Shown here piece by piece: positions 1 to 64,000 of a stretch of 64,000 nucleotides of DNA. Position numbers and translations under genes: made by a program. Where the stretch lies: contig NC_043000.1 in the NCBI RefSeq assembly GCF_006345805.1, forward strand, positions 39,432,001 through 39,496,000. The letters run 5' to 3'. The notes below the pieces were generated by a model. It was not told the origin of the DNA. It did not search any database and worked only from the letters and a program-made list of their open reading frames with translations. The stretch is from Octopus sinensis (lineage: Eukaryota). Numbering within the stretch: the first letter of the stretch is position 1; each line of letters starts with the position of its first letter.

Positions 1-202
1 TAATGTACTTTGGAAAGAGTCATCTCCCTTCACCACGTAATCCAAGGAAAGAGTATTTTCAGCCCCAAGAAATGAATCATTTTAAGAGCCTAAAACCATC
101 TCTGGATCATAAAGTAACATATGTTCGCAGTTTGGAGAGAATCATTTGAAAAATACGATCGTTATAATCTTTTACACACACACAGACTGAACGAGATTTA
201 TA

Positions 203-270
<68 letters not shown>
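203..270. repeat. (AC)n microsatellite
   Basis: Perfect CA dinucleotide run, seen directly. Confidence 0.98.
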
Positions 271-275
<5 letters not shown>

Positions 276-1029
276 TACATATATGTATGTATGTTTGTAT
301 CTATGTCTATGTCTGTGTTTGTTAGTATGTGTGTGTCAATGAAGTTACTAAACTTAATTTAACTCAAGATGAAATTTTACAGTTTTATTAGGTTCAGAAC
401 AGCAGTTGCTGCAAAGCTTACATTTAAGCTTGCCTGCAAATAGTATTTACACCCGAAATTCATTACCACTCCCATTTTTCTTGTAGCTTTCTTTTCTCCG
501 AGTATGACTCATATAAAATCGCGATCCATTTTATTGTGTGTCAGGTAAACTTCTTGAGTTGTCAAACTTGTAAGCCACACACAATGGCCGCATTTGTATA
601 GGAAGGGTAATATTGAAACCGAGTTAAATGATCCTGATTTTCTCCATTCCTCTTACACAGCATTAAATTGCGAGTATTGAGTCATATTTCTTATTAAAAA
701 TTAGTCTGCATAGACTTAGAAGACTGGGTTCAAACCACATTGCTGTGGGTTCAATCCCACTGCGTGGCATTATGAGTGACTGTCATTTGCAACAGCGTCA
801 GGCCGACCCAAGACTTCAAAAACTAGTGTTTTCCTTGCTAAACAACAACACTTTCTATGAGGTAATCACCAACTATAAACAACAAAAAAACACTCAAAAA
901 CCTCACCACCCTCATACTCCAACACGGTCAAGGGCTCACGGAAAAGAAATTTCAATTTTGCTTCTTTCTTTATGCCTCATTTATTTAATTTTAGTTCCAC
1001 GAAATTGTGCACGTACCTTCTATGTTGGC

Positions 1030-1565
1030 CCCTGGTGGGTAATAAAGAAATCGGTATTTCGTCTGCCGCTACGGTCTGAGTTCAAATTCCGCCGAGGTCG
1101 ACTTTGCCTTTCATCCTTTCGGGGTCGATTAAATAAGTACCAGTTACGCACTGGCGTCGATATAATCGACATAATCCATTTCTCTGTCCTTGTTTGTCCT
1201 CTCTGTGTTTAGCCCCTTGTGGGTAGTAAAGAAATAGGTATTTCGTCTGTCATTGAGTTCTGAGTTGAAATTCTGCCGAGGTCGACTTTGCCTTTCATCT
1301 TTTCGGGGTCGATAAATTAAGTACCAGTCACGCACTGGGGTCAATGTAATCGACTTCATCTCTTTGTCTGTCCTTGTTTGTCCCCTCTATGTTTATCTCC
1401 TTGTGGGCAATAAAGAAATAAGAAATAATGAATTATTTCTTATAATTATTTCTACGTACATACGCACATGGGCATAATCGTTCTGTGTTCGAATTCCGCC
1501 GAGGTCGACTTTGTCTTTCAGCCTTTCAGTGTCGATAAATTAAGTACCAGTTGCGTACTGAAAAT
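1030..1565 (+). repeat. Tandem ~190-bp SINE-like units (2 complete plus 1 partial)
   Basis: GAGTT(C/G)AAATT C(C/T)GCCGAGGTCGACTTTGCCTTTCATC...AATAAGTACCAG recurs at ~1075, ~1260 and, more diverged, at ~1490. The start resembles a tRNA B-box (GAGTTCAAATTCC). Antisense fragments of the same family recur in each 3.4-kb unit (e.g. ~25935-26005). Confidence 0.75.
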
Positions 1566-1609
1566 TTTAGTCTCAGTGTATCTTTTCTTTTCCATCCTCC
1601 TGCATAACT

Positions 1610-2219
1610 TTACTTGGTACATGCTCACATCAGTTCTCTGTTACTTCATATTGGTATATGCGGCAAAAGAGCCATTGAAGAGACACACACACTTTATCGT
1701 GGCGGCGCTTGTATTCTTTTTCTGCAAGGCTCTCACATCCACTTACCGAGTGGGTCACATTTTCCACACTCTTTCCACAGAGTCTGCATTTCTGGGTGTC
1801 AAAAGTTTTATAGATGTTATACTTCACTGAATTGGTAGCGAGAGCCTGGACTTGTGCAGCAATGGTCAGGCTTTCGGTGGTACGCTTCAGTTCACCTTGC
1901 TCAAGCCATGCCCCCGATGCTGAATTATCCTTAACCCCTTGTGTATACCTTTCAAACACTCCATGCATTTTCATTTCAAGAAGGTCTTCATTTCTTTCTC
2001 CGCAGCTCCTTGGTTAAACTCTTCATTGCCCATCATTTCTTCTGCATTTACACCCATATCTTTCGCAGAATATTGCAGCAGGTCTTCATCACTATTTATC
2101 AAAAATTGGGCAAGTGTTCTCTTTTCACTCCTTATACAATGGTCTATACTAATTAGTCCTCTGCCACCATTCTTTCTTTTCATACAGAGTCTGTTGACGT
2201 TTGCTTTGGGGTATTATTA

Positions 2220-2262
<43 letters not shown>

Positions 2263-3400
2263 TACTATTATTATTATTATTATTATTATATTCTCTGCAT
2301 CGCAGGTTTTGTTGTTGTTTCTGGAGTCTTGCATGTGTATTGGGTTTACTACATGCAGCCTGCGTTACCATGCCATCAGTTTTTTCAACTATCTAATACT
2401 TACCTGATTGTTATGGTTGTGCCAAGGATGCAAATCTTTTGTAACAGTTGTGTTCGTTACTCTATTCCAATTTCCTTTTTTTTCTTCTTGATGCCTTCTG
2501 ATACTGTTCCCAAGGACCCAACAATAATTAGCAATATCTTCACCTTGTTCATTTTCCACAGCCGGGATAATCCGTACTTAAGTGTGTTGTGTCTATATTT
2601 TCGCCTTCTTTCTTGACTAATCGTGGGTCAAATGGGCATGCAACATCTACTATAAAGCATACGTGGTGCACCCTGTCCAACACCACTAGGTCCGGTCCGT
2701 TGTGCTCTAGCACCTGATCTTTTTGAATTGAGAAATTCCAGAGGATTTTGCTAGTCTCTGACACCGTCACTCTCTGCGGTTTGTGCTCATATCACGATTT
2801 GCTTTTCTGTAGCCCACCTCTTATCGCACACATTTCAATGTAGCACTTTCACTACCTGGTCATGTCGCTACAACTTTTAGTCGTTTTATGCCATCTTAGG
2901 GCATTCATTTGTGATATAGACAATGGTTTCATTCACTCTATTGCAGATGCTGCACAACGGAGACATTTACTCATTCCTAAGGTTGACCCTCCAGTTCGTG
3001 GACAAAGTTTGGTCTTGCGCTGCCAGTATAGTGCTCTCTGTCTCTTTCTTTTTAGGGTTCCTTACATCAGCCAATCCCATCTATTTTTCCCTGCAACTTC
3101 TGTTGTAGCTATATGGGATTGATGGTGTTGTCCCTTCTTGTGTAATTATTCTTCATATTCTTTTTGGACTTCTTCCATTGTTTTCCCTTATCTTCTCTGC
3201 TCTGAGTGCTCTCTCTTTCCTTTCTGCCTCCAGCAATGTTTCCTTACTTTGGGCTAGGTATCTCATTAAGCCCTCGAGTTCAATACGCACGCCGTCTTCC
3301 ACACTTATCAGTTCCTTTTCTTCATTGCTGTGGGAACTGGTGCTTCGTAAAAATACTGGTAATTGTATCAATTAACAAGCACCTAGAACACTCCGTGGGG
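1610..3400 (-). mobile_element. Decayed R4/Dong-like (RLE-type) non-LTR retrotransposon 3' fragments, interrupted by (ATT)n at ~2213-2290
   Basis: Minus-strand translations contain KCRLCGKSVENVTHSVSGC...EYKRRHDKV (CCHC knuckle plus RHD) and KILWNFSIQKDQVLEHNGPDLVVLD...IVDVACPFD (PD..D restriction-like endonuclease). Multiple stops and frameshifts. Confidence 0.85.
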
Positions 3401-4209
3401 TGGTTGCAGTTAGGAATGGCATCCAGCCTTAGAAATCACGACAAAACAAATGATCGGGGCCTGGAGTAGATTTTCGGTGTCAAAATGTCGAACCCATGCC
3501 AGCAAGGAGGATGGACTTTAATCATTGATGATGAGCAGGATGACGACGTTGATTCTGGCAGAAACTGAATGAATGCCTTGAAGAGGTGCAGTCCTCAGAG
3601 CTATAATTCATATACAAAGGGTAAACACACGGAATGGTAGCGGCCGTATCCATGAACGAAAAAGAAGATAGGTGGATGAGGGAGAGGGGGAGGGAGAAGG
3701 GGAGGATGAAGAAGGAGGAGGGGAGAAGGAGGAGGAGGAGAAGGCGGATGGGGAGAAGGCGGATGGGGAGGGAAGAAGAAACTCGTTAGCGTTTATATTG
3801 AAAACTGTTTTTGCCATTCGCCAATTGTCTTGAAATATTCTGGTTGAAATCTCCCCTGGCACATTTCGTATCCAGAGCGTGGATCTCTTTCTTTCGTGAC
3901 TTTATGTTCAGCAATGTCGGCAAACTATGGCCCTTTTTTATATTCGGGATCTCTAACCGAATTTTCAGCCAACCAAAGAGTTCCTGAAAAAATATCAATC
4001 AATATTATTCTTTGATTCGCTTCATCATTGATTGAAGCATTTTGTTCTTCTTTTTATTATGCCTAATAAAGACAAACAAAAGACGTAACACTTTCGTTAC
4101 GTAAAACTACCCACATTACGAACGACTCAGCTACGAAAATGAAACTGTCAATTTTTAAATAAAAACATTTATATTCTTTTCTTTTACTCTTGTTTTTCTC
4201 TACCAATTG

Positions 4210-4410
4210 ACTGCTACCATGCTGGAGCGCCGCCTTAAAGAGCTTTAGTCGAGGAATCGACCCCCAGGACTTACTCTTTTGAAGCCTAGTACTAATTCTA
4301 TCCATCCCTTTTGCCAAATCGCAAAGTTGCGGTACGTAAACACACCGACATCGGTTGTCAAGCAATGGCGGGGTACAAACACAGACACAAAGGACACACA
4401 CACACACACA
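4210..4410 (-). mobile_element. SINE 3' half
   Basis: Antisense match to the 3' part of the SINE at 5056-5460 (...GCGGCGCTCCAGCATGG...CAGTCAA). Confidence 0.7.
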
Positions 4411-4420
4411 TATATAATAT

Positions 4421-4453
<33 letters not shown>

Positions 4454-5055
4454 TTATTTATTTATCAAAAGAAAAAACAGGATGCAAAGGATTTTGCGGT
4501 ACATATGTTTCTGGCTTTATTGAGCAATTTATATCAATGCATAATTGATATAGCATGTAGGTCAACAGCCTTCTTCAGCCGCGTACAATTACCACACCAA
4601 AGACATGTATTACATTATAGCAGGTTTGAGAGGAAGTTTGGGAAAAAAACGAGTTACATTGGGAAGGCAAATCCTCATAGTCGTATATAGCATAGCGAGA
4701 CACCAAAACAAAACGTCCATACCGTTTTTTCAGTCGATAAGGAATGAGATGGGTTGAATGTTGAGAGAAAGGGGGAGGAGGTGGGGGGGGGAGACTCTTT
4801 AACGAAGTTGGGATCACAAAGAGGAAAAGGTATATGTATAAGTTTAAACGTGATTATACAGGAATAATGGTAATAAAATGAGTAAAGATGTAAAAAAATA
4901 AGTATATGCAGATACAAAGTATATCGTGTGTAGGTCATAAATTCAAGGGATGTATTGTGACAGTGTAGAAGGTATCAGACCTAAAGGGTAAAGAGTAAGT
5001 TTAAGTAAAAAATAACAAGGAAATACAGGGATAAAAAAATAAAAAAAGAAATATA

Positions 5056-5226
5056 GGCGCAGAAGTGGCTGTGTGGTAAGTAGCTTGCTTACCAACCACA
5101 TGGTCCCGGGTTCAGTCCCACTGCGTGGCATCTTGGGCAAGTGTCTTCTGCTATAGCCCCGGGCCGACCAATGCCTTGTGAGTGGATTTGGTAGACGGAA
5201 ACTGAAAGAAGCCTGTCGTATATATG

Positions 5227-5259
<33 letters not shown>

Positions 5260-5460
5260 TTGTGTGTCTGTGTTTGTCCCCCTAGCATTGCTTGACAACC
5301 GATGCTGGTGTGTTTACGTCCCCGTTACTTAGCGGTTCGGCAAAAGAGAACGATAGAATAAGTACTGGGCTTACAAAGAATAAGTCCCGGGGTCGATTTG
5401 CTCGACTAAAGGCGGTGCTCCAGCATGGCCGCAGTCAAATGACTGAAACAAGTAAAAGAG
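5056..5460 (+). mobile_element. tRNA-derived SINE with internal (TA/TG)n tract
   Basis: A-box-like TGGCTGTGTGGT, B-box-like GGGTTCAGTCCC, central TTGGGCAAGTGTCTTC motif, and a tail ending ...GAAACAAGTAAAAGAGTAAAGAG. Confidence 0.85.
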
Positions 5461-5744
5461 TAAAGAGTAAGAGTATAAGAAGTGGACATAAAGATAAAGT
5501 AAGATGAGAATAAAGAGATACAGAAAAATACATGGTGGTTAGAAAGTATGGGTTAGGGCTGATGTTTAGTGAGTGTCATAAATTAAAACTTAATTATCTG
5601 GGGAGTGGAATGGTAGTGGGTGAATGGTTAATTTAAGTTGTGTGCTCTGGTGTGTCTATAGTCTGGAACTGTATTATAATCAATCAACATATATATATAC
5701 TGTTTCAATCTCATTCTGAGATTTAATTATGCTTACTTATATCT

Positions 5745-5950
5745 ATTTGCAAAGGAGCCTTCTCTTTCATCGCTACCTGGTGGTTACCGCCCGTTGACGA
5801 GGGACAAAAATCCCGAAACTAGTTCGAGCGTATCACTCAGGCTTGCGAGGAAGGGATGGCCTCGCTTTGCAAATACTCCAAGGACACAGATATTGTGTCT
5901 AAAGCCAGCTAGAGACGAATATCTCTTGGGGCTATAAAGCTACAGTAACA
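5745..5950 (+). mobile_element. Hammerhead-bearing repeat, uninterrupted copy (Penelope pseudo-LTR- or retrozyme-like)
   Basis: Aligns by eye with the rebuilt junction 9361-9391 + 16507-16650. Shared blocks are GCAAA..TCTC..ATCG..ACC.GGTG.TTACCG..CGTTGACGAG, GTATCACT.AGG, CTTTGC.AATA, TGTGTCTAAAGCCAGCT and TGGGGCTA.AAGC. Confidence 0.8.
5782..5836 (+). ncRNA. Minimal type I hammerhead ribozyme motif (U3 core variant)
   Basis: Stem I CGCCCG(5788-93)/CGAGCG(5825-30), core UUGACGA, stem II GGGA-caaaaa-UCCC, GAAA, palindromic helix III AACTAGTT, predicted site GUU at 5822-5824, outer stem GUGGU/AUCAC. Confidence 0.8.
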
Positions 5951-5996
5951 CCCCCTCCCCAATGTGGTTAGCCATGATAAGATGGCTTCTATACTT

Positions 5997-5997
<1 letters not shown>

Positions 5998-6038
<41 letters not shown>

Positions 6039-6344
6039 CATATACATGTACAGACACGTACACGCACACATACGCATACACATATGTATGTATACACATA
6101 TACACACACATATAACTATATATATATATATATATACACCCATATAAAAGTAAAGTACACACCCGGATACACAAATACATAGATGCCGCTACACACGCAT
6201 ACATAAACCCGCACATATATATATATATACATACACACACATATATATATATATACACATCCATATCTACACATGTATATATACACCTATATACATGCAT
6301 ACAAATACACCCACATACATATACACACACGTACACACATACAT

Positions 6345-6393
<49 letters not shown>

Positions 6394-7021
6394 CATATAT
6401 GTACACACATACACACATGGAAAACCGTGCATGCACCTACATAAAAGAACCTACGTACATACGCACATGGGCACAAACACGTATATACACCCATACTTAA
6501 GTAATCATATCGCTGTGTATATACACACATATGTATACATACACATATATACATGCACACTCACACATGCACATACACACACGCATATGTATATATATGT
6601 GTGTGTATACCCATATATATACATGCACATGTACACATGTACGCGTATACAAAGATACCTAAACATAAAACAAACACATGCATACGCCGACATGTATGCG
6701 TCCCTACAGGTTCACCCAAGTTCATGCGTGCACATACCTGTTTACATGTGCATACACACATACGTCCACCCACGTGCACGAGTGCACATAACATCATACA
6801 TACAAACACACCCAGATTCATAAACCTACACATATGCATCTATACATGCACAGAAACTAGTGCACCCGTTCACATGTATGCACACACGTGCACATGTATT
6901 CTTATGCACTCGAGCAAAGAAGTACTAAAATATATACACACACACACACACATATATATATATACATATATATACATATATATATATATAAATATATACA
7001 CACATACATACATAAACATAC

Positions 7022-7058
<37 letters not shown>

Positions 7059-7075
7059 CACATACACACACACAC

Positions 7076-7106
<31 letters not shown>

Positions 7107-7340
7107 CACTCCATACAGGCATATATATACACACAAAACTACAGGTGCCCACATAGATATACTCACATGCACATCTATGCCCATATACTCATATACACAC
7201 GTGTGCACGAATGTGTGTACGCCTGCGCAGGTACATACTTCCACGCAAGGGTACGTGTAACTCTCGAAATATACAGATCTCCACACCTATGCGTTCGAAG
7301 ATTCATTCCCGCACACACGCAAAAAGAACCCACATAGACT
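5998..7340. repeat. (AT)/(AC)-rich cryptically simple sequence
   Basis: Degenerate ATAC/ACAT/AT repeats. All ORFs here are H/T/Y/I-rich artefacts. Confidence 0.9.
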
Positions 7341-7948
7341 AAATGTCTGTCTCGAATACGGTGATGTAGCGATTATAAACAATTATAAAACAATTATAAA
7401 AAAATTATAAATAAATAATTAGCAAATTATGATGCGTAAGGGTAAATCAGAAAAGGAAGAAAAAAAGAAAAAAGTTAAGAGATACGGCAAACTTAGAGGA
7501 AAATAAAAACAGAAATAAAAATGTGGATCAATAAATTAAACAAGCGTTTAGAGGGTTAGAGATTAAGAAGTTCAAATAGATGGGAAAGTAAAGGCGAAGA
7601 TGAAAGGATAAACATGAAAGTAAAAATGAAAATAAAAATAAGAATAAAAATAAAAATAAGAATAAAAATAAAATGAAGATAAAAATAAAGGTGAATGTAA
7701 ACGTAAAAACCCAGAAAGGTAGGAAAACATAGGTAGGAAAAGGGGAAATTAGGGAACAATCAAAGGTGAAAAAAGGGGGAGTTGAGGGGGATGAAAAACA
7801 ACTTAGGGGAATAGCCTCGATATCAAAATTAGAAGTGATGGGAAAAATGATGGGAAAAAATGAACGAGATGTGCTGGGGTTAACAGTGCTGTAAGTAGAT
7901 ATGAGGATGTTACATGGGAGAGTTATGTATATGAGCCTAAGCCTTGTA

Positions 7949-8199
7949 TTATTTGAAGGTTTTAGTCAGTTTATGTATACAAGAAGGTTTTAATTCGTAT
8001 CTTTTATTAATTAATTTGTTTTTCTCCTTGAATTTAATGATATTCAGGAGTTCTACATTACATAGCTGGCACCCTGATCTATTATTTCTATAAGGTGCAG
8101 CTGATCCGATAATGGACCACCTAAGGCTAAAATCTATGTTGTTGTCTTTAAGTTCCCAAATTTTGCTAGATAAAGAAGTGCTGCTAGCCTTGTGTCCGA

Positions 8200-8204
<5 letters not shown>
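7949..8204 (-). mobile_element. Penelope-like element 3' fragment (GIY-YIG endonuclease C-terminus)
   Basis: TSLSSKIWELKDNNIDFSLRWSIIGSAAPY...CQLCNVELLNI...LINKRYELKPSCIH matches the PLE C-terminal pattern (LS..IW.LK...W.I...PY...C.LC..E...N.R.E....C.H). Confidence 0.85.
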
Positions 8205-8229
<25 letters not shown>

Positions 8230-8234
<5 letters not shown>

Positions 8235-8605
8235 CAGAACCCCGTTGTACGAATGCCCCATTGGACGAGGAATTTGCTGTACGAGCCGAGCCGCGTGCGA
8301 ATTTTTGTCTTGAAGTACGAGCGCGAATCCGCAGAACGAGGACACAAATCGTCCCATTTTAAAGTAATTCAGGTAATAAAACCAGTTTTCATATTTCGTT
8401 TTTAGTCTCTTCTTTTCCCAATAGTCATTTTAATTGTAACCTCAACTTTTCTGTTTTAAAAATCATAACATAAAGTATTTTAAAGTGGTTTTTGTGAACT
8501 GGAACGGATTAATTATATTTTGGCTAATTTTAACGGGGTAATTGCTTTGTAAAGCGACAAAATCGGTCATGGAACGAATTAAACTCGTACTGCGAGGTAT
8601 CTCTG

Positions 8606-8606
<1 letters not shown>
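8230..8606. mobile_element. Probable pogo/Tigger-like non-autonomous DNA transposon in a (TA)n tract
   Basis: Ends are TA-CAGCAGAACCCC and GAGGTATCTCTG-TA, i.e. imperfect terminal inverted repeats with TA flanks. Internal GTACGA/GAACGA repeats. Confidence 0.55.
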
Positions 8607-8636
<30 letters not shown>

Positions 8637-9049
8637 TATATATATATTATATATATATATACAACGGGCTTCTTTCGGTTTCCGCCTACCTAATTCACTT
8701 GCCCAAGTAGCCATGCAGTAGGACTAAACTCTCGACCGTGTAGTTAGAAAGCAGTCTTCCTACCACACAGCCAAACATACGGCTATATTCACTATTATTT
8801 AAAATGTTACCGCAATACAAATATTATATGTGTGAATATATGTGTTTGTATGTGTGTTTGTGTGTGTATGTATGTATGTATGTATGTATGTATGTGTGTA
8901 TGTATGTATGTATGCATGTATGCAAACTGTGTTTGAAGTGTGTGCAGATATTGTATATTCAGAAAAAGGAGGTAGACAGAATTTCGGATAATTCTTTATT
9001 AGTGATATCGTTCGTTTAACCGAAGTGATTGGTTTATCAAATGAAAGCG

Positions 9050-9290
9050 CTAATGAAGAATTATCCAAAATTCTGACAGACCCCTTTTTTTAATATATGC
9101 TAAACGTAGTTATATCGATGACAGATTAGAATTCTTAGCTAAGGGAGAGGCGTTTATTACTTTAAAAGACCATAAATCCCATTTTCTTGATAATTCTACA
9201 GATAGAGTGTTAAACCGGGCTAGAAAAGTACTTGGAAATATTAATATTAGAGCGAGGGAAATTATTGGGCTTTAACAATGGAATAACAGT
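9050..9290 (+). mobile_element. Decayed Penelope-like RT N-terminal fragment
   Basis: Translates as IDDRLEFLAKGEAFITLKDHKSHFLDNS...GNINIRAREIIGL*QWNN, resembling the FITLKDHK...RLIN...QWKN region of invertebrate PLE RTs. Confidence 0.7.
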
Positions 9291-9376
9291 TTTATTATTG
9301 CTTTCAGACAGTTTTTCGAAATCAGCGACAGTGGTTGCTGGGAAAAACATTAAATAAATATTCGCAAATAGGTCTC

Positions 9377-9391
9377 TCCAATCGAAAACCG
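9377..9391 (+). repeat. Target-site duplication copy 1 (TCCAATCGAAAACCG)
   Basis: Identical 15-mer at 9377-9391, 10999-11013 and 16492-16506. Confidence 0.92.
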
Positions 9392-10998
9392 CTTTTTTTT
9401 GTGTCAGAATTTTTGATTGCGTTATTGGTGTGTCGAGGTTGTGAGTTCGAGTTCGTTGGTGAAGGCCGTTGAGACGTGGTGAATTTTTTTTTTTTTTGAG
9501 ATTTTTCGAAAATGCAAGCCCAGGCGTATGCGGGAGCGGCAGGCAGAAGCCTGACTGCGAGTGAACTAGAGCTGGAAGAAGTGGTAGTCGAGAAAGAGAC
9601 TTTGGAAAAATATTTCGACAGCTTGAAGAAGGAAGGTGATTGTGTGAGAGTCACACCGTCTGAAGAAGAAGCAAAAGAAGCGGAGAAACGTATGATAACA
9701 TACAGAACGTGGAGCGTGGCTTCAAAGAAAATAGAAGTGGCAGAGACGGAGGAAATAGAGAAATGTCTGCAGGGAATTGAGGGAGAACCTACCTTTTACA
9801 ACAGAGGAAGAAAATACGCTACAATGGTTGTCCATTTTAAAAAACGAAAATGAAGCGAGAAGGAATGCTACGAAAATTTTGAAATCTGAAAGATGGACAT
9901 TATTACCAAGTTACTGCGGAAAGAGGGCAGTAAGAATAAGAATCGGTAGGATTTCGCCGGAGCTTAATATGGAAAGGATTCTAGCGGCAGTGGTTTTCAA
10001 CTGCAAGGAAAGCGTTGAGGTGTTGAAGGTGGAAAGGTCAACAGAAGTAAAGTGGTGGGGATATGCGGTGCAGGTTCTAGTACATATAACCGTGCCAGAC
10101 CTGTACAACATCCCGGAGGAGTTGGTGTTCCCTGATGAGTCACGTCTTAGAGTCGTGGTGGAGGGGAGACCCCAGTGTGTTACAAATGCAAAATAAGAGG
10201 CCACATGAAGGATGTGTCCGCTGGGAGAAGTGCAGGAGAAAACGATAGCACTGGAGGCTTTAACGAAGGAGTGGAAAGATACGTGTGTGGAGGAGGAAAT
10301 CATCACTACAGATAATGTGGAAAGTGGTGAAGAGTTGGAGAAAGAAAATAGAAAAAGAACGCGGGTGGAATCACCACCCAAAGAACAAAAAAAAAAAGAA
10401 GAAAAAATCGAAAAACAATATTACTGACGAGAGGAAAGACCGAACGTGCGAAGGGAGTGATGCAGAAGCAAAAGCAAGTGAACCAGCAAAATTAACAGCA
10501 GAGGAAGAATGGGACAGAAAAATGGAAGAGCAGTTGAAAGTTTGTAAGAGAGGAGGAAGACCCAAAGGAAAGAAACACAGAGTGGTAATGTTATATTTCA
10601 AGGACAAAAATACGGAAAAGATGTTGGCAGGTAGGAAAGGTTTAATTAGAGTAAAGTTGAACCCAGAAACATATGATGACCAGTGGAAGGCGGTAATTGT
10701 GGAGAGAGAGACATTGGAGAAAATGAGATATGATAATAGTGTATGTGAATGGTTATATGTACGTTATGACACTTTGCCAGCTATTGTGGATCAGGAGAGG
10801 TTGATAGAACGACCAGTATAGCAGAACTGTGTTTTAAATGAAGCTGCGAGTTTTGGGGGGCTCGTAATCCGTTCCATCTAATCCATTATAAATATTCATT
10901 TCACTTCATATTTTTCAATTTTTTTATTATACGTACCTCGTGTCCTGATTGTAATGTCCCCTCTTAATTCGGGCCTTAGTGCCTATAATAAAGATAAA
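9392..10998 (+). mobile_element. ORF1-only Tx1/L1-type element (HAL1-like), element A
   Basis: T-rich 5' end. Frameshifted ORF1 at 9512-10821 has blocks homologous to element B ORF1 (KRMITYRTW..EKC, NRGRKYATMVVHF, RVVVEGRP plus a CYKCKIRGH knuckle). No ORF2. The 3' end TGTAATGTCCC...ATAATAAAGATAAA is shared with element B. Confidence 0.8.
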
Positions 10999-11013
10999 TC
11001 CAATCGAAAACCG
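10999..11013 (+). repeat. Target-site duplication copy 2
   Basis: TCCAATCGAAAACCG lies between elements A and B. Confidence 0.92.
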
Positions 11014-11236
11014 GTTTTTTTAAAATTTTTCCTCGGAGTATATCAAATATTTTTCTGTTGCTGCAAATCGTTGTGTGAGTTCGTTTCTGTTTGTCTACTT
11101 TGTTGTGTTACCCGTATAATAATTGTTGACCTGTTTTTGACCCAGTAACTTTCGCCCTTCGGGGTAGAAAATTTATGTGTGTTTTTTTTTGTGTGTGAAC
11201 TCTTAACCTGTATAGGTTATTTTTGAAAAAATTCCC

Positions 11237-12762
11237 TTGTCATTTGTGACAAGTTTTGTGTTGTCTAATATGGAATTAGACTTAAGTTCAAAAAAAGACT
11301 TTCCCGAGATGGGAGAAGGTATAACAACTGTTAAACTAAAGGAAACACAGGCAAAACCCAGTTTTTCAGACGCCGTAGGTGGCGAAGTGGAAGAAATGGA
11401 GGTGTCAATGGAAAGACTATTTAAGTTCAGACCGCTTGTGCAAAAAAGTGGTGAAGAAACACGATTGGTACCGCCCCCTGAGACTATACAGGCAATACGG
11501 GAAAAAATGGTCACCTATAAGGTGTACAACATAAAAGAGAAGCGAATGACCGACATGAAAAACGAAGTGGTCGAAAAATGTATAGCACCAATATGGAGCA
11601 AAGTTCGTCATGTCAACCGAGGTGCAAGAAGCGCTACTATTGAAGCGCATTTTGAGACGGCGGAAGAAGCAAGGCAAATTTCGACGCAAACGTTGAAAAA
11701 TGAGCATATTGGGGTGTAGAACAGCAAAAGTGACACTGGAAGATATACCAAGGGGCTACGACGTGATGTGGGCGGCAACAGCGGTCATTTTTGATGTTGA
11801 ATCAAAATTGACAATTTTGAGTATGAAGAGGAAAATAGCAAAACACTGGAGAGGCCAGCAGCTGGAGATGATTATCCAGGCGGAATATGCGACGCTGGAA
11901 AGCCTACCAGACTGAGTCTTCGTGGGGGAGGGGCACTCCATACGAGTTTCGGTGGAAGGACGCAGGCCCAGATGTTTTAAGTGCGGGAAAAAGGGCTACG
12001 TTCGCTCCGTTTGCACAAAGAAAATAATACGGGCAACCCCCCCACACACACACAAAACGCTGTGAAGAACGCAGAGAGCAGCAAAGTGGAGAACAAAGTA
12101 ACGACTGGCGAAAGCAAGGAAGGAAAAAAAACAGTCGAACTCCAAAAAGGAGGAAGAATAGAACGGAATGCAAAATAAGAAAGGAAAGGAGGAGGAAATT
12201 AATGCAACAAAAACAAATATACAAGAAGAGATGGAATTCACGAACGTGTCGAACAAAAGAAAAAAATCCATCACCCCTGACTCCCCACCCGTAACAAAAA
12301 AAAAAAAACAACGCAGACGAACAAATTAAAAATATTCTCCAATCCCACCCCGGCGGTACTACATTTATAGGCCAGCACTTTAACAAACCCCACCCCGCAA
12401 CTGTAAAAGGGCTTAAACCCAATGAAAAATGTATAGCATACACCACAAGGAACGAGAGAGTAGTAACATATGTGAAAGCAAATACGCAGATCAAGTGCTA
12501 CAAAGCGACCGAGAGGGATGCGGAGTGGCGATATGCAAGTGTCAGCGAAGAAGAATGGAAAAGAAACGTCGTCCAAGAACACGTAAAAGCCGGCTTCATT
12601 AAGGATGTCACCCAGGAGATGATGGCTGGTAAATTACACGTCAGCCCGGAAGCCACACCAACCCAGAGCCCGGTGGCAACGCCGGTGAAACGCCCAGCAG
12701 CTACGGCGAGTGGGGGGGAGGGAGACAGGCAGAAGGAATCTCTCGCAACCGTGAGTAAATAA
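11237..12762 (+). pseudogene. Tx1 ORF1 (RNA-binding, CCHC knuckle), frameshifted
   Basis: Pieces at 11237-11719, 11700-11915, ~11940-12020 (RPRCFKCGKKGYVRSVC, His replaced by Tyr), 11981-12178 and 12472-12762. Confidence 0.75.
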
Positions 12763-12776
12763 TTTTCTTTTTTTCG

Positions 12777-15700
12777 ATGATTAAGTTAGGTTGTATAAAT
12801 GTGCGTGGAATGGGGTCGAAATGGAAACAGGCTTGTTTTCTGGACGACCTCATTTCACATAGAATCGATGTAGCTATTGTTACCGAGTCCAAGATGAAAG
12901 GACCCCAAGAGTTCTCACCACTTCTCAATGGTTATGCGAAATTTATTTCTCCTAGCCGGGAGGGAGGTGCAGGCGTGACAGTTCTTTTCAGGAAGAACTT
13001 GGACTTACAGGTAAGTACTGTCTTTCTGGACCCAGAAGATAGGCTGGTTGTCTTAGATGTGACTCACGTGAGTAAGCAGTCCTTCAGGTTGGTGGCTGTC
13101 TACGCTCCTAATGGACGTGGGCAGACCGGTTTTTATCGGGAACTGGAGCACTTTCTAGTGACGTCCAAAACGGTAGTCTTGGTAGGGGATTTCAACACCA
13201 TTCTCGATGCGTGGGTGGATGGTGTAGGCTCGAGCGATAGGAAGGGGAATCCTGGCCTCAAGGCTCTACTAGCGAGCTTTAATCTAGTAGACCGTTTTCG
13301 ACTGGATGAGCCGAACGTTCCACAGTGGACGTGGAGTAATAACGACGGCTCATGCAGATCGTACATAGATAGAGTATTTGTTAAGGAACGAGATAGGAAT
13401 AGTGTTAGCTGTCCACAATTCTCTGTGGTGCCTTACACGGATCACAAACTTGTGACGTGTGAGGTACAGGTAGATAAATGCCATAGACAAGGTCCCGGGT
13501 ACTGGAAAATGAACAAGTCTATTTTGACTTGTGAAGCTTTCTGTACCCGGATTAAGGAATTAATACAGAGGGCATTATGTGGCACCATCATTAATAATAA
13601 ATGGTGGCTCGCCCTCAAAAGAGCCATCCGTTTGGAGTCCATTAGATTTAGCAAACAGCTAAGTTTAGATAGGACTAGAATAGAGGGCGAATTAGTTAAG
13701 AACTTAGACGAGGCTATGGAATCTGGCTGTGTATCCGGAGTGTTGGCAGCGAGAGCGGTATTGTATCGTCACCTCAACGCCAAACACGAGGGGTGTAGAG
13801 TCAGAGCTAAGTTACGTGCAGGAAAACGAGAAGGTATTAACGTTGCCGGATGGGCCCGTCGTGAAGAGAGTCAGAAGGGCAAAAAGTCCTGTATTATGTC
13901 CTTAACTGACGATCAGGACCGCAAGATCTATGAACAGGAGGAGATGCAGAAGGTCCTTCACCAGCATTTCGCACGGCGGTTTGGGGACGGTGGTCCGCTC
14001 GAGCGTGGTGAGACCTTAAAGGACTTCCTAGCTGGTAGGCCTCGGCTCTCGGCAGGTGAGGCGGAGTGCTGTGAAGGATCGATCTCTCCCGCGGAGAGTT
14101 ATGGCCGAGTGCGCCGGGGAAAAGTCGCCGGGGTTGGATGGTCTGCCCTATGAATTTTATTGTGGTATGCCGGACTTGTTCGGGGACATACTGGCAAGCG
14201 TCTATGCAAACTGGCAACAGAATGGGAGGATTCCTAGCTCTGTGAGTCGGGGAGTTGTGACGCTGGTCCAGAAAGACCCGAGCAAGGGGGACAGTATTAG
14301 TAATTATAGGCCCATAACTCTACTTAATGTAAAGTTTAAGATTTTGGCCAAGGTGTTAGCAAAAAGGTTGACGGCTGTCGTGGAGAAACTTGTCGGGAAG
14401 GCACAAACATGTGCAATCCCAGGCAGGTCGATCCAGGATAATCTTCACCTTCTCCGCTACACTATAGATACGGTCGGGAAATTAGACGGCAAAGGAGGGG
14501 CATTGGTCCATTTAGACCAAAGTAAAGCGTTCGATAGGGTAGACCATCGGTACTTGGCGGCGGTCCTCGGGGCTGCTGTGCTGGGCCTTGGCTTTTGCGG
14601 GTGGATCTCAGCTATGTACAGCGGCATCAAGTCCACAGTCCAGATAAACGGTTACCTAACGGAGCCGTTTTCGATCAAGCGTTCAGTTCGTCAAGGGTGC
14701 CCCTTGTCCCCGCTCCTGTATGTTTTGGCTCTTGAACCATTGCTGCGGAAGCTGGAGAAGCTGGGAGGCAACCCTAGTGAAATCGGATGCGGTAAGTCTG
14801 TTTCTGCCTATACGGATGACGTCACCCTCATCGTGTCCAACGGAACACAGCTACCTCGGGTAGCAGGTGCTCTCCAAAGATACGAAGCCGTGGCAGGGGG
14901 AAAAGTTAACAGGGACAAGTCCATCGGTTTGCGCCTCGGCACCTGGAGGAACAAGCCGATACCGTCCAGTGTTGTTGGACACTGGACGGATGGTCCTGTT
15001 AAATTGCTCGGAGTTTGGTTTGGTCCAGACTCCCAGACGGAGAAGAATTGGAGCGAGGTAACGAGCAAGGTGGATGCCATAGTATGGAAGTGGTCCGGAA
15101 GGCATCTTTCCTTGAAAGGAAGGGCGGAGGTGGCACAGATGTTTATAGCCTCTGTCGTCACCTACCGCCTGACCGTCGTGCCTTGCCCCGATTCGTGGTT
15201 AGACAAGTTGGAACGACTCCTTTTGCGCTTTTTGTGGAAAGAAGGAAAGCCACTTGTGAGACGCTCCGTGTGTTGCCAGGAACCGCTAAAGTGTGGACTG
15301 GGGATGCCTTGGCTAATGATGCGCAAGCATGCGTTGAGGCTGAGACACCTCTGGTGTTACCTGGAGGATGATAAGGTGTGGAGTTCGCTGACAGAGGAAT
15401 TCTTCCCGCGACCGGCCTCTATGGAGGGATTTACACCCGGTCTCATTAAAGGACGTAACCTGACTTCATGGCAGGAGTGCCGACAGGCACTCTGGCTAAT
15501 CCACAAGATGGGCAAGGCCGGCAGCGAGAATACCACCTCGGTGTTCTATAAAGGGCTGGTAGAGGGAAAAAATGACGACGTCCTAGGAAGGGCTCTGGGG
15601 TTCGATGAGGATCAACTCGCCAACCTGTTTAAGAAGACTTTCAGGTCGGGGTATTTGGATAATTACCAAAAATCCCTGACCTGGCAGTGCTATAGGAATG

Positions 15701-16155
15701 CATTACCTGTTCGCGAGAAGTTATCCCGGCACGGAATGTCAGTGCCACCGACGTGTCCAAGATGTTGGTTGGACGATGAAACCGTTCAACACGCTTTTGT
15801 ACAATGTCGGGAGCTGTCAGGCTTGATAAGTTACGTTGAACACGTGTTGTCGCATCTGGGACGAGTACAGCTGTCGGCTGGATCTATGATTAAGATGATA
15901 CCGCCAACTGGACTCTCAAAGGAAGGTAAGGCTTGTTTTTACTGTACAGTGGCAGTATTGAAAGAGTGTGTATGGAGAACTAGAATGGAAGGTCTAGTGA
16001 AAGGGTCCTTTATCTCTGGCCCCGGTTTGTTAAAATACTTCGGATATCATCTGAAGAGCAAGATGGGGTTGGAGAAGAGGAGCCTGCCACAGAAAGAGTA
16101 TATGGAACGTTGTAAGGATGTGATGAGAAAGGTGCGTGAGAGTAACCCAGCTTAA
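12777..16155 (+). CDS. Tx1/L1-type ORF2: AP endonuclease, reverse transcriptase and C-terminal CCHC, with one frameshift near 14090
   Basis: APE motifs: INVRGM, LVGDFN, SYIDRVF, TDHKLV. RT motifs: KSPGLDGLPYEFY, NYRPITLLN, LDQSKAFDRVDH, RQGCPLSPLL, AYTDDVT. C-terminus: CPRC..ETVQHAFVQC. Confidence 0.93.
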
Positions 16156-16491
16156 TCATCGAGGAAAGAAAAAATCAGCTGCTGGGATTTATAGGCTGCC
16201 GGGTTCAAAATTGAAACTGGTACCTCCCATCCCCTTTCACTGTACATAACTGTTTAAAATAAAGTAATAATAATAAAAAATAAAACATAGGCCCTAAAAG
16301 TTCTCGTGATAAAGGCAAAAGTAAGCCACGGTTTCGTTTCAAGGCAAAGTAAGCCAAGTTTTCGTTCAAGTTACATAAAATTTTATTTTCGTAATTTTTA
16401 TAATTTCATTCGAACTCGCATAGCATTTTTGTAATTGTTTTGTCCTGTAATGTCCCAATTCTATAGATCACTTGATCATAATAAAGATAAA

Positions 16492-16506
16492 TCCAATCGA
16501 AAACCG
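16492..16506 (+). repeat. Target-site duplication copy 3
   Basis: TCCAATCGAAAACCG, followed directly by the hammerhead-bearing sequence. Confidence 0.92.
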
Positions 16507-16568
16507 GTGATTACCGTACGTTGACGAGAGGCAAAAAAACCCTCGAAACTATAGTCCGTACGTATCAC
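16507..16568 (+). ncRNA. Minimal type I hammerhead ribozyme motif (U3 core variant)
   Basis: Outer stem GUGAU/AUCAC, stem I CGUACG(16515-20)/CGUACG(16557-62), core UUGACGA, stem II GAGG-caaaaaaac-CCUC, GAAA, palindromic helix III ACTATAGT, predicted site GUC at 16554-16556. Confidence 0.85.
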
Positions 16569-16659
16569 TTAGGTTTTCGAGAGGGGATGACCTCCCTTTG
16601 CGAATATCAGAAGGTCACAGAAAGTGTGTCTAAAGCCAGCTGGGGCTAAAAGCTTCAAT

Positions 16660-17578
16660 TTATTAAATGTATTTCATAAATATATTATATTGATATTTAT
16701 AATATTTATGTAAGTAATAATGAACTAATTAATTTATTTATTTATCATTTTATGTGTATATATTTATTGATAGAGTAAATTTTAGACTTTAATTACTATA
16801 TTTGTTGATTATAATTTAGATACTTATTTTAAGATATTTTATAATTATTTGATGTGAACTTAACTCTAAAAATATGAATAGTGATTATGTTATTAAATAA
16901 GTTGTTAATTAGATATTGGACTATAACTGAGTTAAGGATATTCGAGAGTTTATTATGTTTTTTAAAGCCTTATTATATCTTCATAGATAAATACATATTT
17001 CTATCATTTTTTACCTTAAAAATAAATATTTAACATAATAAATGGGTTGTGTGAAATAGTCCTAATGTTTTAAGTTTCTAATTTAGAGAATGGAGTTTTT
17101 TTTATAAAAAAAGTTATTATTTTATTTAGTTCTTAATAAATATTGTTTAACTCTATTTGCTTATTTATTTAACAATTATCATTAATCTGAAGATTGACTA
17201 TAATTTTAGTTCGAATTTATTTCAACTGAATTTAAACTTAATTGTAATTCGAATTTAATTATAGCCATGAAACGTACATAGTGTTTTAACTTACTATATT
17301 ATATTTATCATTCTTTTTATACCTTTTGAAAAGAAAATACTATATATTATATATTATATATTATATTATTATATATTTATATTATATATATATATTATAT
17401 TAATTATATTTATATTATTTGTTATTTATGTCTATCACTGTTTGAGTTGCATAATAGTGGTTTTATCTCTAATTCATATTTTATATATTTTTACTGTGAA
17501 ATTTGATTTAATACTAAATTGAATTTTCCCCTGTAAGTTTGGAGCTATACTCCCTAATATTATTATTATATATATATG
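16660..17578. repeat. Very AT-rich unclassified interspersed repeat
   Basis: The 3' end (TTTTCCCCTGTAAGTTTGG...CCCTAATATT(T)ATTATATAT) recurs at ~62040-62240. Confidence 0.55.
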
Positions 17579-17749
17579 TATATTTGATACAATATTTCAG
17601 TAGCGTCTTCCGGAAACCCTTAATGCATGGTGATAATCGTGGAAAATGTGCCGTGGAAGGGTCCTGAAATTAAAAGAAAATATATATACATGGTGAATAT
17701 TCGTTTCCTCCAAAAGTTAATTAATTATATTATAGCTGAGGCAAGTTGT

Positions 17750-18400
17750 GAAAGAAGGAGTCCGAGGAGGACATGGGATGAAATATTGAGGGTTGTTCAG
17801 AAAACACTGAGTCGAACGAAGGACATGACAGAAGATTCAATGCAAAGGAGATGCAAAGGCTGCAGAGGAGGAAAAAGCTTCTATGCTCTGCTGGATGTGC
17901 AATGTCAGTTGCACATCATGCAATATTAGTGCGACAGAGCACCGATGCATTGAGAGAGAAGTTGAGCAGAAGATGAATTTTATGCAGCGTGCAAAAGAGA
18001 CGACTTCGCTAGTTTGGACATGCGATGCAGATGGATGAGGACAGTTGCATAAACAAGTGTTGATCACTTAAAATGGAGGTAAGTTGCTGAAGCGGGAGAC
18101 CCAGGAAGATGTGGAACGTAGAAGTGAAGTTTGATCTCAAATATAGGAGAGAATTATCGGGCATAAGGGGAATTATATGAAGTGTGCAATGGAGAAGACT
18201 GCGCAGGTTTAGTAATGCTGTGTGGATGGATGAGGGCACTGGATTAAAGAAGTGCCGATCGTATAAAGTAGAGGGAATTTGCGGAAGGGAGACCAAAGAA
18301 GGCATTGGATGAAGTATTGAAGGTGGATCATTACAGATGTGACAGAGAATCGAAATATAGGATACATTTTTACTCAAGAAGACCCACAGTCATTAAGAGA
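17750..18400 (+). mobile_element. Decayed RTE-clade 3' end fragments (also ~21810-22450)
   Basis: Contains degenerate VEG..GRGRPKK.WDEVLK.D-type coding, plus a second RRTWDEIL copy. Confidence 0.65.
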
Positions 18401-18689
18401 ATTGAGATCCTAAAACAAAAGTGCTACGTAAAAAGCATTAGTGTCGGTGATTTTGATATGTGAAAACCTCAGGTGCTGGTGCTATGTAAAAATCACTGGT
18501 GCCAGGGAGAAATCACTAGTGATGGTGCCACATAACAACAGACGTAGAGAAGTGGTTTACATGTTTATAACTGTCGTCGGTGTCATCTACGAGTATTATC
18601 CTCCATTGTGAGTTGATAGATGTGAAAACAGTCCGATCCTGGAATGGGATGTCCTTGAACAGAGGTGACAAGTAAGTTGTCCATTATAT

Positions 18690-19160
18690 TGGTGGTGAGT
18701 CTGAGATGACGTCACTTACATCAAGTTTCTTACGTTGGATTAGTTCAAAAGAGTGCGGCTCCTTCGTCGCAGAAGGTGCACCAAGTTTGCCGGTTCAGAG
18801 CAATGTGTTCACATTGTGCCGGTTGAATGTTGCAGGAGTTGTGAAGATGCTTAAGACGGACCCTGAACATTTTCTGGGGTCCCCTGTATGGCCGAACACC
18901 AATTAACAGTGCTCTGAAGGAGGCCATTTTCGCTAAACGATTGTGAAGTATCCTGAACACCTGACCGACCCATCTTTGAAAACGGCGGTGGATGATGGCT
19001 TCAACACTGAAGATTTGTCATTGCTGGGGAATTTCTGTGTGGGGGACCTTATCTTTATAAGAAATGCCGAAATTCGTTGGAGACAATTGATGTGAAATGC
19101 CTCCCATTTCTTCACATGATGGCGGTGTAAGGTTCCGCATTCACAGCCATACATTAAAAG
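18690..19160 (-). mobile_element. BovB-like RTE C-terminal fragment (also ~22750-23215)
   Basis: MYGCECGTLHRHHVKKWEAFHINCLQRI and LLIGVRPYRGPQKMFRVRLK...EHIALNRQTW resemble the RTE/BovB ORF2 tail. Confidence 0.75.
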
Positions 19161-20178
19161 CTAAAAGCTAAGAGTAAAAGAAAAACGCACAGAGAAAAAG
19201 AGGGTAAAGCGAAGAGTGAGAGAGAAAGAGGGAGAGTTCTGTGTATTTATTCAATAAAATCGTGCATAAAGTATATAAAATGTATATATAATGAGATTTA
19301 ACTTGTCACCGTCTTCCAATTTCCTTTACATTTCAATGATAAGATGAGCGACTGTCATTTGATACAGACAAAACACAGTTTTCAGAAATAACCCCCAAGA
19401 GGTAACCCCATGAAATTTTCATGGGTTTCGCTAGTTATTCTAAATCAGTCCTTCACTTTTCAAAGATTAGCAGATGTGCGATTATCTTTTGATACAGACA
19501 AAACAATGGCTATACTTTCAACTCTTTTGGATAAAGTTATAAGAAACAACCTAATAAGGTGTCAATTATTTCCCTGAAATGTTCACGTCCAATTATGCAT
19601 TGCTAGAAATAACAGCCAAAACATCTCTTAGCTACGATAAAGCACTTATCTTATGACAGATAAGGGAGGCATGCACACTACAGCATCCGAGACATAGAGA
19701 GATTATCAGTGATTTCGCATCTGATTCAGGCTCGTCAGTGGCTCTTACCCGTTGCTCTAGTCTTAAGCTGGCTTCCCTTGTCTGTTTAAAAGGTTCACAG
19801 TAGTAATCTCACTCTGCTTTCATAAATGGTAATTTGAAAATAATAAATTTATAAGGTGGATTATCCGCAATTTAGAAGTGGAAGGCAGAACTATAGATGC
19901 CACTAAACTGAGTAAGGTTCTAGCTTACACCAGCATTGCTAGAAATAACAGTCAAAACAAATCTTGCCCATGATATAACTCTAATCTACCAATCTATCTA
20001 TCTACATACGTACATACATACATACTAGACGCATATATATATACATATATATATGTGTGTATATATACACTCATTTATATATATGTACATATGTATTTTT
20101 ACTTATATACATATATATTTATACATATATATATATATATATATATTAAATTTAAGACAAAACCACTATTATGCAAAT

Positions 20179-20221
<43 letters not shown>

Positions 20222-20357
20222 TAAATTTGAGACAAATCCACTATATGCAAATCAATATATATATTATTATATATATATATATATATATATTATATTAAAT
20301 TAGAGACAAAACCACTATTATGCAAATCAATATATATGTATATATATGTATGTATAT

Positions 20358-20417
<60 letters not shown>

Positions 20418-21636
20418 TGTGTCAACATCTCCATAATGCTGGAATCTCCTCAATAATGCCATTTAAATACAAATTTAAATTGATATTATATTTGTTCCGT
20501 AACTTCTTCACGTGGAACGATGCTTACTTATCCGAATCCACCCGCTCGTTACCACACTGACTCTGACCACGTTTACTAGAAATCTCTCCTTTGTACCGGA
20601 ATATCTCACAGCAACCCTCCCTCGCCCTCCTCCTCTCCCAGTCGTGACACCCACATTGCTGAAAGTCATACACATCCATGGTTGCTTCCTTCTCCGTCTC
20701 CAACAAAATAAAAGTAATCGTGACCACGCCATTCTTGGTTCTCATTGCTTAGTTAATTAGTCACTAACAATATATAATAAATTAACTACCCTTTTGCTAT
20801 TTGTCTACCTAAATTAATGCATTCTTTACCCATAACCATCTTTTCTATGTAACTTAACGAATTAGTGACGCATATCTTATTTGTGTACCTAAATTAACGA
20901 ATTATCTACCCGTATCCTATCTCATTTAACGAATAACCAATCCTTCATCCTCTTTTGTCTACCTAACTTAAGAAATTAACTACCCATATTTTATCCGTTT
21001 ACCTACCTTATTTACCTGCATTTGTATTAACATCGCTTTGTACTAATGCCGGTATACGGTACCCACCACCGTTGGTGGTGACAAGAATTATATATGTATT
21101 TGCTAATATAAGAATTATATATGAATTATATATGTGTATTTGCATATATCTTAACTAACACTGTTGTACTAATGAAGATACAACACTCATATCCAGTGGC
21201 TGTAACATGAATTATTGTGCATTATATACGAGGACAATTGTTACCACATGTTTATTGTCAAATGCTCATTACGACCATCTTTTTGATACAAATGTCTTCC
21301 TGGGGCTAAAAGCAACAGTATCACTGTCCTGTATAGGACCGCCACATTTAGTTGGCAAATATATTTTATGAATAAACGGATAGGGATAAATAAATAGACA
21401 CACAAATACATAAATGGGTGAAAAATTCAAAATTTTAAATTGGGGAGAAAGGATTGAATTTGAGCTCCTTACTAAACTTCATTACATCAATTTTTTGAAA
21501 GACATTTTTATAAATTTGAAAGATTATAAATTGTTTATAAAAAGATTATAAATTGTTTTATAAAGATAATTTTCAAAAAATATACTTCCGAAATAGTTGG
21601 AAGAAATTTCATAAAGCTGGAATGATCAGAAGAAAC

Positions 21637-24233
21637 ATATTTGATACAATATTTCAGTAGCGTCTTCCGGAAACCCTTAATGTATGGTGATAATCGTGGA
21701 ACATGTGCCGTGGAAGGGTCCTGAAATTAAAAGAAAATATATATACATGGTGAATATTCGTTTCCTCCAAAAGTTAATTAATTATATTATAGCTGAGGCA
21801 AGTTGTGAAAGAAGGAGTCCGAGGAGGACATGGGATGAAATATTGAGGGTTGTTCAGAAAACACTGAGTCGAACGAAGGACATGACAGAAGATTCAATGC
21901 AAAGGAGATGCAAAGGCTGCAGAGGAGGAAAAAGCTTCTATGCTCTGCTGGATGTGCAATGTCAGTTGCACATCATGCAATATTAGTGCGACAGAGCACC
22001 GATGCATTGAGAGAGAAGTTGAGCAGAAGATGAATTTTATGCAGCGTGCAAAGAGACGACTTCGCTGGTTTGGACATGCGATGCAGATGGATGAGGGAGT
22101 TGCATAAACAAGTGTTGATCACTTAAAATGGAGGTAAGTTGCTGAAGCGGGAGACCCAGGAAGATGTGGAACGTAGAAGTGAAGTTTGATCTCAAATATA
22201 GGAGAGAATTATCGGGCATAGGGGAATTATATGAAGTGTGCAATGGAGAAGACTGCGCAGGTTTAGTAATGCTGTGTGGATGAATGAGGGCACTGGATTA
22301 AAGAAGTGCCGATCGTATAAAGTAGAGGGAATTTGCGGAAGGGAGACCAAAGAAGGCATTGGATGAAGTATTGAAGGTGGATCATTACAGATGTGACAGA
22401 GAATCGAAATATAGGATACATTTTTACTAAGAAGACCCCAGTCATTAAGAGAATTGAGATCCTAAAACAAAAGTGCTACGTAAAAAGCATTAGTGTCGGT
22501 GATTTTGATATGTGAAAACCTCAGGTGCTGGTGCTACGTAAAAATCACTGGTGCCAGGGAGAAATCACTAGTGATGGTGCCACATAATAACAGACGTAGA
22601 GAAGTGGTTTACATGTTTATAACTGTCGTCGGTGTCATCTACGAGTATTATCCTCCATTTTGTGAGTTGATAGATGTGAAAACAGTCCGATCCTGGAATG
22701 GGATGTCCTTGAACAGAGGTGACAAAGTAAGTTGTCCATTATATTGGTGGTGAGTCTGAGATGACGTCACTTTACATCAAGTTTCTTACGTTGGATTAGT
22801 TCAAAAGAGTGCGGCTCCTTCGTCGCAGAAGGTGCACCAAGTTTGCCGGTTCAGAGCAATGTGTTCACATTGTGCCGGTTGAATGTTGCAGGAGTTGTGA
22901 AGATGCTTAAGACGGACCCTGAACATTTTCTGGGGTCCCCTGTATGGCCGAACACCAATTAACAGTGCTTTGAAGGAGGCCATTTTCGCTAAACGATTGT
23001 GAAGTATCCTGAACACCTGACCGACCCATCTTTGAAAACGGCGGTGGATGATGGCTTCAACACTGAAGATTTGTCATTGCTGGGGAATTTCTGTGTGGGG
23101 GACCTTATCTTTATAAGAAATGCAGAAATTCGTTGGAGACAATTGATGTGAAATGCCTCCCATTTCTTCACATGATGGCGGTGTAAGGTTCCGCATTCAC
23201 AGCCATACATTAAAAGCTAAAAGCTAAGAGTAAAAGAAAAACGCACAGAGAAAAAGAGGGTAAGCGAAGAGTGAGAGAGAAAGAGGGAGAGTTCTGTGTA
23301 TTTATTCAATAAAATCGTGCATAAAGTATATAAAATGTATATATAATGAGATTTACTTGTCACCGTCTTCCAATTTCCTTTACATTTCAATGATAAGATG
23401 AGCGACTGTCATTTGATACAGACAAAACACAGTTTTCAGAAATAACCCCAAGAGGTAACCCCATGAAATTTTCATGGTTTCGCTAGTTATTCTAAATCAG
23501 TCCTTCACTTTTCAAAGATTAGCAGATGTGCGATTATCTTTTGATACAGACAAAACATGGCTATACTTTCAACTCTTTTGGATAAAGTTATAAGAAACAA
23601 CCTAATAAGTGTCAATTATTTCCCTGAAATGTTCACGTCCAATTATGCATTGCTAGAAATAACAGCCAAAACATCTCTTAGCTACGATAAAGCACTTATC
23701 TTATGACAGATAAGGGAGGCATGCATACTACAGCATCCGAGACATAGAGAGATCATCAGTGATTTCGCATCTGATTCAGGATCGTCAGTGGCTCTTACCC
23801 GTTGCTCTAGTCTTAAGCTGGCTTCCCTTGTCTGTTTAAAAGGTTCACAGTAGTAATCTCACTCTGCTTTCATAAATGGTAAATTTGAAAATAATAAATT
23901 TATAAGGTGGATTATCCGCAATTTAGAAGTGGAAGGCAGAACTATAGATGCCACTAAACTGAGTAAGGGTTCTAGCTTACACCAGCATTGCTAGAAATAA
24001 CAGTCAAAACAAATCTTGCCCATGATATAACTCTAATCTACCAATCTATCTATCTACATACGTACATACATACATACATACAGACGCATATATATATACA
24101 TATATATATATGTGTATATATACACTCATTTATATATATGTACATATGTATTTTTACTTATATACATATATATTTATACATATATATATATATATATATA
24201 TTAAATTTAAGACAAAACCACTATTATGCAAAT

Positions 24234-24276
<43 letters not shown>

Positions 24277-24420
24277 TAAATTTGAGACAAATCCACTATA
24301 TGCAAATCAATATATATATTATTATATATATATATATATATATATTATATTAAATTAGAGACAAAACCACTATTATGCAAATCAATATATATGTATATAA
24401 TTATATATATATATATATAT
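21637..24420. repeat. ~2.8-kb segmental duplicate, copy 2
   Basis: Near-identical to 17580-20400. Confidence 0.95.
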
Positions 24421-24480
24421 ATATATCTGCATACATATATATATATATATTCGTATATATGATATATATACAAATAAATA

Positions 24481-24650
24481 TGTGGAGACACATGGCCTAG
24501 TGGTTGGAGCAGCAGACTCGCGGTCGAGGGATCCCGAGTTCAAATCCCAGACCAGGCGATGTGTATGTTTATGAGTGAAAACACGTAAGCTCCACGCAGC
24601 TCCAGCAGAAGTTAATTGCGAACTTCTGCTGACTCTTTCGCCCCAAATTA
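24481..24650 (+). mobile_element. tRNA-derived SINE (paralogue at ~47203-47370)
   Basis: A box TGGCCTAGTGG and B box GAGTTCAAATCC. Confidence 0.75.
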
Positions 24651-24676
24651 TCCTCCATCATTCCTCCTACATCAAG

Positions 24677-25090
24677 CAACCCTATATCTTATGTATATAT
24701 TCATACTTGTACGACTGTATATCTATGTTATGTGTATGTATCTTTCAATTATTTATGAATGGTTTACCCTCCTGTGGATTGGAATGCGTTTCTATTATCG
24801 CAAACCCTGAAATCTTAAGATGGGCAAGTGTCTTTTACTGTGGCCTGCGGCCGATCAAACATTATGAGTGGACTTTCAGTTTCTGATTACCAAGTCCACT
24901 CATAATGTTTGATCGGCCGCAGGCTACAGTAAAAGACATTTGCCTATCTTAAGATTTCAGGCTTTGCGATAATAGAAACGCATTCCAATCCACAGGAGGG
25001 TAAACCATTCATAAATAATTGAGAGATATATACACATAACATAGATATACAGTCGTACAAGTACGAATATATACATAAGATATAGGGCTG
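24677..25090. repeat. 414-bp near-perfect palindrome (MITE/fold-back-like)
   Basis: Arms of ~200 bp (CAACCCTATATCTTATG...GAGTGGACTT / AAGTCCACTC...CATAAGATATAGGGCTG) around a ~16-nt loop. Complete second copy at 47400-47813. Left-arm-truncated copies at ~27980, 31346, 34776 and 38105. Confidence 0.93.
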
Positions 25091-25750
25091 TCCACAATAC
25101 TTTGTTAATTCTTTCTGTCCATTTTCCTCGCATACAACCTTGTACTAACAGACCTATAATTAAATTAGTTTGTAGTCCAATTAGCATCTATTTCTAGCGT
25201 ACAAGTGTTGCCAATTAAGCGCCCTTTATTATAATTCTATTTTTATAAATGCAGTTCAATATATGTGTGAGTGTGTGTGGTGTGAGTGTGTGTGGTGTGA
25301 GTGTGTGTATGTGTATTTAATCAAAGGGTATTATATTATATATGGTAGTATGATTATGTGTGTTTGCATCCCTTGTGTGTGTGCGTATGTGTATATGTGT
25401 GCGTGTGTGTATGTGTGTGTGCGTATCTATCTTTCCTTTTTCGGTGCTGTTTGTGCTACTTTGTCTAAAAATCTCTAAAATTAACTTCGTTACGGTCTGT
25501 CTAAACCGTAGAACGTTTTAATTCCTCTAAGCAAATGAAACGCCCGAAATCTACAATAAATAACACTAGCCGGAAAAACAATGGCGAAACAGCCATGGGG
25601 TCTGGGCAGCTCTTCACTTGACCAGCTTCTGCCACTCAATTTAGTGCATGCCAGCAAATCTTTGTATTAAAGACATTTTTAAACCTGACGTAAAATATTG
25701 AATGCGATTCATGTTGCCTGGCATGAAGATGGGTTTTAAATGACTCCTAC

Positions 25751-25801
25751 CTTCAATTGAAGCAGCAATGTTTTCATTCGGCTGTGATTCTATCTCTCTT
25801 T
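25751..25801 (-). CDS. 51-nt phase-1 micro-exon 9: EREIESQPNENIAASIE
   Basis: Acceptor ...CTGTCTTATCTATTTTCAG|, donor AAG|GTAGGA. Confidence 0.75.
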
Positions 25802-26470
25802 CTGAAAATAGATAAGACAGAGACAGTCATTTAACAAAATAAATAAATGAGTAACATTTAATCGATATATATATATATACAAACCTTTCTACCGGAAGCA
25901 CAAGGGCTCAAAATTTCGGGGAAGAGATACGTGCGTAACTGGTACTTAATTTATCGGCCCCGAAAAGATGTAAGGAAAAGTTGACTTAGGCGGAATTTGA
26001 ACTCATCAATATATATAATAAAGGTTACAATACAATGAATATGTTTTTACTATAAATTATATGCAATTTGAACCAAGTTTAAGAAGCTTAATGCGAAATT
26101 CAAAATTGATAAATTTCCATTTGTTTAACGCACGGGGACGTTACAGAATTAGAGTCAAGGCTCGTTTCAACTCGACTCAACATTTTATTGCGACAAGCAC
26201 ATTTAGTGCTTGATCATTGATATTTTTGTATTTAATTCAAAGAATTTTTCTTGAACTGTAACCAACATCAAAATTGCCAAAAGTGTTACACAAAGGACAA
26301 TAAGCAATTAAATGGCAAGATATCAAAAGACCCTTTTTTCTAAAACCTTCCTTCTAATTATAAGGTTTCCAAATGAGCAGACACCATGGAATTTGCATAA
26401 ACATTGATAGTCTAATATAAAAGTTTCCATGTAAAGATATTATATTATTATTATTATTATTATTATCAAT

Positions 26471-26599
<129 letters not shown>

Positions 26600-27815
26600 T
26601 TTGTTGTGTGTTGTCATTGCATAACTTCCAAAGCTGGAGATGTACTACGGTGCTAGCTGTCCACTACCAGTGAACTAAGGTAACACCTCTAATTTTTCGC
26701 GACCACCATCCGGAGTATTCGAGTGCTTCCAAGCAGTACTGTTTTCTGCAAGTGCTCTACACTTATTGCAGCCCCTATTTGTTCCATGTACTTCTCAAGA
26801 TTTATACTCCCTGTTCGCAGGGCTCTAACAATTATTTTTACTACTAGCACCTTGTTCATCGACCACAACTGCTTAACCTCCCAAGCTAACCTGTCATATC
26901 TACTGATTTTTCTTTCTTCATTGTTGTCAGCTGGGCTTGCTATATCTATGATCCAGCATCATTTGCTTTCTTTCTCAATTAAAATTATGTCTGGCTACCC
27001 ACTCTCTATGTCATGGACGCACTGAATAATAAAATCCCATAGGTTCTTTGCATTATCATTTTCGATAATGCGTTCGGGTTTATGTTCGTACCACTTTTTT
27101 GCTCTGTCAAGCACATGCTTTTTTGCAAAGTGTCCAGCGGTCATTCCTTTGTAGAATCTCTTCTGATCTACACTGAATATCCTTTTCCGTTGGTGGACCT
27201 TCAGTCTTTGATTATATCTTACGATCTTTGCTTTCTCTGCAACGTAACGCCGTGTCAGTTCCTCCATTACCAGTTTCATGCCATTTCTCTAAATATCATA
27301 CCTCCTGTTCAGTGCCATGTATTTTTCTTCGCTAATAAACTCCCCGTTCTCGTTCCCGACCAAACCAGAAATGTCCTTCTAGAGCATACCTAACCCCGCC
27401 TGTATTCTTCTTTTCCACCATAAATAATTTCTTTTGTCAATCTCATTATATTTCTTTTTCTTGATATCACCACCCACATTTTTAGATACAACAATATTTT
27501 TATTATCATTATTCAGTAGATTTATTTTTATAGCGTGCTTTCACTTCACTACCGAGCGCAGCTCTGTGTGCCTTAGGTATGTGCTGTGATTTGATGTGAT
27601 GCTCTGATGGTTATTGTATGGAAAGTGTTCTGCGTAGGATGTGTGCAGTGCCTAGTAGTGCAATTTTCTATATGTTATATGTGTTTGTAAGTCCTGGTGT
27701 TTTTGTTATGTATTTGTCTGAATATTTTTTTATCATGCCTAATGCACCTACTATGATAGGAATTGTTTCTGTTTTCAGATTCCACATTCTGGTTACCTCT
27801 ATTTCCAGGTCTTTG

Positions 27816-27853
<38 letters not shown>

Positions 27854-28808
27854 GTTTTTTCCTTCTTTCTTCAAATTTTCTTCCGTTTCTCGTCGAATGT
27901 TTTCCATACACCTTGGGCAGAGAAGCTCATTGTATGCATTCCAGATTACACGCGCAAATTCACAGATAAAATATGTATTTTAATGGTTTACCCTCCTGTG
28001 GATCGGAATGCGTTTCTTATTATCGCAAACCCTGAAATCTAAGATGGGCAAGTGTCTTTTACTGTGGCCTGCGGCCGATCAAACATTATGAGTGGACTTT
28101 CAGTTTCTGTTTACCAAGTCCACTCATAATGTTTGATCGGCCGCAGGCTACAGTAAAAGACATTTGCCTTTCTTAAGATTTCAGGGTTTGCGATAATAGA
28201 AATGCATTCCAATCCACAGGAGGGTAAACCAATCATAAATAATTGAGAGATATATACACATAACATAGATATAGTCGTACAAGTACGAATATATACATAA
28301 GATATAGGGCTGTCTACAATACTTTAATTCTTTCTGTCCATTTTCCTCGCATACAACCTTGTACTAACAGACGTATAATTGAATTAGTTTGTAGTCCAAT
28401 TAGCATCTATTTCTAGCGTACAAGTGTTGCCAAATCAGCGCCCTTTATTATTGTATTTTTATATAATGCAGTTCAATATATATGTGTGAGTGTGTGTATG
28501 TGTATTTAATCAAAGGGTATTTTATTATATATTGTAGTATGATTATGTGTGTTTGCACCCCTTGTGTGTGTGCGTATGCATATATGTGTGCGTGTGTGTA
28601 TGTGTATATGTGTGCGTGTGTGCATATGTGTGTGCGTATCTATTTTTCCTTTTTCGGAGCTGTTTGTGCTATTTTCTCTAAAAATCTCTAAAATAATAAT
28701 AATATTAACAATAACCATCAGAGCATCACATCAAACCACAGCACATAACCAAGGCACACAGAGCAGCGCTCGGTAGTGAAGTGAAAGCACGCTATAAAAA
28801 TAAAACTA

Positions 28809-28860
<52 letters not shown>

Positions 28861-29061
28861 TATAACAAGTATAAATATAACAAGTAACTGCAGAATATGT
28901 GGAGATGGACAAGAAACAATAAATCATATTATCTCTGCCACTCTGCCATCAATTTAACGCATGCCAGCAAATCTTTGTATTAAAGATATTTTTAAACCTG
29001 ACGTAAAATATTGAATGCGATTTGTTGCCTGGCATGAAGATGGGTTTTAAATGACTCCTAC

Positions 29062-29112
29062 CTTCAATTGAAGCAGGAATGTTTTCATTCGGCTGTGACT
29101 CTCTCTCTCTTT
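29062..29112 (-). CDS. 51-nt phase-1 micro-exon 8: ERERESQPNENIPASIE
   Basis: TTTTCAG| acceptor, AAG|GTAGGA donor. Confidence 0.75.
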
Positions 29113-29773
29113 CTGAAAATAGATAAGACAGAGACAGTCATTTAACAAAATTAATAAATGAGTAACATTTCATCGACATATATATATATACAAACCTTTC
29201 TACCGGAAGCACAAGGGCTCAAAATTTCGGGGAAGAGTTACGTGCGTAACTGGTACTTTATTTATCGGCCCCGAAAAGATGAAAGGGAAAGGTGACTTAG
29301 GCGGAATTTGAACTCATCAATATATATAATTACGGTTACAATACAATGAATATTTTTTTACTATAAATTATATGCAATTTGAACCAAGTTTAAGAAGCTT
29401 AATGCGAAATTCAAAATTGATAAATTTCCATTTGTTTAACGCACGGGGAGGTTACAGAATTAGAGTCAAGGCTCGTTTCAACTCGATTCAACATTTTATT
29501 GCGACAAGCCCATTTAGTGCTTGATCATTGATATTTTTGTATTTAATTCAAAGAACTTCTCATGAATTGTAAGCAACATCAAAATTGCCAAAGAGTTACA
29601 CAAAGGACAATAAGCAATACCTTATTAAATGGCAAGATATCAAAAGACCCTTTTTCTAAAACCTTCCTTCTAATTATAAGGTTTCCAAATGAGCAGACAC
29701 CATGGAATTTGCATAGACCTTGATAGTCTTATATAAAAGTTTCCATGTAAAGATATTATATTATTATTATCAA

Positions 29774-29893
<120 letters not shown>

Positions 29894-29926
29894 GTTGTTG
29901 TTGTTGTTGTTGTGTTGTTTGTTGTT

Positions 29927-29961
<35 letters not shown>

Positions 29962-31178
29962 TTTGTTGTGTGTTGTCATTGCATAACTTCCAAAGCTGGA
30001 GATGTACTACGGTGCTAGCTGTCCACTACCAGTGAACTAAGGTAACACCTCTAATTTTTCGACCACCATCCGGAGTATTCGAGTGCTTCCAAGCAGTACT
30101 GTTTTCTGCAAGTGCTCTACACTTATTGCAGCCCCTATTTGTTCCATGTACTTCTCAAGATTTATACTCCCTGTTCGCAGGGCTCTAACAATTATTTTTA
30201 CTACTAGCACCTTGTTCATCGACCACAACTGCTTAACCTCCCAAGCTAACCTGTCATATCTACTGATTTTTCTTTCTTCATTGTTGTCAGCTGGGCTTGC
30301 TATATCTATGATCCAGCATCATTTGCTTTCTTTCTCAATTAAAATTATGTCTGGCTACCCACTCTCTATGTCATGGACGCACTGAATAATAAAATCCCAT
30401 AGGTTCTTTGCATTATCATTTTCGATAATGCGTTCGGGTTTATGTTCGTACCACTTTTTTGCTCTGTCAAGCACATGCTTTTTTGCAAAGTGTCCAGCGA
30501 GCGTCATTCCTTTGTAGAATCTCTTCTGATCTACACTGAATATCCTTTTCCGTTGGTGGACCTTCAGTCTTTGATTATATCTTACGATCTTTGCTTTCTC
30601 TGCAACGTAACGCGCCGTGTCAGTTCCTCCATTACCGTTTCATGCCATTTCTCTAAATATCATACCTCCTGTTCAGTGCCATGTATTTTTCTTCGCTAAT
30701 AAACTCCCCGTTCTCGTTCCCGACCAAACCAGAAATGTCCTTCTAGAGCATACCTAACCCCGCCTGTATTCTCTTTTCCACCATAAATAATTTCTTTTGT
30801 CAATCTCATTATATTTCTTTTTCTTGATATCACCACCCACATTTTTAGATACAACAATATTTTTATTATCATTATTCAGTAGATTTATTTTTATAGCGTG
30901 CTTTCACTTCACTACCGAGCGCAGCTCTGTGTGCCTTAGGTATGTGCTGTGATTTGATGTGATGCTCTGATGGTTATTGTATGGAAAGTGTTCTGCGTAG
31001 GATGTGTGCAGTGCCTAGTAGTGCAATTTTCTATATGTTATATGTGTTTGTAAGTCCTGGTGTTTTTGTTATGTATTTGTCTGAATATTTTTTTATCATG
31101 CCTAATGCACCTACTATGATAGGAATTGTTTCTGTTTTCAGATTCCACATTCTGGTTACCTCTATTTCCAGGTCTTTG

Positions 31179-31216
<38 letters not shown>

Positions 31217-32171
31217 GTTTTTTCCTTCTTTCTTCAAATTTTCTTCCGTTTCTCGTCGAATGTTTTCCATACACCTTGGGCAGAGAAGCTCATTGTATGC
31301 ATTCCCAGATTACACGCGCAAATTCACAGATAAAATATGTATTTAAATGGTTTACCCTCCTGTGGATCGGAATGCGTTTCTATTATCGCAAACCCTGAAT
31401 CTTAAGATGGGCAAGTGTCTTTTACTGTGGCCTGCGGCCGATCAAACATTATGAGTGGACTTTCAGTTTCTGTTTACCAAGTCCACTCATAATGTTTGAT
31501 CGGCCGCAGGCTACAGTAAAAGACATTTGCCTTTCTTAAGATTTCAGGGTTTGCGATAATAGAAATGCATTCCATCCACAGGAGGTAAACCAATCATAAA
31601 TAATTGAGAGATATATACACATAACATAGATATAGTCGTACAAGTACGAATATATACATAAGATATAGGGCTGTCTACAATACTTTAATTCTTTCTGTCC
31701 ATTTTCCTCGCATACAACCTTGTACTAACAGACGTATAATTGAATTAGTTTGTAGTCCAATTAGCATCTATTTCTAGCGTACAAGTGTTGCCAAATCAGC
31801 GCCCTTTATTATAATTGTATTTTTATAAATGCAGTTCAATATATATGTGTGAGTGTGTGTATGTGTATTTAATCAAAGGGTATTTTATTATATATTGTAG
31901 TATGATTATGTGTGTTTGCACCCCTTGTGTGTGTGCGTATGCATATATGTGTGCGTGTGTGTATGTGTATATGTGTGCGTGTGTGCATATGTGTGTGCGT
32001 ATCTATTTTTCCTTTTTCGGAGCTGTTTGTGCTATTTTCTCTAAAAATCTCTAAAATAATAATAATATTAACAATAACCATCAGAGCATCACATCAAACC
32101 ACAGCACATAACCAAGGCACACAGAGCAGCGCTCGGTAGTGAAGTGAAAGCACGCTATAAAAATAAAACTA

Positions 32172-32217
<46 letters not shown>

Positions 32218-32413
32218 TATAACAAGTATAAATATAACAAGTAACTGCAGAATATGTGGAGATGGACAAGAAACAATAAATCATATTATCTCTGCCACTC
32301 AATTTAACGCATGCCAGCAAATCTTTGTATTAAAGATATTTTTAAACCTGACGTAAAATATTGAATGCGATTCATGTTGCCTGGCATGAAGATGGGTTTT
32401 AAATGACTCCTAC

Positions 32414-32464
32414 CTTCAATTGAAGCAGGAATGTTTTCATTCGGCTGTGACTCTCTCTCTCTTT
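32414..32464 (-). CDS. 51-nt phase-1 micro-exon 7: ERERESQPNENIPASIE
   Basis: TTTTCAG| acceptor, AAG|GTAGGA donor. Confidence 0.75.
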
Positions 32465-33188
32465 CTGAAAATAGATAAGACAGAGACAGTCATTTAACAA
32501 AATTATAAATGAGTAACATTTCATCGACATATATATATACAAACCTTTCTACCGGAAGCACAAGGGCTCAAAATTTCGGGGAAGAGTTACGTGCGTAACT
32601 GGTACTTTATTTATCGGCCCCGAAAAGATGAAAGGGAAAGTGACTTAGGCGGAATTTGAACTCATCAATATATATAATTACGGTTACAATACAATGATAT
32701 TTTTTTTACTATAAATTATATGCAATTTGAACCAAGTTTAAGAAGCTTAATGCGAAATTCAAAATTGATAAATTTCCATTTGTTTAACGCACGGGGAGGT
32801 TACAGAATTAGAGTCAAGGCTCGTTTCAACTCGATTCAACATTTTATTGCGACAAGCCCATTTAGTGCTTGATCATTGATATTTTTGTATTTAATTCAAA
32901 GAACTTCTCATGAATTGTAAGCAACATCAAAATTGCCAAAGAGTTACACAAAGGACAATAAGCAATACCTTATTAAATGGCAAGATATCAAAAGACCCTT
33001 TTTCTAAAACCTTCCTTCTAATTATAAGGTTTCCAAATGAGCAGACACCATGGAATTTGCATAGACCTTGATAGTCTTATATAAAAGTTTCCATGTAAAG
33101 ATATTATATTATTATTATCAATGTTGTGTTTTTGTTGTTGTTGTTTTTGTTGTGTTGTTGTTGTTGTTGTGTTGTGTTGTTGTTGTTG

Positions 33189-33279
<91 letters not shown>

Positions 33280-33304
33280 GTTGTTGTTGTTGTTGTTGTT
33301 GTTG

Positions 33305-33346
<42 letters not shown>

Positions 33347-34608
33347 GTTGTTGTTGTTGTTGTTGTTGCTGCTGCTGCTGCTGCTGTTTTTGTTGTGTGT
33401 TGTCATTGCATAACTTCCAAAGCTGGAGATGTACTACGGTGCTAGCTGTCCACTACCAGTGAACTAAGGTAACACCTCTAATTTTTCGACCACCATCCGG
33501 AGTATTCGAGTGCTTCCAAGCAGTACTGTTTTCTGCAAGTGCTCTACACTTATTGCAGCCCCTATTTGTTCCATGTACTTCTCAAGATTTATACTCCCTG
33601 TTCGCAGGGCTCTAACAATTATTTTTACTACTAGCACCTTGTTCATCGACCACAACTGCTTAACCTCCCAAGCTAACCTGTCATATCTACTGATTTTTCT
33701 TTCTTCATTGTTGTCAGCTGGGCTTGCTATATCTATGATCCAGCATCATTTGCTTTCTTTCTCAATTAAAATTATGTCTGGCTACCCACTCTCTATGTCA
33801 TGGACGCACTGAATAATAAAATCCCATAGGTTCTTTGCATTATCATTTTCGATAATGCGTTCGGGTTTATGTTCGTACCACTTTTTTGCTCTGTCAAGCA
33901 CATGCTTTTTGCAAAGTGTCCAGCGGTCATTCCTTTGTAGAATCTCTTCTGATCTACACACTGAATATCCTTTTCCGTTGGTGGACCTTCAGTCTTTGAT
34001 TATATCTTACGATCTTTGCTTTCTCTGCAACGTAACGCCGTGTCAGTTCCTCCATTACCAGTTTCATGCCATTTCTCTAAATATCATACCTCCTGTTCAG
34101 TGCCATGTATTTTTCTTCGCTAATAAACTCCCCGTTCTCGTTCCCGACCAAACCAGAAATGTCCTTCTAGAGCATACCTAACCCCGCCTGTATTCTTCTT
34201 TTCCCCATAAATAATTTCTTTTGTCAATCTCATTATATTTCTTTTTCTTGATATCACCACCCACATTTTTAGATACAACAATATTTTTATTATCATTATT
34301 CAGTAGATTTATTTTTATAGCGTGCTTTCACTTCACTACCGAGCGCAGCTCTGTGTGCCTTAGGTATGTGCTGTGATTTGATGTGATGCTCTGATGGTTA
34401 TTGTATGGAAAGTGTTCTGCGTAGGATGTGTGCAGTGCCTAGTAGTGCAATTTTCTATATGTTATATGTGTTTGTAAGTCCTGGTGTTTTTGTTATGTAT
34501 TTGTCTGATATTTTTTTATCATTTTTAATGCCTAATGCACCTACTATGATAGGAATTGTTTCTGTTTTCAGATTCCACATTCTGGTTACCTCTATTTCCA
34601 GGTCTTTG

Positions 34609-34646
<38 letters not shown>

Positions 34647-35601
34647 GTTTTTTCCTTCTTTCTTCAAATTTTCTTCCGTTTCTCGTCGAATGTTTTCCAT
34701 ACACCTTGGGCAGAGAAGCTCATTGTATGCATTCCCAGATTACACGCGCAAATTCACAGATAAAATATGTATTTAAATGGTTTACCCTCCTGTGGATTGG
34801 AATGCGTTTCTATTATCGCAAACCCTGAAATCTTAAGATGGGCAAGTGTCTTTTACTGTGGCCTGCGGCCGATCAAACATTATGAGTGGACTTTCAGTTT
34901 CTGTTTACCAAGTCCACTCATAATGTTTGATCGGCCGCAGGCTACAGTAAAAGACATTTGCCTTTCTTAAGATTTCAGGGTTTGCGATAATAGAAATGCA
35001 TTCCAATCCACAGGAGGGTAACCCAATCATAAATAATTGAGAGATATAACACATAACATAGATATAGTCGTACAAGTACGAATATATACATAAGATATAG
35101 GGCTGTCTACAACTTTAATTCTTTCTGTCCATTTTCCTCGCATACAACCTTGTACTAACAGACGTATAATTGAATTAGTTTGTAGTCCAATTAGCATCTA
35201 TTTCTAGCGTACAAGTGTTGCCAAATCAGCGCCCTTTATTATAATTGTATTTTTATAAATGCAGTTCAATATATATGTGTGAGTGTGTGTATGTGTATTT
35301 AATCAAAGGGTATTTTATTATATATTGTAGTATGATTATGTGTGTTTGCACCCCTTGTGTGTGTGCGTATGTGTATATGTGTGCGTGTGTGTATGTGTAT
35401 ATGTGTGCGTGTGTGCATATGTGTGTGCGTATCTATTTTTCCTTTTTCGGAGCTGTTTGTGCTATTTTCTCTAAAAATCTCTAAAATAATAATAATATTA
35501 ACAATAACCATCAGAGCATCACATCAAACCACAGCACATAACCAAGGCACACAGAGCAGCGCTCGGTAGTGAAGTGAAAGCACGCTATAAAAATAAAACT
35601 A

Positions 35602-35641
<40 letters not shown>

Positions 35642-35837
35642 TTATAACAAGTATAAATATAACAAGTAACTGCAGAATATGTGGAGATGGACAAGAAACA
35701 ATAATCATATTATCTCTGCCACTCAATTTAACGCATGCCAGCAAATCTTTGTATTAAAGATATTTTTAAACCTGACGTAAAATATTGAATGCGATTCATG
35801 TTGCCTGGCATGAAGATGGGTTTTAAATGACTCCTAC

Positions 35838-35888
35838 CTTCAATTGAAGCAGGAATGTTTTCATTCGGCTGTGACTCTCTCTCTCTTT
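35838..35888 (-). CDS. 51-nt phase-1 micro-exon 6: ERERESQPNENIPASIE
   Basis: TTTTCAG| acceptor, AAG|GTAGGA donor. Confidence 0.75.
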
Positions 35889-36563
35889 CTGAAAATAGAT
35901 AAGACAGAGACAGTCATTTAAAAAAATTAATAAATGAGTAACATTTCATCGACATATATATATATACAAACCTTTCTACCGGAAGCACAAGGGCTCAAAA
36001 TTTCGGGGAAGAGTTACGTGCGTAACTGGTACTTTATTTATCGGCCCCGAAAAGATGAAAGGGAAAGGTGACTTAGGCGGAATTTGAACTCATCAATATA
36101 TATAATTACGGTTACAATACAATGAATATTTTTTTACTATAAATTATATGCAATTTGAACCAAGTTTAAGAAGCTTAATGCGAAATTCAAAATTGATAAA
36201 TTTCCATTTGTTTAACGCACGGGGAGGTTACAGAATTAGAGTCAAGGCTCGTTTCAACTCGATTCAACATTTTATTGCGACAAGCACATTTAGTGCTTGA
36301 TCATTGATATTTTTGTATTTAATTCAAAGAACTTCTCATGAATTGTAAGCAACATCAAAATTGCCAAAAGAGTTACACAAAGGACAATAAGCAATACCTT
36401 ATTAAATGGCAAGATATCAAAAGACCCTTTTTCTAAAACCTTCCTTCTAATTATAAGGTTTCCAAATGAGCAGACACCATGGAATTTGCATAGACCTTGA
36501 TAGTCTTATATAAAAGTTTCCATGTAAAGATATTATATCATTATTATTATTATTATCAATATT

Positions 36564-36718
<155 letters not shown>

Positions 36719-37933
36719 TGTTTTTGTTGTGTGTTGTCATTGCATAACTTCCAAAGCTGGAGATATACTACGGTGCTAGCTGTCCACTACCAGTGAACTA
36801 AGGTAACACCTCTAATTTTTCGAGCACCATCCGGAGTATTCGAGTGCTTCCAAGCAGTACTGTTTTCTGCAAGTGCTCTACACTTAGTGCAGCCCCTATT
36901 TGTTCCATGTACTTCTCAAGATTTATACTCCCTGTTCGCAGGGCTCTAACAATTATTTTTACTACTAGCACCTTGTTCATCGACCACAACTGCTTAACCT
37001 CCCAAGCTAACCTGTCATATCTACTGATTTTTCTTTCTTCATTGTTGTCAGCTGGGCTTGCTATATCTATGATCCAGCATCATTTGCTTTCTTTCTCAAT
37101 TAAAATTATGTCTGGCTACCCACTCTCTATGTCATGGACGCACTGAATAATAAAATCCCATAGGTTCTTTGCATTATCATTTTCGATAATGCGTTCGGGT
37201 TTATGTTCGTACCACTTTTTTTCTCTGTCAAGCACATGCTTTTTTGCAAAGTGTCCAGCGGTCATTCCTTTGTAGAATCTCTTCTGATCTACAACTGAAT
37301 ATCCTTTTCCGTTGGTGGACCTTCAGTCTTTGATTATATCTTACGATCTTTGCTTTCTCTGCAACGTAACGCCGTGTCAGTTCCTCCATTACCAGTTTCA
37401 GGCCATTTCTCTAAATATCATACCTCCTGTTCAGTGCCATGTATTTTTCTTCGCTAATAAACTCCCCGTTCTCGTTCCCGACCAAACCAGAAATGTCCTT
37501 CTAGAGCATACCTAACCCCGCCTGTATTCTTCTTTTCCACCATAAATAATTTCTTTTGTCAATCTCATTATAATTCTTTTTCTTGATATCACCACCCATA
37601 TTTTTAGATACAACAATATTTTTATTATCATTATTCAGTAGATTTATTTTTATAGCGTGCTTTCACTTCACTACCGAGCGCAGCTCTGTGTGCCTTAGGT
37701 ATGTGCTGTGATTTGATGTGATGCTCTGATGGTTATTGTATGGAAAGTGTTCTGCGTAGGATGTGTGCAGTGCCTAGTAGTGCAATTTTCTATATGTTAT
37801 ATGTGTTTGTAAGTCCCGGTGTTTTTGTTATGTATTTGTCTGAATATTTTTTTATCATGCCTAATGCACCTACTATGATAGGAATTGTTTCTGTTTTCAG
37901 ATTCCACATTCTGGTTACCTCTATTTCCAGGTC

Positions 37934-37974
<41 letters not shown>

Positions 37975-38937
37975 GTTTTTTCCTTCTTTCTTTCTTCAAA
38001 TTTTCTTCCGTTTCTCGTCGAATGTTTTCCATACACTTGGGCAGAGAAGCTCATTGTATGCATTCCCAGATTACACGCGCAAATTCACAGATAAAATATG
38101 TATTAAATGGTTTACCCTCCTGTGGATTGGAATGCGTTTCTATTATCCGCAACCCTGAAATCTTAAGATGGGCAAGTGTCTTTTACTGTGGCCTGCGGCC
38201 GATCAAACATTATGAGTGGACTTTCAGTTTCTGTTTACCAAGTCCACTCATAATGTTTGATCGGCCGCAGGCTACAGTAAAAGACATTTGCCTTTCTTAA
38301 GATTTCAGGGTTTGCGATAATAGAAATGCATTCCAATCCACAGGAGGGTAAACCAATCATAAATAATTGAGAGATATATACACATAACATAGATATAGTC
38401 GTACAAGTACGAATATATACATAAGATATAGGGCTGTCTACAATACTTTGTTAATTCTTTCTGTCCATTTTCCTCGCATACAACCTTGTACTAACAGACG
38501 TATAATTGAATTAGTTTGTAGTCCAATTAGCATCTATTTCTAGCGTACAAGTGTTGCCAAATCAGCGTCCTTTATTATAATTCTATTTTTATAAATGCAG
38601 TCTAATATATATGTGTGAGTGTGTGTATGTGTATTTAATCAAAGGGTATTTTATTATATATTGTAGTATGATTATGTGTGTTTGCATCCCTTGTGTGTGT
38701 GCGTATGTGTATATGTGTGCGTGTGTGTATGTGTATATGTGTGCGTGTGTGCATATGTGTGTGCGTATCTATTTTTCCTTTTTCGGAGCTGTTTGTGCTA
38801 TTTTGTCTAAAAATCTCTAAAATAATAATAATATTAACAATAACCATCAGAGCATCACATCAAACCACAGCACATAACCAAGGCACACAGAGCAGCGCTC
38901 GGTAGTGAAGTGAAAGCACGCTATAAAAATAAAACTA

Positions 38938-38974
<37 letters not shown>

Positions 38975-39171
38975 TTATAACAAGTATAAATATAACAAGT
39001 AACTGCAGAATATGTGGAGATGGACAAGAAACAATAAATCATATTATCTCTGCCACTCAATTTAACGCATGCCAGCAAATCTTTGTATTAAAGATATTTA
39101 AAAACCTGACGTAAAATATTGAATGCGATTCATGTTGCCTGGCATGAAGATGGGGTTTAAATGACTCCTAC

Positions 39172-39222
39172 CTTCAATTGAAGCAGGAATGTTTTCATTC
39201 GGCTGTGACTCTCTCTCTCTTT
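39172..39222 (-). CDS. 51-nt phase-1 micro-exon 5: ERERESQPNENIPASIE
   Basis: TTTTCAG| acceptor, AAG|GTAGGA donor. Confidence 0.75.
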
Positions 39223-41110
39223 CTGAAAATAGATAAGACAGAGACAGTCATTTAACAAAATTAATAAATGAGTAACATTTCATCGACATATATATATATA
39301 CAAACCTTTCTACCGGAAGCACAAGGGCTCAAAATTTCGGGGAAGAGTTACGTGCGTAACTGGTACTTTATTTATCGGCCCCGAAAAGATGAAAGGGAAA
39401 GGTGACTTAGGCGGAATTTGAACTCATCAATATATATAATTAAGGTTACAATACAATGAATATTTTTTTACTATAAATTATATGCAATTTGAACCAAGTT
39501 AAGAAGCTTAATGCGAAATTCAAAATTGATAAATTTCCATTTGTTTAACGCACGGGGACGTTACAGAATTAGAGTCAAGGCTCGTTTCAACTCGATTCAA
39601 CATTTTATTGCGACAAGCACATTTAGTGCTTGACCATTGATATTTTTGTATTTAATTCAAGACTTCCTCATGAATTGTAAGCAACATCAAAATTGCCAAA
39701 GAGTTACACAAAGGACAATAAGCAATACCTTATTAAATGGCAAGATATCAAAAGACCCTTTTTAAAACCTTCCTTCTAATTATAAGGTTTCCAAATGAGC
39801 GACACCATGGAATTTGCATAGACCTTGATAGTCTTATATAAAAGTTTCCATGTAAAGATATTATATTATTATTATTATTACTATCAATATTATTATTGTT
39901 GTTGTTGTTTTTTGTCATTGCATAGATTCTAAAGCTGGAGATGTACTACGGTGCTAGCTGTCCACTACCAGTGAACTAAGGTAACACCCCTAATTTTTTC
40001 GAGCACCATCTGCAGTATTCGAGTGGTTCCAAGCAGTACTGTTTACTGCAAGTGCTCTACACTTATGCAGCCCCTATTTGTTCCATGTACGTCTCAAGAT
40101 TTATACTCCCTGTTCGCAGGGCTCTAACAATATATTTTACTACTAGCACCTTGTTCATCGACCACAACTGCTTAACCTCCCAAGCTAGCCTGTCATATCT
40201 ACTGATTTTTCTTTCTTCTTTGTTGTCAGCTGGGCTTGCTATATCTATGATCCAGCATCATTTGCTTTCTTTCTCTCAATTAAAATTATGTCTGGCTACC
40301 TACTCTCTATGTCATGGACGCACTGAACCAAAATCCCATAGGTTCTTTGCATTTCATTTTCGATAATGCGTTCGGGTTTATGTTCGTACCACTTTTTTGC
40401 TCTGTCAAGCACATGCTTGTTGCAAAGTGTCCAGCGGTCATTCCTTTGTAGAATCTCTTCTGATCTACACTGAATATCCTTTTCCGTTGGTGGACCTTCA
40501 GGTTTGGTTGTATCTTACGATCTTTGCTTTCTCTGCAACGTAACGCCGTGTCAGTTCCTCCATTACCAGTTTCAGGCCATTTCTCTAAATATCATACCTC
40601 CTGTTCAGTGCCATGTATTTTTCTTCGCTAATAAACTCCCCGTTTCTTTCCCGACCAAACCAGAAATGTCCTTCTAGAGCATACCTAACCCCGCCTGTAT
40701 TCTTCTTTTCCACCATAAATGATTTCTTTTGTCAATCTCATTATATTTCTTTTTCTTGATATCACCACCCACATTTTTAGATACAACAATATTTTTATTA
40801 TCATTATTCAGTAGTTTTATTTTTATAGCGTGCTTTCACTTCACTACCGAGCGCAGCTCTGTGTGCCTTGGGTATGTGCTGTGATTTGTTGTGATGCTCT
40901 GATGGTTATTGTATGGAAAGTGTTCTGCGTAGGATGTGTGCAGTGCCTAGTAGTGCAATTTTTTCTGTATGTTATATGTGTTTGTAAGTCCTGTTGTTTT
41001 TGTTATGTATTTGTCCTGAATATTTTTTTATCATGCCTAATGCACCTACTATGATAGGAATTGTTTCTGTTTTCAGATTCCACATTCTGGTTACCTCTAT
41101 TCCAGGTCTG

Positions 41111-41169
<59 letters not shown>

Positions 41170-41173
<4 letters not shown>

Positions 41174-44100
41174 TAGTTTTATTTTTATAGCGTGCTTTCA
41201 CTTCACTACCGAGCACAGCTCTGTGTGCCTTGGGTATGTGCTGTGATTTATTGTGATGCTCATGGTCATTGTAGGAAAGTGTTCTGCGTAGGATGTGTGC
41301 AGTGCCTAGTATGCAATTTTCTGTATTTATATGTGTTTGTAAGTCCTGGTGTTTTTGTTATGTATTTGTCTGAATATTTTTTTATCATGCCTAATGCACC
41401 TACTATGATAGGAATTGTTTCTCTATTTTCAGATTCTACATTCTAGTTACCTCTATTTCCAGGTCTTTGTATTTTGAGAGTTTCTCCATTTCTTTTAGAG
41501 ACACGTTGTCATCAGCCGGTATTGATACATCAATAGAAAGCATTTTTTTTTCTTTATGATCTCTGACAACTATATCTGGTGTGTTGGCCTTATTTCTCTA
41601 TCTGTGTGTATCGGCATATCCCAGAGTATGGTTGCTTTCTCGTTTTCTGTGACCTTTTCTGGTGTGTGCCTATACCATCTTTTTTTCTGTTGTTATTCCA
41701 TAATGTTGGCATAGCTTCCAATGTATGTAGGTTCCAACTATGTCATGTCTGTGAATATATTCCTTCTTAGCCAAGACTGGGCAGCTAGAGATAATATGAT
41801 TTATTGTTTCTTGTCCATCTCCACATATTCTGCAGTTACTTGTAATATTTCTTTCATTACATGTTTTTGGTAATTTCTTGTGGGGAGGCTTTGGTCTTGT
41901 GCTGCAATTAAAATCCCTCTGTTTCTGCTTTGAGTCCTGAGCTTCTCAACCATTGCTGGGATTTTTCTTTGTCTATTTCTTTTGCGTTTAGTTTAGTCCA
42001 GTATTTACCATGAAGGGGCTTTTCTTGCCATCATTTTATCATGTTCGTTGCTGTTCTATTTTTAGTTTGGATTTCATTTGTTTTATAGCTTTTTTTTTTT
42101 CTTCTTCTTCTTCTTCTTCTTCTTCATGTTTATTAGGTGGTATGATTTCTTGTTTGTATTTGTCAGCTTCCTTAAATACTGAGAACAGTTTTTTGTTTTG
42201 CTCGTGTTTTGCCGCTATCTGGATCAGTTTTCCTTCCTTCTGAAGTAGATATTTTTGCAGTCCTATGTGGTTATTTTATAGTAGTTTTCCAGCTGTATAA
42301 GGCCTCTACCCACCTTCTATACGTTGTATATATAGTCTTTCTATATCAGATTTTGGGTGATGCAATCCTAGATCCTGTCATTATTTTTCTTGTTTTCCTA
42401 TCTATTTTGGTCAGTTCATTTCGTGTCCAGTTTAAGGATATTGTAGCTGTAACTTATAACTGGGACAGCTAAAGTGTTGATACCTATTATCTGTTTTTAG
42501 CATTGAGCTCTGTTTTTAGTATTGATCTAACTCGTCTATAGTATTCTTTTTTTATTTTCTCTTTCATTTGTGTGTGTTGTGTCTTATCTAGTTCATGGAT
42601 TCCTAAGTATTTGTAAGTTTGGCTTTGATCTAATTCTTTTATTTCATTGGTTTTATCTAGTGTGATGTTGTTACTCTTAACTAGTTTTCCTCTTTTCAGG
42701 GTTACTTTGGCGCATTTTTCTAATCCAAATTTCATATTTATTTCTTTGGTAAATCCATGAACTGTCTTTAATAGTATTTCCATCTGTTTGTCATTTGCAG
42801 CGTATAGTTTTAGGTCATCCATATATAAAAGGTGGCTGATCGTTTTGCCGTAACATTTATATCCGCATCCAGTTCTATTTAGCATATCAGATAGAGGTGA
42901 CAGTGCCAAGCAGAAAAGGAGTGGAAAGAGCGTGTCTCCCTGGAATATTCCTCTTCTAATGGGGATGTCTTTGGTTTTCATGAGTCCCTCTTTTGTTTGG
43001 AGGTGTAGGACTGTTTGCCATTTATTCATAGAGTGCTCTATGAATTTTATGATTGTTGGTGCTACTTTGTTAATGGCTAGTGTTTCGAGGATCCATGTAT
43101 GGGGGATGCTATCAAACGCCTTTTGTAGTCAATCCAGGCCATACTGAGGCCTTTCTTCTTTCTGTGGCTGTCTTCAGTTATGGCTTTATTAAATCATTAG
43201 TTGATCTTTACAGCCATATGAGCCTTTGCGGCATCCTTTCTGCTCTTCTCTGGGAACAGTTTTTTTTCGTCCAGGTGCTTGTTCAGCCTTTGTGATATCA
43301 CTGCAGTAAATGCCTTGAACATAGTAGGGAGGCAGGTTATTGGTCTGTAGTTTTCTGGTTTTTTTTCTTTTCATTTGATTTGGGAATTAAGATGGTTTTC
43401 CCCTTCGTGAGCCATTCAGGCATTGTCTCTGGCTCTGCTAGTACTTTGTTAAAGTTTTCAGCCAGCTTTTTGTGCATTCCTGTTAGATATTTCAACCAGA
43501 AGTTGGGGATCTTGTCATGCCCAGGTGCCTTCCAGTTGCTTAGTCTTTGCAGTGCCTGGGTGACCTCTTCAGTTGTTATGGGGGTCCAAAGTTGTTCAGA
43601 TGCCGAGTTTGTTATTCTGATACTCCTTTTTTTGGTGGTTCGTTCGCCGACCATATTTCTCCCCAGAATTCTTCCAATTCTTCTGCCGTTGTGCTGCAGT
43701 GACTTCTATTTTATTTTTCCCAGTTCTTGGTAGAACTTTTTGGGGTTGGTGTTGAACTTTTTGTTTTCTTCAAAGAAGCGTTGGCGTTTCTTGTACCGGC
43801 GGATCCTTTTGTGCTTTGGCAAGGATATCTTGCTTCAGCTTTCTTTTATTTCACGCAAATCTTTCTCTGTGATGTTATATTTGTGGAGTATTTTTGTTCT
43901 CTTTTTGTTGCTCAGTAGCGTTGATTGTTTGCTGATTTCATTAAGAATCGACAGGTCTTTTCTAATTTTTTTTATTTTGCTTTGGATGTTATTTATCCAC
44001 AGGGTTTGTTTGGGTGCTGGTACTCCTGTTTGGGCGGGTTTGGGTGAGTATCCAGCTTCTTTTGTGGCTGCAGTGGCTGCTGCGTATATTAGTTGATTCA

Positions 44101-45165
44101 GTGGCTATCAGTTCAGTGACGGCTAGGTTTATGCTGTTTATAATAGGTGTTGTTATTTTGTTTATTTTGATTCTTGGGAGGTATGGTCGGTGGTCCATTT
44201 TGAGCTCTGTGGTTTTCAGTTCTTTGATTATTTTATTTTTTATATTATCATAATCATTAGGCTCCCCTTCGTTGTTTACATCGTGTTTGTTGGGAATGTG
44301 GCGTTTGTCTTCGTGTTTTACAGTTTCAGTGTTTATATTATGGGGCATTGTTGTGTGGCTTCTATCTACATTTGCCTGGTGTATGTTTTGGTTTAGGTGT
44401 TCTATTTCTGATATTTTTTTGTGTTGGAATGTATCTTCGTACGTTAGCTAATTTATTAGGGTTCATTGCTGTATCCAAGTCTATATCTCTATATTTTTCC
44501 TTCCATGTTTTATATGTATGTGTCGTTGTATTTTCATTTTTGGGGTAGAGTACTGCTGTGAAGTATGCGTGTAAGATAGAAATGTATTCCTCACGTGTCC
44601 ATTTACGTCTTTTGGGTTTTATTTGCGGGACATGAGGTACACGTCCGGCCCATTATTTGACGGTCGTCATTTTCGTAGGGTACCGGTCCGTTTATTTCTG
44701 TTGTCACATTAATTCGCACGTGTAGTTTTTTCGTACATTTTTTGTTGTAAGTTTAATGTACGTACCGCTCGATTGTTATTCTTCTTGGGTTGAATAGTAT
44801 CGGTGGCATTTATTTCTTCGTAGTTCCTTTGTACATGGTGTTTGGGGTCGGAGATGATCGTGTGTTCCACGCATGTTTACATGTGTTGCGTTAGAGGCGG
44901 AGATGATATCGAGTCAAATACATAATTTCGTTTCGAAAATAGTAATAATTTCAATTAGTATTACTTACTCGATACAGTCCAATTCTTTGTTAGTAAAACT
45001 TTGGCTCCATAGGATGTCCTTGTTTTCGATGTTTGTGGATAGATTTCGGAGCTCTGAATTTCCTTCTTACATCTTAAACGACCCCGGTGTTCTCCTCTTA
45101 AACGTCCCCGGTGTTCTCTCTTAAACGTCCCCGGTGTTCTCTCTTAAACGTCCCCGTGTTCTCCT
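41170..45165 (-). mobile_element. Near full-length R4/Dong-like RLE non-LTR retrotransposon with frameshifts, flanked by (TAA)n
   Basis: N-terminal KRRKWTREEYISILHAY (~44600), NWKAPGHDKIPNFWLKYL, RT RRGIFQGDTLFPLLF and SHLLYMDDLKLYA, RLE ILWDMPIHTDREIKAN..IDVSIP, and C-terminal KIALLGTAHILR. (ATT)n tracts at both ends. Confidence 0.88.
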
Positions 45166-45624
45166 TATTAATTATTATTATTATTATTATTATCATTATT
45201 ATCAGCATCAACATCAGCATCATCATCATCAGCATCATTATTGTTATTATTATTATTATATTATCATCATTACTGGTTTTATTTACATATTATTATTATT
45301 ATTATTATTATAATTATTATTATTACTATTATTATTTATTATTATTATTATAATATTATTTATTATGTTTTTTCCTTCTCTCTTCAATTTTCTCTTCCGT
45401 TTCTCGCCGAATGTTTTCCATACACCTTGGGCAGAAGCTCATTGTATGCATTTCCAGATTACACGCGCAAATTCCAGATAAAATTATTTAAAAATTAATA
45501 AATAAATAAATTCATGGATGGATGTGGTTTTCACAGCGATAATGCTCTTCTCAGTACATGTATTATTATCATTATTATTATAATCATTATTATTTTATCA
45601 TTATTATTATTATTATTATTATTA

Positions 45625-46320
45625 TTCAGTAGTTTATTTTTATAGCGTGCTTTCACTTCACTACCGAGCACAGCTCTGTGTGCCTTAGGTATGTGCTGTG
45701 ATTTGTTGTGATGCTCTCATGGCTATTGTATGGAAAGTGTTCTGCGTAGGATTTGTGCAGTGCCTAGTAGTGCAATTTTCTGCATGTTATATGTGTTTGT
45801 AAGTCCTGGTGTTTTTGTTATGTATTTGTCTGAATATTTTTTATCATGCCTAATGAACCTTCAATGAAAGGAATTGTTTCTGTTTTTAGATTCCACATTC
45901 TGGTTACCTCTATTTCCAGGTCTTTGTATTTTGAAAATTTCTCCATTTCTTTTAAAGACACGTTGTCATCTGCCGGTATTGATACATCAATTAGAAAGCT
46001 TTTTTTTCTTCATGATCTCTGACAACTATATCTGGTCTGTTGGCCTTAATTTCTCTATCTGTGTGTATCGGCATATCCCAGAGTGTGGTTGCTTTCTCGT
46101 TTTCGGTGACCTTTTCTGGTGTGTGCCTATACCATATTTTTCCTATTTTTATTCCATTATGTTGGCATAGCTTCCAGTGTATGTAGGTTCCAAATCTGCC
46201 ATGTCTGTGAATATATTCCATCTTAGCCAGGACTGGGCAGGCAGAGCTAATATGATTTATTGTTTCTTGTCCATCTTCACATATTCTGCAGTTACTTCTT
46301 ATATTTATACTTGTTATAAT
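45625..46320 (-). mobile_element. 5'-truncated Dong-like copy between (ATT)n tracts
   Basis: CRICEDGQETINHISSACPVLAKMEYIHRHGR...LWDMPIHTDREIKANRPDIVVRD. Shorter copies occur at ~27450-27830, 28700-28810, 40800-41110 and 46380-46490. Confidence 0.85.
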
Positions 46321-46324
46321 AATA

Positions 46325-46386
<62 letters not shown>

Positions 46387-46489
46387 TAGTTTTATTTTCA
46401 TAGCGTGCTTTCACTTCACTACCGAGCGCAGCTCTGTGTGCCTTAGGTATGTGCTGTGATTTGTTGTGATGCTCTGATGGTTATTGTTA

Positions 46490-46530
<41 letters not shown>

Positions 46531-47108
46531 TTATACACACAATAGATTAGACTGTTGGAAAAGAAAAATTGCAAATATCAGACTGCAACAAGTGAAATAT
46601 TCATATGTCCCGCTAGATTCTAGACGTGAGATAATACTTCACTTTACAGTAAGATACTGACGATCGACTATCTTTTAAAATAGATACTGGCTAAGATTTC
46701 ACGTTTTGTGGGATAAAGTTTTCAGAAATAATCCAATTATTTTACGTGAATTACACACGAGTCTCGCTAGTTACTCTATATCAGACAATCCGTCACTTTA
46801 CAATAATTAACAGAAAAGCGAATATCTTTTGATACAGACATAACACAGGCTACACTTTTAGGTCCTCTACGAGTATTATCCTCCATTTTGTGAGTTGATA
46901 GATATGAAAACAGTCCGATCCTGGAATGGGATGTCCTTGGGTTCTAGCTTACACCAGCATTGCTAGAAATAACAGTCAAAACAAATCTTGCCCATGAGAT
47001 ATACATATATGTATTTGTATGTATATATACACTCATTTATATATATGTACATATATATTTTACTTATATCATATATATTATATATACATATACATATATA
47101 TATATATC

Positions 47109-47151
<43 letters not shown>

Positions 47152-47399
47152 TGCATACATATATATATATATTCATATATATGAGTATATATACAAATAA
47201 ATATGTGGAGACACATGGCCTAGTGGTTGGAGCAGCAGACTCGCGGTCGAGGGATCCCGAGTTCAAATCCCAGACCAGGCGATGTGTATGTTTATGAGTG
47301 AAAACACGTAAGCTCCACGCGGCTTCATCAGAAGGTAATTGCGAACTTCTGCTGACTCTTTCGCCCCAAATTATCCTCCATCATTCCTCCTACAACAAG

Positions 47400-47813
47400 C
47401 AACCCTATATCTTATGGATATATTCATACTTGTACGACTGTATATCTATGTTATGTGTATGTATCTTTCAATTATTTATGAATGGCTTACGCTCCTGTGG
47501 ATTGGAATGCGTTTCTATTATCGCAAACCCTGAAATCTTAAGATGGGCAAGTGTCTTTTACTGTGGCCTGCGGCCGATCAAACATTATGAGTGGACTTTC
47601 AGTTTCCGTTTACCAAGTCCACTCATAATGTTTGATCGGCCGCAGGCTACAGTAAAAGACATTTACCTATCTTAAGATTTCAGGCTTTGCGATAAGAGAA
47701 ATGCATTCCAATCAACAGGAGGGTAAACCATTCATAAATAAATGAGAGATATATACACATAACATAGATATACAGTCGTACAAGTACGAATATATACATA
47801 AGATATAGGGCTG
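47400..47813. repeat. Second complete 414-bp palindrome
   Basis: Same arms and loop as 24677-25090. Confidence 0.92.
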
Positions 47814-48481
47814 TCCACAATACTTTGTTAATTCTTTCTGTCCATTTTCCTCGCATACAACCTTGTACTAACAGACGTATAATTGAAGTAGTTTGTAGTC
47901 CAATTAGCATCTATTTCTAGCGTATAAGTGTTGCCAATTCAGCGCCCTTTATTATGATTCTATTTTTATAAATACAGTTCAATATATGTGTGTGAGTGTG
48001 TGTGGTGTGAGTGTGTGTATGTGTATTTAATCAAAGGGTATTATATTATATATTTTAGTAATATTAGTGTGTGTGCATCCCTTGTGTGTGTGCGTATGTG
48101 TATATGTGCGTGTGTGTTGTTGTATATGTGTGCGTGTGTGTATGTGTGTGTGCGTATCTATCTTTCCTTTTTCGGTGCTGTTTGTGCTACTTTGTCTAAA
48201 AATCTCTAAAATTAACTTCGTTACGGTCTGTCTAAACCGTAGAACGTTTTAATTCCTCTACGCAAATGAAACACCCGAAATCTACAATAAATAACACTAG
48301 CCGTAGGAACAATGGCGAAACAGCCATGGGGTCTGGGCAGCTCTTCACTTGACCAGCTTCTGCCACTCAATTTAGTGCATGCCAGCAAATCTTTGTATTA
48401 AAGACATTTAAAAACCTGACGTAAAATATTGAATGCGATTCATGTTGCCTGGCATGAAGATGGGTTTTAAATGACTCCTAC

Positions 48482-48532
48482 CTTCAATTGAAGCAGGAAT
48501 GTTTTCATTCGGCTGTGATTCTCTCTCGCTTC
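48482..48532 (-). CDS. 51-nt phase-1 micro-exon 4: GSERESQPNENIPASIE
   Basis: Acceptor ...CTGTCTTATCGATTTTCAG|, donor AAG|GTAGGA. Confidence 0.78.
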
Positions 48533-51229
48533 CTGAAAATCGATAAGACAGAGACAGTCATTTAACAAAATTAATAAATGAGTAACATTTAATCGATATA
48601 TATATATACAAACCTTTCTACCGGAAGCACAAGGGTTCAAAATTTGGGGGAAGGGTTACGTGCGTAACTGGTACTTAATTTATCGGCCCCGAAAAGATGA
48701 AAGGGAAAGGTGACTTAGGCGGAATTTGAACACATCAATATATATAATAACGGTTACAATACAATGAATATTTTTTTACTATAAATTATATGCAATTTGA
48801 ACCAAGTTTAAGAAACTTAATGCGAATTTCAAAATTGATAAATTTCCATTTGTTTAACGCACGGGGACGTTACAGAATAGAGTCAAGGCTCGTTTCAACT
48901 CCACTCAACATTTTATTGCGACAAGCACATTTAGTGCTTGACCATTGATATTTTTGTATTTAATTAAAAGAATATTTCTTGAACTGTAACCAACATCAAA
49001 ATTGCCAAAAGTGTTACACAAAGGACAATAAGCAATACCTAATTAAATGGCAAGATATCAAAAGACCCTTTTTCTAAAACCTTCCTTCTAATTATAAGGT
49101 TTCCAAATGAGCAGACACCATGGAATTTGCATAAACATTGATAGTCTAATATAAAAGTTTTCATGTAAAAACATTATGTTGTTGTTGTTGTTGTTGTTGT
49201 TGCTGCTGTTTTTGTCGTGTGTTGTCATTGCATAACTTCCAAAGCTGGAGATATACTACGGTGCTAGCTGTCCACTACCAGTGAACTAAGGTAACACCTC
49301 TAATTTTTCGAGCACCATCCGGAGTATTCGAGTGCTTCCAAGCAGTACTGTTTTCTGCAAGTGCTCTACACTTATTGCAGCCCCTATTTGTTCCACGTAC
49401 TTCTCAAGATTTATACTCCCTGTTCGCAGGGCTCTAACAATTTTTTTACTACTAGCACCTTGTTCAATCGACCACAACTGCTTAACCTCCCAAGCTAGCC
49501 TGTCATATCTACTGTTTTTCTTTCTTCTTGTTGTCAGCTGGGCTTGCGATATCCTATGATCCAGCATCTTTGCTTTCTTTCTCAATTAAAATTATGTCTG
49601 GCTACCTACTCTCTATGTCATGGACGCACTGAATCATAAAATCCCATAGGTTCTTTGCATTATCATTTTCGATAAAGCGTTCGGGTTTATGTTCGTACCA
49701 CTTTTTTGCTCTGTCAAGCACATGCTTTTTTGCAAAGTGTCCAGCGGTCATTCCTTTGTAGAATCTCTTCTGATCTACACTGAATATCCTTTTCCGTTGG
49801 TGGACCTTCAGGTTTGATTGTATCTTACGATCTTTGCTTTCTCTGCAACCTAACGCCGTGTCAGTTCCTCCATTACCAGTTTCAGGCCATTTCTCTAAAT
49901 ATCATACCTCCTGTTCAGTGCCATGTATTTTTCTTCGCTAATAAACTCCCTGTTCTCGTTCCCGACCAAACCAGAAATGTCCTTCTAGAGCATACCTAAC
50001 CCCGCCTGTATTCTTCTTTTCCACCATAAATAATTTCTTTTGTCAATCTCATTATATTTCTTTTTCTTGATATCAGCACACACATTTTTAGATACAACAA
50101 TATTATTATTATTATTATTATTATTATTATGATTATTTTTATTATTATTATTATTATTATTATCATTATTATTATTATTATCATTATCATTATTATTATT
50201 ATTATGATGATGATGTTTTTTCCTTCTTTCTTCAAATTTTCTTCCGTTTCTCGCCGAGTGTTTTCCATACACCTAGGGTAGAGAAGCTCATTGTATGCTT
50301 TCGCAGATTACACGCGCAAATTCACAGATAAAATATGTCTTTAAAAATTAATAAATAAATAAATTCATGGATGGATGTTGTTTTCACAGCGATAATGCTC
50401 TTCTCAGTACATGAATTATTATTATTATTATTATTATTATCATTATTATTATTATTATCATCATTATAATTTTATACACACAATAGATTTGACTGTTGGA
50501 AAAGAAAAATTGCAGATATCAGACTGCAACAAGTGAAATATTCACAGGTCCCGCTGGATTCTAGACGTGAGACAATACTTCACTTTACAGTAATATACTG
50601 ACGATCGACTATCTTTTGATATAGAAACGACACAGGCTAAGATTTCAGGTGTTGTGGGATAAAGTTTTCAGAAATAATCCAATTATTTAACGTGAATTAC
50701 TCATGAGTCTCGCTAGTTACTCTATATCAGACAACCCGTCACTTTACAATAATTAACAGAAAAGCGAATATCTTTTGATACAGACATAACACAGGCTACA
50801 CTTTTAGGTTTTTCGGATGTTTTCAGAAATAACCCAATAAATTTACCACTAATTCCGTGAAATATTCCGGTGCTAGTGTGCATTACTAGATATAAGACTC
50901 AAAACATCTTTAACTACGATGAGGCACTTATCTTATGATTGACAAGGAAGGCAAGCTCTGTTACAATGTCGGAGACATAGATAGATCACCAGCGATTTTA
51001 CATGAAATTAATACACATCAGTTGCTCTTACCAAGCTGCCTAGTGTTAAGCTAGATCGCTTTGTCTGTATATAAGAATTGCTGAAGAAATCGCAAGCTGT
51101 TGTTATACATGGTATAAGTGAAAATCCAGAACTATAGACGTCACTGAAGTGACTAAGGCTATAAGGTAGCACCAGCATCGCAAGAAATAACAGTGAAAAC
51201 ACTACATCCACAGTAGAGCACTTATCTAT

Positions 51230-51285
<56 letters not shown>

Positions 51286-51909
51286 AATGTTTCTTTGTGC
51301 GTGTGTGTGTGTGTTAGTATTTATTCAATTGTGTTTAGAGTATATATTGAAGTATGTTTATTATCCATTTTTCCATTTCTACGTGTACATGTGTACGTGT
51401 GTGCGCGCGCGTATGTGTGCGTATCTCCGTTTCTTTCCCCGACGCTGTCTGTGCTGGTCTAGATTTGTAGATCTGTATTATTCTTTTCTATTCTTTGAAA
51501 AATGTCTAATCGGAACTCGTTACACGTTTGTCAAAACGTTTCAATTCTTCTAAGCAAACGAAACGACTGTAATGCAGAATAAATAACACCGGCAGTAGAA
51601 ATCATATCATAGCAGACTTGGAGTCTTGGCAGCGCTTCAGCTGGCCACTTCTGTCGAACCGTCTAACGCATGCCGGCATGGAAAGCTGATGTTAAATTAT
51701 GAAGATGATGATGAGGTAGAGTATACTGGACGATATTAGCTAAAGTAATAATGAATGAAATGGATTATTTTTCAAACGACGAACATATATTACATGTAGG
51801 ATGTGTCAGCGTCAACAATCATTGCCATAAAACGACATAAAAACCTGATGCAAAAGTTGGAATTCGCTTCATATTGCCTCGCATGAATTTAATTTTAAAT
51901 GACACCTAC

Positions 51910-51960
51910 CTTCACTTGATTCTGGTCTGGAATCAGCATCATATAATGTTATGCTAGGCC
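51910..51960 (-). CDS. 51-nt phase-1 micro-exon 3: GPSITLYDADSRPESSE
   Basis: Acceptor ...CTGTCTTATTTATTGTTAG|, donor AAG|GTAGGT. Only the phase-1 frame is open. Confidence 0.8.
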
Positions 51961-52269
51961 CTAACAATAAATAAGACAGGGACAGACATTTAACAAATAT
52001 TAAACAATGAACATTTAGTCAATATTTATAATAAAGGTTATAATAACATGAATGTTTTAACATGCAATTTTAACCAACATTCAGAAAGTTAATGAAACTT
52101 TTTAAAAAATGAAGAAAATCTACATTTTGAAATGGCTGGCGAGTATAAAAATTATAGTTAAGGCTTGATTCAGCTCGACTCAACTTTTGTTCTGTCAAGC
52201 ACTAAAAGGTTTTCACCAATAGTTTTTATCGTTTAATTCATCCATTATTTTCTTAACCCTTGAAGAAAT

Positions 52270-53750
52270 CATATTGCCAAATGTGTTACGAGGAGGTCAA
52301 TAAGGAATGCATGATTAAATGTCAAGATATCAAATGAATCTTTTTCAAAAGTATTGACTCTATTTAACACCTTAACCTTCTTCATATTCCATAGCCTTGT
52401 TATTTCGTACTTAAGAGCGTAGTATCTCTCTCTGTTTTCGCCTTCCTTTTTGACAATTCCCAAGTCGAAGGAGCATGTAACATCAACTATATAGCATATA
52501 AGGTTCACTTTGTCCACTAACACCAGGTCCAGTCTGTTAAGCTCTAGCACCTGAACTATTTGGATTGGGGCATCCCAGAGGATTTTACTAGTCTCAGACA
52601 CCTCCACGCTCCCCGTTATGTGCTCATTCCACATCGTGCCTCTCTCTAGTACCCACTTTTCGCACAGTTTCCAATGTAACACGTTCAGTACCTGATTGTG
52701 TGGCTACAACTGGTAATGTTTTGGGGCAGGTCTAGGGTATTCTTTTGTGATATGGGCAACGGTTTCATCGACTCTTTTACAGATTTCTCATTCCTAACGT
52801 TGACCCTGCGTTTCCTGGCCAAATCTTGGTCTTGCACAGCTAGTATAGTGCTCTCTGTCTCTTTTATTAGTGTTCCTTTCATCAGTCAATCCCACCTATT
52901 TATTCCAGCAAATTCTGTTATGGTTAGATGGAATTCATTGTGTAGGCCCTTGTTGCTTAATTCTTCATATCCTTTTTGTAGTTCCTCCTTTATTTCCCTT
53001 TTTGCTCTGCTCTCAATACTCCCTCATCCTTAATTCTCATTAGCAAGATTTCCTTTCTTTCGGTGAGGTATCTCATTAAGCTCTCGACTTCGATAAGCAC
53101 TCAGTCTTCCACACTTATCAATCCGCTTCCTCCATTTGCTCTCTTCATGTATTGGCGATCAGTGTCCACACATGGAGGATGGGCTCCATGCAACGTTAGG
53201 GGCTTTCTAGACTTCATGTTAATCACCTTTAGCTTCTCCTCTGTCACAGGGTACGATCATGTCAATCTATTTACAGACTATATTGTTTTGGTCTTTCACA
53301 ACAATATCTGGTTTATTTGCTTTGAGGGTCTGATCTGTACTACTGCAAAGACCAAAAGAATAGTTATATTTTCTGGCTCATTTACAGCCACAGGGTTGTG
53401 CTTATACCATTTGTCAAGTTTTAAGTTTATAGTGCCAACACATTATCCAATGTAGATATTGACCAACCCTGTCATTTCCTGATTTGTACACTACAGGTGC
53501 AAAAACTTTACATCCAGATATTAGCTGGTCCACTGTATCAATCTCACCTTTAGCCCTGATCTCTGTAGACACGAATAGTTGTGATTCTGGTTTACATCAG
53601 CTTGTTTGCTACGGGCCACATATTTGCCATGCTGAAGTTTTTCTTCCCACCCATCAGCCAATTGTTCAAACGCATTTGACTTTGCTATTGATTTCACCTT
53701 CTTTGCAACTACAGCTTCCGCGCTTCCATCATGCTGTTCAACCTGATTAT
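52270..53750 (-). mobile_element. Decayed R4-like RLE retrotransposon 3' fragment
   Basis: LHWKLCEKW...KILWDAPIQIVQVLELNRLDLVLVD...IVDVTCSFD, and GTLIKETESTILAVQDQDL. Confidence 0.8.
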
Positions 53751-54452
53751 TATGCATAGACTCACTAATATTATTATCATCATTATTTTTATTATACACA
53801 CAACAGATTAGGCTCTTGCAAAAGTAGGATTTCCGATATCGGGCTACAACATGACAAATATTCACCTGTCACGTTTCTTTCCATAAATCAGACAGTCCTC
53901 CAGACAGAACGGAGGCTGAGCTTTCAGATATTTTCTTATCATGTTTTAAGAATAACCCAATACGATTACCATTAATTCCGAGAAATTCTCACGTACAAGC
54001 AAGCATTGCTAGCAATAAGATTCAACGCAATGCATAGTAACGACGCAGTACTTTTCCTAATAATGACATGGGAACGAATCTCCTCACAGCATCCGGACCA
54101 CAGACAGATATCCAGTGATTGTGCATTTATTTAATGCTTGTCTGTGGCTCGTACGCGGCTGCCTAGTGTTAACCTGGCTTGCTTTATCAGTATAAAAGAA
54201 GAACCAAAGAAATCACTCATTGATTTCATAAATGATATACAATGTGAAAATTATAAATAATAAAGGTGGCTTATTCGCAAATTTGCAAAAAAAAAGCAGA
54301 ACAGTAGACCCGATAAAGTGACTAAGGGTCCAACATGTAGGATTTGTCATCCTCCACAATCATTGTATTAAAGCCACTTAAGAAACTCATCCAACATTTA
54401 TGCAATGCGCTTAATGTTTCCTCACAAGAAATTATCTTAAAGTGATTCCTAC

Positions 54453-54500
54453 CTTCATAGTTTACCGGAACATATCCATGCTTGAGTACTTGACCATTCT
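54453..54500 (-). CDS. 48-nt phase-1 micro-exon 2: ENGQVLKHGYVPVNYE
   Basis: Acceptor ...CTGTCTTATTTGTTTCTAG|, donor AAG|GTAGGA. Only the phase-1 frame is open. Confidence 0.8.
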
Positions 54501-54578
54501 CTAGAAACAAATAAGACAGGGACAGACATTAAAGAAAATTATGAATAATTCAAATTTAATCAATATATATAGATATAT

Positions 54579-54666
<88 letters not shown>

Positions 54667-56713
54667 ATATATATAACGTGCTATAATACAATGTATATCT
54701 ATACATATAAATTGGACATGGGCGATTCTTTCCTGTATATTTTCTTGTCTTGGGATTCACGGTCAAACAGCTGGATGGAATTGCGCGAAAAATTAATGTG
54801 TAGAATGAGCCGGTGGTGTTGCTTGGCTTTGTGTTTCTTCCGTAGCTCCCATGGTTACCGAGATAATTGTATCTATATGCTTGGCTTTTCTTATCATTTT
54901 ATCCCGCAATGGTAAATATTTTATCGGAGACAACTCTGAAAATATTTTATCTTATTATTTCCCTTAATTTTGGTATTCGCTCTTCTCCATTGTATTTATT
55001 TAAATCTGATCGAACAGATTAAGTTTTTATCTTTTCAAAAATAATTAGTAGTTATCGATCAGCAATCACTCTTATTTATCGTTTTCACTGCACTCACCGT
55101 TCTTTTACAAAAAATGACGTGATGCAATGCTGCTTTATAAGGATAATATGAACACGCTACTCCACACACACACAGACTATTACATACACACACACACATA
55201 AATATATGTTCACGCATACTGAGAAACGTATGCGCGCGTTCACACATACATACATACATGCACACACATGATTATATACCCATACGCAAGCATATGGATG
55301 TACGCTTGCGCACCTTCACCTTAAACATTCTACAGTACATCCAAGTGCACCCCAATTATTAGGAGACCCCCATTTAATAGGGAAGCCTCACATACTGACA
55401 TACCACATCTGGTATTTGTTCATGGAAGAATTCAATCTTGTCCGTGTCTGTTTAACTACAACGTTTCCTGCTCCGCTGAACTAAATATAGAGGCCAGCGG
55501 AAAACCCCAAAACTTCCTGAGCTTCTAAGGAATCCTTATAAGGAGCGCAAATCCACACAGGCATACACTTTATAATTGTAAGTAAGTATGCATGAGAGTG
55601 CAAGCAGCTTACAATAATGAACTTTTACTTATTATCTTTTTGTTGTTTTTGCTTTTTGAAAATTTCATTTATTTCTTTCAATTTTTGTTTAATTTTTTGA
55701 TTTTTATTGAATCTTGGTTGTATTGTTTTTTTTTGTTTTTTTTTTTTGTTGGTTAGTTATTTTTAGCGTTTTGACAGAAAAATGTCATTCTAAAATTGTT
55801 TTTTAACGTAAGCGTGCCCAAGCAAGTCGAATGCTTACACAGAGCGGGTTTTACAGCCACATCATCCAATCTGCTAGTTTTAACATAAAGTACATACAAA
55901 TCAATCTGAGAAAGTTAATAGAAATTATTCATGGTTTTTTTTCTACTGCGCGGCGAAGTCAGGTAATTATTGTCGAGGCTCGTTTGTGACCGACTCAACA
56001 TTTATTTGGGTCAAGGACGTTTACTGCTTGAAAATTAAATTAAATTAATAATTGTTTTCTCAAATTCTAAAGACATCATATTTGCCAATAAGCAATACCT
56101 TATTAAATGGCAGGATATCAAACGAATCTTTCTCGAACGCGTTGCTTATATTGAATATTCTAGCGTCAGGTTCCAAATAAACTGTCTTATACCCGTCTAA
56201 TGCCCGTCGGTCCGGCTAGTCTTATAAAATTATGATTCAATGTGAAAATATTTCATTATTGTTGTTGTCGCTGTTGTTGTTGCCTTTGCACAGCTTCTAA
56301 CGCTAGAGGTATACTACGGTGTTAGCTGTTCACTACCAGTGAACTAAGATAACACCTCTTATTTTTCGAGCACCTTCCGGAGTATTCGAGCGGTTCCAAG
56401 CAGTGCTGTTTTCTGCAAGTGCTCCACCCTTATTGCAGCCCCTGTATGCATAAATATAGCACACATGTGAACGTGTAAGCGTGTTGTCTATCAGATGTGA
56501 CACATTGCCGGTTACAATACACATAGGCATTCTTTTAGCCTACACATGATGTCACGCCCGATGGCTAAGTGAGCCCCTGACAGAAAGTGGGGGCTGGTAG
56601 AATGTAGGACTGAAAAACACAGCGTGCTGCCCAATCTGGGAATCAGAACGTAGATCTAGCGATAGTGAGTGCAAAACTTAAGCATTTGGCCACGCTCCTT
56701 TACAAAAGAATAG

Positions 56714-56756
<43 letters not shown>

Positions 56757-56879
56757 TGTGTGTGTCTGTGTGTGATTATGTTTGAGTATGTATACATACA
56801 TACATACATGAATACATTCATATATATATGCACATACATACGTATATATATAAATACATATGTGTGTGTGAGCATATGA

Positions 56880-56932
<53 letters not shown>

Positions 56933-57329
56933 TATAAAAAGTAAAAGTAAAAGTAAAAGAATCAAAAAGAAGAGTAAGTCCAGTTAGGCAGCTTTTTAAT
57001 CCCTACTAATATATCGATACATACAGATGTTCGTATATGCAGTATTTAAAGTTACATTTAAATAACTTTTTGTAACGATTTACCTGTATAAGAAGATCTA
57101 TATGTATCTCCTCAGGCGATACTCAGTTGGTGTCCCCATTAAGTAATTCTAGATTTCCATGCTACAGCATCCATTATGACTAGAATTGCTAGCATATCAT
57201 ACGAATACTACCGGCTATTTTGGGAATTCTAAGGGTGAACGAGCTCTATTTGTACTCGTATACGTTCTTAATAGAACACACCTCAACTGACTATATATGA
57301 ATATATATACTTATATATATTGATAAAAC

Positions 57330-58430
57330 GGTAAGATAACAAAAGAAAGAAAGAGACCTCAATATTATGTAAATAGAGGAAATTTATCTATACAATAATA
57401 TGTTACTTTACTCGGTAGTCAAGATAAAACTCTGAGTTTCAGATGCCGAAGTGGAAATCCACAACACCATCTCTTCGGTTATCTGGCTATTTGAAAACGC
57501 TATGAAAAAATACCGTTAAATAAAGGGAAATTACTGTGTTATAACTCTGCTTGCCTGCGTACTTATACATCGCTCGCATTTTTCGTCATAAAAATTATAT
57601 AAAAATACATAAAAAATATATAAAAATATATAAAAATATATAAATTCTTCTTGGGACATAACATAGAAAGCATGTTCTATCTGTTTTCTTTAGGGGACCA
57701 AAAACGTAACAGAAATTTAGTCACATGTGGGCATGATCCGAAAAGCTCTGTCCTTGTATTTAGACATGTAGTAGGGTCTAAGCTGCTTTTCCAGATAAGC
57801 CATCTCTCCATGTCGCATAGACCGCACCTCCGCTGCCGTTGGTATAGGGCTTACATCTGGCCAAAATCTTCCATTGTATGTTATAATCGACACCTTTATC
57901 TCTTAAAGACCAAATATGATTAGATAATTGTGTCGCTTTTCTTTTGTTCCAGTGCCTAAAGCTCAAAGTGTGGTTATTGAACCTGGCCTTGAAATTACCC
58001 TCTGTAAGGCCCACGTATTTCTTCGTCGAAACGGTGTCTTTAGTGGTTATAGAGTTTGGCCAGATGTAAGCCCTATACCAACGGCAGCGGAAGGTGCGGT
58101 CTATGCGACATGGAGAGATGGCTTATCTGGAAAAGCAGCTTAGACCCTACTACATGTCTAAATACAAGGACAGAGCTTTTCGGATCATGCCCACATGTGA
58201 CTAAATTTCTGTTACGTTTTTGGTCCCCTAAAGAAAACAGATAGAACATGCTTTCTATGTTATGTCCCAAGAAGAATTTATATATTTTTATATATTTTTT
58301 ATGTATTTTTATATAATTTTTATGACGAAAAATGCGAGCGATGTATAAGTACGCAGGCAAGCACGCAGGCAAGCAGAGTTATAAGACAGTAATTTCCCTT
58401 TATTTAACGGTATTTTTTCATAGCGTTTAC
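57330..58430 (-). mobile_element. 5'-truncated Penelope-like element with inverted partial pseudo-LTR
   Basis: Minus strand 58050->57650 encodes KYVGLTEGNFKARFNNH...QLSNHIWSL...CGLCDMER...SCPH (GIY-YIG). The segment 58056-58430 is an inverted copy of ~57490-57860. Confidence 0.88.
57422..57484 (-). ncRNA. Degenerate type I hammerhead-like motif in the PLE 3' region
   Basis: Stem I AGAUAA/UUAUCU, core CCGAAGA (U4 replaced by C), stem II GAUG...CAUC plus one extra U, GAAA, palindrome-like helix III AACUC-A-GAGUU. Confidence 0.5.
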
Positions 58431-58689
58431 TTATATATATATATACATACACGCACACACACACACAGACACACACACACACACATATATATATATGTAC
58501 ACACGATGGAGTGGACAGACGAACGAAGGGCACTCAACCAATATATTGGGAGTTACATGAATGGATCAAAAGAGTTTGATTCAAATTCGTTGGTAATCTT
58601 GAAATTCAAGCGTGATCCTAGTCGTCAACCATTTTGAATTTGAATGACAGAAGTTGATTGTTATTAACGATTAAGAGTATGAAGACAGG

Positions 58690-60290
58690 GTAAGCCCCCG
58701 GTCCATCAGTAATTACTGCAGAGATGCTCAAAATATCTGGCAGTGTCGGCTATAGCCTAGTCACACGTAAAGTTAACCAGGTGATACACGAAGGAGTCAT
58801 ACCCAATGACTGGTGTAGCAGTATAATAGTCAACTGCTACAAAGGTAAAGGTGATGCTTTAGATACAAATAATTACAGTGGTATCAAGCTGTTGGATCAG
58901 GTAATGAAGGTTACGGAGACGGCCATAGCCCAACTAATTAGGGAGAGAGTCAGATTGGATGAGATGCAGTTTGGTTTCGTGTCAGGGAAAAACACCACTG
59001 ATGCTATATTCCTGGTAAGACAGCTGCAGGAAAAATACCATGCCAAAGATAAGCCCCTGTACCGGGCTTTCGTTGACATGGAGGAAGCCTTTGACAGGGT
59101 CCCCCGATCCATTATCTGGTGATCATTGAGAAAACTAGGGATAGCGAATGGTTAGTGAGAGGCGTGCAAGCCATGTACAGGGACGCTGTCACTAAGGTGA
59201 GGGTTGGCAACGAGTACACTGAAGAATTCAGGGTAGAGGTAGGGTTCCACCAGGGTTCAGTCCTCAGCCCCCTCCTATTTATCATAGTCCTCCAGCAATA
59301 ACGGAGGAATTTAAGACAGGATGCCCCTGGGACTTCCTTTATGCTGATGACCCTGTTCTAATTGCTGAGTCACTATCAGAACTACAGGAAAAGTTTCAGG
59401 TGTGGAAACAAGGATTAGAATCGAAGGGCCTTAGAGTCAACCTAGCTAAGACCAAAGTCCTAATAAGTAGGAAGGCAGGCAAACCACAAATCTCTTCAGG
59501 TAGATGGCCCTGCTCGATCTGTAGTAGAGGCGTAGGTAGAAACTCTATAAGATGTACCCAGTGTAAGCTATGGACACATAAGTGGTGCAGTAATATCAAA
59601 GGAAGGCTAACGGGGAAGATAGTTTTGTATGTGGCAGATGCTCGGGAGCAATAAGCACTGAAAATGTGCAGAGAACAACTGCCACATTCCAGGGAGGTAA
59701 ACTAGAAGTAGTTGATAGCTTCCGTTACCTAGGTGACCAGGTCAGTAGCGGGGGAGGGTGTGCTGAAAGTGTAGCTGCTAGAATAAAAATAGCTTGGGCA
59801 AAGTTCAGTGAGCTCTTACCCCTGCTGGTGACAAAGGGCCTCTCGCTCAGAGTAAAAGGTAGACTGTATGACGCTTGTGTACGAACAGCCATGCTACATG
59901 GCAGTGAAACATGGGCTGTGACTGCTGAGGACATGCATAAGCTCGCAAGGAATGAAGCCAGTATGATCCGATGGATGTGTAATGTCAGTGTGCATACTCG
60001 ACAGAGTGTGAGTACCATGGGAGAAATGTTGGACCTAAGAAGCATCAGATGTGGTGTGCAAGAGAGACGACTACGCTGGTATGGTCATGTGGCGAGAATG
60101 GATGAGGATAGATGTGTGAAAAAGTGCCACACCCTAGCGGTTGAGTGAACCTGTGGAAGAAGTAGACCCTGGAAGACCTGGGATGAAGTGGTGAAGCACG
60201 ACCTTCGAAATTTAGACCTCACTAAAGAAATGACTAGTGACCGAGACTTTTGGAAATATGCTGTTCGTGAGAAGACCCGGCAAGCCAAAT
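58690..60290 (+). mobile_element. 5'-truncated RTE-clade LINE (RT and C-terminus) with stops
   Basis: IPNDWCSSIIVNCYKGKGDAL..NYSGIKLL, AFVDMEEAFDRVPR, GFHQGSVLSPLLF, LYADD, FRYLGDQV, ERRLRWYGHVARM. Confidence 0.92.
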
Positions 60291-60429
60291 GAGACCATAA
60301 TCTCGTGGCCTATGCCAGGAGCGTAACCAGCCCACTTATTCGTAACTTTTCCTTCTTTGGACACCAAAACTCTGCTTGCGAATACCTGTTGAGGCAAGTG
60401 AAATTAAAATCAAAATCAAATTCGATGAC

Positions 60430-60965
60430 TGGCGTCCGTGCTAGCGGGGTGCAAAGAGCACCATACGAGTGTGATCATTGACAGAGCGGCTAACCGGCTT
60501 CCGTGCAAGTGGCACTTAAAAGGCACCATTCGAATGTGATCGTTACCAGCGTCGCCTTACTGGTACTCGAGTCCCGTGCTAGTAGAGTATTAAGAGCACC
60601 ATCCGAGCGTGATCGTTGCCAGAGTGGCTACCTGGCCTCCATGCCGGTGGCACGTAAAAGACACCATTTGAGTATGATCGTTACCAGCATCGCCTTACTG
60701 GCCCCTGTGTCGGTGGCATGTGTAAAAGATTCGAGCGAGGTCGTTGCCAGTACCGCCTGACTGGTCCCGTGCCGGTGGCACATAAAAGCACCCACTACAC
60801 CCTCGGAGTGGTTGGTGTTAGGAAGGGCATCCAGCTGTAGAAACTCTGCCACATCAAGATTGAAGCCTGGTGCAGCCATCTGGTTCGCCAGCCCTTAGTC
60901 AAATCTTCCAACCCATGCTAGCATGGAAAGCGGGCGTTAAACGATAATGATTATGATGATGATGA
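60430..60965 (+). repeat. Repeat tail with ~65-70-bp internal subrepeats ending in (GAT)n
   Basis: GCACCAT.CGAG.GTGATCGTT.CCAG occurs 4-5 times, followed by GGAAGGGCATCCAGCTGTAGAAAC...CCCATGCTAGCATGGAAAGCG. The same tail occurs at ~3375-3550. Confidence 0.75.
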
Positions 60966-61589
60966 TGTACGTTGGGCTGAGATTCGTCGAGGAAGGTCAC
61001 ACGATATCGTGGTTTGATATTGGTGTATGGGTAAAAGTTAGTTGGAAAATATCACATGAAGAACAGGAAATTGACCACGTGGAGTGCAGGAAATAGACGA
61101 TGTGATGATTAGAAATCGGTTTGGATATTGGGGTGTAAGTAGAAGGGGGTGGGGGTGAATATGCAAGTATATAGTTCTATATGTGGATGTGTAGACAGTC
61201 TCATATAACTTTGCGTGCATCTGTATATCGATGCGAATGAGCGTATCTATACATGGGAGCTAACGCACAAGTTTGCACACGCACACAAACACACACGCTT
61301 GGACGAACATGCAGGCGCACGTAAACACACATACACACATATAGGTAAACATGCACACATGCATGCGAATGCATATGTACATATGAATGAATACTCATGT
61401 GTGTATATGGGCGTATGCGCGTGTATGTGTGTTTGTGTGTGTGCTCGCGTTTCTCCAAGCAAGTGTGTGTATATTTGTGTGTGTGTGTGTGTGTGTGTGA
61501 GAGAGTGAGTGTCTGTGTGTATTTGTGTGTGAGTCTGTGGGCGCCCATGTACATGAGCGCACATAAAGTTTGCTAAAAGTGACACCTAC

Positions 61590-61640
61590 CTTTATTTTGC
61601 ATCATATCGTGCGTAAACAGTTTTGGTGTTTCCCCAGTCT
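61590..61640 (-). CDS. 51-nt phase-1 micro-exon 1: (E)TGETPKLFTHDMMQNK
   Basis: Acceptor ...CTGTCTTATTTTTTCTCAG|, donor AAG|GTAGGT. Only the phase-1 frame is open. Confidence 0.78.
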
Positions 61641-61975
61641 CTGAGAAAAAAATAAGACAGTGAAAGGCATTTAAGTAAATTATAAATTAATAACATTTAA
61701 TGAAAATATACAATAAATGTTCTAATACAATGAATATTTTATCATAAACATTCAGAAATTTAATGAAAATTTATAAAATTGGAAAAATTCGATTTTTCTA
61801 ATGCGCGTCGAGGTTTATTAGTCAAGGGTCGTCTTAGCTCAACTCTACATCTTGTTCGATGAAGCACATCTAGTGCTTGACTAATAAGTTTTTTAATTTT
61901 TAATTCAATGATTGTGTCTTTAGACTATAAAGCACATCATATTTGCCAAACGTGTTACAATGAGGTCAATAAGCA

Positions 61976-62020
<45 letters not shown>

Positions 62021-62188
62021 ATTTAATTTATATTAAAATTGTTTTATGTATTGGATTAAGTCTTTCTTTGTTTGATTTGCAAAATAGTGGTTTTGTCTCT
62101 AATTAATATTATATAATATTTTACTATAAAATTGGATTCAATCCTAAATCTGATTTTCCCTGTAAATTTGGATTTATTCCCTAATATT

Positions 62189-62240
<52 letters not shown>

Positions 62241-62269
62241 ATTATATGTATATATATATATGCCATTTA

Positions 62270-63230
62270 GGAGTTTGTTTATTCCGGTAACATAAAATTC
62301 TGAAGTACTGAATTTGATGAACTCTTTGAACGAACTTTCAGCATCGGTTTGATTTTTAAACTCCGTCTCTCGCAGAAAACCACCAAGGTGCTTGAAAATG
62401 TGCTAGTTTGTAGGAGAAAGGCCAGGGGAATAAGCCGGGTGAGGAAGAACTTCATAGACAAATTCCCTCAACTTCTGGAGAGTTATTACTGAAACGTGTG
62501 GTCGAACATTGTCATGAAGCATGATTAGCCCTCTTGTGTTGACCAGTCTGGGACGGAGGAGTAGTAGATTTTTGTTCATTCTACCAATGTCAATGTTTTT
62601 GCAGCAATGTTTTTTCCAGTTTTAAATAAGTTATAGTGGTTGAGTCCAGTAGTACACCAACAAAAAATCACCATAACCTTCTTTTTAAAGAACTTAGGTT
62701 TAGGGAAGTTTTTCGATGCTTCATTTTGGTGCGAAGTTCGTTCTTTTTATTATTAGTGTACACAATCCACTTTTCATCGCAGGATACAATACGGTCGAGA
62801 AATGCATCGGTCTAGTTACGGAGAAGAAGCGATGAACAAATTTTCTGATTTCAATTGAAATCGTAGGGTACCCATTTGTCGAAATGTTTTGAATTTCCGA
62901 TCGCTGGCAGTTTGCTGGCAAACTTGAAATTTATTTACCAGTTCTCGAATGATTTTATGTGGATCTTCCTCAATGACGGGTTTTAATTAAACGTCATCGA
63001 TGATACATGGGCGTCCACTACACTCATGTTCTATAGGTCTCAGGGCTTCACTGCGAAATCGTTAAAACCAATTTCGAGATGACCACTCACTGATCATTTC
63101 TTCACCAAACATTTCGTTGATATCGCGAGCAGTTTCAGCTGATATACATCCATTTTTGAATTTGAATAGTAAAATTGTTCGAATATCGCGCTTTGACATT
63201 TCCATTTCAGATGATTGCAACAGCGGTGAA
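62270..63230 (-). pseudogene. Decayed mariner transposase
   Basis: FGEEMISEWSSRNWF*RFRS...SGRP...IEEDPH near the N-terminus, and HDNVRPH...LQKLREFVYEVLPHPAYSPGLSP...HIFKHL near the C-terminus. Confidence 0.85.
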
Positions 63231-63759
63231 AAAATATTGATATTAATCTATCGATGCATCTGGGAAAGCCTAAGTCTGTATCATCAGACAATTGCCAAAA
63301 CTTGTTTTAATAAATCAAAAAACCTACAAAATAATGCTTACTTTATAATGCATATATATATATATATCTGTACAGTGGCCAGAATGAGTTTAAGACCGAT
63401 GAAGACAGATCTATTCCTTAATTTATTTTCAACAAAACTGTATAAAATTATTTTACTTTTTACAGCTTATGTAGGATTTCTTTCTCTTTCCAATGATATA
63501 GACGTTATAAATCTTTCTACAATGAACTAATTTTAATACGCAATTAATTCAAATGATTAAAAATTGTTAGCAAAATAAATTTATGACCGTATCAACATTA
63601 TTTTGTGTAAATTGAAAATTTACAGCACAAATGATCAATGAACAACAACTTAGTAGTATCTAGTTCCACAGCCATTATTTTCAATTACTGCCTCACAACG
63701 GCGGGCCATGGAGTTCGACAAGTGAGTATAAAAATCACTCGGAATGTTCTGCTATATTT

Positions 63760-64000
63760 CTTCAAGAAAATTATATAATTGGGACAAATTTGTTGGTGTT
63801 TTTCGCAAAAACTCTAAGAAACATTAGTTCTATAAACTTTCTATCGGATTCAAATCTAGGCTCTGCGCAGGCCACTCAATAACTTCCATATTATTGCTGT
63901 CGAAATATTGCAAAATGTTCTTAACGGGGCAATTTTCCTGCTGGAAATTCGATCCAGGTGGCATCTTATTATTTGAATATTGCAGCAACTTTCCATTTAC
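63760..64000 (-). pseudogene. Tc1-like transposase C-terminal fragment, running off the window
   Basis: FQQENCP...MEVIEWPAQSLDLNPIESL resembles the Tc1 motif FQQDNAP..WPAQSPDLNPIENLW. Confidence 0.8.

What the first reader, a model, noticed from the sequence alone, without database searches (positions are those of the whole stretch)
9361..16650. Two different Tx1-clade retroelements inserted at the same site just upstream of a hammerhead ribozyme: a candidate new target specificity
SEEN: the 15-mer TCCAATCGAAAACCG occurs at 9377, 10999 and 16492, bracketing element A (9392-10998) and element B (11014-16491). Deleting both elements and the extra 15-mers gives ...CGCAAATAGGTCTCTCCAATCGAAAACCGGTGATTACCGTACGTTGACGAGAGG... 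This aligns collinearly with the uninterrupted paralogue ...TGCAAAGGAGCCTTCTCTTTCATCGCTACCTGGTGGTTACCGCCCGTTGACGAGGG... at 5748-5803, and the homology continues ~100 bp past the ribozyme. The insertion point abuts the ribozyme's outer stem. A and B have clearly divergent ORF1s, so these are two families using one site. ESTABLISHED: Tx1-clade elements are often sequence-specific (Keno/U2 snRNA, Dewa/tRNA arrays, Kibi and Koshi/microsatellites, Xenopus Tx1L/Tx1D DNA transposon), and Penelope-like elements carry minimal type I hammerheads in their pseudo-LTRs. INFERENCE: this is a Tx1 lineage specialised to parasitise a hammerhead-bearing Penelope or retrozyme repeat. I do not recall that target class being described.
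Basis: partly seen in the sequence, partly recalled or inferred. Interest (0 to 1): 0.92.

Follow-up and report, generated by a model that had tools for sequence, protein, structure and literature searches.

The report
Two LINEs stacked in a hammerhead repeat
Two different LINE-type jumping genes landed one after the other at exactly the same 15-base spot of a small hammerhead-ribozyme-like repeat, which fits a site-seeking LINE with a new kind of target, but only this one occupied site could be examined.

Summary
TCCAATCGAAAACCG occurs exactly three times (9377, 10999, 16492) and brackets element A (9392-10998) and element B (11014-16491). Joining the outer flanks restores a ~190-bp repeat that is collinear with an uninterrupted copy at 5744-5943, so the 15-mer is target DNA, a target-site duplication made twice. 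B is an L1/Tx1-group LINE (damaged ORF1, APE, RT, zf-RVT, one ORF2 frameshift). A has ORF1 only and shares B's 3' tail, so one enzyme could have moved both; "two families, one site" is weaker than claimed. The target folds into a long hairpin tipped by a Penelope-type minimal type I hammerhead. Both copies carry U instead of the invariant C3 and fall below Rfam's threshold. The insertion sits in the 5' arm of the extended helix I and leaves the ribozyme motif intact downstream. I could not test genome-wide site specificity, because the source genome and close relatives are absent from every searchable collection. Distant relatives (40-48% ORF2 identity) often form head-to-tail arrays with a short, TSD-length spacer. 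Two of these families share one junction 14-mer, but solo copies at unrelated sites also exist and none lies near a hammerhead. Tx1-clade elements that target other transposons, including tandem insertions sandwiching a TSD, are already published. Verdict: plausible new target for a known kind of element, moderate interest.

The parts
9358..9376 (+). Left flank (U) of the interrupted target repeat, ATATTCGCAAATAGGTCTC. It forms the outer 5' arm of the long hairpin.
   Evidence: Collinear with 5744-5763 of the intact paralogue. It pairs with 16585-16607 in the fold of the joined flanks.
9377..9391 (+). Target-site duplication, copy 1 (TCCAATCGAAAACCG)
   Evidence: Homologous to TTTCATCGCTACCTG (5764-5778) in the empty paralogue.
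9392..10998 (+). Element A, a 1607-bp ORF1-only non-autonomous LINE derivative. 5'UTR 9392-9511. ORF1 in shifted frames: 9512-9853, 9777-10196, 10285-10821. CCHC-knuckle remnant about 10163-10216. 3'UTR 10822-10998, ending in a small hairpin plus ATAATAAAGATAAA.
   Evidence: ORF list. tblastx against B's ORF1, combined E 1e-23. No APE or RT. Tail shared with B.
10999..11013 (+). Target-site duplication, copy 2, sandwiched between A and B
11014..16491 (+). Element B, a 5478-bp L1/Tx1-group LINE with a full 5' end. ORF1 11237-12762 is disrupted (frameshift near 11700, in-frame stop at 11913, further shifts); CCHC remnant 11958-12011. ORF2 APE 12777-14096. A 1-bp frameshift lies at about 14096-14098. 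RT plus zf-RVT 14098-16155. 3'UTR 16156-16491 ends in ATAATAAAGATAAA.
   Evidence: Pfam Exo_endo_phos 3.6e-12, RVT_1 1.4e-29, zf-RVT 1.9e-9. Frame switch mapped with homologues. Human L1 ORF2p is the closest solved structure.
16492..16506 (+). Target-site duplication, copy 3
16507..16568 (+). Hammerhead-like type I motif. Helix I GTGATTACCGTACG/CGTACGTATCAC; core UUGACGA (U at position 3); helix II GAGG/CCTC with an A-rich loop; GAAA; 2-bp helix III with a palindromic loop (ACUAUAGU). The predicted cleavage site is after GUC, between 16556 and 16557.
   Evidence: Sequence, fold, motif scan. No Rfam hit even at E<=10 for this copy. The paralogous motif scores 33.2 bits against HH9.
16569..16656 (+). 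Remainder of the target repeat. The 3' arm of the extended helix (16572-16607) pairs with the 15-mer and with the left flank. A ~50-bp tail ends in GCTGGGGCTAAAAGCTTC.
5744..5943 (+). Uninterrupted paralogue of the target repeat (an empty site). The hammerhead-like motif is at 5776-5846. The 15-mer equivalent, 5764-5778, matches in 9 of 15 positions.
   Evidence: blastn; Rfam Hammerhead_HH9 33.2 bits, E 7e-7, gathering score 52; alignment; fold

Best explanation
A ~190-bp interspersed repeat that encodes a Penelope-type minimal hammerhead-like hairpin was hit twice, at the same staggered nick pair, by target-primed reverse transcription. One event inserted B, an L1/Tx1-group LINE. The other inserted A, an ORF1-only derivative that carries the same 3' tail and was therefore probably mobilised in trans by a B-type ORF2. 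Each event duplicated the 15 bp between the bottom-strand nick (GGTCTC|TCCAAT) and the top-strand nick (AAACCG|GTGATT), giving TSD-A-TSD-B-TSD. The 15 bp is the only target sequence common to both events whichever order they came in. I therefore infer that integration is directed by that sequence. The directing agent could be the endonuclease, or annealing of read-through element RNA that carries the downstream 15-mer. On this reading the machinery prefers this position of the repeat, and each insertion regenerates its own target. Shown: the anatomy, the TSD nature of the 15-mer, two independent events, and the domain content. Inferred: sequence-directed targeting, trans-mobilisation of A, and a multicopy target.
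For: Three exact 15-mers against 0.08 expected by chance. The joined flanks are collinear with an intact paralogue across the 15-mer. The 15-mer base-pairs with downstream repeat sequence in both copies, with 6 compensatory and 6 one-sided changes among 49 pairs, so it is target and not element. A and B share no nucleotide similarity beyond the 14-nt tail, which rules out a duplication. Both begin right after the 15-mer with N-T7-8 5' ends, as do relatives. B carries APE+RT+zf-RVT. The same architecture is published for the Tx1 clade: SINEU-3/Tx1-Mar in Mariner-N4_AMi has a 16-bp TSD and 'tandem insertions ... sandwiching a TSD' (PMC4494074). In relatives, two families only 48% identical abut the same 14-mer TTGACTATGCTGGA at independent loci, and arrays with 15-16-bp spacers occur.
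Against: Only one occupied site exists. The only other copy of the repeat in 64 kb is empty, although its 15-mer differs at 6 of 15 positions. No other copy of A, B or the repeat could be fetched. Families related to B also have solo copies at unrelated sites (L007, L015, L019), so any preference in the clade is not strict. No relative locus contains a hammerhead.
Confidence: 0.6

Rival explanations
1. Junction re-use without any specificity for the hammerhead repeat. The first element landed in the repeat by chance. The second was drawn to the resident copy: either its endonuclease or RNA recognised the resident's tail/TSD junction, or the resident's own locus was re-invaded. A fixed 15-bp stagger then reproduced the same TSD automatically.
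For: Head-to-tail arrays with a TSD-length spacer are common among relatives, and the spacers differ: L005/6 CCTCGTCGACAACCC, L008 ~TGTCAGTATACTGAAAAGAGGA, L016 ~TTGAAGGAAATACGAGACT, and the L017/18 array. A and B share the 3' tail. A SINE in the window also sits in direct head-to-tail tandem.
Against: Neither the left flank nor the 15-mer resembles the tail, so tail microhomology cannot explain the nick position. A and B are different families, so at least one arrived from another locus and still hit the exact boundaries. The arrays in relatives may themselves mark specific targets, given the 14-mer shared by two families.
Confidence: 0.25
2. The A-TSD-B block was not built here. It arose at another occupied repeat, or by unequal recombination between two repeats that each carried one element. 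It then reached this locus as a unit, by read-through retrotransposition of a dimer transcript or by segmental duplication.
For: Read-through and dimer transcripts are known for LINEs (established knowledge). The three 15-mers are identical.
Against: This still requires both elements to have sat at the same site of the repeat, so it presupposes site preference. Nothing in the window shows a duplicated block.
Confidence: 0.08
3. The 15-mer is part of each element's own terminus, or the arrangement is an assembly artefact, and is not a TSD.
For: Copies 2 and 3 directly follow identical 14-nt tails.
Against: Copy 1 is preceded by repeat sequence and not by a tail. The intact paralogue carries the homologous 15-mer between the same flanks. 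The 15-mer pairs with downstream repeat sequence, with compensatory changes.
Confidence: 0.04

Closest known systems
Tx1-Mar LINEs and SINEU-3 in crocodilians, which target the DNA transposon Mariner-N4_AMi (Kojima 2015, PMC4494074)
   Same: L1/Tx1-group machinery inserts at a fixed position of another interspersed repeat, with a ~16-bp TSD. Sequential insertions produce tandem copies sandwiching a TSD. A non-autonomous partner uses the same site.
   Different: The target here is a hammerhead-like Penelope or retrozyme-type repeat, not a DNA transposon. The preference is documented there on hundreds of copies and here on one site.
Xenopus Tx1L inserted in the piggyBac-type transposon Tx1D; Keno (U2 snRNA), Kibi/Koshi (microsatellites), Tx1-8_Crp/Tx1-4_AMi (LTR retrotransposons), Tx1-9_AMi (Harbinger)
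   Same: APE-type LINEs with sequence-preferring integration into multicopy sequences, including other transposable elements (PMC4494074).
   Different: None of the listed targets is a ribozyme-bearing repeat. B's membership of the Tx1 clade was not tested phylogenetically.
HAL1 (half-L1) and other internally deleted non-autonomous LINEs
   Same: Element A keeps the 5'UTR, ORF1 and the 3' tail but has no ORF2, as HAL1 does relative to L1 (established knowledge; Bao and Jurka 2010 as cited in PMC4494074).
   Different: A's ORF1 is only 22-39% identical to B's, so A does not derive from this B family. No other A copy could be found.
Penelope-like element pseudo-LTR hammerheads, and metazoan non-LTR retrozymes
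   Same: Type I topology, an A-rich loop 2, a 2-bp helix III with a palindromic loop (the dimer-type minimal hammerhead), AT-rich or (TA)n surroundings, and a rod-like fold (PMC8557442, PMC7229834).
   Different: C3 is U in both copies. The copies are solitary and not tandem, and no PLE ORF is adjacent. The Rfam score is below the gathering threshold.
R2 in 28S rDNA with its 5' HDV-like ribozyme
   Same: A site-specific LINE whose co-transcript is processed by a self-cleaving ribozyme. This is a conceptual parallel for the novel reading.
   Different: In R2 the ribozyme belongs to the element and lies at its 5' end. Here the ribozyme-like motif belongs to the target, lies 3' of the element, and is probably crippled.

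Membership tests
L1/Tx1-group non-LTR retrotransposon (element B) | ORF2 with an N-terminal APE endonuclease, a central RT and a C-terminal zinc-binding domain | tested here: met
   Pfam Exo_endo_phos 3.6e-12, RVT_1 1.4e-29, zf-RVT 1.9e-9. Against PDB sequences, the RT scores 145 bits to human L1 ORF2p and 81 bits to R2. The APE is closest to the L1 endonuclease.
L1/Tx1-group non-LTR retrotransposon (element B) | An upstream ORF1 with a nucleic-acid-binding module (CCHC knuckle), and target-site duplications | tested here: met
   CxxC knuckle remnants are present in both A and B ORF1, though degenerate. The TSD is an exact 15 bp. No Pfam hit was found for the ORF1 pieces.
Tx1 clade in the strict sense | The RT domain groups with Tx1 reference families rather than with L1 in a phylogeny | not testable with these tools
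   No labelled Tx1 or L1 reference set could be obtained, and hits carry no clade names. Indirect evidence only: Octopus vulgaris L1-group families are annotated L1-Tx1 (PMC13282606), and the best hits are octopod.
Target-specific LINE | Independent copies at different loci share the same flanking target sequence | not testable with these tools
   The source genome is not indexed. No homologues were found for A's ORF or B's ORF1. The metagenome, genome and viral scans were empty or gave chance hits.
Target-specific LINE | The same nick positions are re-used by independent insertion events | tested here: met
   Two unrelated elements are bracketed by three identical 15-mers.
Hammerhead ribozyme, type I (Rfam HH9 / Penelope minimal type) | The conserved catalytic core CUGANGA ... 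GAAA | tested here: not met
   Both copies read UUGACGA ... GAAA, so the invariant C3 is U. GAAA and the remaining core bases are present.
Hammerhead ribozyme, type I (Rfam HH9 / Penelope minimal type) | Three helices around the core, an open helix I, and a cleavable H17 | tested here: met
   Folds and the HH9 alignment over model positions 1-77. Helix III is 2 bp with palindromic ACUAUAGU or ACUAGU. H17 is C or U.
Hammerhead ribozyme, type I (Rfam HH9 / Penelope minimal type) | A score at or above Rfam's gathering threshold | tested here: not met
   No gathering-level hit in the window. The paralogue scores 33.2 bits against a threshold of 52. The interrupted copy has no hit at E<=10.
Hammerhead ribozyme, type I (Rfam HH9 / Penelope minimal type) | Self-cleavage activity | not testable with these tools
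   This needs an in vitro transcription and cleavage assay. From established mutational work, C3U is expected to be strongly deleterious.
Penelope-like element pseudo-LTR or non-LTR retrozyme (the target repeat) | Adjacent to a PLE RT/GIY-YIG ORF, or arranged as tandem units each carrying a hammerhead | tested here: not met
   Both copies are solitary ~190-bp units. No PLE ORF lies next to them. They could still be solo or 5'-truncated remnants.

The most novel reading that the evidence does not exclude
An L1/Tx1-type LINE lineage homes to a fixed position in the extended helix I of a Penelope-type hammerhead repeat and deliberately leaves the ribozyme intact about 65 nt downstream. Read-through element transcripts would then be trimmed by the target's own ribozyme and end in target sequence, and that sequence would guide the next insertion by annealing. 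In short, a LINE that borrows another retroelement's ribozyme for 3'-end formation and homing.
Probability: 0.07. Interest if true: 0.8.

Novelty: new member of a known kind. Interest (0 to 1): 0.42.

Why it matters
If genome-wide data confirm it, hammerhead-bearing Penelope or retrozyme-type repeats join the list of targets chosen by Tx1-type LINEs. That list already includes snRNA, tRNA and 5S genes, microsatellites, DNA transposons and LTR elements. It would be another natural example of APE endonuclease retargeting, which is of interest for understanding and engineering site-directed retrotransposition. It would also be a case of one retroelement class nesting in the structured RNA module of another. 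The position just outside an intact ribozyme motif raises a testable question: does the target's ribozyme process LINE read-through transcripts? If the association is a one-off, this is an ordinary nested-transposon locus.

Tried and rejected
1. Rfam at gathering threshold gave nothing for the whole window or for eight relative loci.
2. Searches for other copies of A and B all failed:
- A's 178-aa ORF and B's ORF1 have no homologues in the 5.8-billion-protein set.
- Five window ORFs are not in the collection by exact look-up.
- B's best RT homologues are only 61% identical (3-kb contig, no flanks) and 56% identical (Argonauta hians; its flanks have no hammerhead and no 15-mer).
3. A metagenome scan for the 20-mer spanning the 15-mer/hammerhead junction returned six high-GC bacterial chance matches.
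4. A viral-contig scan for the hammerhead core, and genome and viral scans with B's RT, returned nothing.
5. An apparent shared core, TCGA(A/C)AACC, between the window 15-mer and the L005 array spacer was dropped as probable coincidence once other arrays showed unrelated spacers.
6. Other window matches to TGTAATGTCCC belong to unrelated repeats.
7. Cluster look-ups meant to obtain organism or clade names for relatives timed out twice.
8. No supplement with Tx1 reference sequences was available, so no RT tree was built.
9. Literature searches found no paper describing a Tx1 or LINE with a hammerhead or Penelope target.
Full report
**Observation.** TCCAATCGAAAACCG occurs exactly at 9377, 10999 and 16492 on the + strand. 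With up to two mismatches allowed, only 0.08 matches are expected in shuffled sequence. The flanks were read directly. The first copy is preceded by ...ATATTCGCAAATAGGTCTC. The second and third are each preceded by the same 14 nt, ATAATAAAGATAAA, which has no other perfect match in the window. Identity among the three copies ends at the 15-mer edges, apart from a shared GT after copies 2 and 3, so B's duplication could be 17 bp.

**The two elements.** B (11014-16491, 5478 bp) has a disrupted ORF1 at 11237-12762. Its ORF2 has Pfam matches to the APE endonuclease (3.6e-12), the reverse transcriptase (1.4e-29) and zf-RVT (1.9e-9). Alignment with full-length homologues shows a single frame switch in ORF2 at about 14096-14098 and no stop codons otherwise. 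As assembled the copy is therefore defective but young-looking. Among solved structures the RT is closest to human LINE-1 ORF2p (145 bits) and well ahead of R2 (81 bits); the endonuclease is closest to the L1 endonuclease. That places B in the L1/Tx1 group. I could not test strict Tx1-clade membership because no labelled reference set was available. Indirectly, its best homologues are octopod (61% to an unnamed NCBI assembly, 56% to Argonauta hians), and Octopus vulgaris L1-group families are annotated L1-Tx1 (PMC13282606).

A (9392-10998, 1607 bp) has a 5'UTR, a frameshifted ORF1 and a 3'UTR, but no ORF2. Its ORF1 is homologous to B's at 22-39% identity, and both contain CCHC-knuckle remnants. 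A and B share no nucleotide similarity except the 3' end, which in both is TGTAATGTCCC, a small hairpin, then ATAATAAAGATAAA. A is thus a HAL1-like non-autonomous element carrying the tail that a B-type reverse transcriptase would recognise. "Two families use one site" may therefore reduce to one enzyme acting on two RNAs.

**The target.** Joining 9353-9391 to 16507-16670 gives a sequence collinear with 5735-5950 across the left flank, the 15-mer and the right flank (82% column identity). Only these two copies of the repeat exist in the 64 kb. Both fold into a ~125-nt hairpin. Comparing the 49 predicted pairs between the two copies gives:
- 32 pairs unchanged
- 6 pairs changed on one side
- 6 pairs changed on both sides with pairing kept
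- 5 pairs broken

The tip of the hairpin is a type I hammerhead-like motif. The intact paralogue matches Rfam Hammerhead_HH9 over the whole model at 33.2 bits (E 7e-7), below the gathering score of 52. The interrupted copy gets no Rfam hit at all. Helix III is 2 bp with a palindromic loop (ACUAUAGU or ACUAGU), the hallmark of the minimal, dimer-forming hammerheads of Penelope-like elements. Those hammerheads sit in PLE pseudo-LTRs (PMC8557442) and in metazoan retrozymes (PMC7229834). Both copies read UUGACGA where the invariant core is CUGANGA. From established mutational work, C3U should cripple cleavage, so I call the motif hammerhead-like and not a shown ribozyme. The copies are solitary and have no PLE ORF nearby.

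The 15-mer lies on the 5' arm of the extended helix I and pairs with GGTTTTCGA at 16572-16580. The top-strand nick (16506|16507) coincides with the first base of the HH9 helix I. The motif therefore stays intact downstream of B.

**What the arrangement means.** The 15-mer is present between the same flanks in the empty paralogue and pairs with downstream repeat sequence. It is therefore target DNA duplicated at insertion, not an element terminus. A and B are unrelated at the nucleotide level, so TSD-A-TSD-B-TSD cannot be a tandem duplication. It requires two retrotransposition events using the same bottom-strand and top-strand nick positions. Whichever element came first, the only original sequence shared by both events is the 15-mer, together with either the left or the right flank. 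This is the architecture Kojima described for Tx1-mobilised SINEU-3 in Mariner-N4_AMi: a 16-bp TSD and "tandem SINEU-3 insertions ... sandwiching a TSD", generated by sequential insertion (PMC4494074). The same paper lists Tx1-clade targets that include DNA transposons, LTR retrotransposons, satellites, microsatellites and small RNA genes.

**Testing site specificity.** The decisive test is to tabulate the flanks of other A and B copies, and it could not be done. The window's ORFs are not in the protein and contig collection. A's ORF and B's ORF1 have no homologues. B's closest relatives have either no flank or flanks without a hammerhead or the 15-mer. DNA scans of the metagenome, genome and viral collections gave only chance bacterial matches or nothing.

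I therefore examined more distant relatives (40-48% ORF2 identity) on marine or host-associated metagenome contigs. Head-to-tail arrays with a short spacer are frequent:
- L005/L006 has three copies, with spacers CCTCGTCGACAACCC and TTCTCTGCGACAACCC.
- L008 and L017/L018 have near-identical copies on "circular" contigs.
- L016 has two copies.

Two families only 48% identical abut the same 14-mer, TTGACTATGCTGGA. In L007 it is the TSD on both sides of a solo copy. In the L017/L018 array it lies 24 nt after each tail, and the similarity extends upstream of the 14-mer. This parallels A and B and suggests target preference in the clade.

Solo copies at unrelated sites also exist:
- L015 lies inside a Gypsy element with a 22-bp TSD, and an empty paralogue is on the same contig.
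- L019 is 5'-truncated.
- L007 and L005/6 are 87.6% identical in nucleotide sequence but use different sites.

None of these loci contains a hammerhead. The relatives raise the prior for sequence-directed integration. They also show that such preference is not strict and is not tied to hammerheads across the clade.

**Mechanism and rivals.** My best explanation (confidence 0.6) is sequence-directed TPRT at this position of the repeat. The direction could be encoded in the endonuclease or come from annealing of read-through RNA that carries the 15-mer. Each insertion regenerates the target, and A is mobilised in trans.

The main rival (0.25) is re-use of a resident element's junction after a chance first hit. 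The arrays with unrelated spacers in relatives are compatible with this. Against it, neither the left flank nor the 15-mer resembles the element tail, and at least one of two different families must have arrived from elsewhere and hit the exact boundaries.

Minor rivals are a composite built at another occupied repeat (0.08), which itself presupposes site preference, and a terminus or assembly artefact (0.04), which the paralogue alignment largely excludes.

**Novelty and verdict.** No paper in the searchable library links Tx1 or any LINE to a hammerhead or Penelope target, so the target would be new. The kind of system, a Tx1-type LINE nesting at a fixed site of another repeat with a non-autonomous partner and TSD sandwiches, is well described. 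I rate it a new member of a known kind, resting on a single locus, with moderate interest (0.42). The most novel reading not excluded is that the LINE exploits the target's ribozyme to trim read-through transcripts and to home. It is speculative (0.07), and the U3 core in both copies argues against it.

Noticed in passing
window 1019-1420: Two full copies plus a partial copy of a ~184-bp tRNA-like SINE sit directly head to tail with no spacer. Its tail, CCCTTGTGGGTAATAAAGAAAT, nearly matches the 3' end of the Argonauta hians LINE that is B's 56% relative (L001 ~10625-10650, CCCTTGTGGCTAATAAAGAAAT). This looks like a LINE/SINE tail partnership, and the SINE copies appear to insert at a resident copy's tail.
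   Followed up: partly
L007 1963 and 8504; L017 2383 and 9204; L018 2384 and 9204: In ENA sample ERZ21867824, two LINE families with only 48% ORF2 identity abut the same 14-mer, TTGACTATGCTGGA. For one it is the TSD of a solo copy. For the other it lies in the spacer region of a tandem array. This is a likely shared integration target of unknown identity in an unidentified host.
   Followed up: partly
L005+L006, L008, L016, L017/L018: Relatives of B form head-to-tail arrays (periods ~6.5-6.8 kb) separated by 15-22 bp. Several lie on contigs the assembler marked as circular, so they behave like LINE-unit satellites.
   Followed up: partly
L015 700-807, 7373-7419, 11217-11349: A relative of B is inserted in a Gypsy-type LTR retrotransposon with a 22-bp TSD (ACACCTGTGAACTGCGTGTCTT). 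The uninterrupted paralogous site is on the same contig, giving a clean filled-versus-empty pair.
   Followed up: yes
window 5794-5800 and 16521-16527: Both hammerhead-like motifs carry U at the invariant core position C3 (UUGACGA). The change is shared by two copies that are only ~76-82% identical, so it is probably a family trait and not a random hit.
   Followed up: partly
window 26135, 39555, 48864 (minus strand); 57653 (minus) and 58258 (plus): There are three copies of an unrelated interspersed repeat, and an inverted duplicate pair about 600 bp apart. Both were found through chance similarity to TGTAATGTCCC.
   Followed up: no
window 42487-43029 (minus strand) and ~59164-59319 (plus strand): Fragments of other reverse transcriptases, about 28-33% identical to B's RT over 52-115 aa. 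The fragment at 42487-43029 matches RVT_1 at 2.6e-13; the one near 59164-59319 was seen only as a tblastn hit. They are remnants of other retroelement families.
   Followed up: partly
protein P0048: A protein labelled as coming from a Herbaspirillum metagenome-assembled genome is 48% identical to the C-terminal part of B's ORF2. It is very probably a eukaryotic LINE fragment contaminating a bacterial bin.
   Followed up: no
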